Shown here: positions 1-64,000 of the stretch, piece by piece | Numbering within the stretch: position 1 is the stretch's first letter | How the letters are laid out: every line of letters begins with the position of its first letter | Notes under the pieces: generated by a model | The model's input: the letters and a program-made list of their open reading frames with translations, nothing else | Databases searched by the model: none | What the model was told of the DNA's origin: nothing | Source: Candidatus Rokubacteria bacterium GWA2_70_23 | GTDB lineage: Bacteria; Methylomirabilota; Methylomirabilia; Rokubacteriales; CSP1-6 | DNA length: 64,000 nucleotides | Reading direction: 5' to 3' | NCBI GenBank assembly: GCA_001788395.1 | Contig: MGBT01000221.1 | Coordinates: forward strand, 16,896 to 80,895 | Translations under genes and position numbers: made by a program

Positions 1-1440
1 GTGGTGTTCCCGGCGAGCCCGTGCTTCAACAACCTGGTGTTCTTCGACCCGCTCAAGTCGGTCGAGAGCGTGGACACGATCATCGGGGAGCTGGCCGAGA
101 GGTGGTCCTGGCAGGACAACTACCGGAACCTCGTCTTCTTCCTCCGCAAGGACGTCAAGTGGCACGACGGCAAGCCCTTCACCTCCCGCGACGTGAAGTT
201 CACCTTCGACATGCTTCGCGAGGCGCCGGAGGCCCAGGCCAAGCTGCGGATCAACCCGCGCAAGGACTGGTACGCCAATGTGGAGGCCGTGGAGGCGCCG
301 GATCCTCACAGCGTGGTGTTCCGGCTGAAGCGCCCGCAGCCCTCCCTGCTCGCCATGCTCGCGTCCGGCTACACGCCCGTGTACGCGGCCCACGTCCCGC
401 CCGCCAGCTACCGGACGGGCTGCATCGGCACCGGGCCCTTCAAGCTCAAGGAGTGGCGGAAGGGGGAGTTCGTCGAGTACGTGAAGAACCCGGACTACTT
501 CGTCAAGGGGCGGCCGTATCTCGACGGGCTCAAGTACATCGTCATCGTCGAGCGGGGGACGCGGACGGCGGCGCTCCAGGCGGGCCAGCTCGACGTCGCC
601 ATGCCGGGCGAGACGACCAAGACGGCGGCGGAGCAGCTCAAGAAGGCCCTGCCCCAGCTCGTCGTCACGCCCGTGGCCACCGCCGTCACCGACAACATCA
701 TCATGAACGCGAAGAAGCCGCCCTTCGACAACCCGAAAGTGCGGCGGGCCGTGAGCTACGCCATCGATCGGCGCGCCCTCATCCAGGCCGTCCACCAGGG
801 GGCAGCGGTGCTCGGCGCGGCGATGGCGCCCAGGCCCTACGGCGTCTGGGGGCTCCTGGACAAGGACCTGGCCGCGCTGCCGGGCTACGGCAAGACCGAG
901 GACATGAAGGCCCGCGCCAGAACGCTCCTGGCCGAGGCCGGCATCACGCCTCAGAACCCGCTCCGGGTCGAGATGGCCACCCGCGCCATCGCCATCTACG
1001 TGGACATGGCCTCCTTCGTCATCAACGAGCTCAAGCAGGTCGGCATCGAGGCCTCGCTCAAGCAGATCGAGACGGCGCAGTGGCATGCCATGGCTACCCG
1101 CGGCGAGTATCAGATCGGGGCCAACCTCACGGGGCTCGGCGTGGACGACCCGGACCCCAACTTCTACGAGAACTACGCCTGCGGCTCGCCGCGCAACTAC
1201 AGCCAGTACTGCAACGAGCCGGTGATGAAGCTGTTCGACCAGCAGTCGCAGGAGCTGGACCCCAAGAAGCGCTTGGCCCTGGTGGCCGCCATCCAGAAGA
1301 AGCTGGAGGAGGACGCCGCGCGCCCCATCCTGGACCACCGGATCGACTACTTCACGCACTGGCCGCACGTGAAGAACATGATCCCGCACCACAACATCTA
1401 CAACTTCGGCCGGATGCAGGAAGTCTGGAGAGACAAGTAG
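1..1440 (+). CDS. ABC transporter substrate-binding protein, family 5 (peptide/nickel/opine type), 5'-partial
   Basis: 479-aa ORF runs off the window start; length and sequence typical of DppA/OppA-like SBPs; followed by two cognate permeases. Confidence 0.85.
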   Translation: MVFPASPCFNNLVFFDPLKSVESVDTIIGELAERWSWQDNYRNLVFFLRKDVKWHDGKPFTSRDVKFTFDMLREAPEAQAKLRINPRKDWYANVEAVEAPDPHSVVFRLKRPQPSLLAMLASGYTPVYAAHVPPASYRTGCIGTGPFKLKEWRKGEFVEYVKNPDYFVKGRPYLDGLKYIVIVERGTRTAALQAGQLDVAMPGETTKTAAEQLKKALPQLVVTPVATAVTDNIIMNAKKPPFDNPKVRRAVSYAIDRRALIQAVHQGAAVLGAAMAPRPYGVWGLLDKDLAALPGYGKTEDMKARARTLLAEAGITPQNPLRVEMATRAIAIYVDMASFVINELKQVGIEASLKQIETAQWHAMATRGEYQIGANLTGLGVDDPDPNFYENYACGSPRNYSQYCNEPVMKLFDQQSQELDPKKRLALVAAIQKKLEEDAARPILDHRIDYFTHWPHVKNMIPHHNIYNFGRMQEVWRDK

Positions 1441-1460
1441 GGGCGCCGGACGCGAGCAGG

Positions 1461-1487
1461 CCGGGGGAGGCGGGGCGCCTCCCCCGG
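1461..1487 (+). promoter_or_regulatory. Intercistronic perfect stem-loop CCGGGGGAGGCG-ggg-CGCCTCCCCCGG between SBP and permease genes
   Basis: 12-bp perfect inverted repeat with 3-nt loop read directly; position typical of mRNA-stabilising hairpins after SBP genes. Confidence 0.5.
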
Positions 1488-1507
1488 CGCGTGCAGAGGG
1501 GTCCCGC

Positions 1508-2461
1508 GTGAAAACCTACCTCGTTCAGCGACTGGCCATCGCTGTCCTCACGCTGTTCGGCATGTCCGTCGTCATCTTCGCCCTCCTGCGGCTGGCTCCC
1601 GGCGACATCGTGGACATCCTCTTCTCGACTGCGGGCTTCGTGGACCCGGCCGCCCGCACGGAGATCATGCGGGAGCTGGGGCTGGACAAGCCGATCTGGA
1701 TCCAGTACCTCGACTGGCTCCGGCAGATCTTCTCGGGCGACCTCGGCAAGTCCTACCGCTATGATCTCCCGGCGTGGGAGATCATCCGGCCGCTCCTCCC
1801 CGTCACCGTGGAGCTGGCCGCGCTGTCCATGATCGTGGCGGTGGTGCTCGGCGTGCCGACCGGCGTGATCAGCGCCGTCAGGCAGGACACTCCCCTCGAT
1901 TACGTCCTCCGGGTGCTCAGCCTGGCCGGGCTCAGCATGCCGTCGTTCTGGCTCGGCATGGTGATCATCCTCGGGCTGGTGGCCTGGCTCGGGTGGATCC
2001 CGCCCGTGACCTACGTGTCGCCGGGCGAGAACTTCCAGCTCCACGCCGCCCAGTTCCTCCTGCCGGCGCTGGCCGTCGGCTACCGCTCCTCCGCGCTCAT
2101 CATGCGGATCACGCGCTCGTCGCTCCTCGAGGTGCTGCGGGAGGACTACGTGCGCACGGCGTGGGCCAAGGGGCAGACCGGGCGGGCCGTGATCTGGCGG
2201 CACGCGCTGAAGAACGCCATGCTGCCGGTCATCACCGTCATCGGCATCGAGTTCGCCTTCCTCATCGGCGGCCTCGTGGTGACCGAGCAGGTGTTCAACC
2301 TGCCCGGGCTCGCCCGCTTCCTCGTGCAGGCCATCCTCTGGCGCGATTACCCCATCGTCCAGAACCTGGTGATGCTCATCGCCATCGTCGTCATCCTCTC
2401 GAACCTCGCCGTGGACCTCCTCTACGGGGTGCTGGACCCCCGGGTGCGGTATGCCGGCTGA
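1508..2461 (+). CDS. ABC transporter permease (DppB/OppB-like)
   Basis: 317 aa, N-terminal MKTYLVQRLAIAVLTLFGMSVVIFALLRLAPGD typical of DppB family; multi-TM. Confidence 0.85.
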   Translation: MKTYLVQRLAIAVLTLFGMSVVIFALLRLAPGDIVDILFSTAGFVDPAARTEIMRELGLDKPIWIQYLDWLRQIFSGDLGKSYRYDLPAWEIIRPLLPVTVELAALSMIVAVVLGVPTGVISAVRQDTPLDYVLRVLSLAGLSMPSFWLGMVIILGLVAWLGWIPPVTYVSPGENFQLHAAQFLLPALAVGYRSSALIMRITRSSLLEVLREDYVRTAWAKGQTGRAVIWRHALKNAMLPVITVIGIEFAFLIGGLVVTEQVFNLPGLARFLVQAILWRDYPIVQNLVMLIAIVVILSNLAVDLLYGVLDPRVRYAG

Positions 2462-3356
2462 GCCCGTGGCCGAGAGCGCGCTCCGGCTGCCCGCTCGTCC
2501 CGCATCCCGGTCCGGAGTCTGGATGACGCTCGCCCGCTTCTGCCGCAAGAAGCCTCTCGGCGCCGTCGGCGGGCTCGTCATGCTGCTCATCCTGGTCACG
2601 GCGATCTTCGCCGAGGTGCTGGCCACCCACGATCCCATCATGACGGAGGCGGCGGGGACGCTGGGGCGCCCCAGCTGGGAGCACTGGCTCGGCTCGGACC
2701 ACCTGGGACGCGACATCTACTCCCGGATCGTCCACGGCGCCCGCGTGTCGCTCATCGTCGGCGTGGCGTCCACGCTGCTCGGCTCCGTGCTGGGCGGTAT
2801 CGTCGGCCTGCTCTCCGGCTACGTCGGCGGCAAGACGGACCTCATCGTCCAGCGGGTGCTGGACATCCTGCAGGGTCTGCCGCTCCTGGTGCTCGCGCTG
2901 GTCATCTCGGCGGTGCTGAGTCCGTCGATCCAGAACGTGGTCATCGCGATCTCGGTCCCGATCATCCCGCGGGCCGCCCGCGTCATCCGCTCGAGCGTGC
3001 TCTCCATCCGGGAGATGCAGTACGTGGAGGCGGCGCGGGCCCTGGGGGTCGCACATCTCCGGATCGCCTTCCGCCACATCCTGCCCAACACCATGGGACC
3101 GTTCATCGTGCTCGGCACGGCCCAGCTCGGCAGCGCCATCCTGGTGGAGGCCACGCTCTCCTTCCTCGGGCTCGGCGTGCCCGAGCCCTACCCGTCCTGG
3201 GGGCGCATGCTCTCGGTCTCGGCCGCCGAGTACGCCCAGAAGGCGCCCCACCTGGTCCTTTTCCCGGGCCTCGCCATCAGCCTGGCCGTGTTCGGCTCCA
3301 ACTTGCTCGGGGATGCGCTCAGGGACACGCTCGACCCGCGCCTGCGCGGCGCCTGA
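2451..3356 (+). CDS. ABC transporter permease (DppC/OppC-like)
   Basis: 301 aa; overlaps previous stop; hydrophobic TM profile of DppC family; true start may be a downstream internal Met. Confidence 0.8.
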   Translation: MPAEPVAESALRLPARPASRSGVWMTLARFCRKKPLGAVGGLVMLLILVTAIFAEVLATHDPIMTEAAGTLGRPSWEHWLGSDHLGRDIYSRIVHGARVSLIVGVASTLLGSVLGGIVGLLSGYVGGKTDLIVQRVLDILQGLPLLVLALVISAVLSPSIQNVVIAISVPIIPRAARVIRSSVLSIREMQYVEAARALGVAHLRIAFRHILPNTMGPFIVLGTAQLGSAILVEATLSFLGLGVPEPYPSWGRMLSVSAAEYAQKAPHLVLFPGLAISLAVFGSNLLGDALRDTLDPRLRGA

Positions 3357-3379
3357 GCGCGGCGAGAGTGAAGGGCCGC

Positions 3380-3700
3380 GCGCGAGGACCCGGCGGGCGC
3401 GGGCGTGGCGACTGCCCGGGCGGCCGCCTGGAGTCACCGCGGCGAAGATCGGGCGAAGGGAGTCGGGCAGCGGGAGCTAGCGGCGGGCGTGGGCGTGGCG
3501 AAGCCCAGGTGCCCACGCCTGGTGAATGAAGGCGGGCGCGGCGAAGCCCGGGCGCCCATCCGGGATGACGGCGCCAGAGATCGCGTGAGGTGAGTCGAGG
3601 GGCGTGAACAGCCGGCGGGGATGGGCGGGCGCGGCGGGTGACCGCAACTGAAGGCAGGGGAATGAACTAGCGGGCGCACGGATCCGGCGGGCGCGGGCGG
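3380..3700. repeat. Degenerate tandem array (4-5 copies) of about 40-bp GC-rich palindromic unit GGCGGGCGYGGGCGTGGCGA..CCCRGG..GCCCRCGCCTGG
   Basis: Units aligned by eye (e.g. ggcgggcgcgggcgtggcgactgcccgggcggccgcctgg vs ggcgggcgtgggcgtggcgaagcccaggtgcccacgcctgg); intergenic between dppC-like and amidase. Confidence 0.5.
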
Positions 3701-3741
3701 GCCTACGGCCCGGGTGCCCGCGCCGGGTCAAGGAGGATCCC

Positions 3742-5157
3742 ATGGCCTCGGATGAGCTCTGCTGGATGCCGGCTGCCGAGATGGCGGCCGCGATCAGGCG
3801 CAAGAAGCTGTCGCCGGTGGAGGTGATGCGCGCGGTGCTGGCGCGGATCGAGCGCGTCAACCCGCGGCTCAACGCCATCGTCACCCTCACGGCCGACCAG
3901 GCCATGAAGGACGCCCGCGCGGCGGAGCGCGCCCTGATGAAGAAGGGAGCGACGCTCGGCGCGCTGCACGGGTTGCCCTTTTCCACCAAGGACCTCGTCG
4001 TCACGAAAGGGATCCGCACCACGTTCGGCACCCGGCTCTATGCCGACAACGTGCCCACCGAGGACGCCCCCATGGTGGAGCGGCTCAAGAGGGCCGGGGC
4101 CATCCAGCTCGGCAAGACCAACACGCCGGCTTTCGGCTGGATCGGCGCCACCCACAACCTGGTCTTCGGCATCACACGCAACCCGTGGAATCTCGATCGC
4201 ACGCCCGGCGGCTCGAGCGGCGGGGCGAGCGCCGCGGTGGCGGCCGGACTCGGCCCGCTGGCCATCGGCACCGACGGCGGCGGCTCGATCCGCATCCCCG
4301 CCTCCTGCGCCGGCATCTTCGGCCACAAGCCCTCCTTCGGGCGCATTCCCGTCTACCCGCCGAGCGCTGCGTGGAGCCTCTCGCACATCGGCCCCATGAC
4401 CCGCACCGTCACCGACGCGGCGCTCATGATGAACGCCTGCGCCGGTCCCGACGAGCGGGATCAGTTCTCGCTGCCCGGGGACGGGACCGACTACGTGAAG
4501 GCCCTCAAGGGGCCGCTCACGGGGCTCCGCGTGGCGTGGTCCGCGAACCTGGGCTTCGCCAAGGTCGTGGACCCCGAGGTGTTGGCCGGGTGCGAGAAAG
4601 CGGCGAAGCGCTTCCGCGACTTCGGCTGCCGGCTGGAGACGGTGAACCCCGGCTGGCCGACGCCGAAGGACTGCTGGGAGGCGATCTTCTGTGGCGGCAT
4701 CGGGACGCGCATGGCGCCCTACATGGCCGAGCGGCGCGCGGACATCGATCCGGGCCTGGCGGAGATCATCGACGAGACGCTCACCTGGGGACCCACGAAG
4801 TACGTCCAGGCCTGGTTCGACCGCCTGGCCTGGAACGACCATGTGCGGCGCTTCTTCGAGAAGTACGATCTCCTGCTGACGCCGACCATCGCCACGCGGC
4901 CGTTCAAGGTGGGTGTGGACAACCCCACCGAGATCGCGGGGAAGCCCGTCGAGCGCTACGACTGGATCCCGTTCACCTTCCCGTTCAACATGACCGGCAA
5001 CCCCGGTGCCTCGGTGCCCTGCGGCTTCACCTCGGACGGCCTGCCGATCGGGCTGCAGATCGTGGGGCGGCGCTTTGCCGACGCCCTCGTCCTGCGGGCC
5101 TCGGCGGCCTTCGAGACGGCGCAGCCCTGGGCCCACGCGAAACCGCCGATCGACTAG
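3742..5157 (+). CDS. Amidase (amidase-signature family, GatA-like)
   Basis: 471 aa; GGSSGGASAAVAAGLGPLAIGTDGGGSIRIPAS amidase signature; RBS AAGGAGG upstream. Confidence 0.85.
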   Translation: MASDELCWMPAAEMAAAIRRKKLSPVEVMRAVLARIERVNPRLNAIVTLTADQAMKDARAAERALMKKGATLGALHGLPFSTKDLVVTKGIRTTFGTRLYADNVPTEDAPMVERLKRAGAIQLGKTNTPAFGWIGATHNLVFGITRNPWNLDRTPGGSSGGASAAVAAGLGPLAIGTDGGGSIRIPASCAGIFGHKPSFGRIPVYPPSAAWSLSHIGPMTRTVTDAALMMNACAGPDERDQFSLPGDGTDYVKALKGPLTGLRVAWSANLGFAKVVDPEVLAGCEKAAKRFRDFGCRLETVNPGWPTPKDCWEAIFCGGIGTRMAPYMAERRADIDPGLAEIIDETLTWGPTKYVQAWFDRLAWNDHVRRFFEKYDLLLTPTIATRPFKVGVDNPTEIAGKPVERYDWIPFTFPFNMTGNPGASVPCGFTSDGLPIGLQIVGRRFADALVLRASAAFETAQPWAHAKPPID

Positions 5158-5173
5158 CGAGGACCAAGACGCC

Positions 5174-5293
5174 ATGAAGATCGACGACGTCACGCGCATC
5201 CTGGTGGTGGGCGCGGGACAGATGGGCGCCCAGATCGCCATGCAGTCGGCGCTCTCCGGCTACGAGTGCACGCTCAGCGACACGACCACTGAT
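5174..5293 (+). pseudogene. Remnant: N-terminal about 40 codons of a 3-hydroxyacyl-CoA dehydrogenase (Hbd/FadB-type Rossmann N-terminus)
   Basis: MKIDDVTRILVVGAGQMGAQIAMQSALSGYECTLSD matches the GxGxxG NAD-binding N-terminus of 3-hydroxybutyryl-CoA dehydrogenases; similarity ends abruptly around 5290 where local GC drops. Confidence 0.5.
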
Positions 5294-5366
5294 ACACGTA
5301 TCGTCCTGGCGGCGTCTCGAAGAGTGGACATTGACGGCGCGCGCCGCCTGACCCACGCTGCGCGCC

Positions 5367-5909
5367 ATGATCGCGTGGCGCGCAGAGGCCGGGTTCTCCC
5401 TCGCGGAATTGCTCGCGAGCACTGCCCTCATGAGCGTGCTGATGGCGGCCACGCTCACGGTCCTCGTGGCGGGGCAGGAGAGCTACGGCCTCGGCGCGGC
5501 GCGCATCGACGCCCAGCAGTCGGCGCGGATCGCCCTCGAGCGCATGACCCGGGAGCTGCGCGAGGCTGGCTATGATCCGACCGGCATCGGGCTCCCGGCC
5601 GTGGTCGTCGCCGAGCCCACCCGGGTCGCCTTCCAGCGCGACCTCAACGGCAACGGCGTGCTGGATCCCACCCGGGAGCGCGTGACCTATCTCCTGCGCG
5701 GCAGCGTGCTCCGCCGGGAGGCGGGCGCCGGGGCCCAGCCGATCATCGAGGGCGTACGGAGTCTCGCCCTGACCTACTTCGACCGGGCCGGGGCGGAGAC
5801 GACCGAACCGGCGCGGGTCACCTCGATCCGCATCCGTCTCGACGTGGGGCGGGCCGGCCCCGGCGCCCTCATGGAGACCCAGGTTTCACTCAGGAACGAC
5901 CGGCAGTGA
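5367..5909 (+). CDS. Prepilin-type N-terminal cleavage/methylation domain protein (pseudopilin/minor pilin-like)
   Basis: N-terminus MIAWRAEAG/FSLAELLASTALMSVLMAA has the G|F...E5 class III signal peptide and hydrophobic helix. Confidence 0.7.
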   Translation: MIAWRAEAGFSLAELLASTALMSVLMAATLTVLVAGQESYGLGAARIDAQQSARIALERMTRELREAGYDPTGIGLPAVVVAEPTRVAFQRDLNGNGVLDPTRERVTYLLRGSVLRREAGAGAQPIIEGVRSLALTYFDRAGAETTEPARVTSIRIRLDVGRAGPGALMETQVSLRNDRQ

Positions 5910-5955
5910 GCATCGCCCGTCGCGCCGCTGCGCGCCGATCTGGTAAGATCCCGCT

Positions 5956-6744
5956 ATGCGCGACTTCATCCGCTCTCCCGCCTGGGCGCTCCTGCTCCTG
6001 GTGGTCGGCGTGGCCGTGGCCTGCCAGACGGTGCCGATCACCGGACGCTCTCAGCTGCAGATCCTCCCGGAGTCGGAGGAGATGCGCATGGGGGTGCAGT
6101 CCTACGCCGACATCCTGAAGAAATCGCGCGTCTCCACCGATCCGGTGCTCAACGAGCGGGTCACTCGCGTCGGAAGCCGGATCGCCGCGGCGACGGGGCG
6201 CAGAGACTACCAGTGGGAGTACAAGGTCATCGAGGACAAGCAGGCCAATGCCTTCGCGCTGCCGGGAGGCAAGGTTGCCGTCTACACCGGCATCCTCCCC
6301 ATCACGCGCGACGACGCCGGGCTCGCCGCGGTGCTCGGCCACGAGGTTGCTCACGTGATCGCGCGCCACGGGGGCGAGCGCGTGAGCCAGCAGCTCGTGG
6401 TCCAGATGGGACTGGCCGGCACGATGGCCGCGTTCTCGAGGCGTGACCCGAAGACGGTCCAGGCCGTCGGCGCCCTGCTGGGGGCGGGAGCCGCGGTGGG
6501 GCTGCTCCTGCCGTGGGGGCGGTCGCAGGAGTCCGAGGCCGACCGCCTCGGGCTCATCTACATGGCCAAGGCCGGCTACGACCCGCATGGCGCCCGCGAT
6601 CTCTGGGTCCGCATGGCCGAAGCCTCCAAGGGGCAGGCCCGTCCCCCCGAGTTCCTCTCGACGCACCCCTCCGAGGCCACGCGCATTCGGCAGATCGAGG
6701 CCTGGATGCCCGAGGCCATGACCTACTACCGCCCGGCCAGATAG
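5956..6744 (+). CDS. M48-family zinc metallopeptidase lipoprotein
   Basis: HEVAHVIARH (HExxH) motif; lipobox VAVAC after signal sequence; 262 aa. Confidence 0.8.
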   Translation: MRDFIRSPAWALLLLVVGVAVACQTVPITGRSQLQILPESEEMRMGVQSYADILKKSRVSTDPVLNERVTRVGSRIAAATGRRDYQWEYKVIEDKQANAFALPGGKVAVYTGILPITRDDAGLAAVLGHEVAHVIARHGGERVSQQLVVQMGLAGTMAAFSRRDPKTVQAVGALLGAGAAVGLLLPWGRSQESEADRLGLIYMAKAGYDPHGARDLWVRMAEASKGQARPPEFLSTHPSEATRIRQIEAWMPEAMTYYRPAR

Positions 6745-6750
6745 CCCCGC

Positions 6751-6782
6751 CCCCCCTGATACCCCGGGGGGTATCAGGGGGT
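6751..6782. repeat. Perfect palindrome CCCCCTGATACCCC/GGGGGTATCAGGGGG immediately after the peptidase stop (terminator-like but no T-tract)
   Basis: Read directly; 14-15 bp perfect inverted repeat with no loop, followed by a second short palindrome CCCCGGGGG. Confidence 0.5.
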
Positions 6783-6920
6783 CCCCGGGGGGGCTCCGCC
6801 ACGGCCCCAGCCGGCCGGCCGGAGCCGGGGACCTCAATCCACGGTGGTCTCAGCCATGAGGGCCACTACCCGTGGCCTTCCTCATCTGCGGGATTTCTCT
6901 GTAAAATTCCGTCTTTTCGC

Positions 6921-6949
6921 TTGACAGCCTTTTCGCCACCAACTAGGAT
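6921..6949 (+). promoter_or_regulatory. Sigma70-like promoter upstream of mraZ (TTGACA-17 nt-TAGGAT)
   Basis: TTGACA at 6921-6926, 17-nt spacer, TAGGAT at 6944-6949, in a locally AT-richer region about 80 nt upstream of mraZ. Confidence 0.5.
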
Positions 6950-6959
6950 TGCCCTCTAG

Positions 6960-6985
6960 GTGGGATAGATTCCCATGAAGTGGGA
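6960..6985 (+). promoter_or_regulatory. Candidate MraZ operator: GTGGGA direct repeats (6960, 6980) flanking inverted TCCCA
   Basis: MraZ in E. coli binds GTGGG direct repeats in its own promoter region; here GTGGGAtagatTCCCAtgaaGTGGGA sits between the -10 element and the mraZ start. Confidence 0.3.
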
Positions 6986-7029
6986 CGCCAACCAGATAAC
7001 GAGGGGAGTTTTCCCCTCAGGGGCAGGCG

Positions 7030-7470
7030 GTGTTTCGGGGGCATTTCAAGCACACGGTCGATCCGAAGGGGCGGCTCAGCATCCCGGCGAAGTTCCGGGA
7101 AGCCCTGGCGGACGGCCGCGGCGACAAGGTCGTCATTGTGCCCTGCGGCGATGCGCTCGAAGTGCATCCGCTCCAGCTCTGGCACGCGCTCGAGGAGCGA
7201 GTGAATGCGCTGCCGAGATTCGATCCCGATCGGCGCCGAGTCCAGTACGCGTACATCTCGCTCGCCCAGGACGTCACGCTCGATCCGCAGGGACGCATCC
7301 AGATCCCTGCCGACTACCGCGAGCGCGTGGGGCTCGTGAAGGACGTGCTCATCATCGGCCTGACGGACAAGTTCGAGGTGTGGGATGCGGAGCGGTGGGC
7401 GCACTTCCAGCGCGATCACGATGGCCCGCTCGACGATCTGTTCGAAAGGCTGGCGGGCAAGGGAGTCTGA
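7030..7470 (+). CDS. mraZ: Transcriptional regulator MraZ
   Basis: 146 aa; GTG start; FRGHFKHTVDPKGRLSIPAKFRE matches MraZ N-terminus; first gene of dcw cluster. Confidence 0.9.
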   Translation: MFRGHFKHTVDPKGRLSIPAKFREALADGRGDKVVIVPCGDALEVHPLQLWHALEERVNALPRFDPDRRRVQYAYISLAQDVTLDPQGRIQIPADYRERVGLVKDVLIIGLTDKFEVWDAERWAHFQRDHDGPLDDLFERLAGKGV

Positions 7471-7476
7471 GGCGGC

Positions 7477-8382
7477 ATGCAGCGGGAGGGGATGGCGCAC
7501 CTCCCGGTGCTGGTGGACGAGGTGACGTTCCTCTTGCGCCCCCGTCGCGGGGGCTGGGTCGTGGACGGGACGGTCGGCATGGGTGGACACGCTGAGCGAC
7601 TGCTGGAGCGCGCGGGGCCCAGAGCGAGGCTCCTCGGGCTCGATCACGATCCCGAGGCGCTGGCGCGGGCCAGGCAGCGGCTGTCCCGCTTCGGCGATCG
7701 CGTGGTGCTCACGCAGGGAAGCTTCCGGCACCTCGCCACCCACGCGGGCGCCGCGGGCGTGACCGAAGCGGACGCCGTGCTCCTGGACCTGGGCCTCTCC
7801 TCCTACCAGCTCGATGAGTCGGCGCGCGGCTTTTCCTTCCAGGGCGACGAGCCGCTCGACATGCGCTTCGACCCCGCGCAGGGGCCCACCGCCGCCGAGC
7901 TCCTGAACTGCCTCCCGCAGGAGGAGCTGGCGCGCATCCTGTTCGAGTACGGCGACGAAACGCAAGCCCGCCGCATCGCCCGGCGCATCGTCGAGCAGCG
8001 GGCCCGGGCGCCCTTCGCGACGACGGCGGATCTGGTGGCCGTGGTGAAGCGGAGCGTGCCGCGCGCGGCCTGGTCGCGCCGCACCCACGTTGCCACGCGC
8101 ACCTTCCAGGCCCTCCGCATGGCCGTCAACGACGAGCCCGGGGCGCTCCGCGAGGCTCTCCCCCAGGCCGCCGCGCTGCTCGCCATTGGCGGCCGGCTCG
8201 GCGTCATCTCCTTCCACTCCGGCGAGGACCGCATCGTGAAGCGCATGTTCCGGAGCCTCGAGCCGACAGGCTTCGGCGAGCTGGAGCCGTCCCCGATCGA
8301 GCCCGACCCGGACGAGGTCAGACACAACCCGCGCGCGCGGAGCGCCAAGCTCCGCGTGCTCGCGCGCCTGGAGGCAGCATGA
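7477..8382 (+). CDS. rsmH: 16S rRNA (cytosine1402-N4)-methyltransferase RsmH (MraW)
   Basis: 301 aa; HLPVLVDEV and SAM-MTase motifs; position after mraZ. Confidence 0.9.
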   Translation: MQREGMAHLPVLVDEVTFLLRPRRGGWVVDGTVGMGGHAERLLERAGPRARLLGLDHDPEALARARQRLSRFGDRVVLTQGSFRHLATHAGAAGVTEADAVLLDLGLSSYQLDESARGFSFQGDEPLDMRFDPAQGPTAAELLNCLPQEELARILFEYGDETQARRIARRIVEQRARAPFATTADLVAVVKRSVPRAAWSRRTHVATRTFQALRMAVNDEPGALREALPQAAALLAIGGRLGVISFHSGEDRIVKRMFRSLEPTGFGELEPSPIEPDPDEVRHNPRARSAKLRVLARLEAA

Positions 8383-8846
8383 GAATCGACGAGCGAGGGG
8401 GAGCGCAGGCGGCACGGCTCTGGGCGGGGACGCTGGACCCGGCCTTCCAGCAGGCGGCGCGGTTCCACCGCGAGCCGGACCGGCGCCGGCTCCGGGCCAT
8501 GGCCGTGGGAGTGCTCTGCGCGACCGCCTTCATGCTGGGCGTGCTCGGGATCGTCGGGCTCAAGGTCCACCAGGTCCGGCTCTCGTACCGGCTGGACGCC
8601 CTGCGCGCGACGCGGGCAGAGGCCGATGAGCTGAACCGGCGTTTCCGGGTGGAACTGGCCACGCTCCACTCCCTGGCGCGCCTCGAGGACAGGGCTCGCA
8701 CCGAGCTCGGGATGGTCCCCCCCGGCCAGGATCAGGTCCGGCTCGCGCGCGAGTTCGTGCCCGGCGGCAGTGGCCTGAGCAGCGTGAGCCCGCCGCGCAC
8801 CGCGTCGGCCCAGCGGGTGAGCCCCGTCGAGGCGCCCGTCCGCTAG
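8379..8846 (+). CDS. ftsL: Cell division protein FtsL-like (single TM + coiled coil)
   Basis: ATGA overlap with rsmH; single TM segment then coiled-coil; conserved position between rsmH and ftsI. Confidence 0.6.
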   Translation: MRIDERGGAQAARLWAGTLDPAFQQAARFHREPDRRRLRAMAVGVLCATAFMLGVLGIVGLKVHQVRLSYRLDALRATRAEADELNRRFRVELATLHSLARLEDRARTELGMVPPGQDQVRLAREFVPGGSGLSSVSPPRTASAQRVSPVEAPVR

Positions 8847-8876
8847 CATGAAGCCTCCGGAGGCCGTGGAGCCGCC

Positions 8877-10886
8877 ATGATCTCGCGCCGGATGGACGGC
8901 CTGAGGATCCGGACGCTGATCGTCGCAGGCTGTCTCGGCCTGGCCTTCCTCGGGCTCTCCGGCCGGCTGGTCTACCTGCAGGTCGTCAAGCACGAGGAGT
9001 ACCTGCGCCTCGCCGAGAGCCAGCACGCCAAGGCGATCCCCCTCACGGCGAAGCGGGGCGCGATCATGGACCGGCACGGGCAGGTGCTCGCCGTCTCCTC
9101 GGCGGCCGAGACGCTCTTCGCCCTGCCCGGGCGCGTGGACGACGCCGAGCGGCTCGCGCGCCGGCTCGCGCCGATCCTCGACGAGCCCGTGGGCGAGATC
9201 GCCAGGCGGCTCCAGTCCTCGAAGCGGTTCGTCTACGTCAAGCGCCGGCTGCCGCCCGCCGTGGCGCAGGCGGTGCGGGACTTGCGCGAGCCGGCGCTGG
9301 GCTTCGTCGACGAGAGCCTCCGGCTCTATCCCAACCGGGAGCTGGCCGCCCACGTGGTCGGCTTCGAGGGGGCCGAGGGGAAGGGGCTCGGAGGCATCGA
9401 GCAGGCCTGGGAGGCCCAGCTGGCCGGACAGGAGGGTCGGGCGCTCGTCGAGCGCGATGCGCTGGGGCGCGAGGTGTCCGGAGCCCCCCGGATCCTCAAG
9501 CCCGCCCGCCCCGGACAGGGCGTTGTCCTCACCATCGATGCGACGCTCCAGTACGTCGCCGAGAAGGAAGTGGATGCCGCCTGGCGCCGGACCCGCTCCA
9601 AGGCGGCCATGGCCATCGCCATGGATCCGCGGACGGGGGAGGTCCTCGCCGTGGCCATCCGGCCCACTTTCAACCCCAACACCTTTTCCTCGGCCACGGA
9701 CGAGGAGCGACGGAACCGCGCGGTCACCGATCCCTTCGAGCCGGGCTCCACGTTCAAGGTGATCCTGGCCGCCGCCGCCCTCGAGGAGGGCGTGGTCCGG
9801 CCCACCGACCGCGTCTACGGCGAGCAGGGTGCCATCAAGGTGGCCAGCGCCACGATCCACGACTGGAAGAAGTACGGCTGGCTCACCTTCGCGGAGGTGC
9901 TGCAGCACTCCTCCAACGTGGGCGCCATCAAGGTCGGACTCCAGCTCGGCAAGGAGCGCTACTACAAGTACATCACCGGCTTCGGGTTCGGCACGCCGAC
10001 GGGGGTCGGGCTGCCGGGGGAGAGCCGGGGCCAGCTCCGCTCGACCCAGCGCTGGTCGGGGCTGTCGCTGGCCACCATGTCCATCGGCCAGGAGATCTCC
10101 GTGACGGCGCTGCAGATGGTCGCCTCCTTCGCGGCCGTGGCCAACAACGGCCGCCTCATGCAGCCGCAGCTCGTCCGGGCTGTCCTCGACGCGCAGGGGC
10201 GGGAGATCCAGGGATTCGAGCCCCGCGTGGTCCGCCAGGTCATCACCCCGGATACCGCGCGCGTGCTGACCGGGATCATGACCCTGGTGGTCAGCGACGG
10301 GACGGGACGCAACGCGGCCATCGCGGGCTTCGACGTGGCCGGCAAGACGGGGACCGCGCAGAAGCTCGATCCCGCCACCCGGCGCTACTCGCGTACGCCC
10401 GGCGTCCTGTCCTTCGTGGGATTCGTCCCGGCCGATGACCCGAGGCTCGCCATCCTCGTGATGCTCGACGAGCCCAAGAACGAGAAATGGGGGAGCGAGG
10501 CCGCCGCACCCATCTTCGCCGCCATCGGGCGGGAGGCGCTCCGACATCTCCAGGTGTCGCCGCGCGACTCGGCTCCGGTCCAGATCGTGCGCGGCGAGGG
10601 CGGGGCCACAGCCGAGCCGACGGTCGCATCTTTCGGCGCCGCCGGCTCACTCCGCGCCCTCGTGCGGCCCGCCGCCTTCACGCCGGTCGCCGAGGGCGCC
10701 CGCCTCATGCCGGCTCTCGTGGGGCTCTCCCTGCGTCACGCCATGGAGGCGCTGGCCCCCCTGGGCGTGCCCGTCGAGATCACGGGCGGTGGCGTCGTGG
10801 TGGCTCAGTCCCCGCCGCCGGGGGCCGCGCTCCCGGACGGCATGCCCTCCCGCCTGACCCTGGCCTCTCCGGCAGCGAGGCGATGA
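8877..10886 (+). CDS. ftsI: Peptidoglycan D,D-transpeptidase FtsI (PBP3-type) with C-terminal PASTA domain
   Basis: 669 aa; PBP dimerisation and transpeptidase regions (SxxK context, KTGT); C-terminal ...PALVGLSLRHAMEALAPLGVPVEITGGGVVVAQSPPPGAALPDG... fits PASTA fold. Confidence 0.9.
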   Translation: MISRRMDGLRIRTLIVAGCLGLAFLGLSGRLVYLQVVKHEEYLRLAESQHAKAIPLTAKRGAIMDRHGQVLAVSSAAETLFALPGRVDDAERLARRLAPILDEPVGEIARRLQSSKRFVYVKRRLPPAVAQAVRDLREPALGFVDESLRLYPNRELAAHVVGFEGAEGKGLGGIEQAWEAQLAGQEGRALVERDALGREVSGAPRILKPARPGQGVVLTIDATLQYVAEKEVDAAWRRTRSKAAMAIAMDPRTGEVLAVAIRPTFNPNTFSSATDEERRNRAVTDPFEPGSTFKVILAAAALEEGVVRPTDRVYGEQGAIKVASATIHDWKKYGWLTFAEVLQHSSNVGAIKVGLQLGKERYYKYITGFGFGTPTGVGLPGESRGQLRSTQRWSGLSLATMSIGQEISVTALQMVASFAAVANNGRLMQPQLVRAVLDAQGREIQGFEPRVVRQVITPDTARVLTGIMTLVVSDGTGRNAAIAGFDVAGKTGTAQKLDPATRRYSRTPGVLSFVGFVPADDPRLAILVMLDEPKNEKWGSEAAAPIFAAIGREALRHLQVSPRDSAPVQIVRGEGGATAEPTVASFGAAGSLRALVRPAAFTPVAEGARLMPALVGLSLRHAMEALAPLGVPVEITGGGVVVAQSPPPGAALPDGMPSRLTLASPAARR

Positions 10887-12388
10887 GGCGCCCCCCCGTG
10901 CCCACCTCCACGCTTCTCGACGCCCTGCCGGTGAAGACGGTGCACGGGGCCCTGCCGCCGACCGTCACCGGCGTCACCTACGACTCCCGGAAGGTCGTCC
11001 CGGGCGACCTCTTCGTGGCCGTGCCCGGGCTCAAGCAGGACGGGCGTCGCTATGTTCATGATGCCGTGGGGCGCGGCGCCTCTGCCGTGGTGCTCGAGGG
11101 GCCCGACCCGCTGCCCGCCGCCCTCGCCGCGCAGATCGTGGTCCCCAGCGCCCGCGAGGCCCTGGCGCGGCTCGCGGACGCCTATTACGGCCATCCGTCG
11201 GTTGCCCTCACGCTCATCGGCATCACCGGCACCAACGGCAAGACGACGACCACCTTCTTGGTGGACGCGCTCCTCCGTGCCGCGGGGCACCGGACCGGGC
11301 TCATCGGCACCATCGAGTACCGGATCGGCGACGAGGCGATGGCGGCGGGGCAGACCACTCCCGAGGCCGTGGAGCTGCAGGCTCTCCTCGCCCGCATGCG
11401 GGACGAGGACGTGACGGGGGTGGCCATGGAAGTCTCCTCCCATGCGCTGGCGCTGGCGCGGGTCGACGGGACGGAGATCGACGTGGCGGTGTTCACCAAC
11501 CTGACCCAGGATCACCTGGACTTCCACGGCACGCTCACGGAGTACCGCCGCGCCAAGAGGCGGCTGTTCGAGCTCCTGGCCTCGGGCGCCAAGCCTCGCC
11601 GCTCGGCCGTGATCAATGCCGACGATCCGGCGGGCCCGTCCATGGTGGCGGGGCTCGATCTGCCGATCCTGACCTTCGGCATGGGCCCGACGGCGGTGAT
11701 CCGTCCGCGGCAGGCGACGTCCGGGGCGGAGGGGATCAGGATGGAGGTGGAGACGCCAGCCGGCCCCGTGACAATCGCCTCGCCGCTTTCCGGCGAGCAC
11801 AACGCGATGAACCTCCTGGGCGCCGTCGGCGTTGCTCTCGCCCTCGGCATCGCGCCGGAGCTGGCGGCGCGGGCGCTGTCGGGTGTGGCCACCGTGCCGG
11901 GGCGCTTCGAGCGGGTGGAGGCGGGGCAGTCCTTCCTGGTGGTCGTGGACTACGCCCATACCCCGGATGCGCTGGAGCGGGTCCTCACCACGGCCCGCAA
12001 GCTGTTGCCCGGCGGGGGGCGGCTGGGGGTGGTCTTCGGGTGCGGCGGCGACCGGGACCGCGGCAAGCGCCCCATCATGGGCGGCATCGCCGCGCGGCTC
12101 TGCGACGGCGTGTGGGTCACCTCGGATAACCCGCGGAGCGAGGCGCCGGAGGCCATCATCGCCGAGATCGTGACGGGCATCCCCGCCGCCGGCCCGGGCG
12201 CCGCGCGGCATGTTACGATTCCGGACAGGAAGGCCGCCATCCGCGATGCGCTCGGGTGGGCCCGGGCCGGCGACGGGGTCGTGATCGCCGGCAAGGGCCA
12301 CGAGACCTACCAGGTCGTTGGCTCCCAGGTGCTTCCCTTCGACGATCGGGCCGTGGCCCGGGCGATCCTCGCGGAGCGGACATCATAA
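10883..12388 (+). CDS. murE: UDP-MurNAc-L-Ala-D-Glu:meso-DAP ligase MurE
   Basis: ATG at 10883 overlaps ftsI stop (ATGA); GITGTNGKTTT P-loop; the track ORF 10487 is an upstream in-frame extension. Confidence 0.9.
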   Translation: MRRPPVPTSTLLDALPVKTVHGALPPTVTGVTYDSRKVVPGDLFVAVPGLKQDGRRYVHDAVGRGASAVVLEGPDPLPAALAAQIVVPSAREALARLADAYYGHPSVALTLIGITGTNGKTTTTFLVDALLRAAGHRTGLIGTIEYRIGDEAMAAGQTTPEAVELQALLARMRDEDVTGVAMEVSSHALALARVDGTEIDVAVFTNLTQDHLDFHGTLTEYRRAKRRLFELLASGAKPRRSAVINADDPAGPSMVAGLDLPILTFGMGPTAVIRPRQATSGAEGIRMEVETPAGPVTIASPLSGEHNAMNLLGAVGVALALGIAPELAARALSGVATVPGRFERVEAGQSFLVVVDYAHTPDALERVLTTARKLLPGGGRLGVVFGCGGDRDRGKRPIMGGIAARLCDGVWVTSDNPRSEAPEAIIAEIVTGIPAAGPGAARHVTIPDRKAAIRDALGWARAGDGVVIAGKGHETYQVVGSQVLPFDDRAVARAILAERTS

Positions 12389-12402
12389 GGACACGGGCGC
12401 GG

Positions 12403-13788
12403 ATGTTCACGATCGAAGACGTGGTGCGCGGGACCCAGGGGGCGCTCGTCGGCGGCGACCTCGGCGTCCACGCCTCCGGCGCGTCCATCGACAGCCGGAG
12501 CCTGCGCGTGGGCGAGGTGTTCTTCGCCATCCGCGGCTGGCAGCAGGACGGCCATGCATTCGTCCAGGACGCCGCCGCGCGGGGTGCCTCCTGCCTCGTG
12601 GTGCACTCGCTCCCCGATGACCTTCCCTCGAGCGTGCCCGTCGTCCTGGTGGACGACACGACGCGCGCGCTGGGACGGCTGGCGGCCTACCACCGGGCCC
12701 GCTTCACCATCCCCGTCGCCGCGGTGACCGGCTCCAACGGCAAGACGACGACGAAGGAGATGATGGCGGCGGTGCTGGAGACCCTCGGGCCCGTCCTCAA
12801 GCCCCAGTCGAGCTTCAACAACCAGTGGGGGCTGCCGCTGACCCTGCTCCAGCTCTCGCCCCAGCACCGAGCCGTGGCGCTGGAGCTGGGGTCCAATGGC
12901 CCGGGAGAGATCGCGGCCCTGGCCGGAATCAGCCGCCCCACGGTGGCCGCGGTGACCACGGTGTCGAGCGCCCACACGGAGTTCCTCGGCTCCCTCGACG
13001 GCGTGCAGGCCGAAAAGGGGGCGCTCGTCGCCGCCATCCCGCCCGAGGGCGCCGTCGTGCTCAACGCCGATGACCCGCGCGTGCTGGCCATGCGGGATGC
13101 GAGCCGGGCGCGGGTGCTCACCGTGAGCGCCGAGCGCGAGGCCGACGTCCGTGCGGTCGGGATCCCGGCCCAGACCGAGGAGGGCCTGGCGGTGACGCTG
13201 GAGATCCGCGGTGCCCGCCGGACGGCCCGGCTGGCCTTCGCGGGACGCCACAACGTGACGAATGCCCTGGTGGCCGCGGGCGTCGGGCTTGCGCTGGGGC
13301 TGCCGCTGGCCCAGATCGCGGGGGGGCTCGAGGCCGCGCGCCCGCCCAAAGGGCGCTGCGTCTGGCGGCGCGCCGGGGCGCTGCTCATCCTGGACGACAC
13401 CTACAACGCCAACCCCGCCTCGGTCAGCGCGGCGCTCTCCACGCTCGCCGCCGCGCGCGAGGCCGGGCGCCTCATCGTCGTGCTCGGCGACATGCTGGAG
13501 CTCGGCGAGATCGGCGAGGAGGTGCACCGCGAGGTCGGGCGCGCCGTGGCTGTCTCCGGCGCGGCCGAGTTCATCGGCGTGGGGCGCCTGGCACGCGTCG
13601 CGGTGGAGAGCGCGCGGGAGGCGGGGCTCGGCGAGTGCCATCACGTGGGCATGTTCGAGGACACCGTGGCACTCCTGCTCAAGCGGCTGGCGCCCGGGGA
13701 CGCGGTCCTCGTCAAGGGCTCCCGCGGCATGCGCATGGAGCGGGTGGTGGATGCCCTCCTGGCCCGGTTCGGAGGAGACGATGCCTGA
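12403..13788 (+). CDS. murF: UDP-MurNAc-tripeptide:D-Ala-D-Ala ligase MurF
   Basis: MFTIEDVV... start in frame of track ORF 12256; VTGSNGKTTTKEM P-loop. Confidence 0.85.
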   Translation: MFTIEDVVRGTQGALVGGDLGVHASGASIDSRSLRVGEVFFAIRGWQQDGHAFVQDAAARGASCLVVHSLPDDLPSSVPVVLVDDTTRALGRLAAYHRARFTIPVAAVTGSNGKTTTKEMMAAVLETLGPVLKPQSSFNNQWGLPLTLLQLSPQHRAVALELGSNGPGEIAALAGISRPTVAAVTTVSSAHTEFLGSLDGVQAEKGALVAAIPPEGAVVLNADDPRVLAMRDASRARVLTVSAEREADVRAVGIPAQTEEGLAVTLEIRGARRTARLAFAGRHNVTNALVAAGVGLALGLPLAQIAGGLEAARPPKGRCVWRRAGALLILDDTYNANPASVSAALSTLAAAREAGRLIVVLGDMLELGEIGEEVHREVGRAVAVSGAAEFIGVGRLARVAVESAREAGLGECHHVGMFEDTVALLLKRLAPGDAVLVKGSRGMRMERVVDALLARFGGDDA

Positions 13789-14867
13789 TGCTCTACCATC
13801 TCCTCGTGCCGCTGGCCCGGGACCACATCGTCTTCAACGTCTTCCGGTACATCACGTTCCGGGCGGCGATGGCGACGGTGACCGCGCTCATCATCTCGTT
13901 CGTGCTGGGGCCGTGGCTGATCCGGCGGCTCCGCCAGATGCAGCAGGGCGGCGAGACGATCCGCGAGGACACCCCGGAGCGGCACCGCGCGAAGGCGGGC
14001 ACGCCGACCATGGGCGGGCTCGTCATCCTGGCGGCCATCCTGGGGGCGACGCTCCTCTGGGCCAATCTCAGGAACCGCTACGTGTGGACGGTCATCCTCG
14101 CCACGGCGGGTCTGGGCGGCATCGGGTTCCTGGACGACTGGCGGAAGCTCCGCACGCGCAAGGGTGTCTCGGCGCGGCAGAAACTCGGTGCCCAGATCCT
14201 CCTCGTCGGGCTCATCCTGGCGTGGCTCTTCTTCTGGCCGGTGGACGGCTTCACGACGGGGCTCGCGATCCCCTTCTTCAAGGGGTGGCTCCTGACGCTC
14301 GGCTGGCTCTGGATCCCGTTCGCCCTCCTGGTGATCGTGGGGGCCTCCAACGCCGTGAACCTCACCGACGGGCTGGATGGGCTCGCCATCGGGCCCATCG
14401 TGATGGCCGGAGGCGCCTTCGCCATCATCGCGTACCTGACGGGCAACTTCCGCGCGGCGGAGTACCTGCGCATCCTGAACGTCAAGGGGACGGGAGAGCT
14501 GACGATCTTCTGTGGCGCGCTGGTGGGGGCGGCGCTGGGCTTCCTCTGGTTCAACACCTACCCGGCGCAGGTCTTCATGGGGGACGTGGGGTCGCTGGCG
14601 CTCGGCGGCGCCATCGGCACGCTGGCGGTGCTCACCAAGGCGGAGCTCCTGCTGCCCCTCATCGGGGGCATCTACGTGGTGGAGGCCGGCTCGGTGATCA
14701 TCCAGGTGGCCTCGTTCAAGCTCACCGGCCGGCGCGTGTTCCGCATGGCGCCCTTGCACCATCACTACGAGCTCTGCGGGTGGGCGGAGCCGAAGATCAT
14801 CGTCCGCTTCTGGATCGTGTCCTTCATGCTGGCGCTCCTGGCGCTCACGACGCTCAAGCTGCGCTGA
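13788..14867 (+). CDS. mraY: Phospho-MurNAc-pentapeptide translocase MraY
   Basis: ATG overlapping murF TGA; MLYHLLVPLA... polytopic membrane protein; the track ORF 13635 is an in-frame extension. Confidence 0.9.
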   Translation: MLYHLLVPLARDHIVFNVFRYITFRAAMATVTALIISFVLGPWLIRRLRQMQQGGETIREDTPERHRAKAGTPTMGGLVILAAILGATLLWANLRNRYVWTVILATAGLGGIGFLDDWRKLRTRKGVSARQKLGAQILLVGLILAWLFFWPVDGFTTGLAIPFFKGWLLTLGWLWIPFALLVIVGASNAVNLTDGLDGLAIGPIVMAGGAFAIIAYLTGNFRAAEYLRILNVKGTGELTIFCGALVGAALGFLWFNTYPAQVFMGDVGSLALGGAIGTLAVLTKAELLLPLIGGIYVVEAGSVIIQVASFKLTGRRVFRMAPLHHHYELCGWAEPKIIVRFWIVSFMLALLALTTLKLR

Positions 14868-14876
14868 GGGGATGAG

Positions 14877-16313
14877 GTGCTCACAACCGAGAGCCGGGAC
14901 CACCTCGCTGGTGGGGATCTGGTGATGCGCGGCGCCGCGTATCGCCAGTGGCTCGCGGGTCGGACCGTGGCCGTCGTCGGCCTGGCCCGGAGCGGGATCG
15001 CCGCCGCCCGGCTCGTGGCGCGTCTGGGCGGGCGGGTGCTCGCCTCCGACTCGGCGCCCCTCGAGGCGTGGTCCGCTGAGGCGCGTGCCCTGGCCCGCGA
15101 GGGGCATGCGATCTGGGCGGGCGGACATCCGGCAGCCGCCTTCAGCGGCGTGGACCTCGTCGTGGTGAGCCCGGGCGTGCCGTTCGACCTGGCCGCGCTG
15201 GCCCCGGTGCGCGCGCGGGGTGTGGAGGTCATCGGCGAGCTGGAGCTCGCGTGGCGGGTCATGGACTCGGACGTCATCGCGATCACGGGGACCAATGGCA
15301 AGACGACCACCACGGCGCTCACCGGCGAGATCCTGCGGGGCCAGATGCGGCCCGTGCTGGTGGGAGGCAATATCGGCAACCCGCTCTCGGCGCAGGCGCT
15401 TGACTGCCCGCCCGACGAGCTCGTGGTCGCCGAGGCGTCGAGCTTCCAGCTGGAGGCCACCGTGGACTTCCGGCCGCGGGTGGCCGCGGTGCTGAACCTC
15501 ACGCCGGATCACCTGGACCGTCACGGCACCTTCGAGCGATACGTCGACGCCAAGGCCCGGATCCTCGCCAACCAGACGACGGCCGACTGCGTGGTGCTCA
15601 ATGCGGACGACGCGCCCACGGCGGCGCTTGCCGGCCGGACCCGCGCGCGCGTGGTGTGGTTCAGCCGCCGCCGGGCGTTCGACCATGGCGTGTTCGTCCG
15701 GGATGGCTGGATCGTGGCGAAGCTCAACGGCCACACCGAGCCCCTCTGCCCCACGGCCGACATCCCGCTGCGCGGCCAGCACAACGTGGAGAACGTGCTG
15801 GCGGCGGCGGCCTGCGCCCTCTGGACGGGCATGGGGGCGGACGCGATCCGGAAGGGGATCGTGGCCTTCCGTGGCGTCCCGCACCGGATCGAGCGCGTCC
15901 TCGATGGCCGGGGGGTGACCTTCTACAACGACTCCAAGGGGACGAACGTCGCCTCCACGATCACGGCCCTCGAGAGCTTCAGCGAGCCCGTCGTCCTCAT
16001 CGCGGGGGGCAAGGCCAAGGGGCAGGACTTCGCGCCTCTCGCGGCGGCCGCCCGTGGGCGGGTCCGGCACGTGGTGCTCCTCGGGGAGGATCGCGACAAG
16101 GTCCGGGCCGCTCTCGCGGGGCTTGGCATCGGGATCGAGGAGGCCGCTTCCATGGAGGCCGCCGTCCGGGCCGCGGCCGCCGCCGCCCGGCCGGGGGACG
16201 TGGTGCTCCTGTCGCCGGGTTGCGCGTCCTTCGACATGTTCCAGAACTTCGAGCACCGCGGTGAGGTCTTCAAGGCGGCGGTGCGGGCCCTCCTGCAGGG
16301 CGGAACGCGCTGA
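14877..16313 (+). CDS. murD: UDP-MurNAc-L-Ala:D-Glu ligase MurD
   Basis: 478-aa ORF (true start may be the internal M at about 14925); ITGTNGKTTTT P-loop. Confidence 0.85.
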   Translation: MLTTESRDHLAGGDLVMRGAAYRQWLAGRTVAVVGLARSGIAAARLVARLGGRVLASDSAPLEAWSAEARALAREGHAIWAGGHPAAAFSGVDLVVVSPGVPFDLAALAPVRARGVEVIGELELAWRVMDSDVIAITGTNGKTTTTALTGEILRGQMRPVLVGGNIGNPLSAQALDCPPDELVVAEASSFQLEATVDFRPRVAAVLNLTPDHLDRHGTFERYVDAKARILANQTTADCVVLNADDAPTAALAGRTRARVVWFSRRRAFDHGVFVRDGWIVAKLNGHTEPLCPTADIPLRGQHNVENVLAAAACALWTGMGADAIRKGIVAFRGVPHRIERVLDGRGVTFYNDSKGTNVASTITALESFSEPVVLIAGGKAKGQDFAPLAAAARGRVRHVVLLGEDRDKVRAALAGLGIGIEEAASMEAAVRAAAAAARPGDVVLLSPGCASFDMFQNFEHRGEVFKAAVRALLQGGTR

Positions 16314-17413
16314 TGCCCCGCAAGCTCAGCCCCGACCTCTGGCTCTTCGGGGTGGTGGTGGTCCTGGTCTCCCTCGGTGTGGTGATGGTCTACTCGGCCA
16401 GCGCCATCATCGCCGCCGACCGCTTCGGCGATCCGCTCTTCTTCGTGAGGAAGCAGCTCGTCTGGGCGCTGGCGGGCGCCGGGTGCCTCTGGGCCGCCAT
16501 GCGCCTCGACTACCGGACCCTCGAGCGCCTGGTGATCCCGCTCCTGGCGCTGTCGTTCGTGCTCCTCGTGCTGGTGCTGCTGCCGCCCTTCGGCCAGGCG
16601 ATCAACGGCACGCGGCGCTGGTTCCGCATCGGCCCGCTGTCGTTCCAGCCGGTGGAGCTCGCCAAGTTCTCCCTCGTCCTCTACCTGGCGTCCTTCCTCG
16701 CGCGCCGCCCGGACACGCTGCGGACCTTCGGCCGGGGGCCGCTGCCGATCCTGCTGATGGCGGGGGCCATGGCCGGGCTCACGATCCTGCAGCCCGACCT
16801 CGGCAACAGCCTCACGCTCGTCGTCCTCACCATGGTGCTCGCGTATCTGGCCGGGGCCCGCTCCGGTCATCTGGCGGCGGTGGTCGCGGCGGCGCTGCCC
16901 GTCCTGGCGCTGCTCGTTGCCATGAAGCCGTACCGCTGGCGGCGCATGGTCGCCTTCGTGAACCCGTGGGACGATCCCCAGGGCAGCGGCTTCCAGATCA
17001 TCCAGTCGTTTCTCGCCTTGGGGTCGGGCGGCTGGCTCGGGCGCGGGCTCGGGGAGTCGAAGCAGAAGCTCTTTTACCTCCCGGAGCCCTATACCGACTT
17101 CATCTTCGCCATCCTCGGCGAGGAGCTCGGACTCCTGGGCGGGATGTTCGTGATCGCGCTCTTCGCCGTCGTGATCTGGCGTGGGCTCCGGGTGGGGCTC
17201 CGGGCGCCGGACGCCTTCGGCAGCTACCTGGCGCTGGGCCTCACCCTGATGCTCGCCACCCAGACGCTGGTGAACCTGGCAGTGGTGATGGGAGCGCTCC
17301 CCACCAAGGGGCTGCCGCTGCCCTTCATCTCCTTCGGAGGGTCGGCCTTGCTCATGACCATGTTCTCTGCCGGCGTGCTGCTGAACATCTCCCAGCACGC
17401 GAGCGCCGCCTGA
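16313..17413 (+). CDS. ftsW: Peptidoglycan glycosyltransferase FtsW (SEDS family)
   Basis: 366 aa, about 10 TM segments; SEDS motifs; position after murD. Confidence 0.9.
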   Translation: MPRKLSPDLWLFGVVVVLVSLGVVMVYSASAIIAADRFGDPLFFVRKQLVWALAGAGCLWAAMRLDYRTLERLVIPLLALSFVLLVLVLLPPFGQAINGTRRWFRIGPLSFQPVELAKFSLVLYLASFLARRPDTLRTFGRGPLPILLMAGAMAGLTILQPDLGNSLTLVVLTMVLAYLAGARSGHLAAVVAAALPVLALLVAMKPYRWRRMVAFVNPWDDPQGSGFQIIQSFLALGSGGWLGRGLGESKQKLFYLPEPYTDFIFAILGEELGLLGGMFVIALFAVVIWRGLRVGLRAPDAFGSYLALGLTLMLATQTLVNLAVVMGALPTKGLPLPFISFGGSALLMTMFSAGVLLNISQHASAA

Positions 17414-17461
17414 TGACACCACGACGGACGAGCGCCGCGAGCAGGCCGGCGGGGAGCGGAC

Positions 17462-18859
<1,398 letters not shown>

Positions 18860-18862
18860 CGA

Positions 18863-19744
18863 ATGCTTGGAGAGATCCGCGGCGAGGTGCGGTTCAAGGA
18901 GCCTCTCAGCTTCCACACGTCCTTGCGCATCGGAGGGCCCGCCGACTTCTTCATCGTCCCCCAGGACGTGGAGGACATCCGCCTGGCGCTGGCCTTCGCG
19001 GACAAGGAAGGGCTTCCCGTGGAGGTGATCGGCGGCGGGAACAACCTGCTGGTCCGTGACCGCGGGATCCGCGGCGTGGTCCTGCGGCTCGAAGGCTGCC
19101 TCGGACGCGCCGAGTTCAACGGCGAGGAAGCCGTGGCCGGCGCCGGCGTGAGCCTCTCCGCACTCATCCGCGAGGCGGCAGCGCTCAACCTGGGCGGCGT
19201 CGAGTGCCTCGTGGGCATCCCCGCCACCATCGGCGGCGCCGTCGCCATGAACGCGGGCACTCCGGATGGGTGGATCGGCGATTTCGTCTCCGCCGTGTAC
19301 TTCCTCCACCCGGACGGGACGCTCGGCGAGTTCAAGCCGGGCCCGGGGACCTTCGGCTACCGCCTGTTCGCCGCGCCGCCCGGCGCCGTCCTCATCGGCG
19401 CCCGCCTGAGGCTCCACCGGCGGCCGCAGGCGGAGATCCAGAAGGACATCAAGCAGCGGCTCAAGCAGAAGAAGGCCACGCAGCCGCTGGCGCTGGCCTC
19501 GGCCGGCTGCGTGTGGAAGAACCCGCCGGGCGATGCGGCCGGGCGCCTCGTGGAGAAGGTGGGGCTCAAGGGCAAGCGGCTCAACGGCGCCGAGATCTCG
19601 GCCAAGCACGCCAACTTCATCGTGAACCGGGGCGGCGCCATGGCCGCCGACATCCTGGCGCTGATGGACATGACGCGCGAGCGGGTGCAGCACCAGTTCG
19701 GCATCACGCTCGAGCCGGAGATCCGCATCGCGGGAGAGGGATGA
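18863..19744 (+). CDS. murB: UDP-N-acetylenolpyruvoylglucosamine reductase MurB
   Basis: 293 aa; FAD-binding PCMH-type N-terminus (RIGGPADFF). Confidence 0.9.
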   Translation: MLGEIRGEVRFKEPLSFHTSLRIGGPADFFIVPQDVEDIRLALAFADKEGLPVEVIGGGNNLLVRDRGIRGVVLRLEGCLGRAEFNGEEAVAGAGVSLSALIREAAALNLGGVECLVGIPATIGGAVAMNAGTPDGWIGDFVSAVYFLHPDGTLGEFKPGPGTFGYRLFAAPPGAVLIGARLRLHRRPQAEIQKDIKQRLKQKKATQPLALASAGCVWKNPPGDAAGRLVEKVGLKGKRLNGAEISAKHANFIVNRGGAMAADILALMDMTRERVQHQFGITLEPEIRIAGEG

Positions 19745-19786
19745 GGGGAGAGGGATGAGGGAGGCCAGACCGCAGGTGGGCGCCTG

Positions 19787-20653
19787 ATGTCGGGACGGCT
19801 GTCCATGCTGTCGCCGCGCGGGCTCGACCACGGGCTCGAGGACCTCGCCTCTCCGAGTCCCCTGATCACGCGGCAGCGCGTGGGCCGGCGGCAGCACCGT
19901 CTCCGGACGAACCGCCGCGCGCGCCGGATGGGCCGGCTCGCGGTGGTCCTGGCCGTGGGGACCGGACTCCTGGCTGCGGGCGCCCTCGGCGTGGGCTGGC
20001 TCCTCACCGCCCCCCGCTTCGCCGTCGCGCGCGTCGAGGTGCGGGGCCACGCCCGCCTCAGCCCGGATGAGATCGTCGCGGCCTCCGGGCTCGCGCCCGG
20101 TGTGAACCTGTTCCGGGTGGATCCACGGGTGGCCACCCTCGCGGTGGAGACGCTGCCACAGATCCGCCGCGCCGAGGTGATCCGGACCTTCCCGAACCGC
20201 CTCACGATCGTCGTCGAGGAGCGCCGGCCGTTCACGCTCGTGCACGCAGGACGGCTGCACTGGATCGACGAGCAGGGGATGCCCGTGGCGCAGGAGCCCC
20301 GCGCCGTGGCTGTCGGGCTGCCGGTGATCAGCGGGCTGTCTCCGGAGGAGCTGGCCGCGGCCCCCGGCGAGCCCTCCGAGCGGCTCACCGCCGGCGTGTC
20401 GCTGCTCCGCCTGCTGCTGCGCTCCGGGAGCCCGCTCACCAGCCAGATCTCCGAGATCGACGTCAGCCGCAAGGAGGGGCCGGTGCTCTACACCGTGGAC
20501 GGGATCGAGGTCCGGATCGGCACCGAGGAGTGGGAGGCGCGGCTCGGGCGGCTGCTGGGCGTGCTGGCGCAGGTGGCGTCGTCGGGTCAGGCGGTGAGCA
20601 GCATCGACCTGCGGTTCCGCGACCAGGTCGTTCTCCGGCCCGTGGTCCGGTGA
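19787..20653 (+). CDS. ftsQ: Cell division protein FtsQ (POTRA domain)
   Basis: 288 aa; single TM then POTRA-like region; position before ftsA. Confidence 0.75.
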   Translation: MSGRLSMLSPRGLDHGLEDLASPSPLITRQRVGRRQHRLRTNRRARRMGRLAVVLAVGTGLLAAGALGVGWLLTAPRFAVARVEVRGHARLSPDEIVAASGLAPGVNLFRVDPRVATLAVETLPQIRRAEVIRTFPNRLTIVVEERRPFTLVHAGRLHWIDEQGMPVAQEPRAVAVGLPVISGLSPEELAAAPGEPSERLTAGVSLLRLLLRSGSPLTSQISEIDVSRKEGPVLYTVDGIEVRIGTEEWEARLGRLLGVLAQVASSGQAVSSIDLRFRDQVVLRPVVR

Positions 20654-20661
20654 GGAGCGGC

Positions 20662-21894
20662 ATGGCGAGAGGGAGAGCGCGGCAGGTGATCGCGGGGCTC
20701 GACGTGGGGACGACCAAGATCTGCTGCGTCATCGCGGACGCCTCCTCCGGCGGCGGCCTCGACATCGTCGGCATCGGCGTGAGCCCCTCCCGGGGGTTGC
20801 GCAAGGGCGTCGTCGTCAACATCGACTCGACCGTGGAGGCCATCAAGCAGGCGGTAGCCGAGGCCGAGCAGATGGCGGGCATCGAGATCGCCACCGTGGT
20901 GGCCGGGGTGGCCGGTGGTCACATCCGCGGGATCAACAGCCGGGCCGTGGTGGCCGTGTCGGGCAAGCACCGGGAGGTGAGCCGGACTGACATCGACCGC
21001 GCGCTCGAGGCCGCCAAGACCATCAACCTCGGCCAGGACCGCGAGGTCATCCACGTCCTGCCGCAGACCTTCGTGGTGGACGACCAGGACGGCATCAAGG
21101 AGCCCCTGGGCATGTCCGGGGTGCGGCTCGAGGTCGAGGTCCACCTCGTCACGGGCGCGGTCACGTCGGTCCAGAACGTCATCCGCAGCGTGAACCGGGC
21201 CGGGCTCTCGGTGCAGGACATCGTCCTCGAGCCGCTGGCTTCCGCGGAGGCTGTCGTCTCGGCCGAGGAGAAGGAGCTGGGGATCCTGTTGATCGACCTG
21301 GGCGGCGGCACCACCGACGTGGCGCTCTTCCGGGACGGCGCCGTCTGGTACACGGGGATCCTCCCGCTGGGCGGCGACCACATCTCCAACGACATCGCGG
21401 TGGGGCTGCGCACGCCGACCGGGGACGCCGAGGAGCTGAAGAAGCGCTACGGCTGCGCGCTCACGGCGCTGGTCCGGGAGGACGAGACCATCGACGTGCC
21501 CTCGGTGGGCGGGCGCAAGCCGCGCCAGCTGTCGCGCCAGATCCTCTCCGAGATCATCCAGCCCCGGGTGGAGGAGATCTTCACGCTCGTGGCGCGCGAC
21601 CTGACGCGGGCGGGGCTGCAGGACGTCGCCTCCGCAGGCGTGGTGGTGACCGGCGGCACCTCGATCATGCACGGGGTCCCCGAGCTGGCGGAGCAGGTGT
21701 TCGACCTGCCGGTGCGCCGGGGGCTGCCCACGGGCGTGGGGGGGCTCGCCGATGTGGTGCACAGCCCCATCTATTCGACGGCGGTGGGGCTTGCGCTGTA
21801 TGGATCGCGCGGGCAGACGGGCGGAGGGCTGCTGGATGCCGGCGATGGGTCGCTGGCCGATCGCCTCCGCGCCTGGCTCGCCCGGCTCTTCTGA
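20662..21894 (+). CDS. ftsA: Cell division protein FtsA
   Basis: MARGRARQVIAGLDVGTTKICCVIAD actin-like ATPase N-terminus; in frame within track ORF 20530. Confidence 0.9.
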   Translation: MARGRARQVIAGLDVGTTKICCVIADASSGGGLDIVGIGVSPSRGLRKGVVVNIDSTVEAIKQAVAEAEQMAGIEIATVVAGVAGGHIRGINSRAVVAVSGKHREVSRTDIDRALEAAKTINLGQDREVIHVLPQTFVVDDQDGIKEPLGMSGVRLEVEVHLVTGAVTSVQNVIRSVNRAGLSVQDIVLEPLASAEAVVSAEEKELGILLIDLGGGTTDVALFRDGAVWYTGILPLGGDHISNDIAVGLRTPTGDAEELKKRYGCALTALVREDETIDVPSVGGRKPRQLSRQILSEIIQPRVEEIFTLVARDLTRAGLQDVASAGVVVTGGTSIMHGVPELAEQVFDLPVRRGLPTGVGGLADVVHSPIYSTAVGLALYGSRGQTGGGLLDAGDGSLADRLRAWLARLF

Positions 21895-22236
21895 TGCGTC
21901 TCGCCGGATACCTTGCCCGCGAGGCGCCGGGGTCCGGGGGGCGGGCCCCCCGGGCGCACGCCGGGTGGCTCGCCTGGACGCCGCACCTCGCTCGGGCGGG
22001 CCGAGCGCGACCCCCCATCCCCCGGAGGGGGCGGCGCGAGGGCTGTTGTCCCGCGATCGCGCGCTCGCCCCGCCCGGAGCGAAGGAAGGCGCCACGGCTC
22101 GCCACAGGGTGCACCCGGGGGGGCCGCCCCCCGGACCCCAGCGTGAACCGGTTCCGCGAGAAGCATTAGCGGGTCGACGGGGGCGGGTGACACGGGCAGG
22201 AGGGGAGTGAACGACACACACCGTCAGGAGGCCTGA

Positions 22237-23388
22237 ATGGAGCAGGGAAAGGGGCGGCGGCCGATGTTCGAGCTGGACGAGGAGCGCGAGGTGGCCAAGA
22301 TCAAGGTGATCGGCCTCGGCGGCGGTGGCTCCAACGCCGTGAACCGGATGATGGCCGCACGCTTCACCGGAGTCGAGTTCATCATCGCCAACACGGACGT
22401 GCAGGCGCTGCGTGCCTCTCCGGCCCTTACGAAGATCCAGCTCGGGGCTCGGCTCACGAACGGGCTCGGCGCCGGCTCCGACCCCGAGATCGGCCGCAAC
22501 GCCGCCCAGGAGGACCGGGAGCAGATCAAGCAGATCCTCCAGGGCGCCGACATGGTCTTCGTCACGGCGGGCCTCGGCGGCGGCACCGGCACGGGCTCGG
22601 CGCCCGTGGTGGCCGCCGTCGCGAAGGAGCTGGGCATTCTCACGGTGGCGGTGGTGACGAAGCCCTTCTCGTTCGAGGGGCGGCGGCGGGCGCAGCAGGC
22701 GGAGGCGGGGCTTGGCGAGCTGCGCAGCGTGGTGGACACGCTCATCACCATCCCCAACGAGCGGCTCCTCGCCGTCGTCGACCGCGGCACGCCGCTGCTC
22801 GAGGCCTTCAAGGTCGCCGACACGGTGCTGCTCCAGGCGGTCCAGGGCATCTCGGATCTCATCCTGGTGCCGGGGCTCATCAACCTGGATTTCGCCGACG
22901 TGCGGACGATCATGTCCGGCATGGGCATGGCGCTCATGGGCGCCGGCACCGGCAAGGGCGAGCATCGCGCGCTCGACGCCGCGCAGAAGGCCGTGGCCAG
23001 CCCGCTCCTGGACGAGACGTCCATCGACGGCGCCCGCGGCATTCTCATCAACTTCACCGGGGGCCCCGACCTGTCCATCCACGAGGTGGTGGAGGCTGCG
23101 AAGATCGTCCAGGAGGCCGCCCACGAGGACGCCAACATCATCTTCGGCGCCGTCATCGACGAGAGCCTGCATGACGAGGTCCGGATCACGGTGATCGCCA
23201 CGGGGTTCACCGAGCGGAAGGAGGCGGTGGACCCGGGGCGCAAGGTGGTCGAGATGCCGCGCGCTCCGCGCGGGCCGTCCTCGCCGTCCTGGCGCCGGTC
23301 GGCCGCGGTAGGGCCGCGCGCCGAGACGGACGACCAGATGGAGGAGGACCTGGACGTCCCCGCGTTCCTGCGGCGCCAGGCCGACTGA
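22237..23388 (+). CDS. ftsZ: Cell division GTPase FtsZ
   Basis: GGGTGTG tubulin signature; 383 aa. Confidence 0.95.
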
Positions 23389-23429
23389 TCCCGCGCGGCC
23401 CGGGGCGGCCGTGAGAGAATTGGGGTGTC

Positions 23430-24170
23430 ATGACAGGACGCCCCGCCTTCCTCACCTCGCCCCTGCTCGAGGCCGCGGGGTTGCCCCATCTCTTCACGAC
23501 GCGCCATTTCCCGGGGCTCGAGCGCGGCGCCAACGGCCGGTCGCCCTTCGGCGCCGCGGCCCGGGCGCTCCTCGCGGAGCGCGGGCTCCTCGCAGAACTG
23601 CCGGCCTTCGCTCGCCAGGTGCACGGAGCCGAGGTCGCCGAGGCCCGCGCAGGCGGGCACGCCGGCGTCGCCGACGCCCTCGTCAGCGAGCGCCCCGGCC
23701 TGCCGCTCTCCGTGTTCACCGCCGACTGCCTTCCCATCGTCCTCTTCGATCCCGAAGGGCGCCGCCTGGCCGTGGTGCACGCAGGCTGGCGGGGCACGGT
23801 GCAGTCGGTCGCGCGCGCCGCGGTGACCGCGCTGACCCGGGCCGGTGCTCCGCCCGGGGGGCTCCTGGCCGCGGTGGGCCCATCCATCGGCCCCTGCTGT
23901 TACGAGGTGGATCTCCCCGTGATCGAGCGCCTCAGGACGGGCTTTCCGAGCGCGTGGCCGACCTGGGTGACTCCCGTCGGACCGGGGAAGTGGATGCTCG
24001 ACCTGTGGAAGGCCAACGAGGACCAGCTCCGCGCGGCCGGTGTGGCGCCGTCCAGGATCGAGAACCCGCGGCTCTGCACGGCCTGCCGGCTCGACCTCTT
24101 CTTCTCCTATCGTCGTGAGGGGAAGGGCGGCAGCCTCGCGACGGTGGCTGCCATTCCTCCGTCGTCCTGA
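23430..24170 (+). CDS. pgeF: Peptidoglycan editing factor PgeF / YfiH (DUF152, purine nucleoside phosphorylase-like)
   Basis: 246 aa; ...TADCLPIVLFDP...VVHAGWRGT motifs; conserved neighbour of ftsZ. Confidence 0.8.
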   Translation: MTGRPAFLTSPLLEAAGLPHLFTTRHFPGLERGANGRSPFGAAARALLAERGLLAELPAFARQVHGAEVAEARAGGHAGVADALVSERPGLPLSVFTADCLPIVLFDPEGRRLAVVHAGWRGTVQSVARAAVTALTRAGAPPGGLLAAVGPSIGPCCYEVDLPVIERLRTGFPSAWPTWVTPVGPGKWMLDLWKANEDQLRAAGVAPSRIENPRLCTACRLDLFFSYRREGKGGSLATVAAIPPSS

Positions 24171-24222
24171 GGAGGCCCAGGGCGGGCCGGCATGCTAGAA
24201 TCGCGCAGCCGGACAGGGATTC

Positions 24223-24951
24223 ATGCTGGACATCAGGCAGAACGTCGAGGGGGTTCAGGCCGCGATCGAGCGGGCGTGCCGTCGGTGTGGCCGCGATCCG
24301 CGCGAGGTGCTCCTGATCGCCGTGTCGAAGACGGTGGACCTCGAGCGCATCCGCCTCGCGGTGGAGGCGGGGGTGCCCGCGCTGGGCGAGAACCGGGTGC
24401 AGGAAGCGAAGGAGAAAGTCGCCACCCTCGGCCACCCGGTGCCGTGGCACCTGATCGGCTCGCTGCAGACGAACAAGGCCAGGGATGCGGCGCGGATCTT
24501 CGACTGCGTCCAGTCGGTGGATCGGCTGGAGCTGGCCCATGAGCTGGACCGCCGGGCCCAGGCCGCGGGCCGCGTCGTGGACGGGCTCCTCCAGGTGAAC
24601 CTGGGCGAGGAGCCACAGAAGGGCGGCCTGCCTCCTGCCGAGGTGAAGGCGGTACTCGACCAGGTCGCGGCGCTGCAGGGCCTGCGCATCCGCGGGCTCA
24701 TGGCGATTCCGCCCCTGGTCCCGGATGCCGAGGCCGCGCGCCCGTACTTCAGGCGGCTGCGCGAGCTGAGGGACGCCGTGGGCCTCGAGCACCTCTCCAT
24801 GGGCATGAGCGGCGATTTCGAGGTCGCGATCGACGAAGGGGCGACGATGGTGCGGGTGGGGACGGCGATCTTCGGTCCTCGTCAGGGGCCGGGCCTGGGC
24901 CGGCCGCCGGGCGGTTCGCCAGAGTCCGGAGCGGGGGTATCGCAGCGATGA
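24223..24951 (+). CDS. yggS: YggS-family pyridoxal phosphate homeostasis protein
   Basis: 242 aa; ...LIAVSKTV...HLIGSLQTNKAR... alanine-racemase N-domain-like PLP fold. Confidence 0.85.
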   Translation: MLDIRQNVEGVQAAIERACRRCGRDPREVLLIAVSKTVDLERIRLAVEAGVPALGENRVQEAKEKVATLGHPVPWHLIGSLQTNKARDAARIFDCVQSVDRLELAHELDRRAQAAGRVVDGLLQVNLGEEPQKGGLPPAEVKAVLDQVAALQGLRIRGLMAIPPLVPDAEAARPYFRRLRELRDAVGLEHLSMGMSGDFEVAIDEGATMVRVGTAIFGPRQGPGLGRPPGGSPESGAGVSQR

Positions 24952-25769
24952 GCATCACGGGCAAGCGAATCGGGTTTCTGGGCGCGGGCAATATCGGAGA
25001 GGCCATGATCAGGGGCCTGCTCCAGGCGGCCCTCGTCCCCGCCCAGGACATCGCGGCGAGCGACGCCCGGCCGGAGCGCCTGGCGCAGGTCGCGCGGCAG
25101 CACGGGATTCGCCCCTGCGCCGACAACGCGACCCTGGTCCGCGAGTCCGACGTGATCGTGCTCGCGGTGAAGCCGCAGATCATGGCGGCCGTGTGCGAGG
25201 AGGTCGCTCGCGCCGTGGACAAGAGCAAGCTGATCATCTCGCTGGCGGCGGGCGTCTCCACGACCACGCTCCGGCAGCACCTGCCCCACGTGGAGCGGCT
25301 CATCCGCGTCATGCCCAATGCCCCCGCCCTCGTGCTGGAGGCGGTGACGGCCATCGCGCGCGCCGACGGACTCGAGAAGGGCGACCTCGAGACGGCGCAG
25401 GCGCTCTTCGGCGCCGTGGGGCGCGTCGTGGTCCTGGACGAGGAGGCGCTGGACGCGGTCACGGGGCTCTCGGGCTCGGGCCCGGCCTACGTGGCCATCG
25501 TGATCGAATCGCTGGCTGATGGCGGCGTGAAGATGGGGCTCGACCGGGCCACGGCCATGACGCTCGCCGCCCAGACCGTGCTGGGCTCGGCCAAGCTCAT
25601 CCTCGAGACCGGCACGCATCCGGGGCAGCTGAAGGACATGGTCGCCTCCCCGGGCGGGACCACCATCGCCGGCATCTCCGCCCTCGAGGAGGGCGGGGTG
25701 CGCCGGACCTTCATCAATGCCGTGGAGCGCGCGACCCTGCGCTCCCGCGAGCTCGGGAAAGGGCGATAA
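24948..25769 (+). CDS. proC: Pyrroline-5-carboxylate reductase ProC
   Basis: IGFLGAGNIGEAMIRGLL Rossmann; 273 aa; ATGA overlap with yggS. Confidence 0.9.
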   Translation: MSITGKRIGFLGAGNIGEAMIRGLLQAALVPAQDIAASDARPERLAQVARQHGIRPCADNATLVRESDVIVLAVKPQIMAAVCEEVARAVDKSKLIISLAAGVSTTTLRQHLPHVERLIRVMPNAPALVLEAVTAIARADGLEKGDLETAQALFGAVGRVVVLDEEALDAVTGLSGSGPAYVAIVIESLADGGVKMGLDRATAMTLAAQTVLGSAKLILETGTHPGQLKDMVASPGGTTIAGISALEEGGVRRTFINAVERATLRSRELGKGR

Positions 25770-25770
25770 C

Positions 25771-26037
25771 GTGCTCCCCTACAGTCTCGTCAACTTCATC
25801 GGCTGGCTCCTGAGCCTCTACTCCTGGGTGATCATCGCCGCGGCGCTGATCACCTGGGTAAGCCCCGATCCCCGCAACCCCGTCGTGCAGTTCCTCTCCC
25901 GGGTCACCGAGCCCGTGCTGCGGCCCGTGCGCCAGCTCCTGCCCCCGTGGAAGACGGGAGGGCTCGATCTCTCGCCCCTCATCGTGCTGATCGCCATCCA
26001 GTTCGTGGAGCGGGTCATCCTGCCGGCGCTGTACTGA
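25771..26037 (+). CDS. yggT: YggT-family membrane protein
   Basis: GTG start right after proC stop in frame of track ORF 25717; two TM helices with YggT-like LSLYSWVIIAAALITW. Confidence 0.65.
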   Translation: MLPYSLVNFIGWLLSLYSWVIIAAALITWVSPDPRNPVVQFLSRVTEPVLRPVRQLLPPWKTGGLDLSPLIVLIAIQFVERVILPALY

Positions 26038-26047
26038 GGAGGGGACC

Positions 26048-26557
26048 GTGCGCATCACGCCCATGGACATCAGGCAGCAGCAGTTCACGGTGAAGATGTT
26101 CCGCGGTTTCGATGTCCAGGAGGTGGACACCTTCCTCGAGGACGTCGCCCAGGACTACGAGGCCCTCATGAGGGAGAACACGCTCCTCAAGGAGCAGCTC
26201 CAGGTGCTGGAGGACCGCACCCGCGGCCTCGAGGAGCGGGAGCGGGTGCTGCAGCAGACGCTCGTCACCACCCAGCGGTTGACCGAGGAGATGAAGGAGA
26301 GTGCGAGGCGCGAGGCGGCGCTCACGGTGCGCGAGGCCGAGGTGGCGGGCGAGAAGCTCCTGGAGGCGGCCCGGACCGAGGAGGCGGTGATCCGGAGCGA
26401 GATCATGCTGCTCAAGCGCAACCGCCGCCAGCTCGCGGAAGGCTTGCGGTCCACCATCGAGATGTACCAGCGCATGGTGGAGCAGGACCTTCGCTCGAGC
26501 CCGCCCGAGGACGCCTCGCCCGGCGCCGACCCATCCGCCAGCGCCGAAGAGGAATGA
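26048..26557 (+). CDS. divIVA: DivIVA domain protein
   Basis: GTG start; ITPMDIRQQQFTVKMFRGFDVQEVDTFLEDV matches DivIVA N-terminal lipid-binding domain, then coiled coil. Confidence 0.8.
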   Translation: MRITPMDIRQQQFTVKMFRGFDVQEVDTFLEDVAQDYEALMRENTLLKEQLQVLEDRTRGLEERERVLQQTLVTTQRLTEEMKESARREAALTVREAEVAGEKLLEAARTEEAVIRSEIMLLKRNRRQLAEGLRSTIEMYQRMVEQDLRSSPPEDASPGADPSASAEEE

Positions 26558-26856
26558 TGACCGCTCCTCCCAGCACGCGAGAGGCACGCTTGCTCCACGT
26601 CCGCGTCCGGCCCGGCGCCTCGCGGAGCGAGGTGCTGGGCTGGGAGGGCGAGACGCTCCGCGTGTGCGTGACCTCCCCCCCCGAGGAGGGGCGGGCCACC
26701 CGGGCCGTCGCCGCTCTGCTCGCGGCGGCCCTCGGGGTGCCGCCGTCATCGGTGGAGCTGGTGCGCGGTGGCGCCGCCCGGGACAAGTTCTTCCGCGTGC
26801 GCGGCCTCGACCCCGCCGGCCTCAAGGCCCGTCTCGGCAAGGAATCGTCCCGATGA
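26554..26856 (+). CDS. DUF167 (YggU) family protein
   Basis: 100 aa; ...LHVRVRPGASRSEV...LRVCVTSPPEEGRAT... typical of YggU. Confidence 0.7.
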   Translation: MMTAPPSTREARLLHVRVRPGASRSEVLGWEGETLRVCVTSPPEEGRATRAVAALLAAALGVPPSSVELVRGGAARDKFFRVRGLDPAGLKARLGKESSR

Positions 26857-27869
26857 TCTCGCCGATCCGCTGGCAGGGGGACCGTCTCCTGCTCCTCGAT
26901 CAGACGCTGCTGCCCGTGCAGGAACTGGAGCGTCCCTGCACGACCTGGCAGGAGGTGGCCGAGGCCATCCGCACGCTCGTGGTCAGAGGGGCGCCGGCCA
27001 TCGGGGTGACGGCGGCGTTCGGCGTGGTCCTGGCCGCGCGCGCAAGCGCGGCCCGCGAGTTCGACGGCCTCATGGCGGACCTGGAGGAGGCCGTCAAGGG
27101 CCTCGGGGCCACGCGCCCCACGGCCGTCAATCTCTTCTGGGCGCTGGAGCGCATGCGGCGCGTGGCGCTCGCCCACCGACAGCTGCCGGTGCCCGCGCTC
27201 CGCGACCGGCTCCTGGCCGAGGCGCAGGCCATCCTCGACGAGGACGTGGCGGCGAACCGCGCGCTGGGGGCCCACGGCGCGACGCTCGTGCCCGAGCGGG
27301 CGCGCATTCTCACTCACTGCAACGCGGCGGCCCTGGCCACGGCCGGCTACGGGACGGCAGGGGGCGTGATCCGCGCGGCCCACGAGCGGGGACGCGTGGC
27401 GCTGGTCTGGGTGGACGAGACGCGCCCCGTCATGCAGGGCTCCCGGCTCACGGCCTGGGAGATGGTCAAGGAGGGGATCCCCCACCGGCTCATCTCGGAC
27501 GTGGCGGCGGCCTTTGTCATGAAGCGAGGCGAGGTGGACCTCGTGGTCACGGGGGCCGACCGCATTGCCGCCAACGGGGACACGGCCAACAAGATCGGCA
27601 CCTACGGGCTCGCGGTCCTCGCCCGCTACCACGGGATCCCGTTCTACATCGCGGCGCCGCTGTCGACGATCGATCCGTCCATCCCGACCGGCGCCTCCAT
27701 CGTGATCGAGGAGCGGGACCCGGCCGAGGTGCGCGGAGTGGCGGGGCGCCAGACGGCGCCCGCGGACTCGCCCGTCTTCAACCCGGCCTTCGACGTGACG
27801 CCGGCCGAGCTGATCACGGCCATCATCACCGAGCGCGGCATCTCCCGCCCCCCGTACGCGTTCACGTAG
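26853..27869 (+). CDS. mtnA: S-methyl-5-thioribose-1-phosphate isomerase MtnA (eIF-2B alpha/beta/delta family)
   Basis: MISPIRWQGDRLLLLDQTLLP...VRGAPAIGVTAAFGVVLAA; ATGA overlap with previous gene; in frame within track ORF 26664. Confidence 0.8.
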   Translation: MISPIRWQGDRLLLLDQTLLPVQELERPCTTWQEVAEAIRTLVVRGAPAIGVTAAFGVVLAARASAAREFDGLMADLEEAVKGLGATRPTAVNLFWALERMRRVALAHRQLPVPALRDRLLAEAQAILDEDVAANRALGAHGATLVPERARILTHCNAAALATAGYGTAGGVIRAAHERGRVALVWVDETRPVMQGSRLTAWEMVKEGIPHRLISDVAAAFVMKRGEVDLVVTGADRIAANGDTANKIGTYGLAVLARYHGIPFYIAAPLSTIDPSIPTGASIVIEERDPAEVRGVAGRQTAPADSPVFNPAFDVTPAELITAIITERGISRPPYAFT

Positions 27870-28027
27870 CATCAGCGGTTGCGGTTCTGGCCTTCTTCTC
27901 CCCCCACGCGGCCGGCAAGGACGCGATCTTCGTCACCGCCCTCGGGCGGTCGGCGGCATTGCCAGCGCCGCGCGCCTTCTGATACGGTGAGTCGCGTGAC
28001 CACTCTCGCTTCCGGAAGGAGCCCTCG

Positions 28028-29170
28028 ATGAAGAAGTACTACCTCATGGCCCCGGGTCCGACCCCGGTGCCGCCCAGCGTGCTGCTCGCCATGGCGCAGC
28101 CCATGATCCACCACCGGACGGCCGAGTACGAGGGCCTCTTCACCGAGGTGCGGGCGGGGCTCAAGCGCCTCTTCCAGACGACGCGGGAGGTGATCCCCTT
28201 CGTGTCCTCCGGGACGGGCTCCATGGAGGCCGCGGTGGTCAACACGCTCTCGGCCGGAGACACCGTGCTGGGGCTCCGGGCCGGCAAGTTCGGCGAGCGC
28301 TGGGAGGAGATCTGCCGCGCCTACGGTGTGACCGTGGTGCCGATGGCCGCGCCCTTCGGCCAGACGGTGTCCGCGGAGACGGTTGCGGAGGCGCTGCGCA
28401 GCCACCCCGAGGCGCGCGCCGTGCTCATGCAGCACAGCGAGTCCTCGACGGGCGTGCTCCACGACGTCCAGGGGATCGCCGCCGCCACGCGGGGGACCCC
28501 GGCCATCCTCATCGTGGACGCCGTCTCGAGCCTCGGCATCGCCGACCTTCGCCTGGACGAGTGGGGCGTGGACCTGGTGGTGGCGGGGTCCCAGAAGGGC
28601 CTGATGCTGCCACCCGGCCTGTCCTTCTGCGCGCTGTCCGAGAAGGCCTGGGGGCACGTCACGGCGTCGCGGCTGCCCAGGTACTACTTCGACCTCGCCG
28701 CCGAGGGGAAGTCGGTGGCGAAGAACGAGGCCCACTTCACGCCGGCGGTGTCGATCATGCTGGGTCTGCGCGAGGTGCTGCGGATGCTCGACGCCGAGGG
28801 GCTGCCGAACGTCTTCCGGCGCCACGAGCGGCTGGCGCGCGCCACGCGGGCCGGCGTGGAGGCGCTCGGGCTCGAGCTCTTCGCCAAGGCCAGTCCGAGC
28901 CCGGCGCTGACCGCCGTGGTGGCGCCCCCCGGGATGAACAGCGAGAAGGTGCTCGCCGCCTACTCGGCCTCCCACAACATCACCATCGCCGGCGGCCAGG
29001 GGGAGATGAAGGGCCGGGTCTTCCGGCTCGGGCACATGGGCTACGTGGGCGACTTCGACGTGATCACGGCGCTCTCGGCACTGGAGCAGGTGCTTCACGA
29101 GCTCGGCCACCCGGTGGACTTCGGTGCGGCCGTCAGGGCCGCCCAGAAGGTGTTCGCGGAGCGCGCCTGA
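28028..29170 (+). CDS. Class V aminotransferase (serine/alanine-glyoxylate aminotransferase-like)
   Basis: MKKYYLMAPGPTPVPPSVL N-terminus typical of AGXT family; RBS GGAAGGAG upstream. Confidence 0.85.
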   Translation: MKKYYLMAPGPTPVPPSVLLAMAQPMIHHRTAEYEGLFTEVRAGLKRLFQTTREVIPFVSSGTGSMEAAVVNTLSAGDTVLGLRAGKFGERWEEICRAYGVTVVPMAAPFGQTVSAETVAEALRSHPEARAVLMQHSESSTGVLHDVQGIAAATRGTPAILIVDAVSSLGIADLRLDEWGVDLVVAGSQKGLMLPPGLSFCALSEKAWGHVTASRLPRYYFDLAAEGKSVAKNEAHFTPAVSIMLGLREVLRMLDAEGLPNVFRRHERLARATRAGVEALGLELFAKASPSPALTAVVAPPGMNSEKVLAAYSASHNITIAGGQGEMKGRVFRLGHMGYVGDFDVITALSALEQVLHELGHPVDFGAAVRAAQKVFAERA

Positions 29171-29198
29171 GCCGGGAGCGGTCTGGTAGAATCAGCCG

Positions 29199-29831
29199 TT
29201 GACCATGGGACTCAGACTCTTGCTCCTCCGTCACGCCGAGACCGCCTGGAACCGGGAGCGCCGCTACCAGGGCTGGACGGACACCGCTCTGTCCGATGCC
29301 GGGCGCGGCCAGGCCGAGGCCGCCGGGCGCGCGCTCGCCGGCACCCCGCTGCAGGCTGTCTACGCGAGCCCGCTGTGCCGGGCGCAGGACACCGCCGCCG
29401 CCGTCGCTGCGCCCCATGGGCTTGCCGTGCGCGCGGCCGAGGCCTTCAAGGAGATGGGCTTCGGCCGCTGGGAGGGGCTCACGGTGGACGAGGCGCGCGC
29501 CCAGGACCCTGCCCTCTATCGCGCCTGGCTCGAGACGCCGCACCTGGCTTCGCCGCCGGGGGGCGAGAGCCTCGAGGAGGTCAAGCGGCGGGTGCTGGCG
29601 GGACTCGATGCGCTGCGGAACGAGCACGACGAGGAGACGGTCTGCCTCGTGGCCCACGGCATCACGGCGCGCATCCTGATCCTCGAGGCCCTGGGTCTGC
29701 CGCTGGCGCGGATCTGGTCGCTCCACGTCTCCTCGGCGGGCATCTCGGAGCTCGAGTTCCGGCCGGACTGGACCGCGCTGCACCGGATGAACACCCTCGT
29801 CCACCTCGACGGCGCCCTGGCCGGGCGGTAG
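29199..29831 (+). CDS. Histidine phosphatase family protein (phosphoglycerate mutase-like)
   Basis: LLLLRHAETAWN RHG motif; 210 aa. Confidence 0.8.
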   Translation: MTMGLRLLLLRHAETAWNRERRYQGWTDTALSDAGRGQAEAAGRALAGTPLQAVYASPLCRAQDTAAAVAAPHGLAVRAAEAFKEMGFGRWEGLTVDEARAQDPALYRAWLETPHLASPPGGESLEEVKRRVLAGLDALRNEHDEETVCLVAHGITARILILEALGLPLARIWSLHVSSAGISELEFRPDWTALHRMNTLVHLDGALAGR

Positions 29832-29842
29832 GAGCCCGCGCG

Positions 29843-31174
29843 GTGGAGCGCCGGTCGCACCAGACCCAGCTGCCCAAGGGCGTCAAGATCTACCTCCCCG
29901 ACGAGGCCGCGCAGAAGCGCGTCGTCGAGGAGCGCCTGCTGGGCGTCTTCCGCCGCTGGGGGTACCGCGAGGTGGTGACGCCCACCTACGAGTACTTCGA
30001 CGTGCTCTCCCAGGGGACGGACCACGACCTCCAGGAGGGCATGTTCAAGATGGTGGACCGCGAGTCGGGGCGGCTCCTGGCTCTCCGCGCGGACATCACG
30101 CCCCAGATCGCGCGCATCGTGGCCACGCGGATGCGGGACGAGCCCAAGCCCCTCCGTCTCGCGTACGTCACCAATGTCTTCCGGTACGACGAGCCTCAGG
30201 TGGGCCGCTACCGGGAGTTCTACCAGGCGGGCGTCGAGCAGGTGGGCCTGCCGAACCCGGAGGGCGATGCCGAGATGATCGCCATGACGGTGGAGTGCCT
30301 GCGCGCTCTCGGGCTCGACCAGTTCCAGCTCGACGTCGGGCAGACGGACTTCTTTCGCGGCATCCTCGAGGACCTCGCCGTGGACGAGACGACGGCGCGC
30401 CGGCTCCGCTCGGCGCTCTCGCGCAAGGACGTCTCGGCCCTCGAGCGGCGAGTGGAGGAGCTGGGCGCGCCGGCGGCCGTGACCGAGCTGCTCCTGGCGC
30501 TGCCCTCGCTGTACGGCCGCGGCGAGGTGATCGCGCGCGCCGAGCGGCTCGTGAAGAACGCCCGCTCGGAGGCGGCGCTCCGCAACCTGTCCGAGGTGTA
30601 CCGGCTGCTGGGGCTGTACGGCCTGGCCGACGCGGTGCTGCTCGATCTCGGCGAGGTGCGCGGCTTCGACTACTACTCCGGGGTGCACTTCGAGGCCTAC
30701 GTCACCGGGCTCGGGGCGGCGCTGGCGGGGGGCGGGCGCTACGACCAGATGCTGGGGCGCTTCGGCTACGACTGCCCGGCGACGGGCTTTGCCGTCGAGG
30801 TGGGGCGGGCGCTCCTGGCCATGGACTCCCAGGGTGCGGCGGCGGCGCTGCCCGGGCCGGACTTCTTCATCATCGACTTCACCGCGGACAAGACGCGAGC
30901 ACTGGCGCTCGCGCGCCGGTACCGCGATCTCGGCGCCGCGGTGGCGCGGGACATCATCAGTCGAGGGATCGAGGACTCCATCGCCCATGCGCGCCAGCAG
31001 CGCGCGCGCTGGGTGCTCGTGATCGGAGGAGGCCGGACCGAGCCCGACGAGGTGCGCGTGGTGGACCTGTCGGTGGATGAGGAGCGGACGTGTGCCGTCG
31101 CCGATCTGCTCGCCGATCCCGCGCGGCACTTCCCCGTATTCCGGCCCGAGAGCGGGAGTCGCAGCCATGCCTAA
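29843..31174 (+). CDS. hisZ: HisRS-like protein, probably ATP phosphoribosyltransferase regulatory subunit HisZ (possibly HisS)
   Basis: GTG start after RBS; class II aaRS motifs (FRYDEPQVGRYREFYQAGVE, GGGRYDQML) but GTRD replaced by GVKI; the 5' part of track ORF 29375 is antisense-like extension. Confidence 0.55.
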   Translation: MERRSHQTQLPKGVKIYLPDEAAQKRVVEERLLGVFRRWGYREVVTPTYEYFDVLSQGTDHDLQEGMFKMVDRESGRLLALRADITPQIARIVATRMRDEPKPLRLAYVTNVFRYDEPQVGRYREFYQAGVEQVGLPNPEGDAEMIAMTVECLRALGLDQFQLDVGQTDFFRGILEDLAVDETTARRLRSALSRKDVSALERRVEELGAPAAVTELLLALPSLYGRGEVIARAERLVKNARSEAALRNLSEVYRLLGLYGLADAVLLDLGEVRGFDYYSGVHFEAYVTGLGAALAGGGRYDQMLGRFGYDCPATGFAVEVGRALLAMDSQGAAAALPGPDFFIIDFTADKTRALALARRYRDLGAAVARDIISRGIEDSIAHARQQRARWVLVIGGGRTEPDEVRVVDLSVDEERTCAVADLLADPARHFPVFRPESGSRSHA

Positions 31175-32495
31175 CATCGTGGTGGTGGGCGCCCAGTGGG
31201 GCGACGAGGGCAAGGGGAAGGTCGTGGACGTGCTGGCCCCGCACGTGGACGTGGTGGTGCGCTACCAGGGCGGCAACAACGCGGGGCACACGGTGGTCGT
31301 GGGGAAGGAGAAGTTCGTGCTCCAGACCATCCCCTCGGGGATCCTCCACCGCGGCTGCCGCTGCGTGATCGGCTGCGGCGTCGTCATCAACCCGGCCTCG
31401 CTCATCGATGAGATGGAGGCGCTGGTGCGGCGGGGCGTCTCCCTGGACGGCAACCTCTACATCTCCAAGAACGCGCACCTCATCATGCCCTATCACCCGG
31501 CACTGGACCGGGCGGCGGAGTCCCAGGCCGGCAAGCGCCGCATCGGCACCACGGGCAAGGGCGTGGGGCCGGCCTATGCGGACAAGGCCGCGCGCGTGGG
31601 CATCCGCATGGCGGACCTCCTGGACGAGCAGCTCTTCCGGGACAAGCTCGAGTTCAACATCCGTCAGAAGAATCGGCTCTTGCGCGAGATCTACGATGCC
31701 GAGGAGTTCACGGTGGAGGGGATCCTCGGGCCGTACCTCCGCTACGCCGGGTGGCTGGCGCCCTACATCACGGACACGGCACTCCTGCTCTCGCGCTGGA
31801 TCGACGGCGGCGCCTCCGTGATGTTCGAGGGAGCGCAGGGCACCCTGCTGGATGTGGACCACGGGACCTACCCGTTCATCACCTCCTCCAGCACCACGGC
31901 GGGGGGCGCCTGCACCGGGACCGGGGTGCCGCCCACGAAGATCCACGGCGCGCTCGGCATCTCCAAGGCGTACTGCACGCGCGTGGGCGGCGGCCCGTTC
32001 CTGACGGAGGTCTCGGGCGACATCGCCGACCTCCTGCGCACCCGCGGCAACGAGTTCGGCTCGGTCACCGGCCGGCCCCGGCGCTGCGGCTGGGTGGACG
32101 CCGTCGGGCTCCGGTATGCCGCCCGCATCAACGGTCTCGACGCGTTCGCCATCACCAAGCTCGACGTGCTGGACGCCTGCGAGACGGTGAAGATCTGCGT
32201 GGGGCATCGGCACCGCGGCGAGGTCTTCACGGAATTCCCCGAGGAGGAGCGCATCTGGCACGAGGCGGTGCCCGTCTACGAGGAGCTGTCGGGATGGCAG
32301 ACCTCGACCCACGGCATGCAGGACTATGCCGAGCTGCCCACCAAGGCGCGGGAGTATCTCGAGCGGCTCTCCGAGATCGTCGGCGTCGGCATCGCGCTGG
32401 TCTCCACCGGCCCCGTCCGTGACGACACGATCATCGTCGGGGGCTCGGCGCTGCCCCGCTGGTTCCCGTCGCTCGGCAGCGCGGCCTCCCCGTAG
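31167..32495 (+). CDS. purA: Adenylosuccinate synthetase PurA
   Basis: [21 protein letters not shown] P-loop N-terminus; in frame within track ORF 31077; overlaps hisZ-like stop. Confidence 0.9.
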   Translation: [442 protein letters not shown]

Positions 32496-32567
32496 CGGGC
32501 GCTCGAGCCGCCCGTCCTGGACGGGGCTCTGCGCGGCGGGTAGGTTGGGCGCAATGGAGGGCTGGGT

Positions 32568-35480
32568 GTGACGTGTCCGCGGTGCCAGAGCGACAACCGC
32601 CCGGGAATCAAGTTCTGCGAGGAGTGCGGGGCCCGCCTGGCCCTCGCATGCCCCTCCTGCGGCGCCGAGGTCCTCCCGGACCGGAAGTTCTGCGGCTCTT
32701 GCGGCGGGGCCCTGGCCGAGAAGCCCGCCGACCGGGCCGCCTCGCCACGGGCCTACACCCCGAAGCACCTCGCCGAGAAGATCCTCGTCTCCAAGAGTGC
32801 GCTGGAGGGCGAGCGCAAGCAGGTCACCGTGCTCTTTGCCGATCTCAAGGGCTCCATGGAGCTGCTCGCCAACCGCGACCCGGAAGAAGCACGCCGGCTC
32901 CTGGACCCGGTCCTCGAGCGGATGATGGAGGCCGTCCACCGCTACGAGGGCACGGTGAACCAGGTCATGGGCGACGGGATCATGGCGCTCTTCGGGGCGC
33001 CGCTCGCCCACGAGGACCACGCGGTGCGCGCCTGCTATGCCGCGCTCCGGATGCAGGAGACGGTGGGGGGGTACGCCGAGGAGCTGCGACGGACCCAGGG
33101 GCTCGACGTCCAGATCCGCGTGGGCCTCAATTCCGGCGCGGTGGTGGTCCGCTCCATCGGCAACGACCTGCACATGGACTACACGGCCGTGGGGCAGACC
33201 ACGCACCTCGCCGCGCGCTTGGAGCAGCTCGCCCGTCCCGGGACGACGCTGATGACGGCCGACACCCTCCGGCTCGCCGAGGGCTATGTGGAGGTCAATC
33301 CGCTCGGGCCCGTGCCGGTGAAGGGCCTCGCCGATGCCGTGCAGGTCTATGAGATCGTGCGCGCGGGTCCGGTGCGCTCCCGGCTGCAGGCCGCCGCCGC
33401 CCGCGGACTCTCCCCCTTCGTGGGGCGCGATGGGGAGATCGACGTGCTGCGCCAGTCGCTGGAGCCAGTGCAGGCCGGCCACGGGCAGATCGAGACGCAG
33501 GTCCTCGCCGGGGAGCGCGGCGTCCACCGGCTGGCAAAGGCGCTCACGACCATCGAGGTGCCCGCCACGGTGCAGGCGGTGATCGCCTCGCGCATCGACC
33601 GGCTCGCCCCCGAGGAGAGGCGGCTCCTGCACGCCGCCTCCGTCATCGGCAAGGACGTGCCGCTGGTCCTCCTGCGCGCCGTGGCGGACCTGCCGGAGGA
33701 AGCCCTCAGCCAGAGCCTCATGCGGCTTCAGGCGGCCGAGTTCCTCTACGAGACGGGGCTGTACCCCGATCTCGGATACACCTTCACCCACGCGCTGACG
33801 CACGACGTGGCCTACGGCACGCTCCTCCAGGACCGCCGGCGCGGGCTCCACGCCCAGATCCTCCGGACCATCGAGCGCCTGCACCCCACCCGCCACGCCG
33901 AGCAGGCGGAGGTCCTCGCCGATCACGCCTTCCGCGGCGAGGCGTGGGACACGGCCGTGACGCACCTCCGCAAGGCCGGCGCCAAGGCGGCGGCGCGCTC
34001 CGCCAACGTGGAGGCCGTCGTGTATCTCGAGCGGGCGCTCACCGCGCTCGGGAAGCTGCCGGAGAGCCGCGAGACGACGGAACAGGGGATCGACGTGCGC
34101 CTGGAGCTGCGGCCCCCGCTGCTCCAGCTGGGCCATCTCCCGAAAGTGCTCGCGGTGTCGCAGCAGGCCGAGAACATGGCCAAGCTTATCGGCGACGAGG
34201 CGCGGCTGGCGCGCGTGTACAGCTACCTGATCAACTACCACTACCTCAAGGGCGAGCCGGAGATGGCCATCGCCTACGGCGAGCGCTGCCTGGCCATCGG
34301 CGAGGCCGGGGCCGACGCGGCGCTGCAGGCGATGGCGCGCGGCTATATGGGCTACAGCTATCACGCGCAGGGCCAGTACCGAGAGGCCGAGGCCGTCCTC
34401 GCCCGGAACGTCGAGAAGCTCGAGGCCTTGCGCGCGGCCGAGGGCGCCGGACCTCAGTCCGCGATCTCCTACGTGAGCTCGAGCGGCTGGTTCGCCTTCA
34501 CGCTGGCCGAGCTGGGGGACTTCGACCAGGCGCGCACCTATGCCGACATGGCCGAGCGGGCGGCGGAGGCCGAGCGCCACGCCTACGCCCAGGCGATCGC
34601 ATGGAGCCTCGGGGGGCTCGTGGCGCTACAGCGCGGGCATCTGGACCGGGCGCTGCATCTCCTGGAGAAGAGCCTCGAGACCTGCCGGAGCAAGCAGCTC
34701 ACGGTATGGCAGCCGATCCCCTCATCGCTGCTCGGGCTCACCCAGGTCCTGCTGGGCCGACACGACGAGGGGCTCTCCCTGCTGGAGGACGGCGTCGCGC
34801 GCACCGAGGCCCTCGGCGTGAAGGCGTACCTCGCGCTCTGGACGGCGCAGCTCGGCGAGGGGCTCGTCGCCGCCGGCCAGCCCTCCCGCGCGTTCGCGGC
34901 GGGCGAGCAAGCGCTCAGCCTCGCCATCGCCCACAAGGAGCGCGGCCACCAGGCCCGCGCGCTCCGGCTCCTGGGCGAGGTCGCCCTGCGTAGCGATCCG
35001 CCGGATCTGGCGAAGGCGGAGCAGGACTTCGCCCAGGCCCTCGCGCTGGCGGAGGAGCTCGGCATGCGCCCGCTCGTCGGTCGAATCCGCCTCGGGCTCG
35101 GCCAGCTCCACCTCGAGAGGGGGGACCGCGCCCAGGCCGAGGACCACCTGATCGCCGCGCTCGCCCTCCTCCGCGCGCTCGACATGCGCTTCTTCCTCGC
35201 GCAGGCGACAAGCGAGCTCAAGCGCCTCGGGCACATCTTCGTCGTGGCCCACCATAACCTCGGCCTCTACGAGTTCCTCAAGGAGAAGTTCGCCGGCGAT
35301 GGCGAGGTGACGGTGATCCTGGATCGGCGGCGCAGCGAGCGCCGGGGCGACGGGCAGCCTTCCGCCGCCGAGCGGGGCCGCGCCGAGCGCCGTTACCCCG
35401 GCTCGGGTGACGGCGCCCTGCGCCTGCGGGGCCTGGTCGTGCTCCCGGGCGAGGCGGGCTCACCGCCGGCGCGCTCCTAG
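32568..35480 (+). CDS. Multidomain signalling protein: double zinc-ribbon, class III adenylyl/guanylyl cyclase domain, degenerate STAND/ATPase remnant, TPR-like helical repeats
   Basis: CPRCQ...CEEC...CPSCG...CGSC zinc ribbons; VTVLFADLKGSMELL...VMGDGIMALFGAP cyclase core; FVGRDGEID... segment but no GxxxxGK[ST] anywhere in the 970 aa. Confidence 0.8.
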   Translation: MTCPRCQSDNRPGIKFCEECGARLALACPSCGAEVLPDRKFCGSCGGALAEKPADRAASPRAYTPKHLAEKILVSKSALEGERKQVTVLFADLKGSMELLANRDPEEARRLLDPVLERMMEAVHRYEGTVNQVMGDGIMALFGAPLAHEDHAVRACYAALRMQETVGGYAEELRRTQGLDVQIRVGLNSGAVVVRSIGNDLHMDYTAVGQTTHLAARLEQLARPGTTLMTADTLRLAEGYVEVNPLGPVPVKGLADAVQVYEIVRAGPVRSRLQAAAARGLSPFVGRDGEIDVLRQSLEPVQAGHGQIETQVLAGERGVHRLAKALTTIEVPATVQAVIASRIDRLAPEERRLLHAASVIGKDVPLVLLRAVADLPEEALSQSLMRLQAAEFLYETGLYPDLGYTFTHALTHDVAYGTLLQDRRRGLHAQILRTIERLHPTRHAEQAEVLADHAFRGEAWDTAVTHLRKAGAKAAARSANVEAVVYLERALTALGKLPESRETTEQGIDVRLELRPPLLQLGHLPKVLAVSQQAENMAKLIGDEARLARVYSYLINYHYLKGEPEMAIAYGERCLAIGEAGADAALQAMARGYMGYSYHAQGQYREAEAVLARNVEKLEALRAAEGAGPQSAISYVSSSGWFAFTLAELGDFDQARTYADMAERAAEAERHAYAQAIAWSLGGLVALQRGHLDRALHLLEKSLETCRSKQLTVWQPIPSSLLGLTQVLLGRHDEGLSLLEDGVARTEALGVKAYLALWTAQLGEGLVAAGQPSRAFAAGEQALSLAIAHKERGHQARALRLLGEVALRSDPPDLAKAEQDFAQALALAEELGMRPLVGRIRLGLGQLHLERGDRAQAEDHLIAALALLRALDMRFFLAQATSELKRLGHIFVVAHHNLGLYEFLKEKFAGDGEVTVILDRRRSERRGDGQPSAAERGRAERRYPGSGDGALRLRGLVVLPGEAGSPPARS

Positions 35481-35545
35481 CCGCCTTCCGCGCGCGGGCC
35501 CGGCGCGGACGCCGTGCCCCGGGCGCGTGATATCATCCCCCGCGT

Positions 35546-35621
35546 GAGCCGTTAGCTCAATCGGGAGAGCACCTGCCTTTTAAGCAGGGGGTCCCGGGTT
35601 CGATCCCCGGACGGCTCACCA
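35546..35621 (+). tRNA. tRNA-Lys (anticodon TTT)
   Basis: Cloverleaf folded by hand: 7-bp acceptor GAGCCGT/ACGGCTC, anticodon loop CTTTTAA, T-loop TTCGATC, encoded CCA. Confidence 0.85.
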
Positions 35622-35769
35622 TTGCTTCTCGCGGACTTCCGCGACACGCGCGTTACATCCCCCTACACCTGCAGCTCTCAGCCGCTCCTTCTGGTGCATG
35701 GACGACAGGATCGCTCAGGTTCCCGGCTGACGGAAGGGGCGACCCGGCAGTCGGGGCGACAGGACGGCG

Positions 35770-37704
35770 TCAGTCGGCGACGGTGGGCGGAGCGGCACCG
35801 ACCCGGGGCTCGGCGGCGACGGCGAGGGGGCGGGTGGGAGCCACCGGGCGCCGGCGCTCGAGGCGGTAGTCCCACGCGGCGAAGGCGACGAGCGCCACGC
35901 TGGTGGCGACGGACACGGCCAGGTTGGGCGAGATGGCGGCCAGCGCCGTGGCGGCCAGGAACGCGCGCTTGCCCCGGCCGAGCGGCGTGAACATGTGCCC
36001 GGCGATGGCCGCGCACAGGGACGCGATGCCGACGGCGGCGGAGGCGAAGGTGATGACCACCTCGGTCCACTCGCCGCGCATCAGCAGCGCTGGCTGGTAG
36101 ACGAACAGGAACGGCGCCAGGAAGCCGCCGATGGCGATGCGCGAGGCGTGGAGGCCGGTGATCATGGGCCTGGCGCCCGCGATCTGTGCTCCGGCGAAGG
36201 CGGTCACCGCCACCGGCGGCGTCACGTCGGCCAGGACCGCGTAGTAGAAGACGAACAGGTGCGCGGCCAGGATGTCGACGCCGAGCTTCTGCAGGGCGGC
36301 CCCGCCCACGGTGACGGCGAGGATGTAGGCCGGGGTGGTCGGGATACCGGTGCCGAGCACCGAGACGACGGCGAAGACCAGGAGGAGGGCGACGATCAGG
36401 TGGCCGCCCGACAGGTTGATGATCGCGCTGGAGAACGAGAGCGCGAAACCGGTGCGGCTTATGGCGGCGACGATGAGGCCAGACGCCGCGAGGACGGCGG
36501 CGATGATGACGCCCGAGCGCATGGACTCCTGCAGGGTGAAGTAGATGCGCCGGGGCGTCATCGGCTGCTCGCCCGCGAACCAGGAGACGACGATAGCCGT
36601 GAGGAAGCTGTAGAGGGCGGCCTTGGACGGCGAGTACCCCGCCTCCAGGAAGTAGACGATCGTCAGGAACGGCGAGAAGAGGAGCGCGCGCCGCAGCAGG
36701 CTGCCGAGCGGCGGGATGTCGGCGGTCATGGTGCCGATGGCCTGCCGGAGCGCCTCCCAGTGCACGGTGGCCATGATCGAGACGTAATAGAGGACGGCCG
36801 GCAGGGCGGCCGCCACGATGATCTTGGAGTACGGCACGCCGGTCAGCTCGGCCATGATGAAGGCGCCGGCGCCCATGATCGGCGGCATCAGCGGCCCCCC
36901 GCACGAGGCGGTGGCCTCGATGGCGCCCGCGATCTCCGGGCGGTAGCCGATCTTCTTCATCAGCGGGATGGTGAAGGTGCCCGTCGCGTAGCAGTCGGCC
37001 ACCGAGGAGCCGCTCACGGTGCCGTAGAGCGCCGAGGACAGCACGGCGACCTTGGCCGGCCCGCCGCGGTACCGGCCTGCCAGCGCGATGGAGATGTCCA
37101 TGAAGAACTGGCCGACGCCCGAGTGCAGCATGAAGGCGGCGAAGATGATGAAGATCATCAGCAGGTTGGACGAGATGCCGGTGAGCGTCCCCAGCACGCC
37201 CTCGTCGGCGTAGAGGAAGAACATCTCGATCAGCTTGGGGTAGCTGTAGGCGCGGGGCGAGTGCAGGAACCCCGGCAGCCAGGGCGCGGTGACGAGGTAG
37301 GCCATGAACACGAGGGTGGTGACGAAGAACCAGAACCCCACGGCGCGCCGCGCGGCCTCGAGCACCGCCAGCACGAGGAGGGTGCCAAGGATCACCTGTC
37401 CCGTGGCGACGGGGTGGACGCCTTCCCAGCGCTGGGTCAGCTCCTCGGCGTTCCGAATGACGTAGAGGGTGGGGGCGAGGGCGGCGACCACCCAGAGCAC
37501 GTCCACGGCGCTGACACGGTTGGCCGGCGACCGCTTGCCGGCGGGGAAGAGCAGGAAAGCGAGTGGCAGCAGGAACATGAGGTGGACCGCCCGCATCTCG
37601 CGCGGTTCCCAGGCCCCGGCGTACGCGGTCCAGATGTGGAACAGGGCGGCGGCGGCGGCCCAGCCGCCAACCGCCCCGCCCACCCGGCCCTGCAGACGGC
37701 GCAT
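35770..37704 (-). CDS. TAXI-type TRAP transporter fused permease subunit (DctQ-DctM fusion)
   Basis: 644-aa polytopic membrane protein beginning MRRLQGRVGG...; start 2 nt after the SBP stop; the upstream part of track ORF 35770..38643 is an artefactual in-frame extension. Confidence 0.8.
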   Translation of the reverse strand: MRRLQGRVGGAVGGWAAAAALFHIWTAYAGAWEPREMRAVHLMFLLPLAFLLFPAGKRSPANRVSAVDVLWVVAALAPTLYVIRNAEELTQRWEGVHPVATGQVILGTLLVLAVLEAARRAVGFWFFVTTLVFMAYLVTAPWLPGFLHSPRAYSYPKLIEMFFLYADEGVLGTLTGISSNLLMIFIIFAAFMLHSGVGQFFMDISIALAGRYRGGPAKVAVLSSALYGTVSGSSVADCYATGTFTIPLMKKIGYRPEIAGAIEATASCGGPLMPPIMGAGAFIMAELTGVPYSKIIVAAALPAVLYYVSIMATVHWEALRQAIGTMTADIPPLGSLLRRALLFSPFLTIVYFLEAGYSPSKAALYSFLTAIVVSWFAGEQPMTPRRIYFTLQESMRSGVIIAAVLAASGLIVAAISRTGFALSFSSAIINLSGGHLIVALLLVFAVVSVLGTGIPTTPAYILAVTVGGAALQKLGVDILAAHLFVFYYAVLADVTPPVAVTAFAGAQIAGARPMITGLHASRIAIGGFLAPFLFVYQPALLMRGEWTEVVITFASAAVGIASLCAAIAGHMFTPLGRGKRAFLAATALAAISPNLAVSVATSVALVAFAAWDYRLERRRPVAPTRPLAVAAEPRVGAAPPTVAD

Positions 37705-37706
37705 GA

Positions 37707-38687
37707 CTACTTCAGCAGGCCAGCTTCCTTGTAGGCGCGCTCGGCGCCTGGGTGCAGCGGCACGTTGCCGAGCCTGACGGCGTCCTTGGGGTCGAAGTCC
37801 TTGAAGGCCGGGTGCACCTTCCGCACGCCGTCGACGTTGGCCAGCAGCAGCTTCGTGAACTGGTAGATGGCGTCCGCCGGCGCGATCTTGGCGTTGGCCA
37901 CGATGGTGTTGGCCATGGCGATGGTCGGGATGTCGCGGTCGTTGTTGACGACGTCCTTGTAGGAGCCCTTCGGGATGACGCCCCGGCTCAGGCCGAACTG
38001 CTCGAGGTACTTGAGCAGGTCCTCGTCCATGGGCAGGATGCGCATCTTGCGGCCGAGCGAGGCTTCCTGCAGGGCGGCGGCGGGCACGGCCAGGTTCGGG
38101 ACCAGGATGTCGGCGTTGCGGTCGCGGAACTGGGTGACAAGGTCGGAGTAGGAGACGAAGATGACCTTGCCGCCGCGGCTGCGCACGTCGTTGTAGGACG
38201 TCTTGTAGAACTCGAAGATCTTCCGCATCACCCACTCGTCCGAGCCGCCCGGCGGCGTGGTGCCGATCTTGAGCGGCAGCTTCTTGTCGAACGCCTCGCG
38301 GATGGACTGTACGGGCAGGTCGTCGGCCACGGAGAACTGCACGTGGACGTAGCCGAGCCCGTTCATCACCAGCCGCATGTCGCCGTGCTTGTCCTTGTAC
38401 GGGTCCTGGCCGTTGTACGAGGCGGCGATGAAGGGCGGCAGCCCCCAGGCGATCTCGGTCTCCGCCTGCTGGATCTTGCTCATGTTCTGGATTCCGGCGC
38501 CGGGGATGACCTTGATGTTGAAGCTCGGGTCCTTGGACTTGAGGAGCTCCACGAACCCGCCGGCCTGCGCGTACCAGCCGCCGCCGACCTGCCCGGCGGT
38601 CCAGGTGAGCGTCTTCTGCTGTGCCGTCGCAGGCAGCGCCCACGCGGCCAGGGCAAACGCCAACAGCACTCCGATGGCTCGTCGCAT
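37707..38687 (-). CDS. TAXI-family TRAP transporter solute-binding protein
   Basis: MRRAIGVLLAFALAAWALPATAQQ signal peptide; 327 aa; RBS AAAGGAGG upstream; rest of track ORF 37707..39662 is an extension. Confidence 0.8.
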   Translation of the reverse strand: MRRAIGVLLAFALAAWALPATAQQKTLTWTAGQVGGGWYAQAGGFVELLKSKDPSFNIKVIPGAGIQNMSKIQQAETEIAWGLPPFIAASYNGQDPYKDKHGDMRLVMNGLGYVHVQFSVADDLPVQSIREAFDKKLPLKIGTTPPGGSDEWVMRKIFEFYKTSYNDVRSRGGKVIFVSYSDLVTQFRDRNADILVPNLAVPAAALQEASLGRKMRILPMDEDLLKYLEQFGLSRGVIPKGSYKDVVNNDRDIPTIAMANTIVANAKIAPADAIYQFTKLLLANVDGVRKVHPAFKDFDPKDAVRLGNVPLHPGAERAYKEAGLLK

Positions 38688-38698
38688 CACGTCCTCCT

Positions 38699-39835
38699 TT
38701 ATCGTCGCGTGCACTCCCTCAATGCGGCCTCGTCGACCTCGACGCCCAGGCCCGGGTCGTCGAGCGCCAGGATGGCGCCATCGGCGTACTGCACCGGGCG
38801 GCGGACCACGTCGCCCTTGAGCAGCAGCGGGCCGAACAGCTCGCAGCCCCACGTGACCGGCGCCGCCGCCAGCGCCACTTGCAGATAGGCGGCGGTGCCG
38901 AGCGAGGTCTCGATCATGCAGCCGACGTAGCAGCTCATGCCGGCCGCCTCGGCGATGCGGGCGATGGCCATGGTGCCCAGGATGCCGGCCGACTTGGTGA
39001 GCTTGAGGGCCAGGATCGACACGCCGCCGAGCCGCGCGATGGCGAGCGCCTCGTGGGGCGAGCCGCACGACTCGTCGGCCATCACCGGCACCGTCACCCG
39101 GCGCGCGATCTCCGCCATGCCGTCCAGGTCCCAGCGCGGCACCGGCTGCTCGACGAAGTCGAGATCGTAGGGCTCGAGCGCGCGGATGGCGGCGAGGGCG
39201 GTGGGCCGGTCCCAGCCCTGGTTGGCGTCCACGCGGAGCGAGACGCCGGGGCCGACCGCCTCGCGGATGCGCCGCACCCGCTCGACGTCGTGGGCGACCG
39301 GGTGCGCGGCCGTCTTGATCTTGAAGATGCGGTGGCCCAGTGCGACCTTCTGGCGCGCCTCCTCGATCTCGGCCTCGGGGCTCGTCACCGCGAGCGACCA
39401 CGACAGCGGCACGCGGTCGCGCACGCGGCCGCCCAGCAGGCGGTGGACGGGCACGCCGAGCGCCCGGCCGTTGAGGTCCCAGAGCGCCATCTCGACCGCC
39501 GCGCGGGCGAAGGGGTTGCCCTGCACCCGGCGCGCCATCTCCCGGCGCAGCGGCTCGATCTCCGCGGCGTCGCGGCCCACCAGCCACGGCGCCACGTAGC
39601 GCTCGATCACCGCCTGCACCGACTCCGCCGACTCCTCGCTCCAGGTGGGGCCGCCCAGGCACGCCGCCTCGCCCCAGCCCACGAGACCGCCGCGCGTCTC
39701 GATCCGCACGAAGGCGAAGTTGACGGCCTCCAGCGTGGTGAACGACATCTTGTGCGGCCGCTTGACCGGGATGTCGGCCAGCACCACGCGCACCTCGGCG
39801 ATGGTCAGGTCACTCGGCATCCGGCCCCTCGTCAT
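38699..39835 (-). CDS. Enolase-superfamily enzyme, MR/MLE subgroup (dipeptide epimerase / HpbD-like racemase-epimerase)
   Basis: KIKT (KxK), DLDFVEQP, MADES metal ligands and KLTKSAG second Lys; start may be the internal Met at 39820. Confidence 0.8.
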   Translation of the reverse strand: MTRGRMPSDLTIAEVRVVLADIPVKRPHKMSFTTLEAVNFAFVRIETRGGLVGWGEAACLGGPTWSEESAESVQAVIERYVAPWLVGRDAAEIEPLRREMARRVQGNPFARAAVEMALWDLNGRALGVPVHRLLGGRVRDRVPLSWSLAVTSPEAEIEEARQKVALGHRIFKIKTAAHPVAHDVERVRRIREAVGPGVSLRVDANQGWDRPTALAAIRALEPYDLDFVEQPVPRWDLDGMAEIARRVTVPVMADESCGSPHEALAIARLGGVSILALKLTKSAGILGTMAIARIAEAAGMSCYVGCMIETSLGTAAYLQVALAAAPVTWGCELFGPLLLKGDVVRRPVQYADGAILALDDPGLGVEVDEAALRECTRR

Positions 39836-40973
39836 GCGCCTTCGCCGCGCCGCGGGCGAAGCGCCCGGGGTCGAAGAGCGAGAGGTCGGCGGCGGGCTTG
39901 CCCTCCACCAGCCAGGCGGCCACGTGGCGCCCGGTGGCCGGCGAGTGCTGGAAGCCGTGGCCGCCGAAGCCGACGGCGAGAAAGAAGCCCTCGACCTCCG
40001 GCGCCCAGCCGATGATCGCGTGGTCGTCCGGCGTGAGCGGCCGCAGGCCTGCCCAGCCGCCGGCGATCTTCGCCTGCTCCAGCAGCGGGACGCGGTGGAC
40101 GGCCTTCGTCACCGCCTCCTCCACCATCGACCAGTCCATCGGCACCTCGACGTCCTCGCCGATGTCCTGCACGTCGCCGGGGCTGAGCAGGACCTGCTCC
40201 ATCTCCTTGCGGAAGTAGAAGCCACTGGCGCGGTCCGTGGTGAGCGGCACCGGCCCCGGGATCTCCGGGAACGGCTCGGTGTAGAAGATGTGCCGCCGCC
40301 GCGGGTGCACCGGCACCTCGGCCCCGGCCATCCGGCCCACGCGTGCCGCGGCCGGGCCGGCCGCGTTGACGACGATCGGCGCCGCGATGGCGCCGTTCGT
40401 GGTCGTCACGCCGGTCACCCGGCCCCCCGCGGTTGCGATGCCGGTGACCGTCACTCCCTCCACGATGCGCGCGCCCAGCCCGCGCGCGCGCCGGGCGAAG
40501 GCGTTGGTGACCTCGGCCGGGCCGGCCAGGCCGTCGTCGGGCCCCCACACGGCCGCCACGAGGTCGTCCACGCGGAGGGCGGGCACCAGCCGCTGCGCCT
40601 CGTCCGGCGCGATGACGCGGACGTCGACGCCGCAGCGCCGCTGCAGCGCCATGCGCTCCTCGAAGCCCTTGAGGTCGGCCGGGTCGGAGACGAGGAAGAG
40701 GTAGCCGATCTTCTTGTAGCCGGGATCGACGCCGAACTCCTCCTCGAACCGCTCGAACACCGCGATGGACTCCAGCGAGAAGCGCACCTCAGCCTCGGTG
40801 GGGAACTGGGCGCGGATGCCGCCGGCCGCCTTGCTGGTGGTGCCGCTGCCGACGGCCTCGCGCTCGATCACGACGACGTCACGCAGACCGCGACCGGCCA
40901 GATGGTAGGCGATGGAGCAGCCGACCACGCCGCCGCCGATGATCACCACGCTGGCGGTGCGGGGGACAGACAT
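39810..40973 (-). CDS. FAD-dependent oxidoreductase (DAO family; D-amino-acid / sarcosine oxidase-like)
   Basis: SVVIIGGGVVGCSIAYHLAGRG dinucleotide-binding N-terminus; start chosen at MSVPRTA (40973). Confidence 0.8.
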   Translation of the reverse strand: MSVPRTASVVIIGGGVVGCSIAYHLAGRGLRDVVVIEREAVGSGTTSKAAGGIRAQFPTEAEVRFSLESIAVFERFEEEFGVDPGYKKIGYLFLVSDPADLKGFEERMALQRRCGVDVRVIAPDEAQRLVPALRVDDLVAAVWGPDDGLAGPAEVTNAFARRARGLGARIVEGVTVTGIATAGGRVTGVTTTNGAIAAPIVVNAAGPAAARVGRMAGAEVPVHPRRRHIFYTEPFPEIPGPVPLTTDRASGFYFRKEMEQVLLSPGDVQDIGEDVEVPMDWSMVEEAVTKAVHRVPLLEQAKIAGGWAGLRPLTPDDHAIIGWAPEVEGFFLAVGFGGHGFQHSPATGRHVAAWLVEGKPAADLSLFDPGRFARGAAKAHDEGPDAE

Positions 40974-41178
40974 GACGGCAGGATGGTACACCACCTGCGC
41001 CCCCGGGCAACGGCCTCTTCCCGAACGGGTGCACGACACCAGATTGAGGGGTGTGCGAACACTCTTCGCTCCCTCGAGTCTCAGCCAAGCCCCGCCCGGG
41101 TTGCGCTAAGATGCGTCCTGGCGCAATGTTCCGGTCATGCTCAGCCCGAGACGCGGCTGAGGGCCACAGGAGGCTGAC

Positions 41179-43122
41179 ATGGTGGAAGCGACGGTTCGTC
41201 CGCGGCTCTTCTCGCCCGGAAGGATGGGGCCGATGCAGCTCCGCAACCGGGTGGTAATGGCGCCCATGGTGGTGCAGCTCGGCTCCGAGAGCGGGGCGGT
41301 CACCCAGCGCACCGTCGACTACTACGTGCGCCGGGCCGCGGGCGGCGCGGGGCTCGTCATCGTGGAGGCCAGCTACATCGCGCCGGAGGCCAAGGCCTAC
41401 GCCTGCCAGCTCGGGATAGACCGCGACGGCCTTGTCCCCGGCCACTTCGAGCTGGTCGAGGCGATCCACCGCCACGGCGCGAAGGTTGCCATCCAGATCC
41501 ATCACGGCGGCGGCCGCGCCGACCCGGCGCTGACGGGCGGCGTTCTCGTGGCCCCGTCGCCTGTCGCTCAGGACGCCCATGCCGTCGTCCCCCGCGAGGC
41601 GACCCCGCAGGAGATCGAGACGTTGGCGGAAAGCTACGCCCGCGCCGCCGGGCGGGCGCAGCGCGCGGGCTACGATGCCGTGGAAATCCACGGCGCCCAC
41701 GGCTACCTGATTCACGAGTTCCTTTCGCCCGCCTCCAACCGCCGCTCCGATGCCTACGGGGGGAGCCCGGAGAACCGCCGCCGCTTCGCCGGGCTGGTGA
41801 TCCGGCGGGTCCGCGAGGCGGTGGGCGCGCGCTTTCCGGTCCTCTTCCGGATGAGCGCCGAGGGCGGCTACGGGATCGAGACGGCCGTGGAGATCGCGCA
41901 GGCCCTGGAGGCGTGGGGTGTGGACGCCATCCATGTCTCGGTCGGCGGAACTGCCCCGATTACCCTGGTCCCGCCGGACACCAGCCCCATGGCCCGTCCC
42001 GAGGGCTGGCTCACCGGCTACGCCGCGACCCTCAAGGAGCGCGTCTCCGTGCCGATCATCGTCGTGGGGGAGATCCGTCACCCTGTCTTCGCGGAAGAGG
42101 TTCTGGCTCAGGGCAAGGCCGACTTCATCGCCCTCGGGCGGCAGCTCCTGGCCGACCCGGACTGGCCCGCCAAGGCCGAGGCCGGCAGGGACGACGAGAT
42201 TCGCCTCTGCATCTCCTGCGACTATTGCCGGCTGGCCCTGCTGTTGACACGGCCGATCCGATGCCTGGTGAACCCCGAGGTGGGCCGAGAGCGGGAGTTC
42301 TCCGCCTTCGGGCCAGCGGCCGCGCCGAAGCGCGTCATCGTCGTGGGCGGAGGCCCCGCCGGCCTGGAGGCGGCGCGGGCCGCGGCCGTGCGGGGCCACC
42401 ACGTCACGCTGTCCGAGCGCAGCGCCGAGCTCGGCGGTCAGCTCCATCTCGCCGCGCTCCCTCCCCACAAGGAGAAGATCGAGTGGCTCAGGCGATGCCT
42501 CGTCACCCAGGCGCGGAAGGCCGGGGCGGAGCTGTCTCCCTCGACGATCTTCCGGCCCGAAGGGCTGGCCGAGGGGGAGGCCGACGCCGTGGTGGTGGCA
42601 ACCGGCGCCCGCCCGGTCGAGGAGCAGGTGCCAGGCGCCCGTGCGGGCCAAGTGGTCTCGGCCTGGGAGGTGCTGGAGGGCCGTCCGCCCGCAAGGGACC
42701 TGGCGGTGGTCGTGCTGGGCGGAAGGCAGCTGGGCTGCGAGACGGCGGAGTTCCTGGCCGAGCGCGGCAACCGGGTCACCCTGGTCTCCCGCTCGCGGAC
42801 AGCGGAGCTGGCCGGCGATGTGGTGGCGAGCTACCGGGGGCCCCTCCTGGCCCGGTTGCGAAGGCTGGGGGTTGCGCTCCGCACGCGCTGCGATGTCCGC
42901 GAGGTGAGGGATGGCCAGGCCATCGTCGTGGAGGCGGGCGGCCGCGAAGAGGCCGTGGGCGCCGACCTTGTGATCCTCGCCCGCGGGTCAATGCCCGAGC
43001 CCACCTGGCTGGAGCTGCTCCGGACGAAGGTGCCTGAGGTCTACGTGGTGGGGGACTGCGTCGAGCCGCGCATGATCGCCGACGCGCTCTACGAAGGCGC
43101 CTGGGCCGGGAGCCAGATCTAG
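41179..43122 (+). CDS. Old Yellow Enzyme-type flavin oxidoreductase fused to FAD/NAD(P)-binding domain with 4Fe-4S motif (2,4-dienoyl-CoA reductase / TMADH / N-methylproline demethylase family)
   Basis: LRNRVVMAPM OYE TIM-barrel N-terminus; CISCDYC-x11-C cluster motif; C-terminal GGGPAGLEAA Rossmann; RBS GGAGG. Confidence 0.8.
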   Translation: MVEATVRPRLFSPGRMGPMQLRNRVVMAPMVVQLGSESGAVTQRTVDYYVRRAAGGAGLVIVEASYIAPEAKAYACQLGIDRDGLVPGHFELVEAIHRHGAKVAIQIHHGGGRADPALTGGVLVAPSPVAQDAHAVVPREATPQEIETLAESYARAAGRAQRAGYDAVEIHGAHGYLIHEFLSPASNRRSDAYGGSPENRRRFAGLVIRRVREAVGARFPVLFRMSAEGGYGIETAVEIAQALEAWGVDAIHVSVGGTAPITLVPPDTSPMARPEGWLTGYAATLKERVSVPIIVVGEIRHPVFAEEVLAQGKADFIALGRQLLADPDWPAKAEAGRDDEIRLCISCDYCRLALLLTRPIRCLVNPEVGREREFSAFGPAAAPKRVIVVGGGPAGLEAARAAAVRGHHVTLSERSAELGGQLHLAALPPHKEKIEWLRRCLVTQARKAGAELSPSTIFRPEGLAEGEADAVVVATGARPVEEQVPGARAGQVVSAWEVLEGRPPARDLAVVVLGGRQLGCETAEFLAERGNRVTLVSRSRTAELAGDVVASYRGPLLARLRRLGVALRTRCDVREVRDGQAIVVEAGGREEAVGADLVILARGSMPEPTWLELLRTKVPEVYVVGDCVEPRMIADALYEGAWAGSQI

Positions 43123-43217
43123 CGTCACTCCTTGGGGCTCGGAACGGGGTCTCCGCTGGGGTCCTGGGATCGCGTTATACTCGCCCGGAACCCCGGTCGC
43201 TGACTCACGCAGGTGTG

Positions 43218-43585
43218 AGCTCATCTTCCGCGGCTTCGCGGTGGCCGGCTGCGAGCCGGACGAGATGGGGATCGGGCCCGTGTTCGCGGTGCCGAAGCTC
43301 CTCAAGCGGCACGGGCTCACGGTGGACGATATCGACGTGTGGGAGCTGAACGAGGCCTTCGCCGTGCAGGTGGTCTACTGCCGCGACCGGCTCGGTCTCG
43401 ATCCCGACACGCTCAACGTCAACGGGGGCTCGGTCTCCATCGGCCATCCCTTCGGCATGACGGGCTCGCGGATGGTGGGCACCATCGCCAACGAGATGCT
43501 CCGGCGCCGGGCGCGCTACGGCGTGGTGACGATGTGCATCGGGGGCGGCCAGGGCGCAGCCGGCCTCTTCGAGGCCTGCCTGTAG
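43218..43585 (+). pseudogene. Remnant: C-terminal about 120 codons of acetyl-CoA C-acyltransferase (thiolase)
   Basis: ...MGIGPV...DIDVWELNEAFAVQ...NVNGGSVSIGHPFGMTGSRM...MCIGGGQGAAGLFE matches thiolase C-terminal domain; no N-terminal domain upstream. Confidence 0.6.
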
Positions 43586-43669
43586 GGACTCCTGGCGCTG
43601 GGGGTGGTTGTCACGGGTGCCCCCGTTTGGTATGATGCGCGTGCTTTCGCCCGCAGGGATGAGCGTTTC

Positions 43670-43748
43670 GACCCCGTCGTCTAGTCTGGCCAAGGACGCG
43701 ACCCTTTCAAGGTCGAGATCGCGGGTTCGAATCCCGCCGGGGTCACCA
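43670..43748 (+). tRNA. tRNA-Glu (anticodon TTC)
   Basis: Acceptor GACCCCG/CGGGGTC, anticodon stem CGACC/GGTCG with loop CTTTCAA, T-loop TTCGAAT, encoded CCA. Confidence 0.8.
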
Positions 43749-43772
43749 CTCTCCTCGTGGTTGGGGGGTTGC

Positions 43773-43994
43773 ATGGAAAGGCCGGGCATCCGTGAGCTGG
43801 TCGGGCGGGCGATGCTCGACAAGGAGTTCCTGGCCGAGCTCGTGCGCGATCCGTCGGCCGTGCTTGCCGGCTACGGCCTCGAGGCCGAGGAGCGTGCGGC
43901 GGTGATGAAGGCCGTGGCCCGCACCGGCAAGACGTCGGACGCGGAGCGGACTCGGGCACTGCAGACCATCATGATGAAGCGCTGGGCGACGTAG
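43773..43994 (+). CDS. Small protein (73 aa) resembling Nif11/NHLP-type leader domain
   Basis: ...AMLDKEFLAELVRDPSAVLAGYGLEAEERAAV... fits the DxxFxxxLxxDPxAxL..G leader motif of NHLP/Nif11 precursor families; no Cys-rich core or GG site. Confidence 0.45.
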   Translation: MERPGIRELVGRAMLDKEFLAELVRDPSAVLAGYGLEAEERAAVMKAVARTGKTSDAERTRALQTIMMKRWAT

Positions 43995-44034
43995 CGGCGT
44001 GCGCTGCCTTCCTTCGATCAGCGGACATCGCTGA

Positions 44035-44541
44035 GTGGCCAAGCCGGCCGACCTCCCCTTCCTGCGGCAGGTGCTCCTGTTCAGGGACATCGCCGACCCG
44101 GAGCTGCTGGCCCTGTGGCCCTGGCTCCAGGAGCGGCGGCTGCGCGCGGGGGAGGTGCTCTTCCGGGAAGGCGATACCGGCAGCGAGATGTTCCTGATCC
44201 GGTCCGGGAGCGTGGTGATCTCCAAGCGCGTCACGGGGCGCGTCGAGCAGGTGCTGGCGCGGTTCGGGCCGGCCGACTTCTTCGGGGAGATGAGCCTCTT
44301 CGACCGGCTGCCGCGCTCGGCCACCGTGCAGGCCGACACCGACACCGTGCTCCTCGGCCTCACCGGCGACAACCTCGACCGGCTCATCGAGAGCAGCCCC
44401 CGCGCGGCCACCGCGTTCTTCTACCAGCTCGTCCAGGTGTTCATCAAGCGGCTCCGCGACTCGGGCGATCTCGTGGCGGAGGTGACGCGCTGGGGGCTCG
44501 AGGCCACGGGGCTCGACATCGAGCACACCTCGCCCGGATGA
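44035..44541 (+). CDS. Cyclic-nucleotide-binding domain protein (CRP/FNR effector domain only, no HTH)
   Basis: ...GEVLFREGDTGSEMFLIRSGSVVIS...FFGEMSLFDRLPRSATVQA... cNMP-binding beta-roll; 168 aa. Confidence 0.75.
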   Translation: MAKPADLPFLRQVLLFRDIADPELLALWPWLQERRLRAGEVLFREGDTGSEMFLIRSGSVVISKRVTGRVEQVLARFGPADFFGEMSLFDRLPRSATVQADTDTVLLGLTGDNLDRLIESSPRAATAFFYQLVQVFIKRLRDSGDLVAEVTRWGLEATGLDIEHTSPG

Positions 44542-44545
44542 TGCG

Positions 44546-45769
44546 GTGACCGCCCGCAAGTCCAAGATCGAGCTCCTCGTCCGGGACGAGGCCGGTGACA
44601 GGTTCCGGATCCAGAAGGTTGAGAGCGGGCTCGCCTACCTCCAGCATCGTCCCCAGCGGATTCCCCTCGAGCAGTGCGAGCTCGCCGAGATGCGTTCCGG
44701 GTTGCGCAAGGCCACGTCCTACGTGCTGAAGAACCGCAAGACCGAGCACTACATCCAGCTGACCGAGCCGGAGAAGTTCCTGTGGGAGCAGATGGACGGG
44801 CAGGCCTCGCTCCAGGAGATGGCAACCGCCTACGTGCTGCGCTATGGCGCCTTCGACTTCGACATCATTCCGAGCCTCATCTCCAAGCTCCGCCGCGCCG
44901 AGCTCCTGACGATGCGCCCGGCGTCACGGCTGAGGGAGGTGCTGTCCCGCCACCGGCGCAACCCGGCGGTGCGGGCGGCCGAGGCCGCCCTCAAGGCCCT
45001 CGAGAAGCTCACCGTGACAAGCCGCCGGGCGCACACCCTCTTCGAGCGCGTGTACCGCTACGGCGCCTTCCTCCTCTTCACGCCGTTCATGGGGGCGGGG
45101 CTCGTCCTCATCACGGGGCTCGGCGTCCGCGGGGCCGTCCTGCTCTGGGCGGACCGGAGCGAGGTGACCGCGGCGCTGGCGGCCCATCCCATCGCGGCGA
45201 TCCTGCTCGTCAAGCTCTTCTTCTGGCTCACGGTGATCAGCCACCAGATGGTGCACGCGCTGGCCCTCGTCCATTACGGGCGGCGAGTCCGCGAGTTCGG
45301 CTTCACCATGCTCCACGGTTTTATCCCGACCTTCTACGCCGACGTGACCGACATCTTCATGGGCACGCGCCGCGCCCGGCTCGTGGCTGCGCTGGCGGGG
45401 CCGCTGGTGCACCTGTTCCTCGGGGCCTTCTACCTCTGGATCGCAAGCCTGCTGGGGCCCGGGCTGCTCAAGGGCTTCCTCGCCGCCTCGGCCATCCTGC
45501 AGCTGCAGTCGCTGTTCGTGAGCCTCTACCCGTTCTGCTTCCTCGAGATGGACGGCTATCACGTCCTGGTGGATCTGCTGGGCATGCCCACCCTCAACCA
45601 CGAGTCCGTGAGTTTCGTCCGCCACTCGCTCTGGCGGCGGCTCGTGAAGGGGGTCGGGCTCAACCGCCAGGAAGTCGTCTACGTGTCCTACGTGTTCCTC
45701 TCGGCCGCCTCCATCGTGGCCTTCGTCGGGCTCAACGTGTGGGTGCTGTTCCGCGCGGGCGCCTCCTGA
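44546..45769 (+). CDS. Membrane protein: N-terminal PqqD-like (RRE-like) cytoplasmic domain fused to M50/site-2-protease-like polytopic domain with HQxxH instead of HExxH
   Basis: HYIQLTEPEKFLWEQMDGQASLQEMATAYV resembles PqqD fold; TM segment SHQMVHALALVHYG and later FLEMDGYHVL resemble M50 HExxH and LDG motifs with E to Q. Confidence 0.45.
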   Translation: MTARKSKIELLVRDEAGDRFRIQKVESGLAYLQHRPQRIPLEQCELAEMRSGLRKATSYVLKNRKTEHYIQLTEPEKFLWEQMDGQASLQEMATAYVLRYGAFDFDIIPSLISKLRRAELLTMRPASRLREVLSRHRRNPAVRAAEAALKALEKLTVTSRRAHTLFERVYRYGAFLLFTPFMGAGLVLITGLGVRGAVLLWADRSEVTAALAAHPIAAILLVKLFFWLTVISHQMVHALALVHYGRRVREFGFTMLHGFIPTFYADVTDIFMGTRRARLVAALAGPLVHLFLGAFYLWIASLLGPGLLKGFLAASAILQLQSLFVSLYPFCFLEMDGYHVLVDLLGMPTLNHESVSFVRHSLWRRLVKGVGLNRQEVVYVSYVFLSAASIVAFVGLNVWVLFRAGAS

Positions 45770-45786
45770 AGCCCGCGGTCGGGGTG

Positions 45787-46428
45787 ATGGCGAAGGTCCC
45801 GGGGCTCGAGCCCGTGAAGTCGCGGCTCCATCAGGCGCTCACCCAGGAGATGGCCACGGTCCTCTACCGCTGCTTCCTCCTGGACCGGCTCGAAGCGCTT
45901 GCGACGCTGCCCGGGATCGATGCGCTGGCGGCCTTCACGCCGCCCACCGGCCGGGCGCGCATGGTGGCGCTCGCCCCGGAGGGTTTCCGGCTCGTGGCCC
46001 AGCAGGGGAGAGATCTGGGAGAGCGGCTGTCGAATCTCCTGGCGGGCCTCCTCGCCAGCGGGCACCCCGGCGCCATGGCCATCGACAGCGATAGCCCGAC
46101 ACTGCCGATGGCGCATGTGCGCGAGGCGGCGGAGGTCCTGGCCCGGGGCGCGGCCGATCTGGTGCTGGGCCCGTCAGACGACGGCGGCTACTACCTCGTC
46201 GGGCTCCGCCGGGGAGCACCTGGCCTCTTCGAGGGAATCCCCTGGAGCACGGATCGTGTCCTGCCCCTGACGATCGAGAAGGCCGGCCGGCTCGGGCTCA
46301 GGACGCACCTCCTGCCCGAGTGGTTCGACGTGGACACGGAGGCGGACCTGCGGCGCCTCCACGCCGCGCTCCTCGCGGGCGAGGGTCCGCGGCGCACGCG
46401 GCGTTGCCTCGAGGCGATCTACGGGTGA
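45787..46428 (+). CDS. DUF2064 family transferase (GT-A-like, rSAM/selenodomain-associated transferase family)
   Basis: MAKVPGLEPVKSRLHQALTQEMATVLYRCFLLDRLEAL matches DUF2064 N-terminus; in frame within track ORF 44674. Confidence 0.6.
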   Translation: MAKVPGLEPVKSRLHQALTQEMATVLYRCFLLDRLEALATLPGIDALAAFTPPTGRARMVALAPEGFRLVAQQGRDLGERLSNLLAGLLASGHPGAMAIDSDSPTLPMAHVREAAEVLARGAADLVLGPSDDGGYYLVGLRRGAPGLFEGIPWSTDRVLPLTIEKAGRLGLRTHLLPEWFDVDTEADLRRLHAALLAGEGPRRTRRCLEAIYG

Positions 46429-46460
46429 GTGCGCGGTCCATCCCGAGCGTTGATGGTACA

Positions 46461-46865
46461 ATGCGACCCGTGCGAGCCCTCCTGGTCGTGTGCGGCCTCC
46501 TGCTCGGCGCCTGCGCGTCCACGGGCGGTTTGCCGCGCCAGCCCTTCACCGACGTTCCCGTCGGCGCGGAGTGGCAGCCGTACTCGCGCGACTGGGTCGT
46601 GATCGAGACGCCCGGTGTCACGGCCGCCAAGCTGATCTACTTCACCAAGACCGGCGTGGATGCGACCCTCGCCGAGGTGCGCCGGCTCATGCCCCAGAGC
46701 GGGTGGAAAGAGAGGGCCACCGAGCGCTTCGTGAACCCCGAGGGCTTCAAGGGCCAGTGGGCGGAATACGCGAAGGGCGCGGATGTCTGCCGCGTGACCG
46801 TCATCGAGGGGGCGAGCGCCACCCACGTGGACCTGACTCTCGCCCGGCGCCCGGCCACGCGCTGA
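46461..46865 (+). CDS. Small lipoprotein
   Basis: MRPVRALLVVCGLLLGAC lipobox; 134 aa. Confidence 0.5.
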   Translation: MRPVRALLVVCGLLLGACASTGGLPRQPFTDVPVGAEWQPYSRDWVVIETPGVTAAKLIYFTKTGVDATLAEVRRLMPQSGWKERATERFVNPEGFKGQWAEYAKGADVCRVTVIEGASATHVDLTLARRPATR

Positions 46866-48304
46866 TGGCGGGCGCCGACCTGGCCTGGCGCTCGGCCATG
46901 GAGCTGGCCGGGCTCATCCGCGACAAGCAGGCCTCCCCGGTCGAGGTGACGGACGCCGTCCTGGCGCGGATCGCCGCGCTGAACCCCCGGATCAACGCCT
47001 TCTGCACCGTCGCGGAGGAAGAGGCGCGGGACGCGGCCCTGGCGGCGGAGGTGGCCGTGCTCTCCGGGGAGCCGCTGCCGCCGCTCCACGGCGTGCCGGT
47101 CTCGGTGAAGGACCTGATCTTCACCCGGCGCATCCGGACGACGGGCGGCTCCCGCCTGTTCGCCGACCACGATCCCGAGGAGGACGCCGTCAGCGTCGAG
47201 CGGCTCAGGGCGGCGGGCGCCGTCATCGTCGGCAAGACCACGACGCCGGAGTTCGGCCACAAGGGCATGACCGACAGTCCCCTCTGCGGCGTCACGCGCA
47301 ATCCCTGGAACCTGGAGATGACGCCGGGCGGGTCGAGCGGCGGCGCCGCCGCGGCCGTGGCGGCCGGGCTGGCCCCGCTGGCTCTGGGGACGGATGGCGG
47401 CGGCTCCATCCGCCTCCCCGCCTCGTTCTGCGGGGTCTACGGGCTCAAGCCCTCATTCGGGCGCGTGCCCTCCGGGCCCGGCTTCCCCGGGTGGGAGACC
47501 TTCTCCCACACCGGGCCCATGACGAGGACGGTCCGCGACGCCGCGCTCATGCTCGACGCCCTCGCCGGTCCCGACGACCGAGACCGCCATTCGCTGCCGG
47601 CCGATCCGGGCGGCTCCTTCCTCGCGGCGTGTGATGCGGGCATCGCCGGCCTGAGCGTCGCCTGGTCCCCCGATCTCGGCCGCGCGCGGGTGGACCCCGA
47701 GGTGGCGGAGCTGTGCGAGCGGGCCGCCGTGCAGCTCGAGTCGCTCGGCTGCCACGTGGAAGTGGTCATGCCCACCTGGGATGATCCCGAGGAGATCTTC
47801 CGCGTGATGGCGGCGGCCGAGACGTTCGCCGCCTGGGGCGACCGGCTGGCCGATGCTTCGCGGGACCTCGACCGGACGCTCGTTGCGCTGCTGCGCTTCG
47901 GCCGTACCGTCACGGCGGAGCAGTACCTCACGGCCGCGCGCCGGCGGCGCGAGCTCTGGGGCGAGGCGCAGCGCTTCCTGGCGCGCTTCGATCTCCTCAT
48001 CACGCCGACGATGCCGGTGCCGGCCTTCGCGGCGGCAGGGCTCCCGCCCAAGCAGATCAACGGCCGGGAGATCTCGCCGCTGGGCTGGCTGCCCTTCACG
48101 TTCCCCTTCAATCTCACCGGGCAGCCCGCGGCCACGGTCCCCGCGGGCTTCACGGCGGCGGGGCTGCCGGTGGGGCTCCAGATCGTCGGACGGCGGCACG
48201 CGGACCGCACCGTGCTCGCCGCCTCCGCCGCGTTCGAGGCCGCCGCGCCGTGGAGCCATCACCGGCCGGGTCCCGATCTCCGCCCGCCTCGCGGTTGCGG
48301 CTGA
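46865..48304 (+). CDS. Amidase (amidase-signature family), paralog of 3742..5157
   Basis: GGSSGGAAAAVAAGLAPLALGTDGGGSIRLPAS; C-terminus LPFTFPFNLTG...LQIVGRR shared with first amidase. Confidence 0.85.
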   Translation: MAGADLAWRSAMELAGLIRDKQASPVEVTDAVLARIAALNPRINAFCTVAEEEARDAALAAEVAVLSGEPLPPLHGVPVSVKDLIFTRRIRTTGGSRLFADHDPEEDAVSVERLRAAGAVIVGKTTTPEFGHKGMTDSPLCGVTRNPWNLEMTPGGSSGGAAAAVAAGLAPLALGTDGGGSIRLPASFCGVYGLKPSFGRVPSGPGFPGWETFSHTGPMTRTVRDAALMLDALAGPDDRDRHSLPADPGGSFLAACDAGIAGLSVAWSPDLGRARVDPEVAELCERAAVQLESLGCHVEVVMPTWDDPEEIFRVMAAAETFAAWGDRLADASRDLDRTLVALLRFGRTVTAEQYLTAARRRRELWGEAQRFLARFDLLITPTMPVPAFAAAGLPPKQINGREISPLGWLPFTFPFNLTGQPAATVPAGFTAAGLPVGLQIVGRRHADRTVLAASAAFEAAAPWSHHRPGPDLRPPRGCG

Positions 48305-48485
48305 TCCTCATCTGTCTCGGCGGGGCGCATGATGCAGGGCGGGCTCATCACCATGGAGAGGGTGCGCATGCTCAAGTACGACAAGCCGAAGGGGCGCAAT
48401 TGACATCGCCCGATGCTTGTCGGAGTATCCCTCTGGCGCCCCGCGCCCCGCGGGGTGGGTGAGTCAGGGAGGCCTCGGAAGACAG

Positions 48486-49547
48486 ATGCCGGCGCGGGGT
48501 TACGATGCCATCGTGGTCGGAGCCAGCTTCGCGGGGCTCGGCGTGGCGCGCCAGCTCCGCGGCGACGTCTTGCTCCTCGACCGCAACGAGGTGGGCGCCG
48601 TCCAGACCTCCGCGTGTGGCACGCCGCTCTGGGTCCCCCAGACGCTCGGGGTGGCGGACAGCGTGCTCCAGGTTCACGAGCGCCTGACGGTTCGCACCCC
48701 GGGGCGGACGGTGACCTACGACCTGTCGGCCGTGCCCTTCTGCACCTTCGACTACAAGGCGTTCTGCCAGGGGCTGCTCGGCCAGTGCCGCGCCCGCTTT
48801 CTCCGGACGCCGGTGACCGGGGTCGAGGAGGGGGCCGTGATCACCGGCGAGGGGCGGTTCAGCGCGCCGGTGGTGATCGACTGCTCCGGGTGGCGCCGCG
48901 CCGTGGTCAACGGCGGCGAGGCGGAGCGCCCGCGCGGCGGCGCCTACTCCTTCGGCCTCGAGGCGCGCGCCGATCTCACGGGGGAGGGGCTCTCCTTCTG
49001 GCTCGACAAGGGGCTGATCCACCGCGGGCTGGGCTGGATCTTCCCGGCCGGGGCGCAGAGCCTCGTCGGCCTGGGCTCCTACGCGGGCGCCTCCAAGCTC
49101 AAGCCTGCCCTGGAGCGCTTCCTGTCCGACCACGGCGTGGCCGCCACCAGCTTCCACGGCACCTACTTCCCGAACCGGCTCCTGCGGCCCACCGTCGGGC
49201 GCCTGTTCGCCGTGGGGGACGCCGCCGGGCAGTGCATGCCGTTCACCGCCGAGGGCATCCGCCCGGCACTCTACTTCGGTGGAGAGTGCGGCAAGATCGT
49301 GCAGGAGGTGATCGAGGGCCGGCTGACCCTGGCCGACGGCCTCGAGCGCTACCGCCGGCTCGTGGGACGCTACCGGCGCGCGTACCGCGTCCTCTGGCTG
49401 GCGCAGCTGTTCGCGATGCACGCCCCGACGCGCTGGTTCGCGGCCTTCACGAGCCTGGCCGCGCGGCATCCGGTGCTTCCCCGCTGGTGGCCCCGCTACG
49501 CGCGCTTCGGCCGCATGGACCCGGCGCCCGTGGCCATCGTGACATGA
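48486..49547 (+). CDS. FAD-dependent oxidoreductase, geranylgeranyl-reductase-like family
   Basis: YDAIVVGASFAGLGVA dinucleotide fold; size about 350 aa; start chosen at MPARGYD. Confidence 0.65.
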   Translation: MPARGYDAIVVGASFAGLGVARQLRGDVLLLDRNEVGAVQTSACGTPLWVPQTLGVADSVLQVHERLTVRTPGRTVTYDLSAVPFCTFDYKAFCQGLLGQCRARFLRTPVTGVEEGAVITGEGRFSAPVVIDCSGWRRAVVNGGEAERPRGGAYSFGLEARADLTGEGLSFWLDKGLIHRGLGWIFPAGAQSLVGLGSYAGASKLKPALERFLSDHGVAATSFHGTYFPNRLLRPTVGRLFAVGDAAGQCMPFTAEGIRPALYFGGECGKIVQEVIEGRLTLADGLERYRRLVGRYRRAYRVLWLAQLFAMHAPTRWFAAFTSLAARHPVLPRWWPRYARFGRMDPAPVAIVT

Positions 49548-49583
49548 GGGCCCGCACGGGGGCCGCGCGCCGGCCATGAGGCG

Positions 49584-50306
49584 ATGCGCGGCCTGATCTC
49601 CCGCTACCGCTGGACGATCGTCGTTGCCGGCTCCGTCTTCCTCGCGGCGCTCTCTCTGTGGCTGCTCCTCGCCCGCAACCTCGCCGGCTACAGCCTTCTC
49701 CTCCGCCTCTACCAGGACAAGGAGTTCCTCAAGCGGACGCTCCGGGAGTGGGGAATCCTGGCGCCCGTGATCTTCATGATCATCCAGGCGCTGCAGGTGA
49801 TCATCTCTCCCATCCCCGGCGAGGCCACCGGCTTCCTCGGGGGCTATCTCTTCGGGGTGTGGCTCGGCTTCATCTACTCCACCATCGGGCTGGCGGCGGG
49901 CTCGGTGGCGGCCTTCGGCGTGGGCCGCTGGCTCGGCGCGCGCTTCGTCCGCAACCTGGTGAGCAAGGCGATGTGGGACCGCCTCGGGTTCATCGTCGAG
50001 GCCGAAGGGGCGATCCTCTGCTTCATCATCTACCTCATTCCCGGCCTGCCGAAGGACATGGTCTCCTACCTCTTCGGGATCAGCCCGATGCCCATGTGGG
50101 TGTTCGCGGTGGTCTCGGGGCTCGGCCGGATGCCCGGCACCTGGGTCCTGTCGGCCCAGGGCTCCCAGACGGCGGCCGGCCAGTACGTCCAGGTGGTGCT
50201 CATCTCCGCCATTGCCGTGGCCGTGGCCCTGCCGCTCTACTACTACCGCCACCGCATCGTCGAGTGGTTCGGGTCGCGCAAGGGTCAGGGGTCGGGCAAA
50301 CCCTGA
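49584..50306 (+). CDS. DedA/TVP38/TMEM64 family membrane protein
   Basis: ...PIPGEATGFLGGYLFG... signature; about 5 TM; 240 aa. Confidence 0.8.
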   Translation: MRGLISRYRWTIVVAGSVFLAALSLWLLLARNLAGYSLLLRLYQDKEFLKRTLREWGILAPVIFMIIQALQVIISPIPGEATGFLGGYLFGVWLGFIYSTIGLAAGSVAAFGVGRWLGARFVRNLVSKAMWDRLGFIVEAEGAILCFIIYLIPGLPKDMVSYLFGISPMPMWVFAVVSGLGRMPGTWVLSAQGSQTAAGQYVQVVLISAIAVAVALPLYYYRHRIVEWFGSRKGQGSGKP

Positions 50307-50336
50307 TCCCGCAGCAACCCGCTAACTGAGCAATCT

Positions 50337-50794
50337 GTGGTGGCGGACGAGTACCGGGACGGTAACGTCCCGGCGGCGATGGACAACCTGCCGCTCATTC
50401 AGCGGGGCTTTGCGAGCTTGCCGGCGACGGTGACGGAGTATTACTTCCGGGCCGACAGCGCGTGCTATGACGCGCGGGTGTTGAAGTGGCTGGCCAATGC
50501 GCAGCGGGCGGGGGGGGGCCGGCGGGGCCGATCGGGTTCACGATCAGTGCGGACATGACGGAGCCGCTGCACAAGCTGTGCGTGGCGGTGCCGGAGGCGG
50601 AGTGGACGCTGGTGGAGGAGCGCGGGGACGAGACGGTGATGGGGGCGGAGGTGGTGTTCACGCTCGCGTGGCGGATCCTCACGCATGCGGGGCGCCTCGT
50701 GCTGCGCATCAGCGAGGAGGCCGAGAGCGTCGTCGGACTGGTCGCCGCCCGCACGCGCCTGGCCGGCCTGCGGCCCCGCATCGCCTCGGGCTGA
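50337..50794 (+). mobile_element. Truncated, frameshifted gene remnant, possibly a DDE transposase fragment (IS4/IS1380-like RADS..Y motif); frameshift at G10 tract about 50506-50517
   Basis: Two overlapping ORFs (50337..50558, 50486..50794) joined across a poly-G run; ...YYFRADSACYDARVL... resembles the second catalytic-Asp motif of DDE transposases. Confidence 0.35.
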
Positions 50795-51040
50795 GCCCGC
50801 TCGATTCGGATTCACCCGGGTCATCCGCGGCGCCGTGGGCGCCCGCGCGGGAGTGTCTCTCCTCCTAGCCGTCTCTACCGTCGGATGCGCGGGCCCTGCC
50901 CTCGTCGGCCAACTCGCACGCTCCGCAGTGTTCCTGAGGGTGTTGTCGCCAGCGCCAGGGGGTACTCCCAGGTGATTCACGGGCGCTTCGGCGGCCGCTG
51001 CAAAAACCCTGCCGCGGGATTAGGGGGCCGATCTCGCGGG

Positions 51041-51069
51041 TTGACAGCCAAGCCCCCAGCGGGTAAACT
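51041..51069 (+). promoter_or_regulatory. Sigma70-like promoter TTGACA-17-TAAACT upstream of aro leader
   Basis: Hexamers read directly; about 190 nt upstream of the leader ORF. Confidence 0.35.
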
Positions 51070-51267
51070 CGCCGCAGGTGGCCGATAACCAAGGTCGCCG
51101 AGAGTGCGTATCGTGTCGAGCAGTCCCGCGGGCGGGCAGCCCGTGGCAGCGCGGGGAGCCTTTGGCGCAGCGAGGCCGGGCGATGAACCGCGAACCTCCG
51201 CTCCGATGTTGGGGCGGGAATCCCCGGCCCTTGGGCCGTGGGAGGATGTCAAAAAGGAGGCAGGCCA

Positions 51268-51357
51268 GTGGCACGGAAGGGGAACGGGATCGCGCAGGGC
51301 TGGCGGTTCTACTTTTATTACTTTCCCTCCGTCCGCCTACTGGCTTCCCTGAGCTAG
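51268..51357 (+). CDS. Candidate attenuator leader peptide (29 codons): VARKGNGIAQGWRFYFYYFPSVRLLASLS
   Basis: RBS AAGGAGG (51254-51260) 7 nt before GTG; seven aromatic codons in eight (W-R-F-Y-F-Y-Y-F, 51301-51324); too short for the ORF track; lies upstream of DAHP synthase genes. Confidence 0.55.
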   Translation: MARKGNGIAQGWRFYFYYFPSVRLLASLS

Positions 51358-51416
51358 CACCCAGGAGCCACGGGCGGACGAGCCGCCGGCCCGTGGCGAT
51401 CGAGATCGAGCCCAAC

Positions 51417-51451
51417 GCCGCGGGCAATACACCCGCGGCGTTTTTCTTTTT
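51417..51451 (+). terminator. Intrinsic terminator/attenuator: GCCGCGGG-caataca-CCCGCGGC followed by GTTTTTCTTTTT
   Basis: 8-bp perfect GC stem, 7-nt loop, T-rich tract; sits about 130 nt upstream of the aroF-like start. Confidence 0.65.
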
Positions 51452-51583
51452 CCACGGGCCGAGGGCGGCGGCCGCGGATGACAACAGGCGAGATCGGGCG
51501 AGGGAGCAACCGGGTGCGGTTTTCCGGCGGGGATGGGCGGGCGACAGCCCGGGTGCCCATCCCAGGTCAAAGAAAGGCACAGC

Positions 51584-52600
51584 ATGATCATCATCATGAA
51601 GCCGGGATCGACCGAGGCGGATATCGACGACGTCTGTCGCCGGGTGGCAGACTTCGGGTTCAGGACCCATCTCTCCCGGGGCGAGGTGCGGACCATCATC
51701 GGCGTGGTGGGCGACGATCGCGCGAAGGAACAGCTCCTCGCGCTGCAGGCGCTGGACGCCGTCGAAGGCGTGGTCCGGATCCTCCAGCCCTTCAAGCTCG
51801 CGAGCCGCGAGGCCCATCCCGAGAGCACCCAGTTCAAGATCGGCGACGTGCCGGTCGGCGGCAGGCAGATCGTCGTCATGGCGGGCCCCTGCGCCGTGGA
51901 GTCCCGGCCGCAGCTCCTGGCGGTGGCCGAGGCGGTCAAGGAAGGCGGGGCCCACATCCTCCGCGGCGGGGCCTTCAAGCCGCGCACCTCGCCGTACGCC
52001 TTCCAGGGCCTCGAGGAGGAGGGGCTCGCGCTGTTGTCCGAGGCGAGCCGCAAGACGGGGCTGCCGGTCGTCACCGAGGTGATGGAGCCCGACAAGGTGG
52101 AGGTGGTCGCCGAGCACGCCGACGTGCTGCAGATCGGCGCGCGCAACGTCCAGAACTTCTCGCTCCTCAAGCGCGTGGCCGAGTGCGGCAAGCCCGTGCT
52201 CCTCAAGCGCGGCATGTCCACCTCCATCCAGGAGTGGCTCCTCTCCGCCGAGTACGTGCTGGCGGGGGGCAACCCCAACGTGATCCTCTGCGAGCGGGGC
52301 ATCCGCACCTTCGAGACCGCGACGCGTTACACCCTCGACCTGAACGCCATCCCTGTCGTCAAGAAGCTCTCTCACCTGCCGGTGTTCGTGGACCCGAGCC
52401 ACGGGACGGGGCACTGGGAGTACGTGGCCGCCATGGCCCGGGCGGGGCTCGCCGCCGGCGCCGACGGGCTCATCATCGAGGTGCACAACAAGCCGGAGGA
52501 GGCGCTCTCGGACGGGCCGCAGTCCCTCAAGCCCGACCGCTTCGCTGCGCTCATGCGCGAGCTTCGCCCCCTGGCGGAGGTCCTGGGGAGGTCGCTATGA
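51584..52600 (+). CDS. 3-deoxy-7-phosphoheptulonate (DAHP) synthase, type I-beta with N-terminal ACT/ferredoxin-like regulatory domain, copy 1
   Basis: [32 protein letters not shown] motifs; 338 aa; N-terminal about 80-aa extra domain. Confidence 0.9.
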
Positions 52601-53613
52601 TCATCGTGCTCAAGTCGGGAGTCACGGACGCGGACGTCGACCATGTGTGTCAGCGCGTGGTCGAGCTCGGATACCAGCCCCACACCATCCGCGGCGAGTT
52701 CAAGACCATCGTCGCCGCGGTGGGGGAGGAGCGCGGCAAGCCCGATCTCCGGCTGCTCGAAGCGCTGGAGACGGTGGAAGCCGTCATGCCGGTGCAGCAG
52801 CCGTTCAAGCTCGCGAGCCGGGAGATCCGGCCGGAGCCGACCGAGGTGCGGGTCAACGGCGTGACCGTGGGCGGCCAGCGCGTGATCGTGATGGCGGGGC
52901 CCTGCTCGGTGGAGTCGGAGCCGCAGGTCCTCGAGGTGGCCGAGGCCGTCAAGCAGGCCGGCGCCAGCATCCTCCGGGGCGGCGCCTACAAGCCCCGCAC
53001 CTCGCCCTACGCCTTCCAGGGGCTCAAGGAGCAGGGGCTCAGGTACCTCAAGGAGGCGAAGAAGCGCACGGGGCTCCCCGTCGTCACCGAGGTGCTGGAG
53101 ACGGAGAGCGTGGAGCTCGTGGCGGAGTACGCCGACATCCTGCAGATCGGCGCGCGCAACATCCAGAACTTCACCCTCCTGCGGCGCGTGGGAGAGATGG
53201 GCAAGCCCGTGCTCCTCAAGCGCGGCATGGCGACGAGCATCCAGGAGTTCCTCCTCTCGGCCGAGTACATCCTGTCGGCCGGCAACCCCAACGTGATCCT
53301 CTGCGAGCGGGGCATCCGCACGTTCGAGACCGCGACGCGCTTCACCCTCGATCTCAACGCCGTGCCGGTGCTCAAGAAGCTCTCCCACCTGCCGGTGGTC
53401 GTGGACCCGTCCCATGGCACGGGCCACTGGGACCTGGTGGCGCCCATGGCCAAGGGCTCCGTGGCCTGTGGCGCGGACGGGCTCATCATCGAGGTACACC
53501 CGCGACCGGAGGAGGCGCTGTCGGACGGTCCGCAGTCCCTCAAGCCGTCCAAGTTCGCCCAGCTCATGCGTGAACTGCGCCCGGTGGCGGAGGCCGTCGG
53601 CCGGACCCTGTAG
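52597..53613 (+). CDS. DAHP synthase, type I-beta with N-terminal regulatory domain, copy 2 (tandem paralog)
   Basis: ATGA overlap with copy 1; [26 protein letters not shown]; 338 aa. Confidence 0.9.
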
Positions 53614-53667
53614 GGGGCTGGCGGGGTAGGCCCGGCCCCGGGCCCCCCCGTGGCATAATCACGGGGT

Positions 53668-54657
53668 ATGAAGATCTGGCTGCCGGCGGATCCCTCGCGG
53701 CGGGCCTTGCTCGTCGCCCTCGTGTGCTCGGTGCTCCTCCACGTGCTGGTGGCCGCCTCGGTGTACCTGGCTGGCGCCTTCGGGCCCAAGATCGTCGCCA
53801 CGCGCGGTGAGCCGCTCTTCGTCGACATCGCCCCCGACCGGCCCGAGGAGCGTGCGCCGCGCGGCAACCCCGCGCGTCCGCCCGGCCCGGGAACGCCCGC
53901 GCCCGAGCGCCGCGCTCCCGAGCCTCCGGCCCCCAAGATGGCGGAAGTGAAGCCCAAGGCCGCCGAGGCCCCCAGGAGGGCTCCGCCCACGGCGCCGGCG
54001 CCGCCACAGGTAGCGAAGGCCTCCCCGCCCGCCGCGCCAGAGACTCCCGCGCCGCGCACCCAGGAGCCGGCGCCCGCTCCCGGGCCTCAGGCCCGCGCTC
54101 CCGAGCGCCAGACTCTCCCCTCCCAGCCTCAGCCAGCCGAGCCTTCCACGACCGAGGGTGCCGCCGGCCCTTCGCGCCCCGCGGCACCGTCGGAGCCGGC
54201 GGGGCAGGTGCTCGCGCGGACCAAGTCGGGGCTCGACCTGCCGGCCGCCATGCTGAGAAGGCCCGGGGGGGGCGGAGGGCTCAAGGACGGGCGCGGCGGC
54301 GTCGAGGGGGAGCCCATTCCGCTGGACACCCAGGATCCGAAGTACGTCGACTACTTCGGCCAGCTCCGCGAGCGGATCAAGTCCAAGTGGAGCTACCCGC
54401 GCGAGGCGGGCGAGCGCGGCATCGGCGGGCAGCTCCTCATCGAGTTCCACATCGCCAAGGACGGGCGCCTGCAGCTCCTGGAGCTCCGGCGCTCCTCGGG
54501 GGTGGAGATCCTCGACGACTACGCGCTGAACGCGGTCCGCCTGGCCCAGCCCTTCCCGCCCGTGCCCGACAACCTCGCCAAGCAGGTCCTCGCCGTCAAC
54601 GGCCTCTTCAACTACCAGATCGTCGGCAATAGCTTCGTCAATCAGTTCCTCCGCTAG
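53668..54657 (+). CDS. TonB-family energy transducer (N-terminal TM anchor, Pro/Ala-rich spacer, TonB C-terminal domain)
   Basis: [23 protein letters not shown] anchor; long PAPAP-rich linker; C-terminal ...[26 protein letters not shown]... TonB_C-like. Confidence 0.7.
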
Positions 54658-55035
54658 TGCCGGTCCAAGTAACTTCGCCATACTTCGTTCTCGGTCGGCG
54701 CGGGCGCTCAACGTACAGCGAGTACGCCTCGCGCCCGCGCCTCCCTCGGGCCTCGTCTGGCTCGTTCCTTGGCCCGGCACCGTGCGGTGGCACGCGTGGA
54801 GTGGGCGAAACTCGTTGGAGGCGCGCTAGTCTGCGGGGCTCCTGGTGCGCACCTCCCTCCCCGCCGTGATCGCCCGGCCACCCTGCTCGATCGGATGAAG
54901 GAGTCGCGCTTCCCGTGAGCCCCGAGGAGGGCCCGGGCTGATCGGCACGGTCCTGGAGGCCCTGCGGCCGGGGCGTTCCCTTGACAGGCGTGTCGCGTAT
55001 CCTGTAGCATGCTCAGTGTTTTTCCCTGGGGGGGC

Positions 55036-55110
55036 AGGCTCGTAGCTCAGTGGGAGAGCGCTTGCTTGACACGCAAGAGGTCGGCGGTTCGAAACCGCCC
55101 GAGCCTACCA
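55036..55110 (+). tRNA. tRNA-Val (anticodon GAC)
   Basis: Acceptor AGGCTCG/CGAGCCT, D-arm GCTCAGTGGGAGAGC, anticodon loop TTGACAC, T-loop TTCGAAA, encoded CCA. Confidence 0.85.
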
Positions 55111-55236
55111 TCCGATCTCGTTGACCGAGGGGTGCCCATCGCGAGGCAACAGCGGGTGCACGACTAGGGCAGTCGAGAGCATCACCGGGCGCCGTCCGTG
55201 TGGTGTTTTTTTGTCTCTGGACCACGAAAGGACCTG

Positions 55237-57033
55237 ATGGCTGAGCAGGAAGAAGACCGACATCTGAAGCTCGCCGGGGACCTCGACTGCATCCCGGAGC
55301 CGCTGCCGACCCTGCGCCACTCCACCTCGCATGTGATGGCCCAGGCGGTGAAGCAGCTCTTTCCCGAGGTGCGCGTCGCCATCGGCCCTGCCATCGAGGA
55401 CGGCTTCTACTACGACTTCCGCAGGGCCACGCCCTTCACCCCCGAGGACCTCGCGCGCGTCGAGGCGCGGATGCGGGAGCTCGTCAAGGCGGACCTGCCC
55501 TTCGTCAGGGAGGAGTGGGCGCGCGCGGAGGCCATCCGCCACTTCAAGGAGCAGGACGAGCCGTTCAAGGTGGAGATCCTCGAGGGACTCGACGTGCCTG
55601 CGGTGTCCGTGTACCGCCAGGGCGACTTCCTCGACCTCTGCCGCGGGCCCCACGTGCGCTCCACCCGGGGCATCAAGGCCTTCAAGCTCCTCTCCTCCTC
55701 GGGCGCCTACTGGCGCGGCGACGAGCGGAACCCGATGCTCCAGCGGATCTACGGGACCGCCTGGCTCACGCAGGAGGATCTGGACACGTACCTGTGGCGC
55801 CTCGAGGAGGCGAAGAAGCGCGACCACCGCAAGCTCGGGCGGGAGCTCGACCTCTTCGACTTCCACGACGTCGCCCCCGGGGCGCCCTTCTGGCTGCCCA
55901 ACGGGATGATCCTCGTCCGCGAGCTGGAGAAGTTCGCGCGCGAGCACCTCGATGCCCGGGGCTACCAGGAGATCTCCACGCCGCTGCTCATCCACAAGCG
56001 GCTCTGGGAGGAGTCGGGGCACTGGGAGCACTACAGCGAGCACATGTTCAAGGTGGAGGTGGAGGAGGAGATCTTCACGCTGAAGCCGATGAACTGTCCG
56101 CCGTCGACCTTCGTCTACCGGCGGGCGCTGCGCTCCTACCGGGATCTGCCGCTGCGCTTCTCCGAGATGGGGCGCTGCCACCGCAACGAGCGCTCGGGCA
56201 CGCTGACCGGTCTCGTCCGCGTCCGCCAGTTCACGCAGGACGATGCCCACATCTACTGCCGGCCGGATCAGCTCCAGGCCGAGATCGTCGGGATCCTCGA
56301 TCTGGTCCGGGAGTGGTACAAGACCTTCAACCTCCAGCCGACCTTCAAGCTCTCCACACGGCCCGAGAAGAAGCTCGGGGCCGAGGCGCAGTGGGACGCG
56401 GCCGAGCACGCGCTCGCCGAGGCGCTCAAGGTCACTGGGCTCGCCTACGACCTGAACCCGGGCGACGGCGCCTTCTACGGGCCCAAGATCGACATCTACG
56501 TCGAGGACGTCCTGGGGCGGAGCTGGCAGATCGCCACGGTCCAGGTGGACCTCGTCATGCTGCCCGAGCGCTTCAAGCTCGAGTACATCGACCGTGACGG
56601 CCAGCCGAAGCGGCCGGTGGCCATCCACCGGGCGATCTTCGGGTCCTACGAGCGGTTCATCGGCATCCTGACGGAGCACTTCGCGGGGGCGTTCCCCACG
56701 TGGCTCGCGCCCGTCCAGGCCCGCGTCCTGCCCGTGAGCGAGAAGCACCTCGAGTACGCACGCGTCGTCTTCGCCCGACTGCGAGAAGCGCGGATCCGGG
56801 CGGAGCTGGACGACCGGAACGAGAAGCTGGGGTACCGGATCCGCGAGGCCCAGGTGCGAAAGGTCCCCTACATGCTCGTCGTGGGGGAGCGCGAAGCGCA
56901 GAACGGCACGGCGAGCGTGCGCCGGCGCACCGGCGAGGACGCCGGGGCCATTCCCGTGGAGCGCATCGTGTCGGACCTCGCGGCCGAGATCGGCAGTCGT
57001 TCCGCCACCCTCACCGTGGGGCGATCGGCCTGA
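55237..57033 (+). CDS. thrS: Threonyl-tRNA synthetase, lacking the N-terminal TGS domain
   Basis: RHSTSHVMAQAV (editing-domain zinc site) begins about residue 27; class II core and anticodon-binding domain present; RBS AAAGGA before ATG 55237. Confidence 0.9.
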   Translation: MAEQEEDRHLKLAGDLDCIPEPLPTLRHSTSHVMAQAVKQLFPEVRVAIGPAIEDGFYYDFRRATPFTPEDLARVEARMRELVKADLPFVREEWARAEAIRHFKEQDEPFKVEILEGLDVPAVSVYRQGDFLDLCRGPHVRSTRGIKAFKLLSSSGAYWRGDERNPMLQRIYGTAWLTQEDLDTYLWRLEEAKKRDHRKLGRELDLFDFHDVAPGAPFWLPNGMILVRELEKFAREHLDARGYQEISTPLLIHKRLWEESGHWEHYSEHMFKVEVEEEIFTLKPMNCPPSTFVYRRALRSYRDLPLRFSEMGRCHRNERSGTLTGLVRVRQFTQDDAHIYCRPDQLQAEIVGILDLVREWYKTFNLQPTFKLSTRPEKKLGAEAQWDAAEHALAEALKVTGLAYDLNPGDGAFYGPKIDIYVEDVLGRSWQIATVQVDLVMLPERFKLEYIDRDGQPKRPVAIHRAIFGSYERFIGILTEHFAGAFPTWLAPVQARVLPVSEKHLEYARVVFARLREARIRAELDDRNEKLGYRIREAQVRKVPYMLVVGEREAQNGTASVRRRTGEDAGAIPVERIVSDLAAEIGSRSATLTVGRSA

Positions 57034-57077
57034 GCCCCGCACAGTAAGGAGTCACGGCGATACAGCCCAAGGACATT

Positions 57078-57575
57078 CGGGTCAACGAAGGCATTCGCGT
57101 CCGGGAAGTGCGGGTGGTGAGCGCCGAGGGCGAGCAGCTGGGGATCCTCCCCATCGCCCAGGCGCTGGATCTGGCGAAGCAGCGCGACATGGACCTCGTC
57201 GAAGTGGCCGCCGAGGCGGCCCCGCCGGTGTGCCGGATCATGGACTTCGGCAAGTACAAGTACACGCAGGCCCGCCGGCAGAAGGAAGCGCGGAAGAAGC
57301 AGACCACCATCGTGGTCAAGGAAGTCAAGCTGGGGCCGAAGACGGACACGCACGACTTCGACTTCAAGGCCAAGCACGTGCGGCGCTTCCTCGGGGAAGG
57401 CAACAAGGCGAAGGTGACGGTGCGCTTCAAGGGACGCGAGATGGCGCACACCGAGCTGGGCTGGAAGATGCTGAACAAGATGACCGAGATCATGAGCGAC
57501 ATGGCGGTGGTGGAGAGCCACCCGCGAATGGAGGGGCGCATGCTGAGCATGATCCTCTCCCCGAAAGCACACTGA
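57078..57575 (+). CDS. infC: Translation initiation factor IF-3 with non-canonical AUA start
   Basis: Frame opens after TAA 57063-65; RBS AAGGAG at 57064-69; no ATG/GTG/TTG before the conserved ...[16 protein letters not shown]...; ATA at 57078 is the only plausible start (IF-3 genes classically use AUU/AUA/AUC). Confidence 0.7.
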
Positions 57576-57581
57576 GAGCCC

Positions 57582-57682
57582 CCTCACCCTGCCCTCTCCC
57601 CCGGGGGGAGAGGGGGACACGGAGGGAAGGCTCGCCACCCTACCCTCTCCCAGCGGGGAGAGGGGGGACACGGAGAGAAGGC
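57582..57682. repeat. Two tandem copies of about 50-bp REP-like palindromic element CCCT(G/A)CCCTCTCCC..GGGGAGAGGGGGACACGGAG(G/A)GAAGGCTC(G/A)CC between infC and rpmI
   Basis: Direct repeat read directly; each unit contains 10-bp inverted repeat CCCTCTCCCC/GGGGAGAGGG; second copy supplies the rpmI RBS. Confidence 0.6.
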
Positions 57683-57687
57683 TCACC

Positions 57688-57885
57688 ATGCCGAAGATGA
57701 AGACCAAGCGGGCCGCGGCCAAGCGGCTGAAGGTCACCGCGTCCGGCAAGCTCAAGCGGCACAGCGGGTGGAAGAGTCACCTCCTGGAGGCCAAGTCCCC
57801 CAAGCGCCGGCGGCGACTCCGCAAGGCCTCGCTCATCTCCGCGGCCGACCAGCCGCGGCTCAAGAAGCTCGTCCCATACCTGTAA
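57688..57885 (+). CDS. rpmI: 50S ribosomal protein L35
   Basis: [25 protein letters not shown]; 65 aa. Confidence 0.9.
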
Positions 57886-57905
57886 CGTAAGAGGAGAGGC
57901 GAACC

Positions 57906-58265
57906 ATGCCACGGGCCAAGGGCGGGGCCAAGACCCGCCAGCGCAGGAACAAGGTACTGAAGCGGGCGAAGGGCTACTTCGGCGGCCGGCGGAAGCTCTA
58001 CCGCACCGCGGCCGAGACGGTGCTCCGCGCGGGCGCCTTCGCCTACAGGGGGCGCAAGCAGAAGAAGCGGCGGGCGCGCTCGCTGTGGATCATCCGCGTC
58101 AATGCGGCGTGCCGGCAGCTGGGCCTCTCCTACTCCGCCTTCATGTCGGGGCTGAAGAAGGCGGGCATCGGGCTCGACCGGAAGATCCTCGCGGAGCTGG
58201 CCGTTCAGGACCCGACCGCCTTCGCGAAGCTGGCGGAGACGGCGCGAGCGGCGAGCCGCGCCTGA
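57906..58265 (+). CDS. rplT: 50S ribosomal protein L20
   Basis: [26 protein letters not shown]; 119 aa. Confidence 0.9.
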
Positions 58266-58267
58266 GC

Positions 58268-59359
58268 GTGGCGCCGGACCCGCGGGTCCAGCAGATCCGC
58301 GATCGGGCCCTGGCGGACATCGCCGCCGCCCGGTCCACGGCTGACCTCGAGCAGATCCGCATCCGGGTGCTCGGCCGCTCCGGGGAGCTCACCGCCCGGC
58401 TCCGCTCCCTGGGGGCCATTCCGGCGGCGGAGCGCCCGCAGGTCGGGCAGGCGGCCAACCGCGCCAAGGCCGAGCTCGAGGAGCAGATCCAGGCCCGCCT
58501 CCAGGCGCTCCGCGTCGAGGAGCGCAGCCGGCAGCGGGAGGCGGGGCGGGTGGACCTCACCCTCCCCGGGCGCGTCACGCCCGCGGGGGCCGTCCACCCG
58601 ATCACCCGCGTGCAGGACGAGATTATCGCCATCTTCGAGGGGCTTGGTTTCTCCGTCGCCGAGGGGCCCGAGGTGGAGTCGGACTACTACAACTTCGCCG
58701 CCCTCAACTTCCCCGACGATCACCCTGCGCGGGACATGCAGGACACCTTCCACCTCTCGCCGGACACGCTCCTGCGCACCCACACCTCCCCGGTCCAGAT
58801 CCGCACCATGAAGGCGCAGCCGCCGCCGGTCCGCGTGATCTGCCCCGGCAAGGTGTACCGGCGCGACGCCGACATCACCCACTCGCCCATGTTCCACCAG
58901 GTCGAGGGGCTCGCCATCGACCGGAACATCTCCATGGGCGATCTCCGCGGCACCCTCGACCTGTTCGCGCGGGAGATGTTCGGCAGCCGCTCGCGCATCC
59001 GCTTCCGTCCCTCGTTCTTCCCGTTCACGGAGCCCTCCGCCGAGGTGGACGTCCTCTGCTTCCTCTGCGGGGGCGGCGGCTGCCGCGTGTGCAAGCAGGA
59101 CGGGTGGCTCGAGATCCTGGGCTCCGGGATGGTCCATCCCGACGTGCTGCGCAACGTGGGGTATGACCCCGAAGAGGTCATGGGCTGGGCCTTCGGCATG
59201 GGCGTCGAGCGCGTCGCCATGCTCAAGTACGGCATCGACGACATCCGGCTCTTCTTCGAGAACGACCTGCGCTTCCTGGGCCAGTTCGCCCCCCTCACCC
59301 TTCCCCCTCACCCTTCCCTCTCCCCCGCGGGGAGAGGGACACGGATGAGGCGCCGGTGA
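58268..59359 (+). CDS. pheS: Phenylalanyl-tRNA synthetase alpha subunit, with about 23-codon C-terminal extension encoded by a REP-like element
   Basis: GTG 58268 in frame of track ORF 58085; class II motifs; canonical end ...NDLRFLGQF followed by APLTLPPHPSLSPAGRGTRMRRR read through repeat copy. Confidence 0.85.
   Translation: MAPDPRVQQIRDRALADIAAARSTADLEQIRIRVLGRSGELTARLRSLGAIPAAERPQVGQAANRAKAELEEQIQARLQALRVEERSRQREAGRVDLTLPGRVTPAGAVHPITRVQDEIIAIFEGLGFSVAEGPEVESDYYNFAALNFPDDHPARDMQDTFHLSPDTLLRTHTSPVQIRTMKAQPPPVRVICPGKVYRRDADITHSPMFHQVEGLAIDRNISMGDLRGTLDLFAREMFGSRSRIRFRPSFFPFTEPSAEVDVLCFLCGGGGCRVCKQDGWLEILGSGMVHPDVLRNVGYDPEEVMGWAFGMGVERVAMLKYGIDDIRLFFENDLRFLGQFAPLTLPPHPSLSPAGRGTRMRRR
59296..59346. 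repeat. Third copy of the CCCTCTCCC..GGGGAGAGGGACACGGA element, inside the 3' end of pheS / 5' of pheT
   Basis: ccttccctctcccccgcggggagagggacacggatgagg aligns with copies at 57582-57682. Confidence 0.5.
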
Positions 59360-61788
59360 AGATATCCTACCGGTGGCTCAAGGAGTTCGTCGAGACCGAC
59401 CTCGGTCCCGCCGAGATCAAGGAGCGGCTGGTCCACGCCGGGATCGAGGTCGCGTCGGCGAGCCCGGTGGTCGAAGGGCTGTCGGGCGTGGTGGTGGGCG
59501 AGATCGAGGCCATCGAGACGGATCTCGGTCCGACGCCGGCCGGCCACCACAATCGCCTCTGCCGCGTCGCCCTGCCCGACCGGAAGTTCTCCGTGATCTG
59601 CGGCGCGCCCAATGCCGCGCCCGGGCTGCGGACCGCCTTCGCGCCCCCCGGGGCGACGCTGCCCGGGGGGCGCGCGATCACGGCGACCAGGATCCGCGGC
59701 GTGGTCTCCGAGGGGATGCTCTGCTCGGAGAAGGAGCTCGGGATCGGCGAGGACGCGAGCGGCATCCTCGAGCTGCCCGCCGACGCCCCCGTGGGAGCGG
59801 ATCTGTCGACCTATCTCGGGCTCGACGACACGATCCTCGAGATCGAGATCACGCCGAACCGACCGGATGCGCTCTCCGTGGTGGGCGTGGCGCGCGAGCT
59901 GTCCGCGCTGACGGGCGCCCCGTTCCGCTTCCCGCAGGCGGCCGTGCGGGACGGGGAGCAGGCGGCGGCGGCGCTGGCCGCAGTCGAGATCACCGACCCG
60001 GACCTCTGCCCGCGCTACGCCGCCCGCGTCATCACGGGGCTCAGCGTGCGCCCCTCGCCGCCATGGCTCGCCCAGCGGCTGCGGGCCGTCGGGCTGCGCC
60101 CCATCAACAACCTGGTGGACGTGACGAACTACGTCCTGTGGGAGCTCGGGCACCCGCTGCACGCCTTCGATCACGCGACACTCCCCGGCGGACGCATCGT
60201 CGTGCGGCGCGCGCGGGCGGGCGAGCGGATGACCACGCTCGACGGGCGTGAGCGCGCGCTCGAGCCCGACATGCTGATGATCTGCGACGCCGAGCGCGCC
60301 GTCGCGGTGGGCGGCGTCATGGGCGGCGCCGCCACCGAGGTGACGCCGCGGACCACCACGGTGCTCCTCGAGGCGGCCTGCTTCACCCCGGGCTCGATCC
60401 GGCGAACGTCCCGGGCGCTCGGGCTCAGCACCGACGCCTCCTACCGCTTCGAGCGGGGAGCCGACATCGAGGGCCTGCGGGCGGCGCTGGACCGAGCGGC
60501 CCAGCTCATGGCCGATCTCGGCGGCGGCACCGTGGCGCGCGGAGTCGTGGACGTGTACCCGGCGCCGCGACCCCACTCCCGCATCGCGCTCCGGCTCGAG
60601 CGCGTCGAGCGGCTCATCGGTGCCTGTCCGCCGCGCCCCGAGGCGGTGCGCATCCTCCAGGCCCTGGGCTTCGCCGTGGACGATTCGGCGCCCGCGCTCC
60701 AGGTCGTGGTGCCGAGCTTCCGGCGCGACATCGCCCAGGAGGCCGACCTCGTCGAGGAGATCATCCGTGTCTGGGGCTACGAGCGGATTCCCTTGACGCT
60801 GGGCGCCGGGGCCCAGGCCCTCGTCAAGCGGCCGCCGCAACTCGGGCTGGCGCGCGAGATGAGCCGCACGCTCAACGCTGCCGGGCTCTCCGAGGTCATC
60901 ACCTACGCCTTCGTGGATCCCGACCGGCTGAAGGCGATGGGCTGGGCGGGGGAGCAGGGGCTCATCGCGCTCCAGAACCCGATCTCGCGCGAGCGATCGG
61001 TGCTGCGGCCGATGCTCGCGCCGGGATTGCTCGAGGTGCTGGCGTTGAATGCCAGCCGCCAGCTGCCCGACGCGCGCGTCTTCGAGGTGGGACACGTCTT
61101 CTCGCCGCAGGTCGAGTCGGACGGCGATCGGCCGGCCCACGAAGAGCTGTGGCTCGGCATCGCGCTGACCGGCCTCCGCCAGCCGCGCGCCTGGCACGCG
61201 GGGCGGGAGCGAGTGGACATCTACGATGTCAAGGGCGCGGCGACCCTGGTGCTCGCCGCGGCGGGGATCTCGGCCTTCGACGTCGTGGCCGAGCCCGCCG
61301 GCGGACTGCCGGGGTATCTGGCGCGCGCCTGCGCCGCGGCCCTCTCGGTGGGTGAGACCGGGGTGGGCTGGTTCGGCGAGGTCACTCATGAGACGCGGGA
61401 GGCCTTCGATCTGCCCGCCCCGGTCTTCCTCGCCGAGCTGTCGCTGACGGCGCTGTGCGCGCTGCCCGCCGTCACGCCCCGCTACCAGCCGCTGCCGCGC
61501 TTCCCCTCCGTCCAGCGCGACCTGGCCCTCGTGGTGTCGGCCGACGTGACGGCGGGGGAGATCGAGGCCGCGATCCGCGCCATGGATGTCCCGTGGCTCG
61601 CGCGGCTGCAGGTGTTCGACGTCTACGCAGGCGGTCAGGTGGGGAGCGGCCGTCGGAGCCTCGCCTGGAGCCTCACCTTCCAGGCGCCCGACCGCACGCT
61701 CACGGACGCCGAGGTCAACGACACTCACGCCAGGATCGTGAAGGAGCTCACCGAGCGTTTCCGGGGCGAGGTGAGAGGGACGACATGA
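59356..61788 (+). CDS. pheT: Phenylalanyl-tRNA synthetase beta subunit
   Basis: 810 aa; GTG start overlapping pheS stop; MKISYRWLKEFVETDL typical PheT N-terminus. Confidence 0.9.
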   Translation: MKISYRWLKEFVETDLGPAEIKERLVHAGIEVASASPVVEGLSGVVVGEIEAIETDLGPTPAGHHNRLCRVALPDRKFSVICGAPNAAPGLRTAFAPPGATLPGGRAITATRIRGVVSEGMLCSEKELGIGEDASGILELPADAPVGADLSTYLGLDDTILEIEITPNRPDALSVVGVARELSALTGAPFRFPQAAVRDGEQAAAALAAVEITDPDLCPRYAARVITGLSVRPSPPWLAQRLRAVGLRPINNLVDVTNYVLWELGHPLHAFDHATLPGGRIVVRRARAGERMTTLDGRERALEPDMLMICDAERAVAVGGVMGGAATEVTPRTTTVLLEAACFTPGSIRRTSRALGLSTDASYRFERGADIEGLRAALDRAAQLMADLGGGTVARGVVDVYPAPRPHSRIALRLERVERLIGACPPRPEAVRILQALGFAVDDSAPALQVVVPSFRRDIAQEADLVEEIIRVWGYERIPLTLGAGAQALVKRPPQLGLAREMSRTLNAAGLSEVITYAFVDPDRLKAMGWAGEQGLIALQNPISRERSVLRPMLAPGLLEVLALNASRQLPDARVFEVGHVFSPQVESDGDRPAHEELWLGIALTGLRQPRAWHAGRERVDIYDVKGAATLVLAAAGISAFDVVAEPAGGLPGYLARACAAALSVGETGVGWFGEVTHETREAFDLPAPVFLAELSLTALCALPAVTPRYQPLPRFPSVQRDLALVVSADVTAGEIEAAIRAMDVPWLARLQVFDVYAGGQVGSGRRSLAWSLTFQAPDRTLTDAEVNDTHARIVKELTERFRGEVRGTT

Positions 61789-62006
61789 CAGAGAATCTGA
61801 TGGAACGGCTCGAGCAGCTCGAGCAATCGGTGAAACGGGCCGCGGAGACCATCGCCAAGGTCCGGGCGGAGCGCGACGGCCTCCACGCGCGGATCGAGGC
61901 GCTGGAGAGCGAGCGCGCGGAGCTCCGGGCCCTGCGGCAGGAGCACAAGGAGGTGCTGGCCCAGGTGGACGGCATCCTCAAGGAGCTCGACAAGCTGGAC
62001 CTGTAG
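61785..62006 (+). CDS. Small coiled-coil protein, ZapB-like
   Basis: 73 aa all-helical heptad-rich (LEQLEQSVKRAAETIAKVRAERDGLHARIEALESERAELRAL...); ATGA overlap with pheT; precedes zapA. Confidence 0.5.
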   Translation: MTENLMERLEQLEQSVKRAAETIAKVRAERDGLHARIEALESERAELRALRQEHKEVLAQVDGILKELDKLDL

Positions 62007-62027
62007 CTCGACCGGGGAGGGGGGCCC

Positions 62028-62321
62028 ATGAGCGAGCCGAAGCGCGTGGATGTGGAGATCCTCGGGCAGCGCTACGCCATCCGCAGCGCCGCCCCGCCCG
62101 ACTACGTGCGGCAGCTCGTCGACTACCTCGAGAGGCGCGTGAAGGAGATCCGTGGCGAGGCGGCAGGGCAGGATCCTGGGAAGTTCCTCGTGCTCGCGGC
62201 CCTCGACATCACCGACGAGCTGTTCCGGCTGCGCGACGATCGCACCCGGAGCGACGGCGACGCGAGCGCGCGCGTCGGCGCCCTGCTGAGGCTCCTGGAG
62301 TCGGTGGTCCCGCCGCGTTGA
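62028..62321 (+). CDS. zapA: Cell division protein ZapA
   Basis: VDVEILGQRYAIRSAAPPDYVRQLVDYLERRVKEI matches ZapA N-terminal motif (I.G..Y.I); 97 aa. Confidence 0.75.
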   Translation: MSEPKRVDVEILGQRYAIRSAAPPDYVRQLVDYLERRVKEIRGEAAGQDPGKFLVLAALDITDELFRLRDDRTRSDGDASARVGALLRLLESVVPPR

Positions 62322-62384
62322 CGCTGTGCGCGAGCGCCCGGCCACAATCCCCTTGACTGGATCGCGTCAGGGGAGGTACACAGA

Positions 62385-62565
62385 AGTTGCCCTGCGCTGT
62401 GCGTGATGTCGGGGGGAAGTTTCAACCTCGTTTCTACGCAGGACGCCGTACAGAGGGTGGTGCGCATGCCCCTTCGACAAGGGGAAGCCTGAAGCCCTCC
62501 TTTTGGCGCCCACCTGGTCATACCAGGTTCGAAACACCGTCGGCACACGGCAGAGGCGGGGCTGA
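62385..62565 (+). ncRNA. Candidate structured ncRNA, possibly 6S RNA (ssrS) by zapA-downstream synteny
   Basis: About 180-nt non-coding stretch with several local hairpins (CCCCTT-cgac-AAGGGG; CCTGGT-cat-ACCAGG) and imperfect 5'/3' complementarity (GCCCTGCGCTGTGCG vs GCACACGGCAGAGGCGGGGC); TTGACT at 62352-62357 upstream; in E. coli ssrS follows zapA. Confidence 0.3.
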
Positions 62566-62569
62566 TCTG

Positions 62570-62666
62570 TTGACCCGGCGCGGGCCCCCGGCCTGTCGGC
62601 CGCCCGCGTTCTGACCTGGGGCGGGCCCCCGGGCTGACTCTCACCTGGCACGGGCACCCGGGCTGT
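62570..62666 (+). repeat. Three 27-bp direct repeats TGACCYGGSRCGGGCMCCCGGSCTGWC (62570, 62611, 62640)
   Basis: tgacccggcgcgggcccccggcctgtc / tgacctggggcgggcccccgggctgac / tcacctggcacgggcacccgggctgtc read directly. Confidence 0.55.
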
Positions 62667-62757
62667 CGCCCGCCCGTGCCCGCCGGAATCCCCCGCACGG
62701 TTGATCTTTTCCCCGATCTGAGTTGTGGTCTTCCCTGGGTTCTCTGCGGCCGTTTCG

Positions 62758-62811
62758 TTGACTTTTGCGGGGGCGCGCCCTATACTTTGGCAAATTCCGC
62801 GGCTATTTGCC
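62758..62811 (+). promoter_or_regulatory. Near-consensus sigma70 promoter TTGACT-17-TATACT with downstream inverted repeat GGCAAAT-N9-ATTTGCC, upstream of rny
   Basis: TTGACT 62758-62763, 17-nt spacer, TATACT 62781-62786; inverted repeat 62789-62811 at predicted +1. Confidence 0.5.
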
Positions 62812-62869
62812 GCGCGTGCCGAAAAGTGCACATAATCCGTCCGGGGCGCCTCCCGGGGTGGAGAGACAG

Positions 62870-64000
62870 ATGGATTTGATGCTCCTGCTGCTCCCCCTCG
62901 TTGCCATCCTCGCCTTCCTCGTCGGCTACCTGGGTCAGAAGATCACCACGGTCCGGACCATCGGCGATGCCGAGACCCGCGCCCGGCGCATCATCGACGA
63001 CGCCAAGCGCCACGTGGAGCAGGCCGCGCGCGAGGCCGAGGCCAAGGCCCGCGAGGCCGAGGCCAGGATCCGTGGCTCCGAGCTCGAGGCCAAGGAGGCC
63101 GCCCTCCGGGCGCGCTCCGAGCTCGAGCAGGAGACGCGCACCCGCCAGAAGGAGATCCAGGAAGTCGAGCGCCACGTCCTCCAGCAGGAGGAACAGCTGG
63201 GCCGCCGGCTCGACCAGCTCGACCGGCGCGAGTCGGACGTCCAGGCGCGCGACCGCGCCCTGGCCGAGCGCGAGCGGCGCCTGGGCGAGACCGAAGCCCG
63301 CCTGGCCAACGCGCTGGAGGAGCACCGGCGGAAGCTCGAGGCCGTCGCCGGACTCACGGCCGAGGAGGCCAGGCGCCAGCTCATGGCGCAGGTCGAGGTG
63401 GAGGCCCGCCGCGAGGCGCAGCTCCTCGTCATGCGGCTCGAGGAGGAGGCGCGCGAGACGGCCAACACGAAGGCCAAGGAGGTGCTGGCCACGACGATCC
63501 AGCGCCTCGCCCCCGACTACACGGTCGAGACCGCGGTCTCCATCGTGGATCTGCCCTCCGACGACATGAAGGGGCGCATCATCGGCCGCGAGGGGCGCAA
63601 CATCCGCGCGCTCGAGCTGCACACCGGTGTCGACCTGATCGTGGACGACACGCCCGAGGCCGTGCTCATCTCCGCCTTCGACCCGTACCGCCGCGAGATC
63701 GCGCGCCTGGCGCTCCAGCGCCTGGTCGCGGATGGGCGGATCCACCCGGCGCGCATCGAGGAAGTGGTGGAGAAGGTCAAGAAGGAGATGGAGGAGCACA
63801 TCAAGGAGGAGGGCGAGAAGGCCTGCTTCGAGGTCGGCGTGCACGCGCTGCATCCCGAGCTGGTGAAGCTGGTCGGGCGCATGAAGTACCGGACCTCCTA
63901 CGGCCAGAACTGCCTCCAGCACTCCAAGGAAGTGGCGTGGCTGGCGGGGATGATGGCCGCCGAGATCAAGGTCGACGTCAAGCTCGCCAAGCGCATGGGG
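62870..64000 (+). CDS. rny: Ribonuclease Y (N-terminal TM anchor, coiled coil, KH and HD domains), 3'-partial
   Basis: Hand-translated frame not in the ORF track (runs off window end): [23 protein letters not shown]..., KH motif [17 protein letters not shown] region [15 protein letters not shown]; RBS GGTGGAG. Confidence 0.85.

Follow-up and report, generated by a model that had tools for sequence, protein, structure and literature searches.

REP elements and REPINs are short GC-rich extragenic palindromes, often located within operons, which form mRNA hairpins and are mobilized by RAYT. Rickettsia palindromic elements (RPEs) are specific to Rickettsia, measure about 100 to 150 bp, and are inserted internally in proteins. 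MIRUs are tandem units of 40 to 100 bp that occupy the intercistronic junctions of operons and have no hairpin or triplex architecture. A further class, the G/C-rich "intrastrand triplex motif" (TM, PIT, or BoxC of E. coli), was described by Holder et al. (2015, NAR), with earlier work of Bachellier and Maher cited therein (PMC4666352). In E. coli K-12, 23 of 23 copies are intergenic, and the motif showed neither promoter nor terminator activity in E. coli, while the loci that carry it show frequent small deletions and mutations (PMC4666352). The TMECO pattern has a first loop of 3 to 6 nt and a second loop of 3 nt, and the TMECO sequences (Table 1 of that paper) contain the same three 9-mers as the repeats analyzed here (PMC4666352). 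A literature search for later BoxC or triplex motif work returned nothing beyond PMC4666352.

In the 64-kb window, the whole stretch of DNA that was analyzed, three copies of about 50 nt lie on the same strand: a tandem pair in the infC-rpmI spacer (57581-57687) and a single copy at the 3' end of pheS (about 59293-59355). The reading that we favor, with a probability of roughly 0.78, is that BoxC-type repeats colonized the junctions of thrS-infC-rpmI-rplT-pheS-pheT in Rokubacteria (Methylomirabilota) as near-neutral passengers and not as a dedicated regulator. The locus would thus add a new member to a known kind of repeat and reveal no new regulatory mechanism.

A repeat family of the TM/PIT/BoxC class

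The core of the copies, CCCTCACCC-NN-CCCTCTCCC-loop-GGGAGAGGG, was found by sequence comparison to be the reverse complement of the intrastrand triplex motif (Table 1). Three lines of analysis agree with the copies first noticed. Exact matches to CCCTCTCCCC-N(1-8)-GGGGAGAGGG occur at 57592-57614 and 59316-59338, with 0 expected from 100 shuffles. The repeat search recovered a three-member family of 51 nt, in which the two units of the infC-rpmI spacer are arranged head to tail and are 80% identical, and the third member (59309-59359) is 65% identical. Finally, an nhmmer profile built from the three copies recovered them at E values of 1e-13 to 6e-16; this profile and half-motif scans of the window yielded zero further copies, the half-repeat at murB excepted. 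On the minus strand, copies 1 and 3 also fit CCCTCNCCC-N3-6-GGGNGAGGG-N1-6-GGGNGAGGG (0 expected by chance). Copy 2 fails this three-block pattern, as one block is degenerate, with CGCCACCC instead of CCCTCACCC (the first block on the plus strand, which is the third on the minus strand).

Table 1. Positions of the repeat copies and associated features in the window
Feature	Position	Strand	Remarks
14-bp repeat, GGGAGAGGGATGAG x2	19732..19759	+	G-rich half-motif at the murB stop TGA (19742-19744)
Left copy of possible ~10-bp direct repeat, CACACTGAGAG	57568..57578	+	Includes the infC stop TGA (57573-57575)
Extended imperfect palindrome around copy 1	57576..57631	+	Outer stem GAGCCCCCUC pairs with GGAGGGAAGGCUC
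Copy 1, complete three-block motif	57581..57614	-	Relaxed triplex-motif match; + strand reading CCCTCACCC-TG-CCCTCTCCC-CCGGG-GGGAGAGGG; - strand reading CCCTCTCCC-N5-GGGAGAGGG-CA-GGGTGAGGG
First 51-nt tandem unit	about 57586..57636	+	Hairpin plus 22-nt right flank (GGACACGGAGGGAAGGCTCGCC)
Right copy of possible direct repeat, GACACGGAGGG	57616-57626		
Second 51-nt tandem unit	about 57637..57687	+	Degenerate first block; end abuts rpmI ATG (57688)
Second-unit hairpin	57643-57664	+	CCCTCTCCC-AGCG-GGGAGAGGG
Right copy of possible direct repeat, GACACGGAGAG	57667-57677		
pheS	58268..59359	+	363 aa including 23-aa tail; exact protein in NCBI is OGK76121.1; tail tryptic peptide FLGQFAPLTLPPHPSLSPAGR
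63 nt extra relative to compact ancestral pheS/pheT junction (TTCGCCCC/GTGAAGAT)	59293..59355	+	Compared with repeat-free relative L219
13-bp tandem duplication, CCTCACCCTTCCC x2	59293..59318	+	Repeat search; single-copy alleles in L173 and L186
Copy 3, complete three-block motif	59305..59338	-	+ strand reading CCCTCACCC-TT-CCCTCTCCC-CCGCG-GGGAGAGGG
Right tail, ACACGGATGAGGCGCCG	59339..59355	+	Alternative pheS stop TGA (59346-59348); SD-like GAGG (59347-59350), 5 nt upstream of pheT GTG
GTGA, pheT start/pheS stop overlap	59356..59359	+	pheS TGA 59357-59359; pheT GTG at 59356

A search with the strict TMECO spacing, in which the second loop is exactly 3 nt (N3), gave no match because the second loop is 2 nt here (CA or AA). 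The general ITxF definition (loops of 1 to 6 nt, stem of 6 to 15 nt) does cover the local copies. Like TM/PIT/BoxC repeats, they have the three 9-nt blocks CCCTCTCCC, GGGAGAGGG, and GGGTGAGGG, arranged identically and with 3 to 6 nt in the first loop. They are likewise multicopy and present in many taxa, with conservation restricted to the blocks, and close strains differ at them by presence or absence and by minor local deletions and duplications. Apart from the shorter second loop, they differ by an additional ACACGGA tail and by their host, which is Rokubacteria instead of Proteobacteria. Moreover, copies 1 and 2 are intergenic like those of E. coli K-12, but copy 3 lies within the pheS open reading frame (ORF), where it is translated in the predicted protein, and an extra copy in the relative L002 lies within the folD ORF. 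Judged by these sequence features, the copies belong to this class of short GC-rich repeats, which is known and very widespread.

The original prediction had called the family REP-like. It is indeed a dispersed palindromic family (at least 120 stretches, with about 16 phyla among the matches listed), and, as in REP/REPIN, the local copies are short GC-rich palindromes between operon genes with predicted mRNA hairpins. However, they are of the BoxC/PIT/TM type and not strict REP: no copy has a GTAG head at either end, all are on the same strand, with copies 1 and 2 in direct tandem and no inverted pairs, and the sequence family is unlike REP. The copy in pheS recalls RPEs, since a palindromic repeat stands in frame in an essential gene and adds a peptide without destroying the protein, but the local element measures only about 35 to 60 bp and is placed at the very end of the protein. 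As in MIRUs, the repeats at the junctions are open to translation, and stop and start codons overlap the flanking genes so that coupling is kept; the sequences are nevertheless unrelated.

In the order of events that we infer, a single insertion into an infC-rpmI spacer of 9 to 10 nt would have been followed by tandem duplication of the insertion together with its 22-nt right flank, with the pair of 51-nt units as the result. We rejected an independent insertion of copy 2, as the shared 22-nt right flank appears better suited to tandem duplication. A separate insertion would have entered the final codons of pheS, which may be the only site tolerated there because of the pheS/pheT overlap (GTGA). 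Since the repeat is nearly free of stop codons, ribosomes would read through it and PheS would gain a tail, whose length and frame would then be set by small slippage events, such as the 13-bp duplication in the window and the 13-nt deletion in L003. In the transcript, a G-C hairpin of 9 to 10 bp (about -20 kcal/mol) with no U tract is predicted for each copy; start codons and Shine-Dalgarno (SD)-like purine runs would stand 3' of the hairpins and remain usable. Most likely, the copies destabilize the junctions while being near-neutral.

Empty and filled alleles of the infC-rpmI spacer

The infC-rpmI spacer exists in an empty and a filled form. It measures 9 nt (CACACTAGGAGGCTGAGATG) in L009, which is 99.7 to 99.9% identical to the window, and in L186 and L173 (about 97.7%), and it is filled in L001 (92.5%) and L005 (97.3%). 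In the repeat-free relative L219, the spacer is 10 nt. L20 is identical or near-identical in L009, L173, and L186; L219 is more distant and has a 118-aa L20. These haplotypes provide a clean empty/filled allele pair within a single population. Presence of the repeat and reading frame are thus polymorphic among close relatives, and the repeat-free relatives are compact. Over about 115 nt of filled spacer, a single indel separates the window from L001, though the flanks are 92.5% identical, which fits either recent exchange or constraint.

GC-rich palindromic repeats are difficult for assemblers, and the 90% cluster includes several truncated PheS entries whose contigs stop there. Collapsed or chimeric repeats in metagenome assemblies are nonetheless an extremely improbable source of these repeats or polymorphisms: the filled allele recurs base for base in at least eight independent assemblies (ENA, JGI, and NCBI), and the empty allele is present in three independent assemblies, with a similar form in a distant relative.

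The comparison of alleles also bears on the signals that the repeat had been thought to donate. The second copy was proposed to provide the rpmI Shine-Dalgarno, which the comparison does not support: in the empty allele, an AGGAGG already stands 5 nt before the rpmI ATG, and it is with that flank that AGAAGGCTCACC of the filled allele aligns. The palindromes had also been suggested to play a structural part like that of the L20 autoregulatory operator of rpmI-rplT, a pseudoknot in E. coli. The position directly upstream of rpmI would fit, and the predicted fold is strong, with -20 kcal/mol for the copy 1 hairpin, about -34 kcal/mol for 57576-57631, and -68 kcal/mol for the infC-rpmI region (151 nt); its z-score of -2.0, however, is marginal. 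An Rfam search over 56900-59600, at the gathering threshold and at E <= 5, found no L20_leader and no family at threshold, only sub-threshold hairpin look-alikes (e.g., miRNA precursors) at E <= 5. Furthermore, the identical hairpin occurs in pheS, folD, and unrelated contexts across the approximately 16 phyla listed, and the insert is absent in L009, L186, and L173, which are 97.7 to 99.9% identical around the site, and in L219; in these, L35 follows IF3 after 9 to 10 nt. The likeness to L20 leaders (the E. coli rpmI operator and the Rfam L20_leader of Firmicutes) is restricted to the position upstream of rpmI, with no match in sequence or structure and an insert that is not conserved even in a species-level population. 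Consequently, we consider an L20 operator scarcely credible. A promoter and terminator scan of the plus strand detected no promoter-like or terminator-like sites.

Instability is a recurrent property of the locus, as evidenced by the empty and filled alleles (99.7 to 99.9% flank identity), the 13-bp duplication, the 13-nt deletion, and the 51-nt tandem duplication. An alternative is that BoxC/TM motifs insert actively and duplicate about 10 bp of target, their G-rich block being recruited time and again as a combined stop/Shine-Dalgarno module that preserves translational coupling in compact operons. The insert of the filled allele stands between CACACTGAGAG and GACACGGAGAG, where the empty allele shows CACACTAGGAG only once; this direct repeat is a possible rather than a demonstrated target duplication. 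Direct repeats of 7 nt or more were shared by the 24-nt flanks in 7.3% of 110 copies, compared with 2.2% of shuffled pairings. A general target-site duplication was rejected, as inverted repeats are similarly in excess, the repeats do not adjoin the motif, and the signal is too weak. Active insertion is decidedly unlikely in our view; if it occurred, the infC-rpmI haplotypes of Rokubacteria would constitute a natural before/after pair for the spread of the element.

Repeat-derived tails of PheS

At the 3' end of pheS, translation confirmed the extended terminus ...DLRFLGQF-APLTLPPHPSLSPAGRGTRMRRR (stop) and its overlap with the pheT GTG, both of which were part of the original prediction; the 63 extra nt encode 21 of the 23 tail residues. 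The 13-bp duplication moves the pheS frame, and the TGA at 59346-59348 is consequently skipped; L173, L186, and L003 use this TGA as their stop. Repeat-free relatives have a compact pheS/pheT overlap, ...QFAP (stop) GTGA, exemplified by the ...CAGTTCGCCCCGTGA junction of L219.

The extension had been ascribed to the repeat, and the C-termini of relatives agree with this origin. PheS tails range from 1 to 66 aa among 120 related clusters, with only 2 aa in 29 of them, and a conserved PheS sequence was rejected on these lengths. Tails in about 20 of the 120 clusters appear repeat-derived, as are all three that were examined at the DNA level. Near-identical genomes present three different tail frames, and four tail states exist at 92.5 to 99.9% identity to the window. 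In L208 to L210, long PheS tails are built from one to five hairpins. The tail is thus variable and apparently dispensable, and, from the sequences, PheS seems to tolerate tails encoded by repeats and as long as 66 residues. A copy read in this way points to an ordinary selfish-repeat insertion and to no new regulatory device. We infer that the tail is actually translated and that its presence is near-neutral. C-terminal extensions with many P, S, L, G, E, and R residues in Rokubacteria/Methylomirabilota proteins (e.g., ...PLTLPSPxxGEG... and ...SPSPLWGEGRGEG...) would then represent repeat read-through, not new domains.

Whether the copy supplies pheT signals, as had been proposed, is ambiguous: GAGG lies within the 63 extra nt, but the same right end is present in L001 without such a hairpin there. 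This right tail may be a degenerate fourth block similar to GGGTGAGGG. Copy 3 has a predicted RNA hairpin of -20 kcal/mol, or -32 kcal/mol when the outer CCUCA/UGAGG pairs are included.

It is important to consider that the hairpins could have been co-opted as intercistronic mRNA elements, acting as 3'-exonuclease barriers or processing sites, with G-rich blocks that serve as combined stop-SD modules (GGA-TGA-GG, GGG-TGA-GGG) and keep translation coupled. The barriers or processing sites would then determine how much IF3, L35, L20, PheS, and PheT is made relative to one another, and the hairpins would be comparable to the REP elements of E. coli operons or to the MIRUs of mycobacterial ones. 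Loci of Rokubacteria/Methylomirabilota relatives contain 4 to 14 hairpin cores per 7 to 8 kb; L208 to L210 have been colonized repeatedly at the same junctions (infC-rpmI, rpmI-rplT, pheS tail, and zapB-zapA), and relatives that are only 75 to 80% identical have one to five hairpins at these junctions. Such recolonization could reflect selection or a hot spot and not neutrality; that all three window copies lie in one operon also counts against the passenger reading. The overlap of pheS stop and pheT start is retained in most repeat-bearing alleles, and the 4-nt GTGA form is shared by L208 to L210, L219, and L220, and it persists even where tails are 28 to 66 aa long. A block GGGTGAGGGG stands 2 to 3 nt upstream of the pheT GTG in L208 and L210, and the TGAs of G-rich blocks act as stops for pheS (L173 and L186), for murB, and for folD in L002 (99.96% identical), where the extra copy lies within the 3' end of the gene and the stop is the TGA of GGGTGAGGG. 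The predicted local structures are also stable (-32 to -34 kcal/mol). On the contrary, the infC-rpmI insert is missing entirely in genomes that are 97.7 to 99.9% identical around the site, certain relatives are hairpin-free at every junction, and copy number, third-block orientation, and position vary freely; the motif was also reported to lack terminator and promoter activity in E. coli (PMC4666352). We regard co-option as unlikely. Under the preferred reading of near-neutral passengers, operon junctions would be where such repeats survive.

Distribution of the motif and the murB half-repeat

A related 14-bp tandem repeat at the murB-ftsQ spacer proved real. It has neither a complementary arm nor a predicted fold and is thus at most a half-element remnant; in contigs recovered via the exact MurB protein, the junction was the same in all, with no variation.

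The element is not unique to this locus. In addition to the folD copy of L002, the genome scan located the motif in at least 120 stretches with unrelated flanks, from about 16 phyla among the matches listed, which extends the 2015 description of the motif. In the 126 genome-scan copies listed, conservation ends exactly at the motif boundaries. The motif is nearly unchanged across these phyla, candidate-phyla-radiation bacteria among them, and turns up in predicted viral contigs as well. The ACACGGA tail, common to the three local copies, was found in 0 of the 126 copies listed. A metagenome scan for the ACACGGA-tailed motif recovered 77 stretches with diverse flanks; among them are orthologs of the pheS and infC loci, along with a variant that has a nested hairpin and is unrelated.

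Identity and spread of the repeat

Pattern, repeat and profile searches confirmed the three element copies of the original prediction, two in tandem between infC and rpmI (copies 1 and 2) and one in the end of pheS (copy 3). The exact core occurs twice, whereas none is expected in shuffled sequence, and a profile search based on all three recovered each of them at E = 1e-13 to 6e-16, with no other copy anywhere in the 64 kb. On the + strand, copies 1 and 3 consist of the 9-nt blocks CCCTCACCC, CCCTCTCCC and GGGAGAGGG, with a 2-nt linker after the first and a 5-nt loop after the second; copy 2 has the hairpin and a degenerate first block. The head-to-tail 51-nt units are 80% identical, and each comprises the hairpin and an identical 22 nt on its right (GGACACGGAGRGAAGGCTCRCC), the second having its right edge at the rpmI ATG. 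From this arrangement, copies 1 and 2 appear to be a tandem duplication of one insertion plus its flank. All three copies share ACACGGA directly after the hairpin. Computed folds give about -20 kcal/mol for each RNA hairpin and -32 to -34 kcal/mol for copies 1 and 3 with outer pairs. No U tract follows the hairpin at any of the three copies, and a + strand scan of the locus found no terminator-like or promoter-like sites.

Coordinates of the repeats and associated features in the window
Feature	Position	Detail
Exact core	57592-57614; 59316-59338	CCCTCTCCCC-N-GGGGAGAGGG
51-nt unit, copy 1	57585-57635 (repeat search); 57586-57636 (reading)
51-nt unit, copy 2	57636-57686 (repeat search); 57637-57687 (reading)
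51-nt unit, copy 3	59309-59359
13-bp tandem duplication	59293-59318	CCTCACCCTTCCC x2
pheS ORF	58268-59359	...RFLGQF, then APLTLPPHPSLSPAGRGTRMRRR
pheS TGA/pheT GTG overlap	59356
Extra 63 nt relative to L219	59293-59355	between TTCGCCCC and GTGAAGAT
SD-like GAGG of pheT	59347-59350	within the extra 63 nt
Tandem repeat near murB	19732-19759	GGGAGAGGGATGAG x2
murB stop TGA	19742-19744	inside the repeat
infC 5' region	57045-57110	no ATG/GTG/TTG between upstream stop and conserved N-terminus
In-frame stop TAA upstream of infC	57045-57047
infC Shine-Dalgarno	57046-57051	AAGGAG
Likely infC start	57060 or 57075	AUA or AUU
zapB-zapA spacer	62007-62027	21 nt, no hairpin core
6S RNA	62386-62566 (+)	Rfam RF00013, 82 bits

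The description of these copies as REP-like holds insofar as they form a repeat family, but they are not REP in the strict sense because they have neither a GTAG head nor inverted pairs. Instead, they are of the BoxC/TM type. The window element is the reverse complement of the E. coli TMECO sequences, CCCTCTCCC-TGT-GGGAGAGGG-CCG-GGGTGAGGG, a motif equated with BoxC and with Maher's PIT elements (Holder et al. 2015, PMC4666352). The strict published pattern, whose second loop is 3 nt, had no match in the window, whereas the pattern relaxed to a second loop of 1-6 nt matched copies 1 and 3 on the - strand; the window element is therefore a member of this kind with a 2-nt second loop. The motif has 3,610 copies across 262 proteobacterial genomes, forms a triplex as a single strand in vitro with no triplex footprint in vivo, has no promoter or terminator activity and shows a strong association with small deletions and mutations that distinguish strains (PMC4666352).

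A genome scan with one genome per species (CACCCTNCCCTCTCCC-N3-7-GGGAGAGGG) matched at least 120 stretches. The matches listed include Planctomycetota, Chloroflexota, Nitrospirota, Nitrospinota, Omnitrophota, Elusimicrobiota, Acidobacteriota, Patescibacteria, Vampirovibrionia/Gastranaerophilales, Margulisbacteria, Sumerlaeota, Ignavibacteria, Myxococcota, Desulfobacterota and many Proteobacteria, together with several genomes of Rokubacteria and Methylomirabilota. In the 126 copies among these listed matches, the conserved segment starts with the CCCT that precedes CACCCT and ends with the final G of GGGAGAGGG; part of the copies also carry GGGTGAGGG on the right, their flanks are unrelated to one another, and none has the ACACGGA tail. 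This tail was found in 77 metagenome stretches, a bare count and not a measure of enrichment. The window repeats are real and belong to a known kind, here in a host new for it; their natural history is clear, and we assign a probability of roughly 0.78 to their being passenger copies of a BoxC/TM-type repeat.

The same 28-32-nt motif is present in 66 stretches of IMG/VR predicted viral contigs (L221-L286), which may be phage DNA or host DNA within prophage calls; some of them (L227, L255) hold 3-4 copies in <7 kb. Unrelated metagenome contigs (L158, L161, L189, L190 and L191) carry a variant whose second loop has its own small hairpin, GGGAGAGGG-CGGACACGGAGCGAAGCGGAGTGCCG-GGTGAGGG.

Filled and empty alleles of the infC-rpmI spacer

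Proteins identical to the window L20 and PheS also occur in related MAGs (NCBI), and we compared the infC-rpmI spacers of contigs encoding an identical L20. In eight of them, from ENA, JGI and NCBI assemblies, the spacer is filled and matches that of the window almost base for base. A 9-nt spacer without the insert is present in L009, whose two flanks are 99.7-99.9% identical to those of the window, and in L186 and L173 (both ~97.7%). The empty junction reads CACAC TAG GAGGCTGAG ATG in L009 and L186, differs at three bases in L173, and has a good AGGAGG Shine-Dalgarno. The repeat-free relative L219 has a compact junction of the same kind (CACACTAGGAGCGGCGATATG). The original prediction that the second copy provides the rpmI Shine-Dalgarno is not supported: the run of purines ahead of the ATG (AGAAGGCTCACC) has an aligned counterpart, AGGAGGCTGAG, in the empty allele and therefore belongs to the flank, not to the element.

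The empty form is not a simple excision product, since the two haplotypes have different stop codons (TGA in filled, TAG in empty) as well as different bases ahead of the ATG. The way the alleles are distributed over the contigs points to old variants that recombination has reshuffled. The filled spacer is also found in L001, a contig only 92.5% identical to the window; L001 2812-2924 differs from window 57576-57687 by one C indel in ~115 nt, against only 92.5% identity over the 9 kb of flanks. Such near identity suggests that the segment was exchanged recently or is under constraint. On the left side of the insert, CACACTGAGAG resembles GACACGGAGAG on the right, and CACACTAGGAG occurs just once in the empty allele, so the flanking repeats look like a ~10-bp target duplication; a target-duplication test on 110 copies elsewhere gave only a weak signal.

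The palindromes had also been proposed to serve a role analogous to the L20 autoregulatory pseudoknot. We consider this very unlikely: the Rfam search of the region returned no L20 leader or other family at threshold, the spacer folds little better than shuffled sequence does (z = -2.0), and near-identical genomes dispense with the insert.

Repeat-derived PheS tails

Reading of the ORF bore out that the element extends pheS past ...RFLGQF and that the pheS TGA overlaps the pheT GTG. In L219, pheS ends CAG TTC GCC CCG TGA (QFAP*), also overlapping the pheT GTG. Close relatives differ in length and frame at this point. L173 and L186 have the hairpin without the 13-bp duplication and a tail of 15-16 aa ending at the TGA of GGATGAGG (protein P0001), whereas the window, L002, L004-L007 and L009 have the duplication, a shifted frame and a 23-aa tail that ends at the GTGA overlap. 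In L003 (99.8% identical), the left hairpin arm is lost through a 13-nt deletion and PheS has 355 aa; L001 carries another palindrome, about as long and with an identical right end (GGTGAGGGGCGCCGATGA), and a 24-aa tail. In the 120 PheS clusters closest to the window protein (77-95% identity), 1-66 aa follow RFLxQF (median 6); the tail is just AS or AP in 29 and looks like a translated hairpin in ~20, e.g., PLTLPSPxxGEG or SPSPLWGEGRGEG. Hairpin DNA in three relatives confirmed this origin. The PheS tail is thus repeat-derived and non-conserved, as predicted. In the 90%-identity cluster of the window PheS (39 members), 6 of the 15 members listed are labelled partial PheS, which would fit the repeat breaking assemblies.

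Whether the element donates the pheT start or ribosome-binding signals is ambiguous. The GAGG lies inside the extra 63 nt and may be a decayed fourth block, and L208 and L210, repeat-rich relatives, have an intact GGGTGAGGGG 2-3 nt upstream of the pheT GTG; L001, however, shares the right end of the junction yet lacks the hairpin, and compact relatives have the GTGA overlap alone.

As passengers, the favored reading, the repeats would persist only where harmless, namely in spacers and in the final codons of a gene with a stop that overlaps the start of the following one. The blocks would be translated into variable tails because they hold almost no stop codons, and slippage between their C-rich direct repeats would keep altering frame and length. 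The main rival, in which the hairpins were recruited as mRNA-stability or coupling elements, would account for the same junctions being colonised again in distant relatives and for the retained 4-nt overlaps; we regard it as unlikely, and a regulatory interpretation of the repeats is not supported.

Further copies and neighboring features

In the DNA of the three PheS relatives, there are 1-5 hairpins in infC-rpmI, 1-2 in rpmI-rplT, 1-5 in the pheS tail and more between zapB and zapA, and the third block occurs in both orientations. L208 holds 14 hairpin cores in 8.2 kb; its zapB-zapA spacer (7400-7650) has four cores in ~250 nt, against none in the 21-nt spacer of the window. A fourth copy of the motif, in the opposite orientation (hairpin-CA-GGGTGAGGGG), lies in L002 (99.96% identical to the window) at 11290-11345, ~6.5 kb past the window end. 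It falls within the 3' end of folD, which stops at the TGA of GGGTGAGGG. The folD tail of L001 is different and shorter.

The predicted tandem duplication near murB is real and identical in all 7 contigs encoding the same MurB. It is a G-rich half-motif without the complementary C-rich arm and has no fold.

The infC start, judged from the reading frame, is likely AUA or AUU, and NCBI gene calls of 171 aa (L008) and 166 aa (L005) fit the two positions. A non-canonical IF3 start is known in E. coli, and the infC start here would be of that type. The 6S RNA gene lies directly downstream of zapA, as in the zapA-ssrS neighborhood of E. coli.
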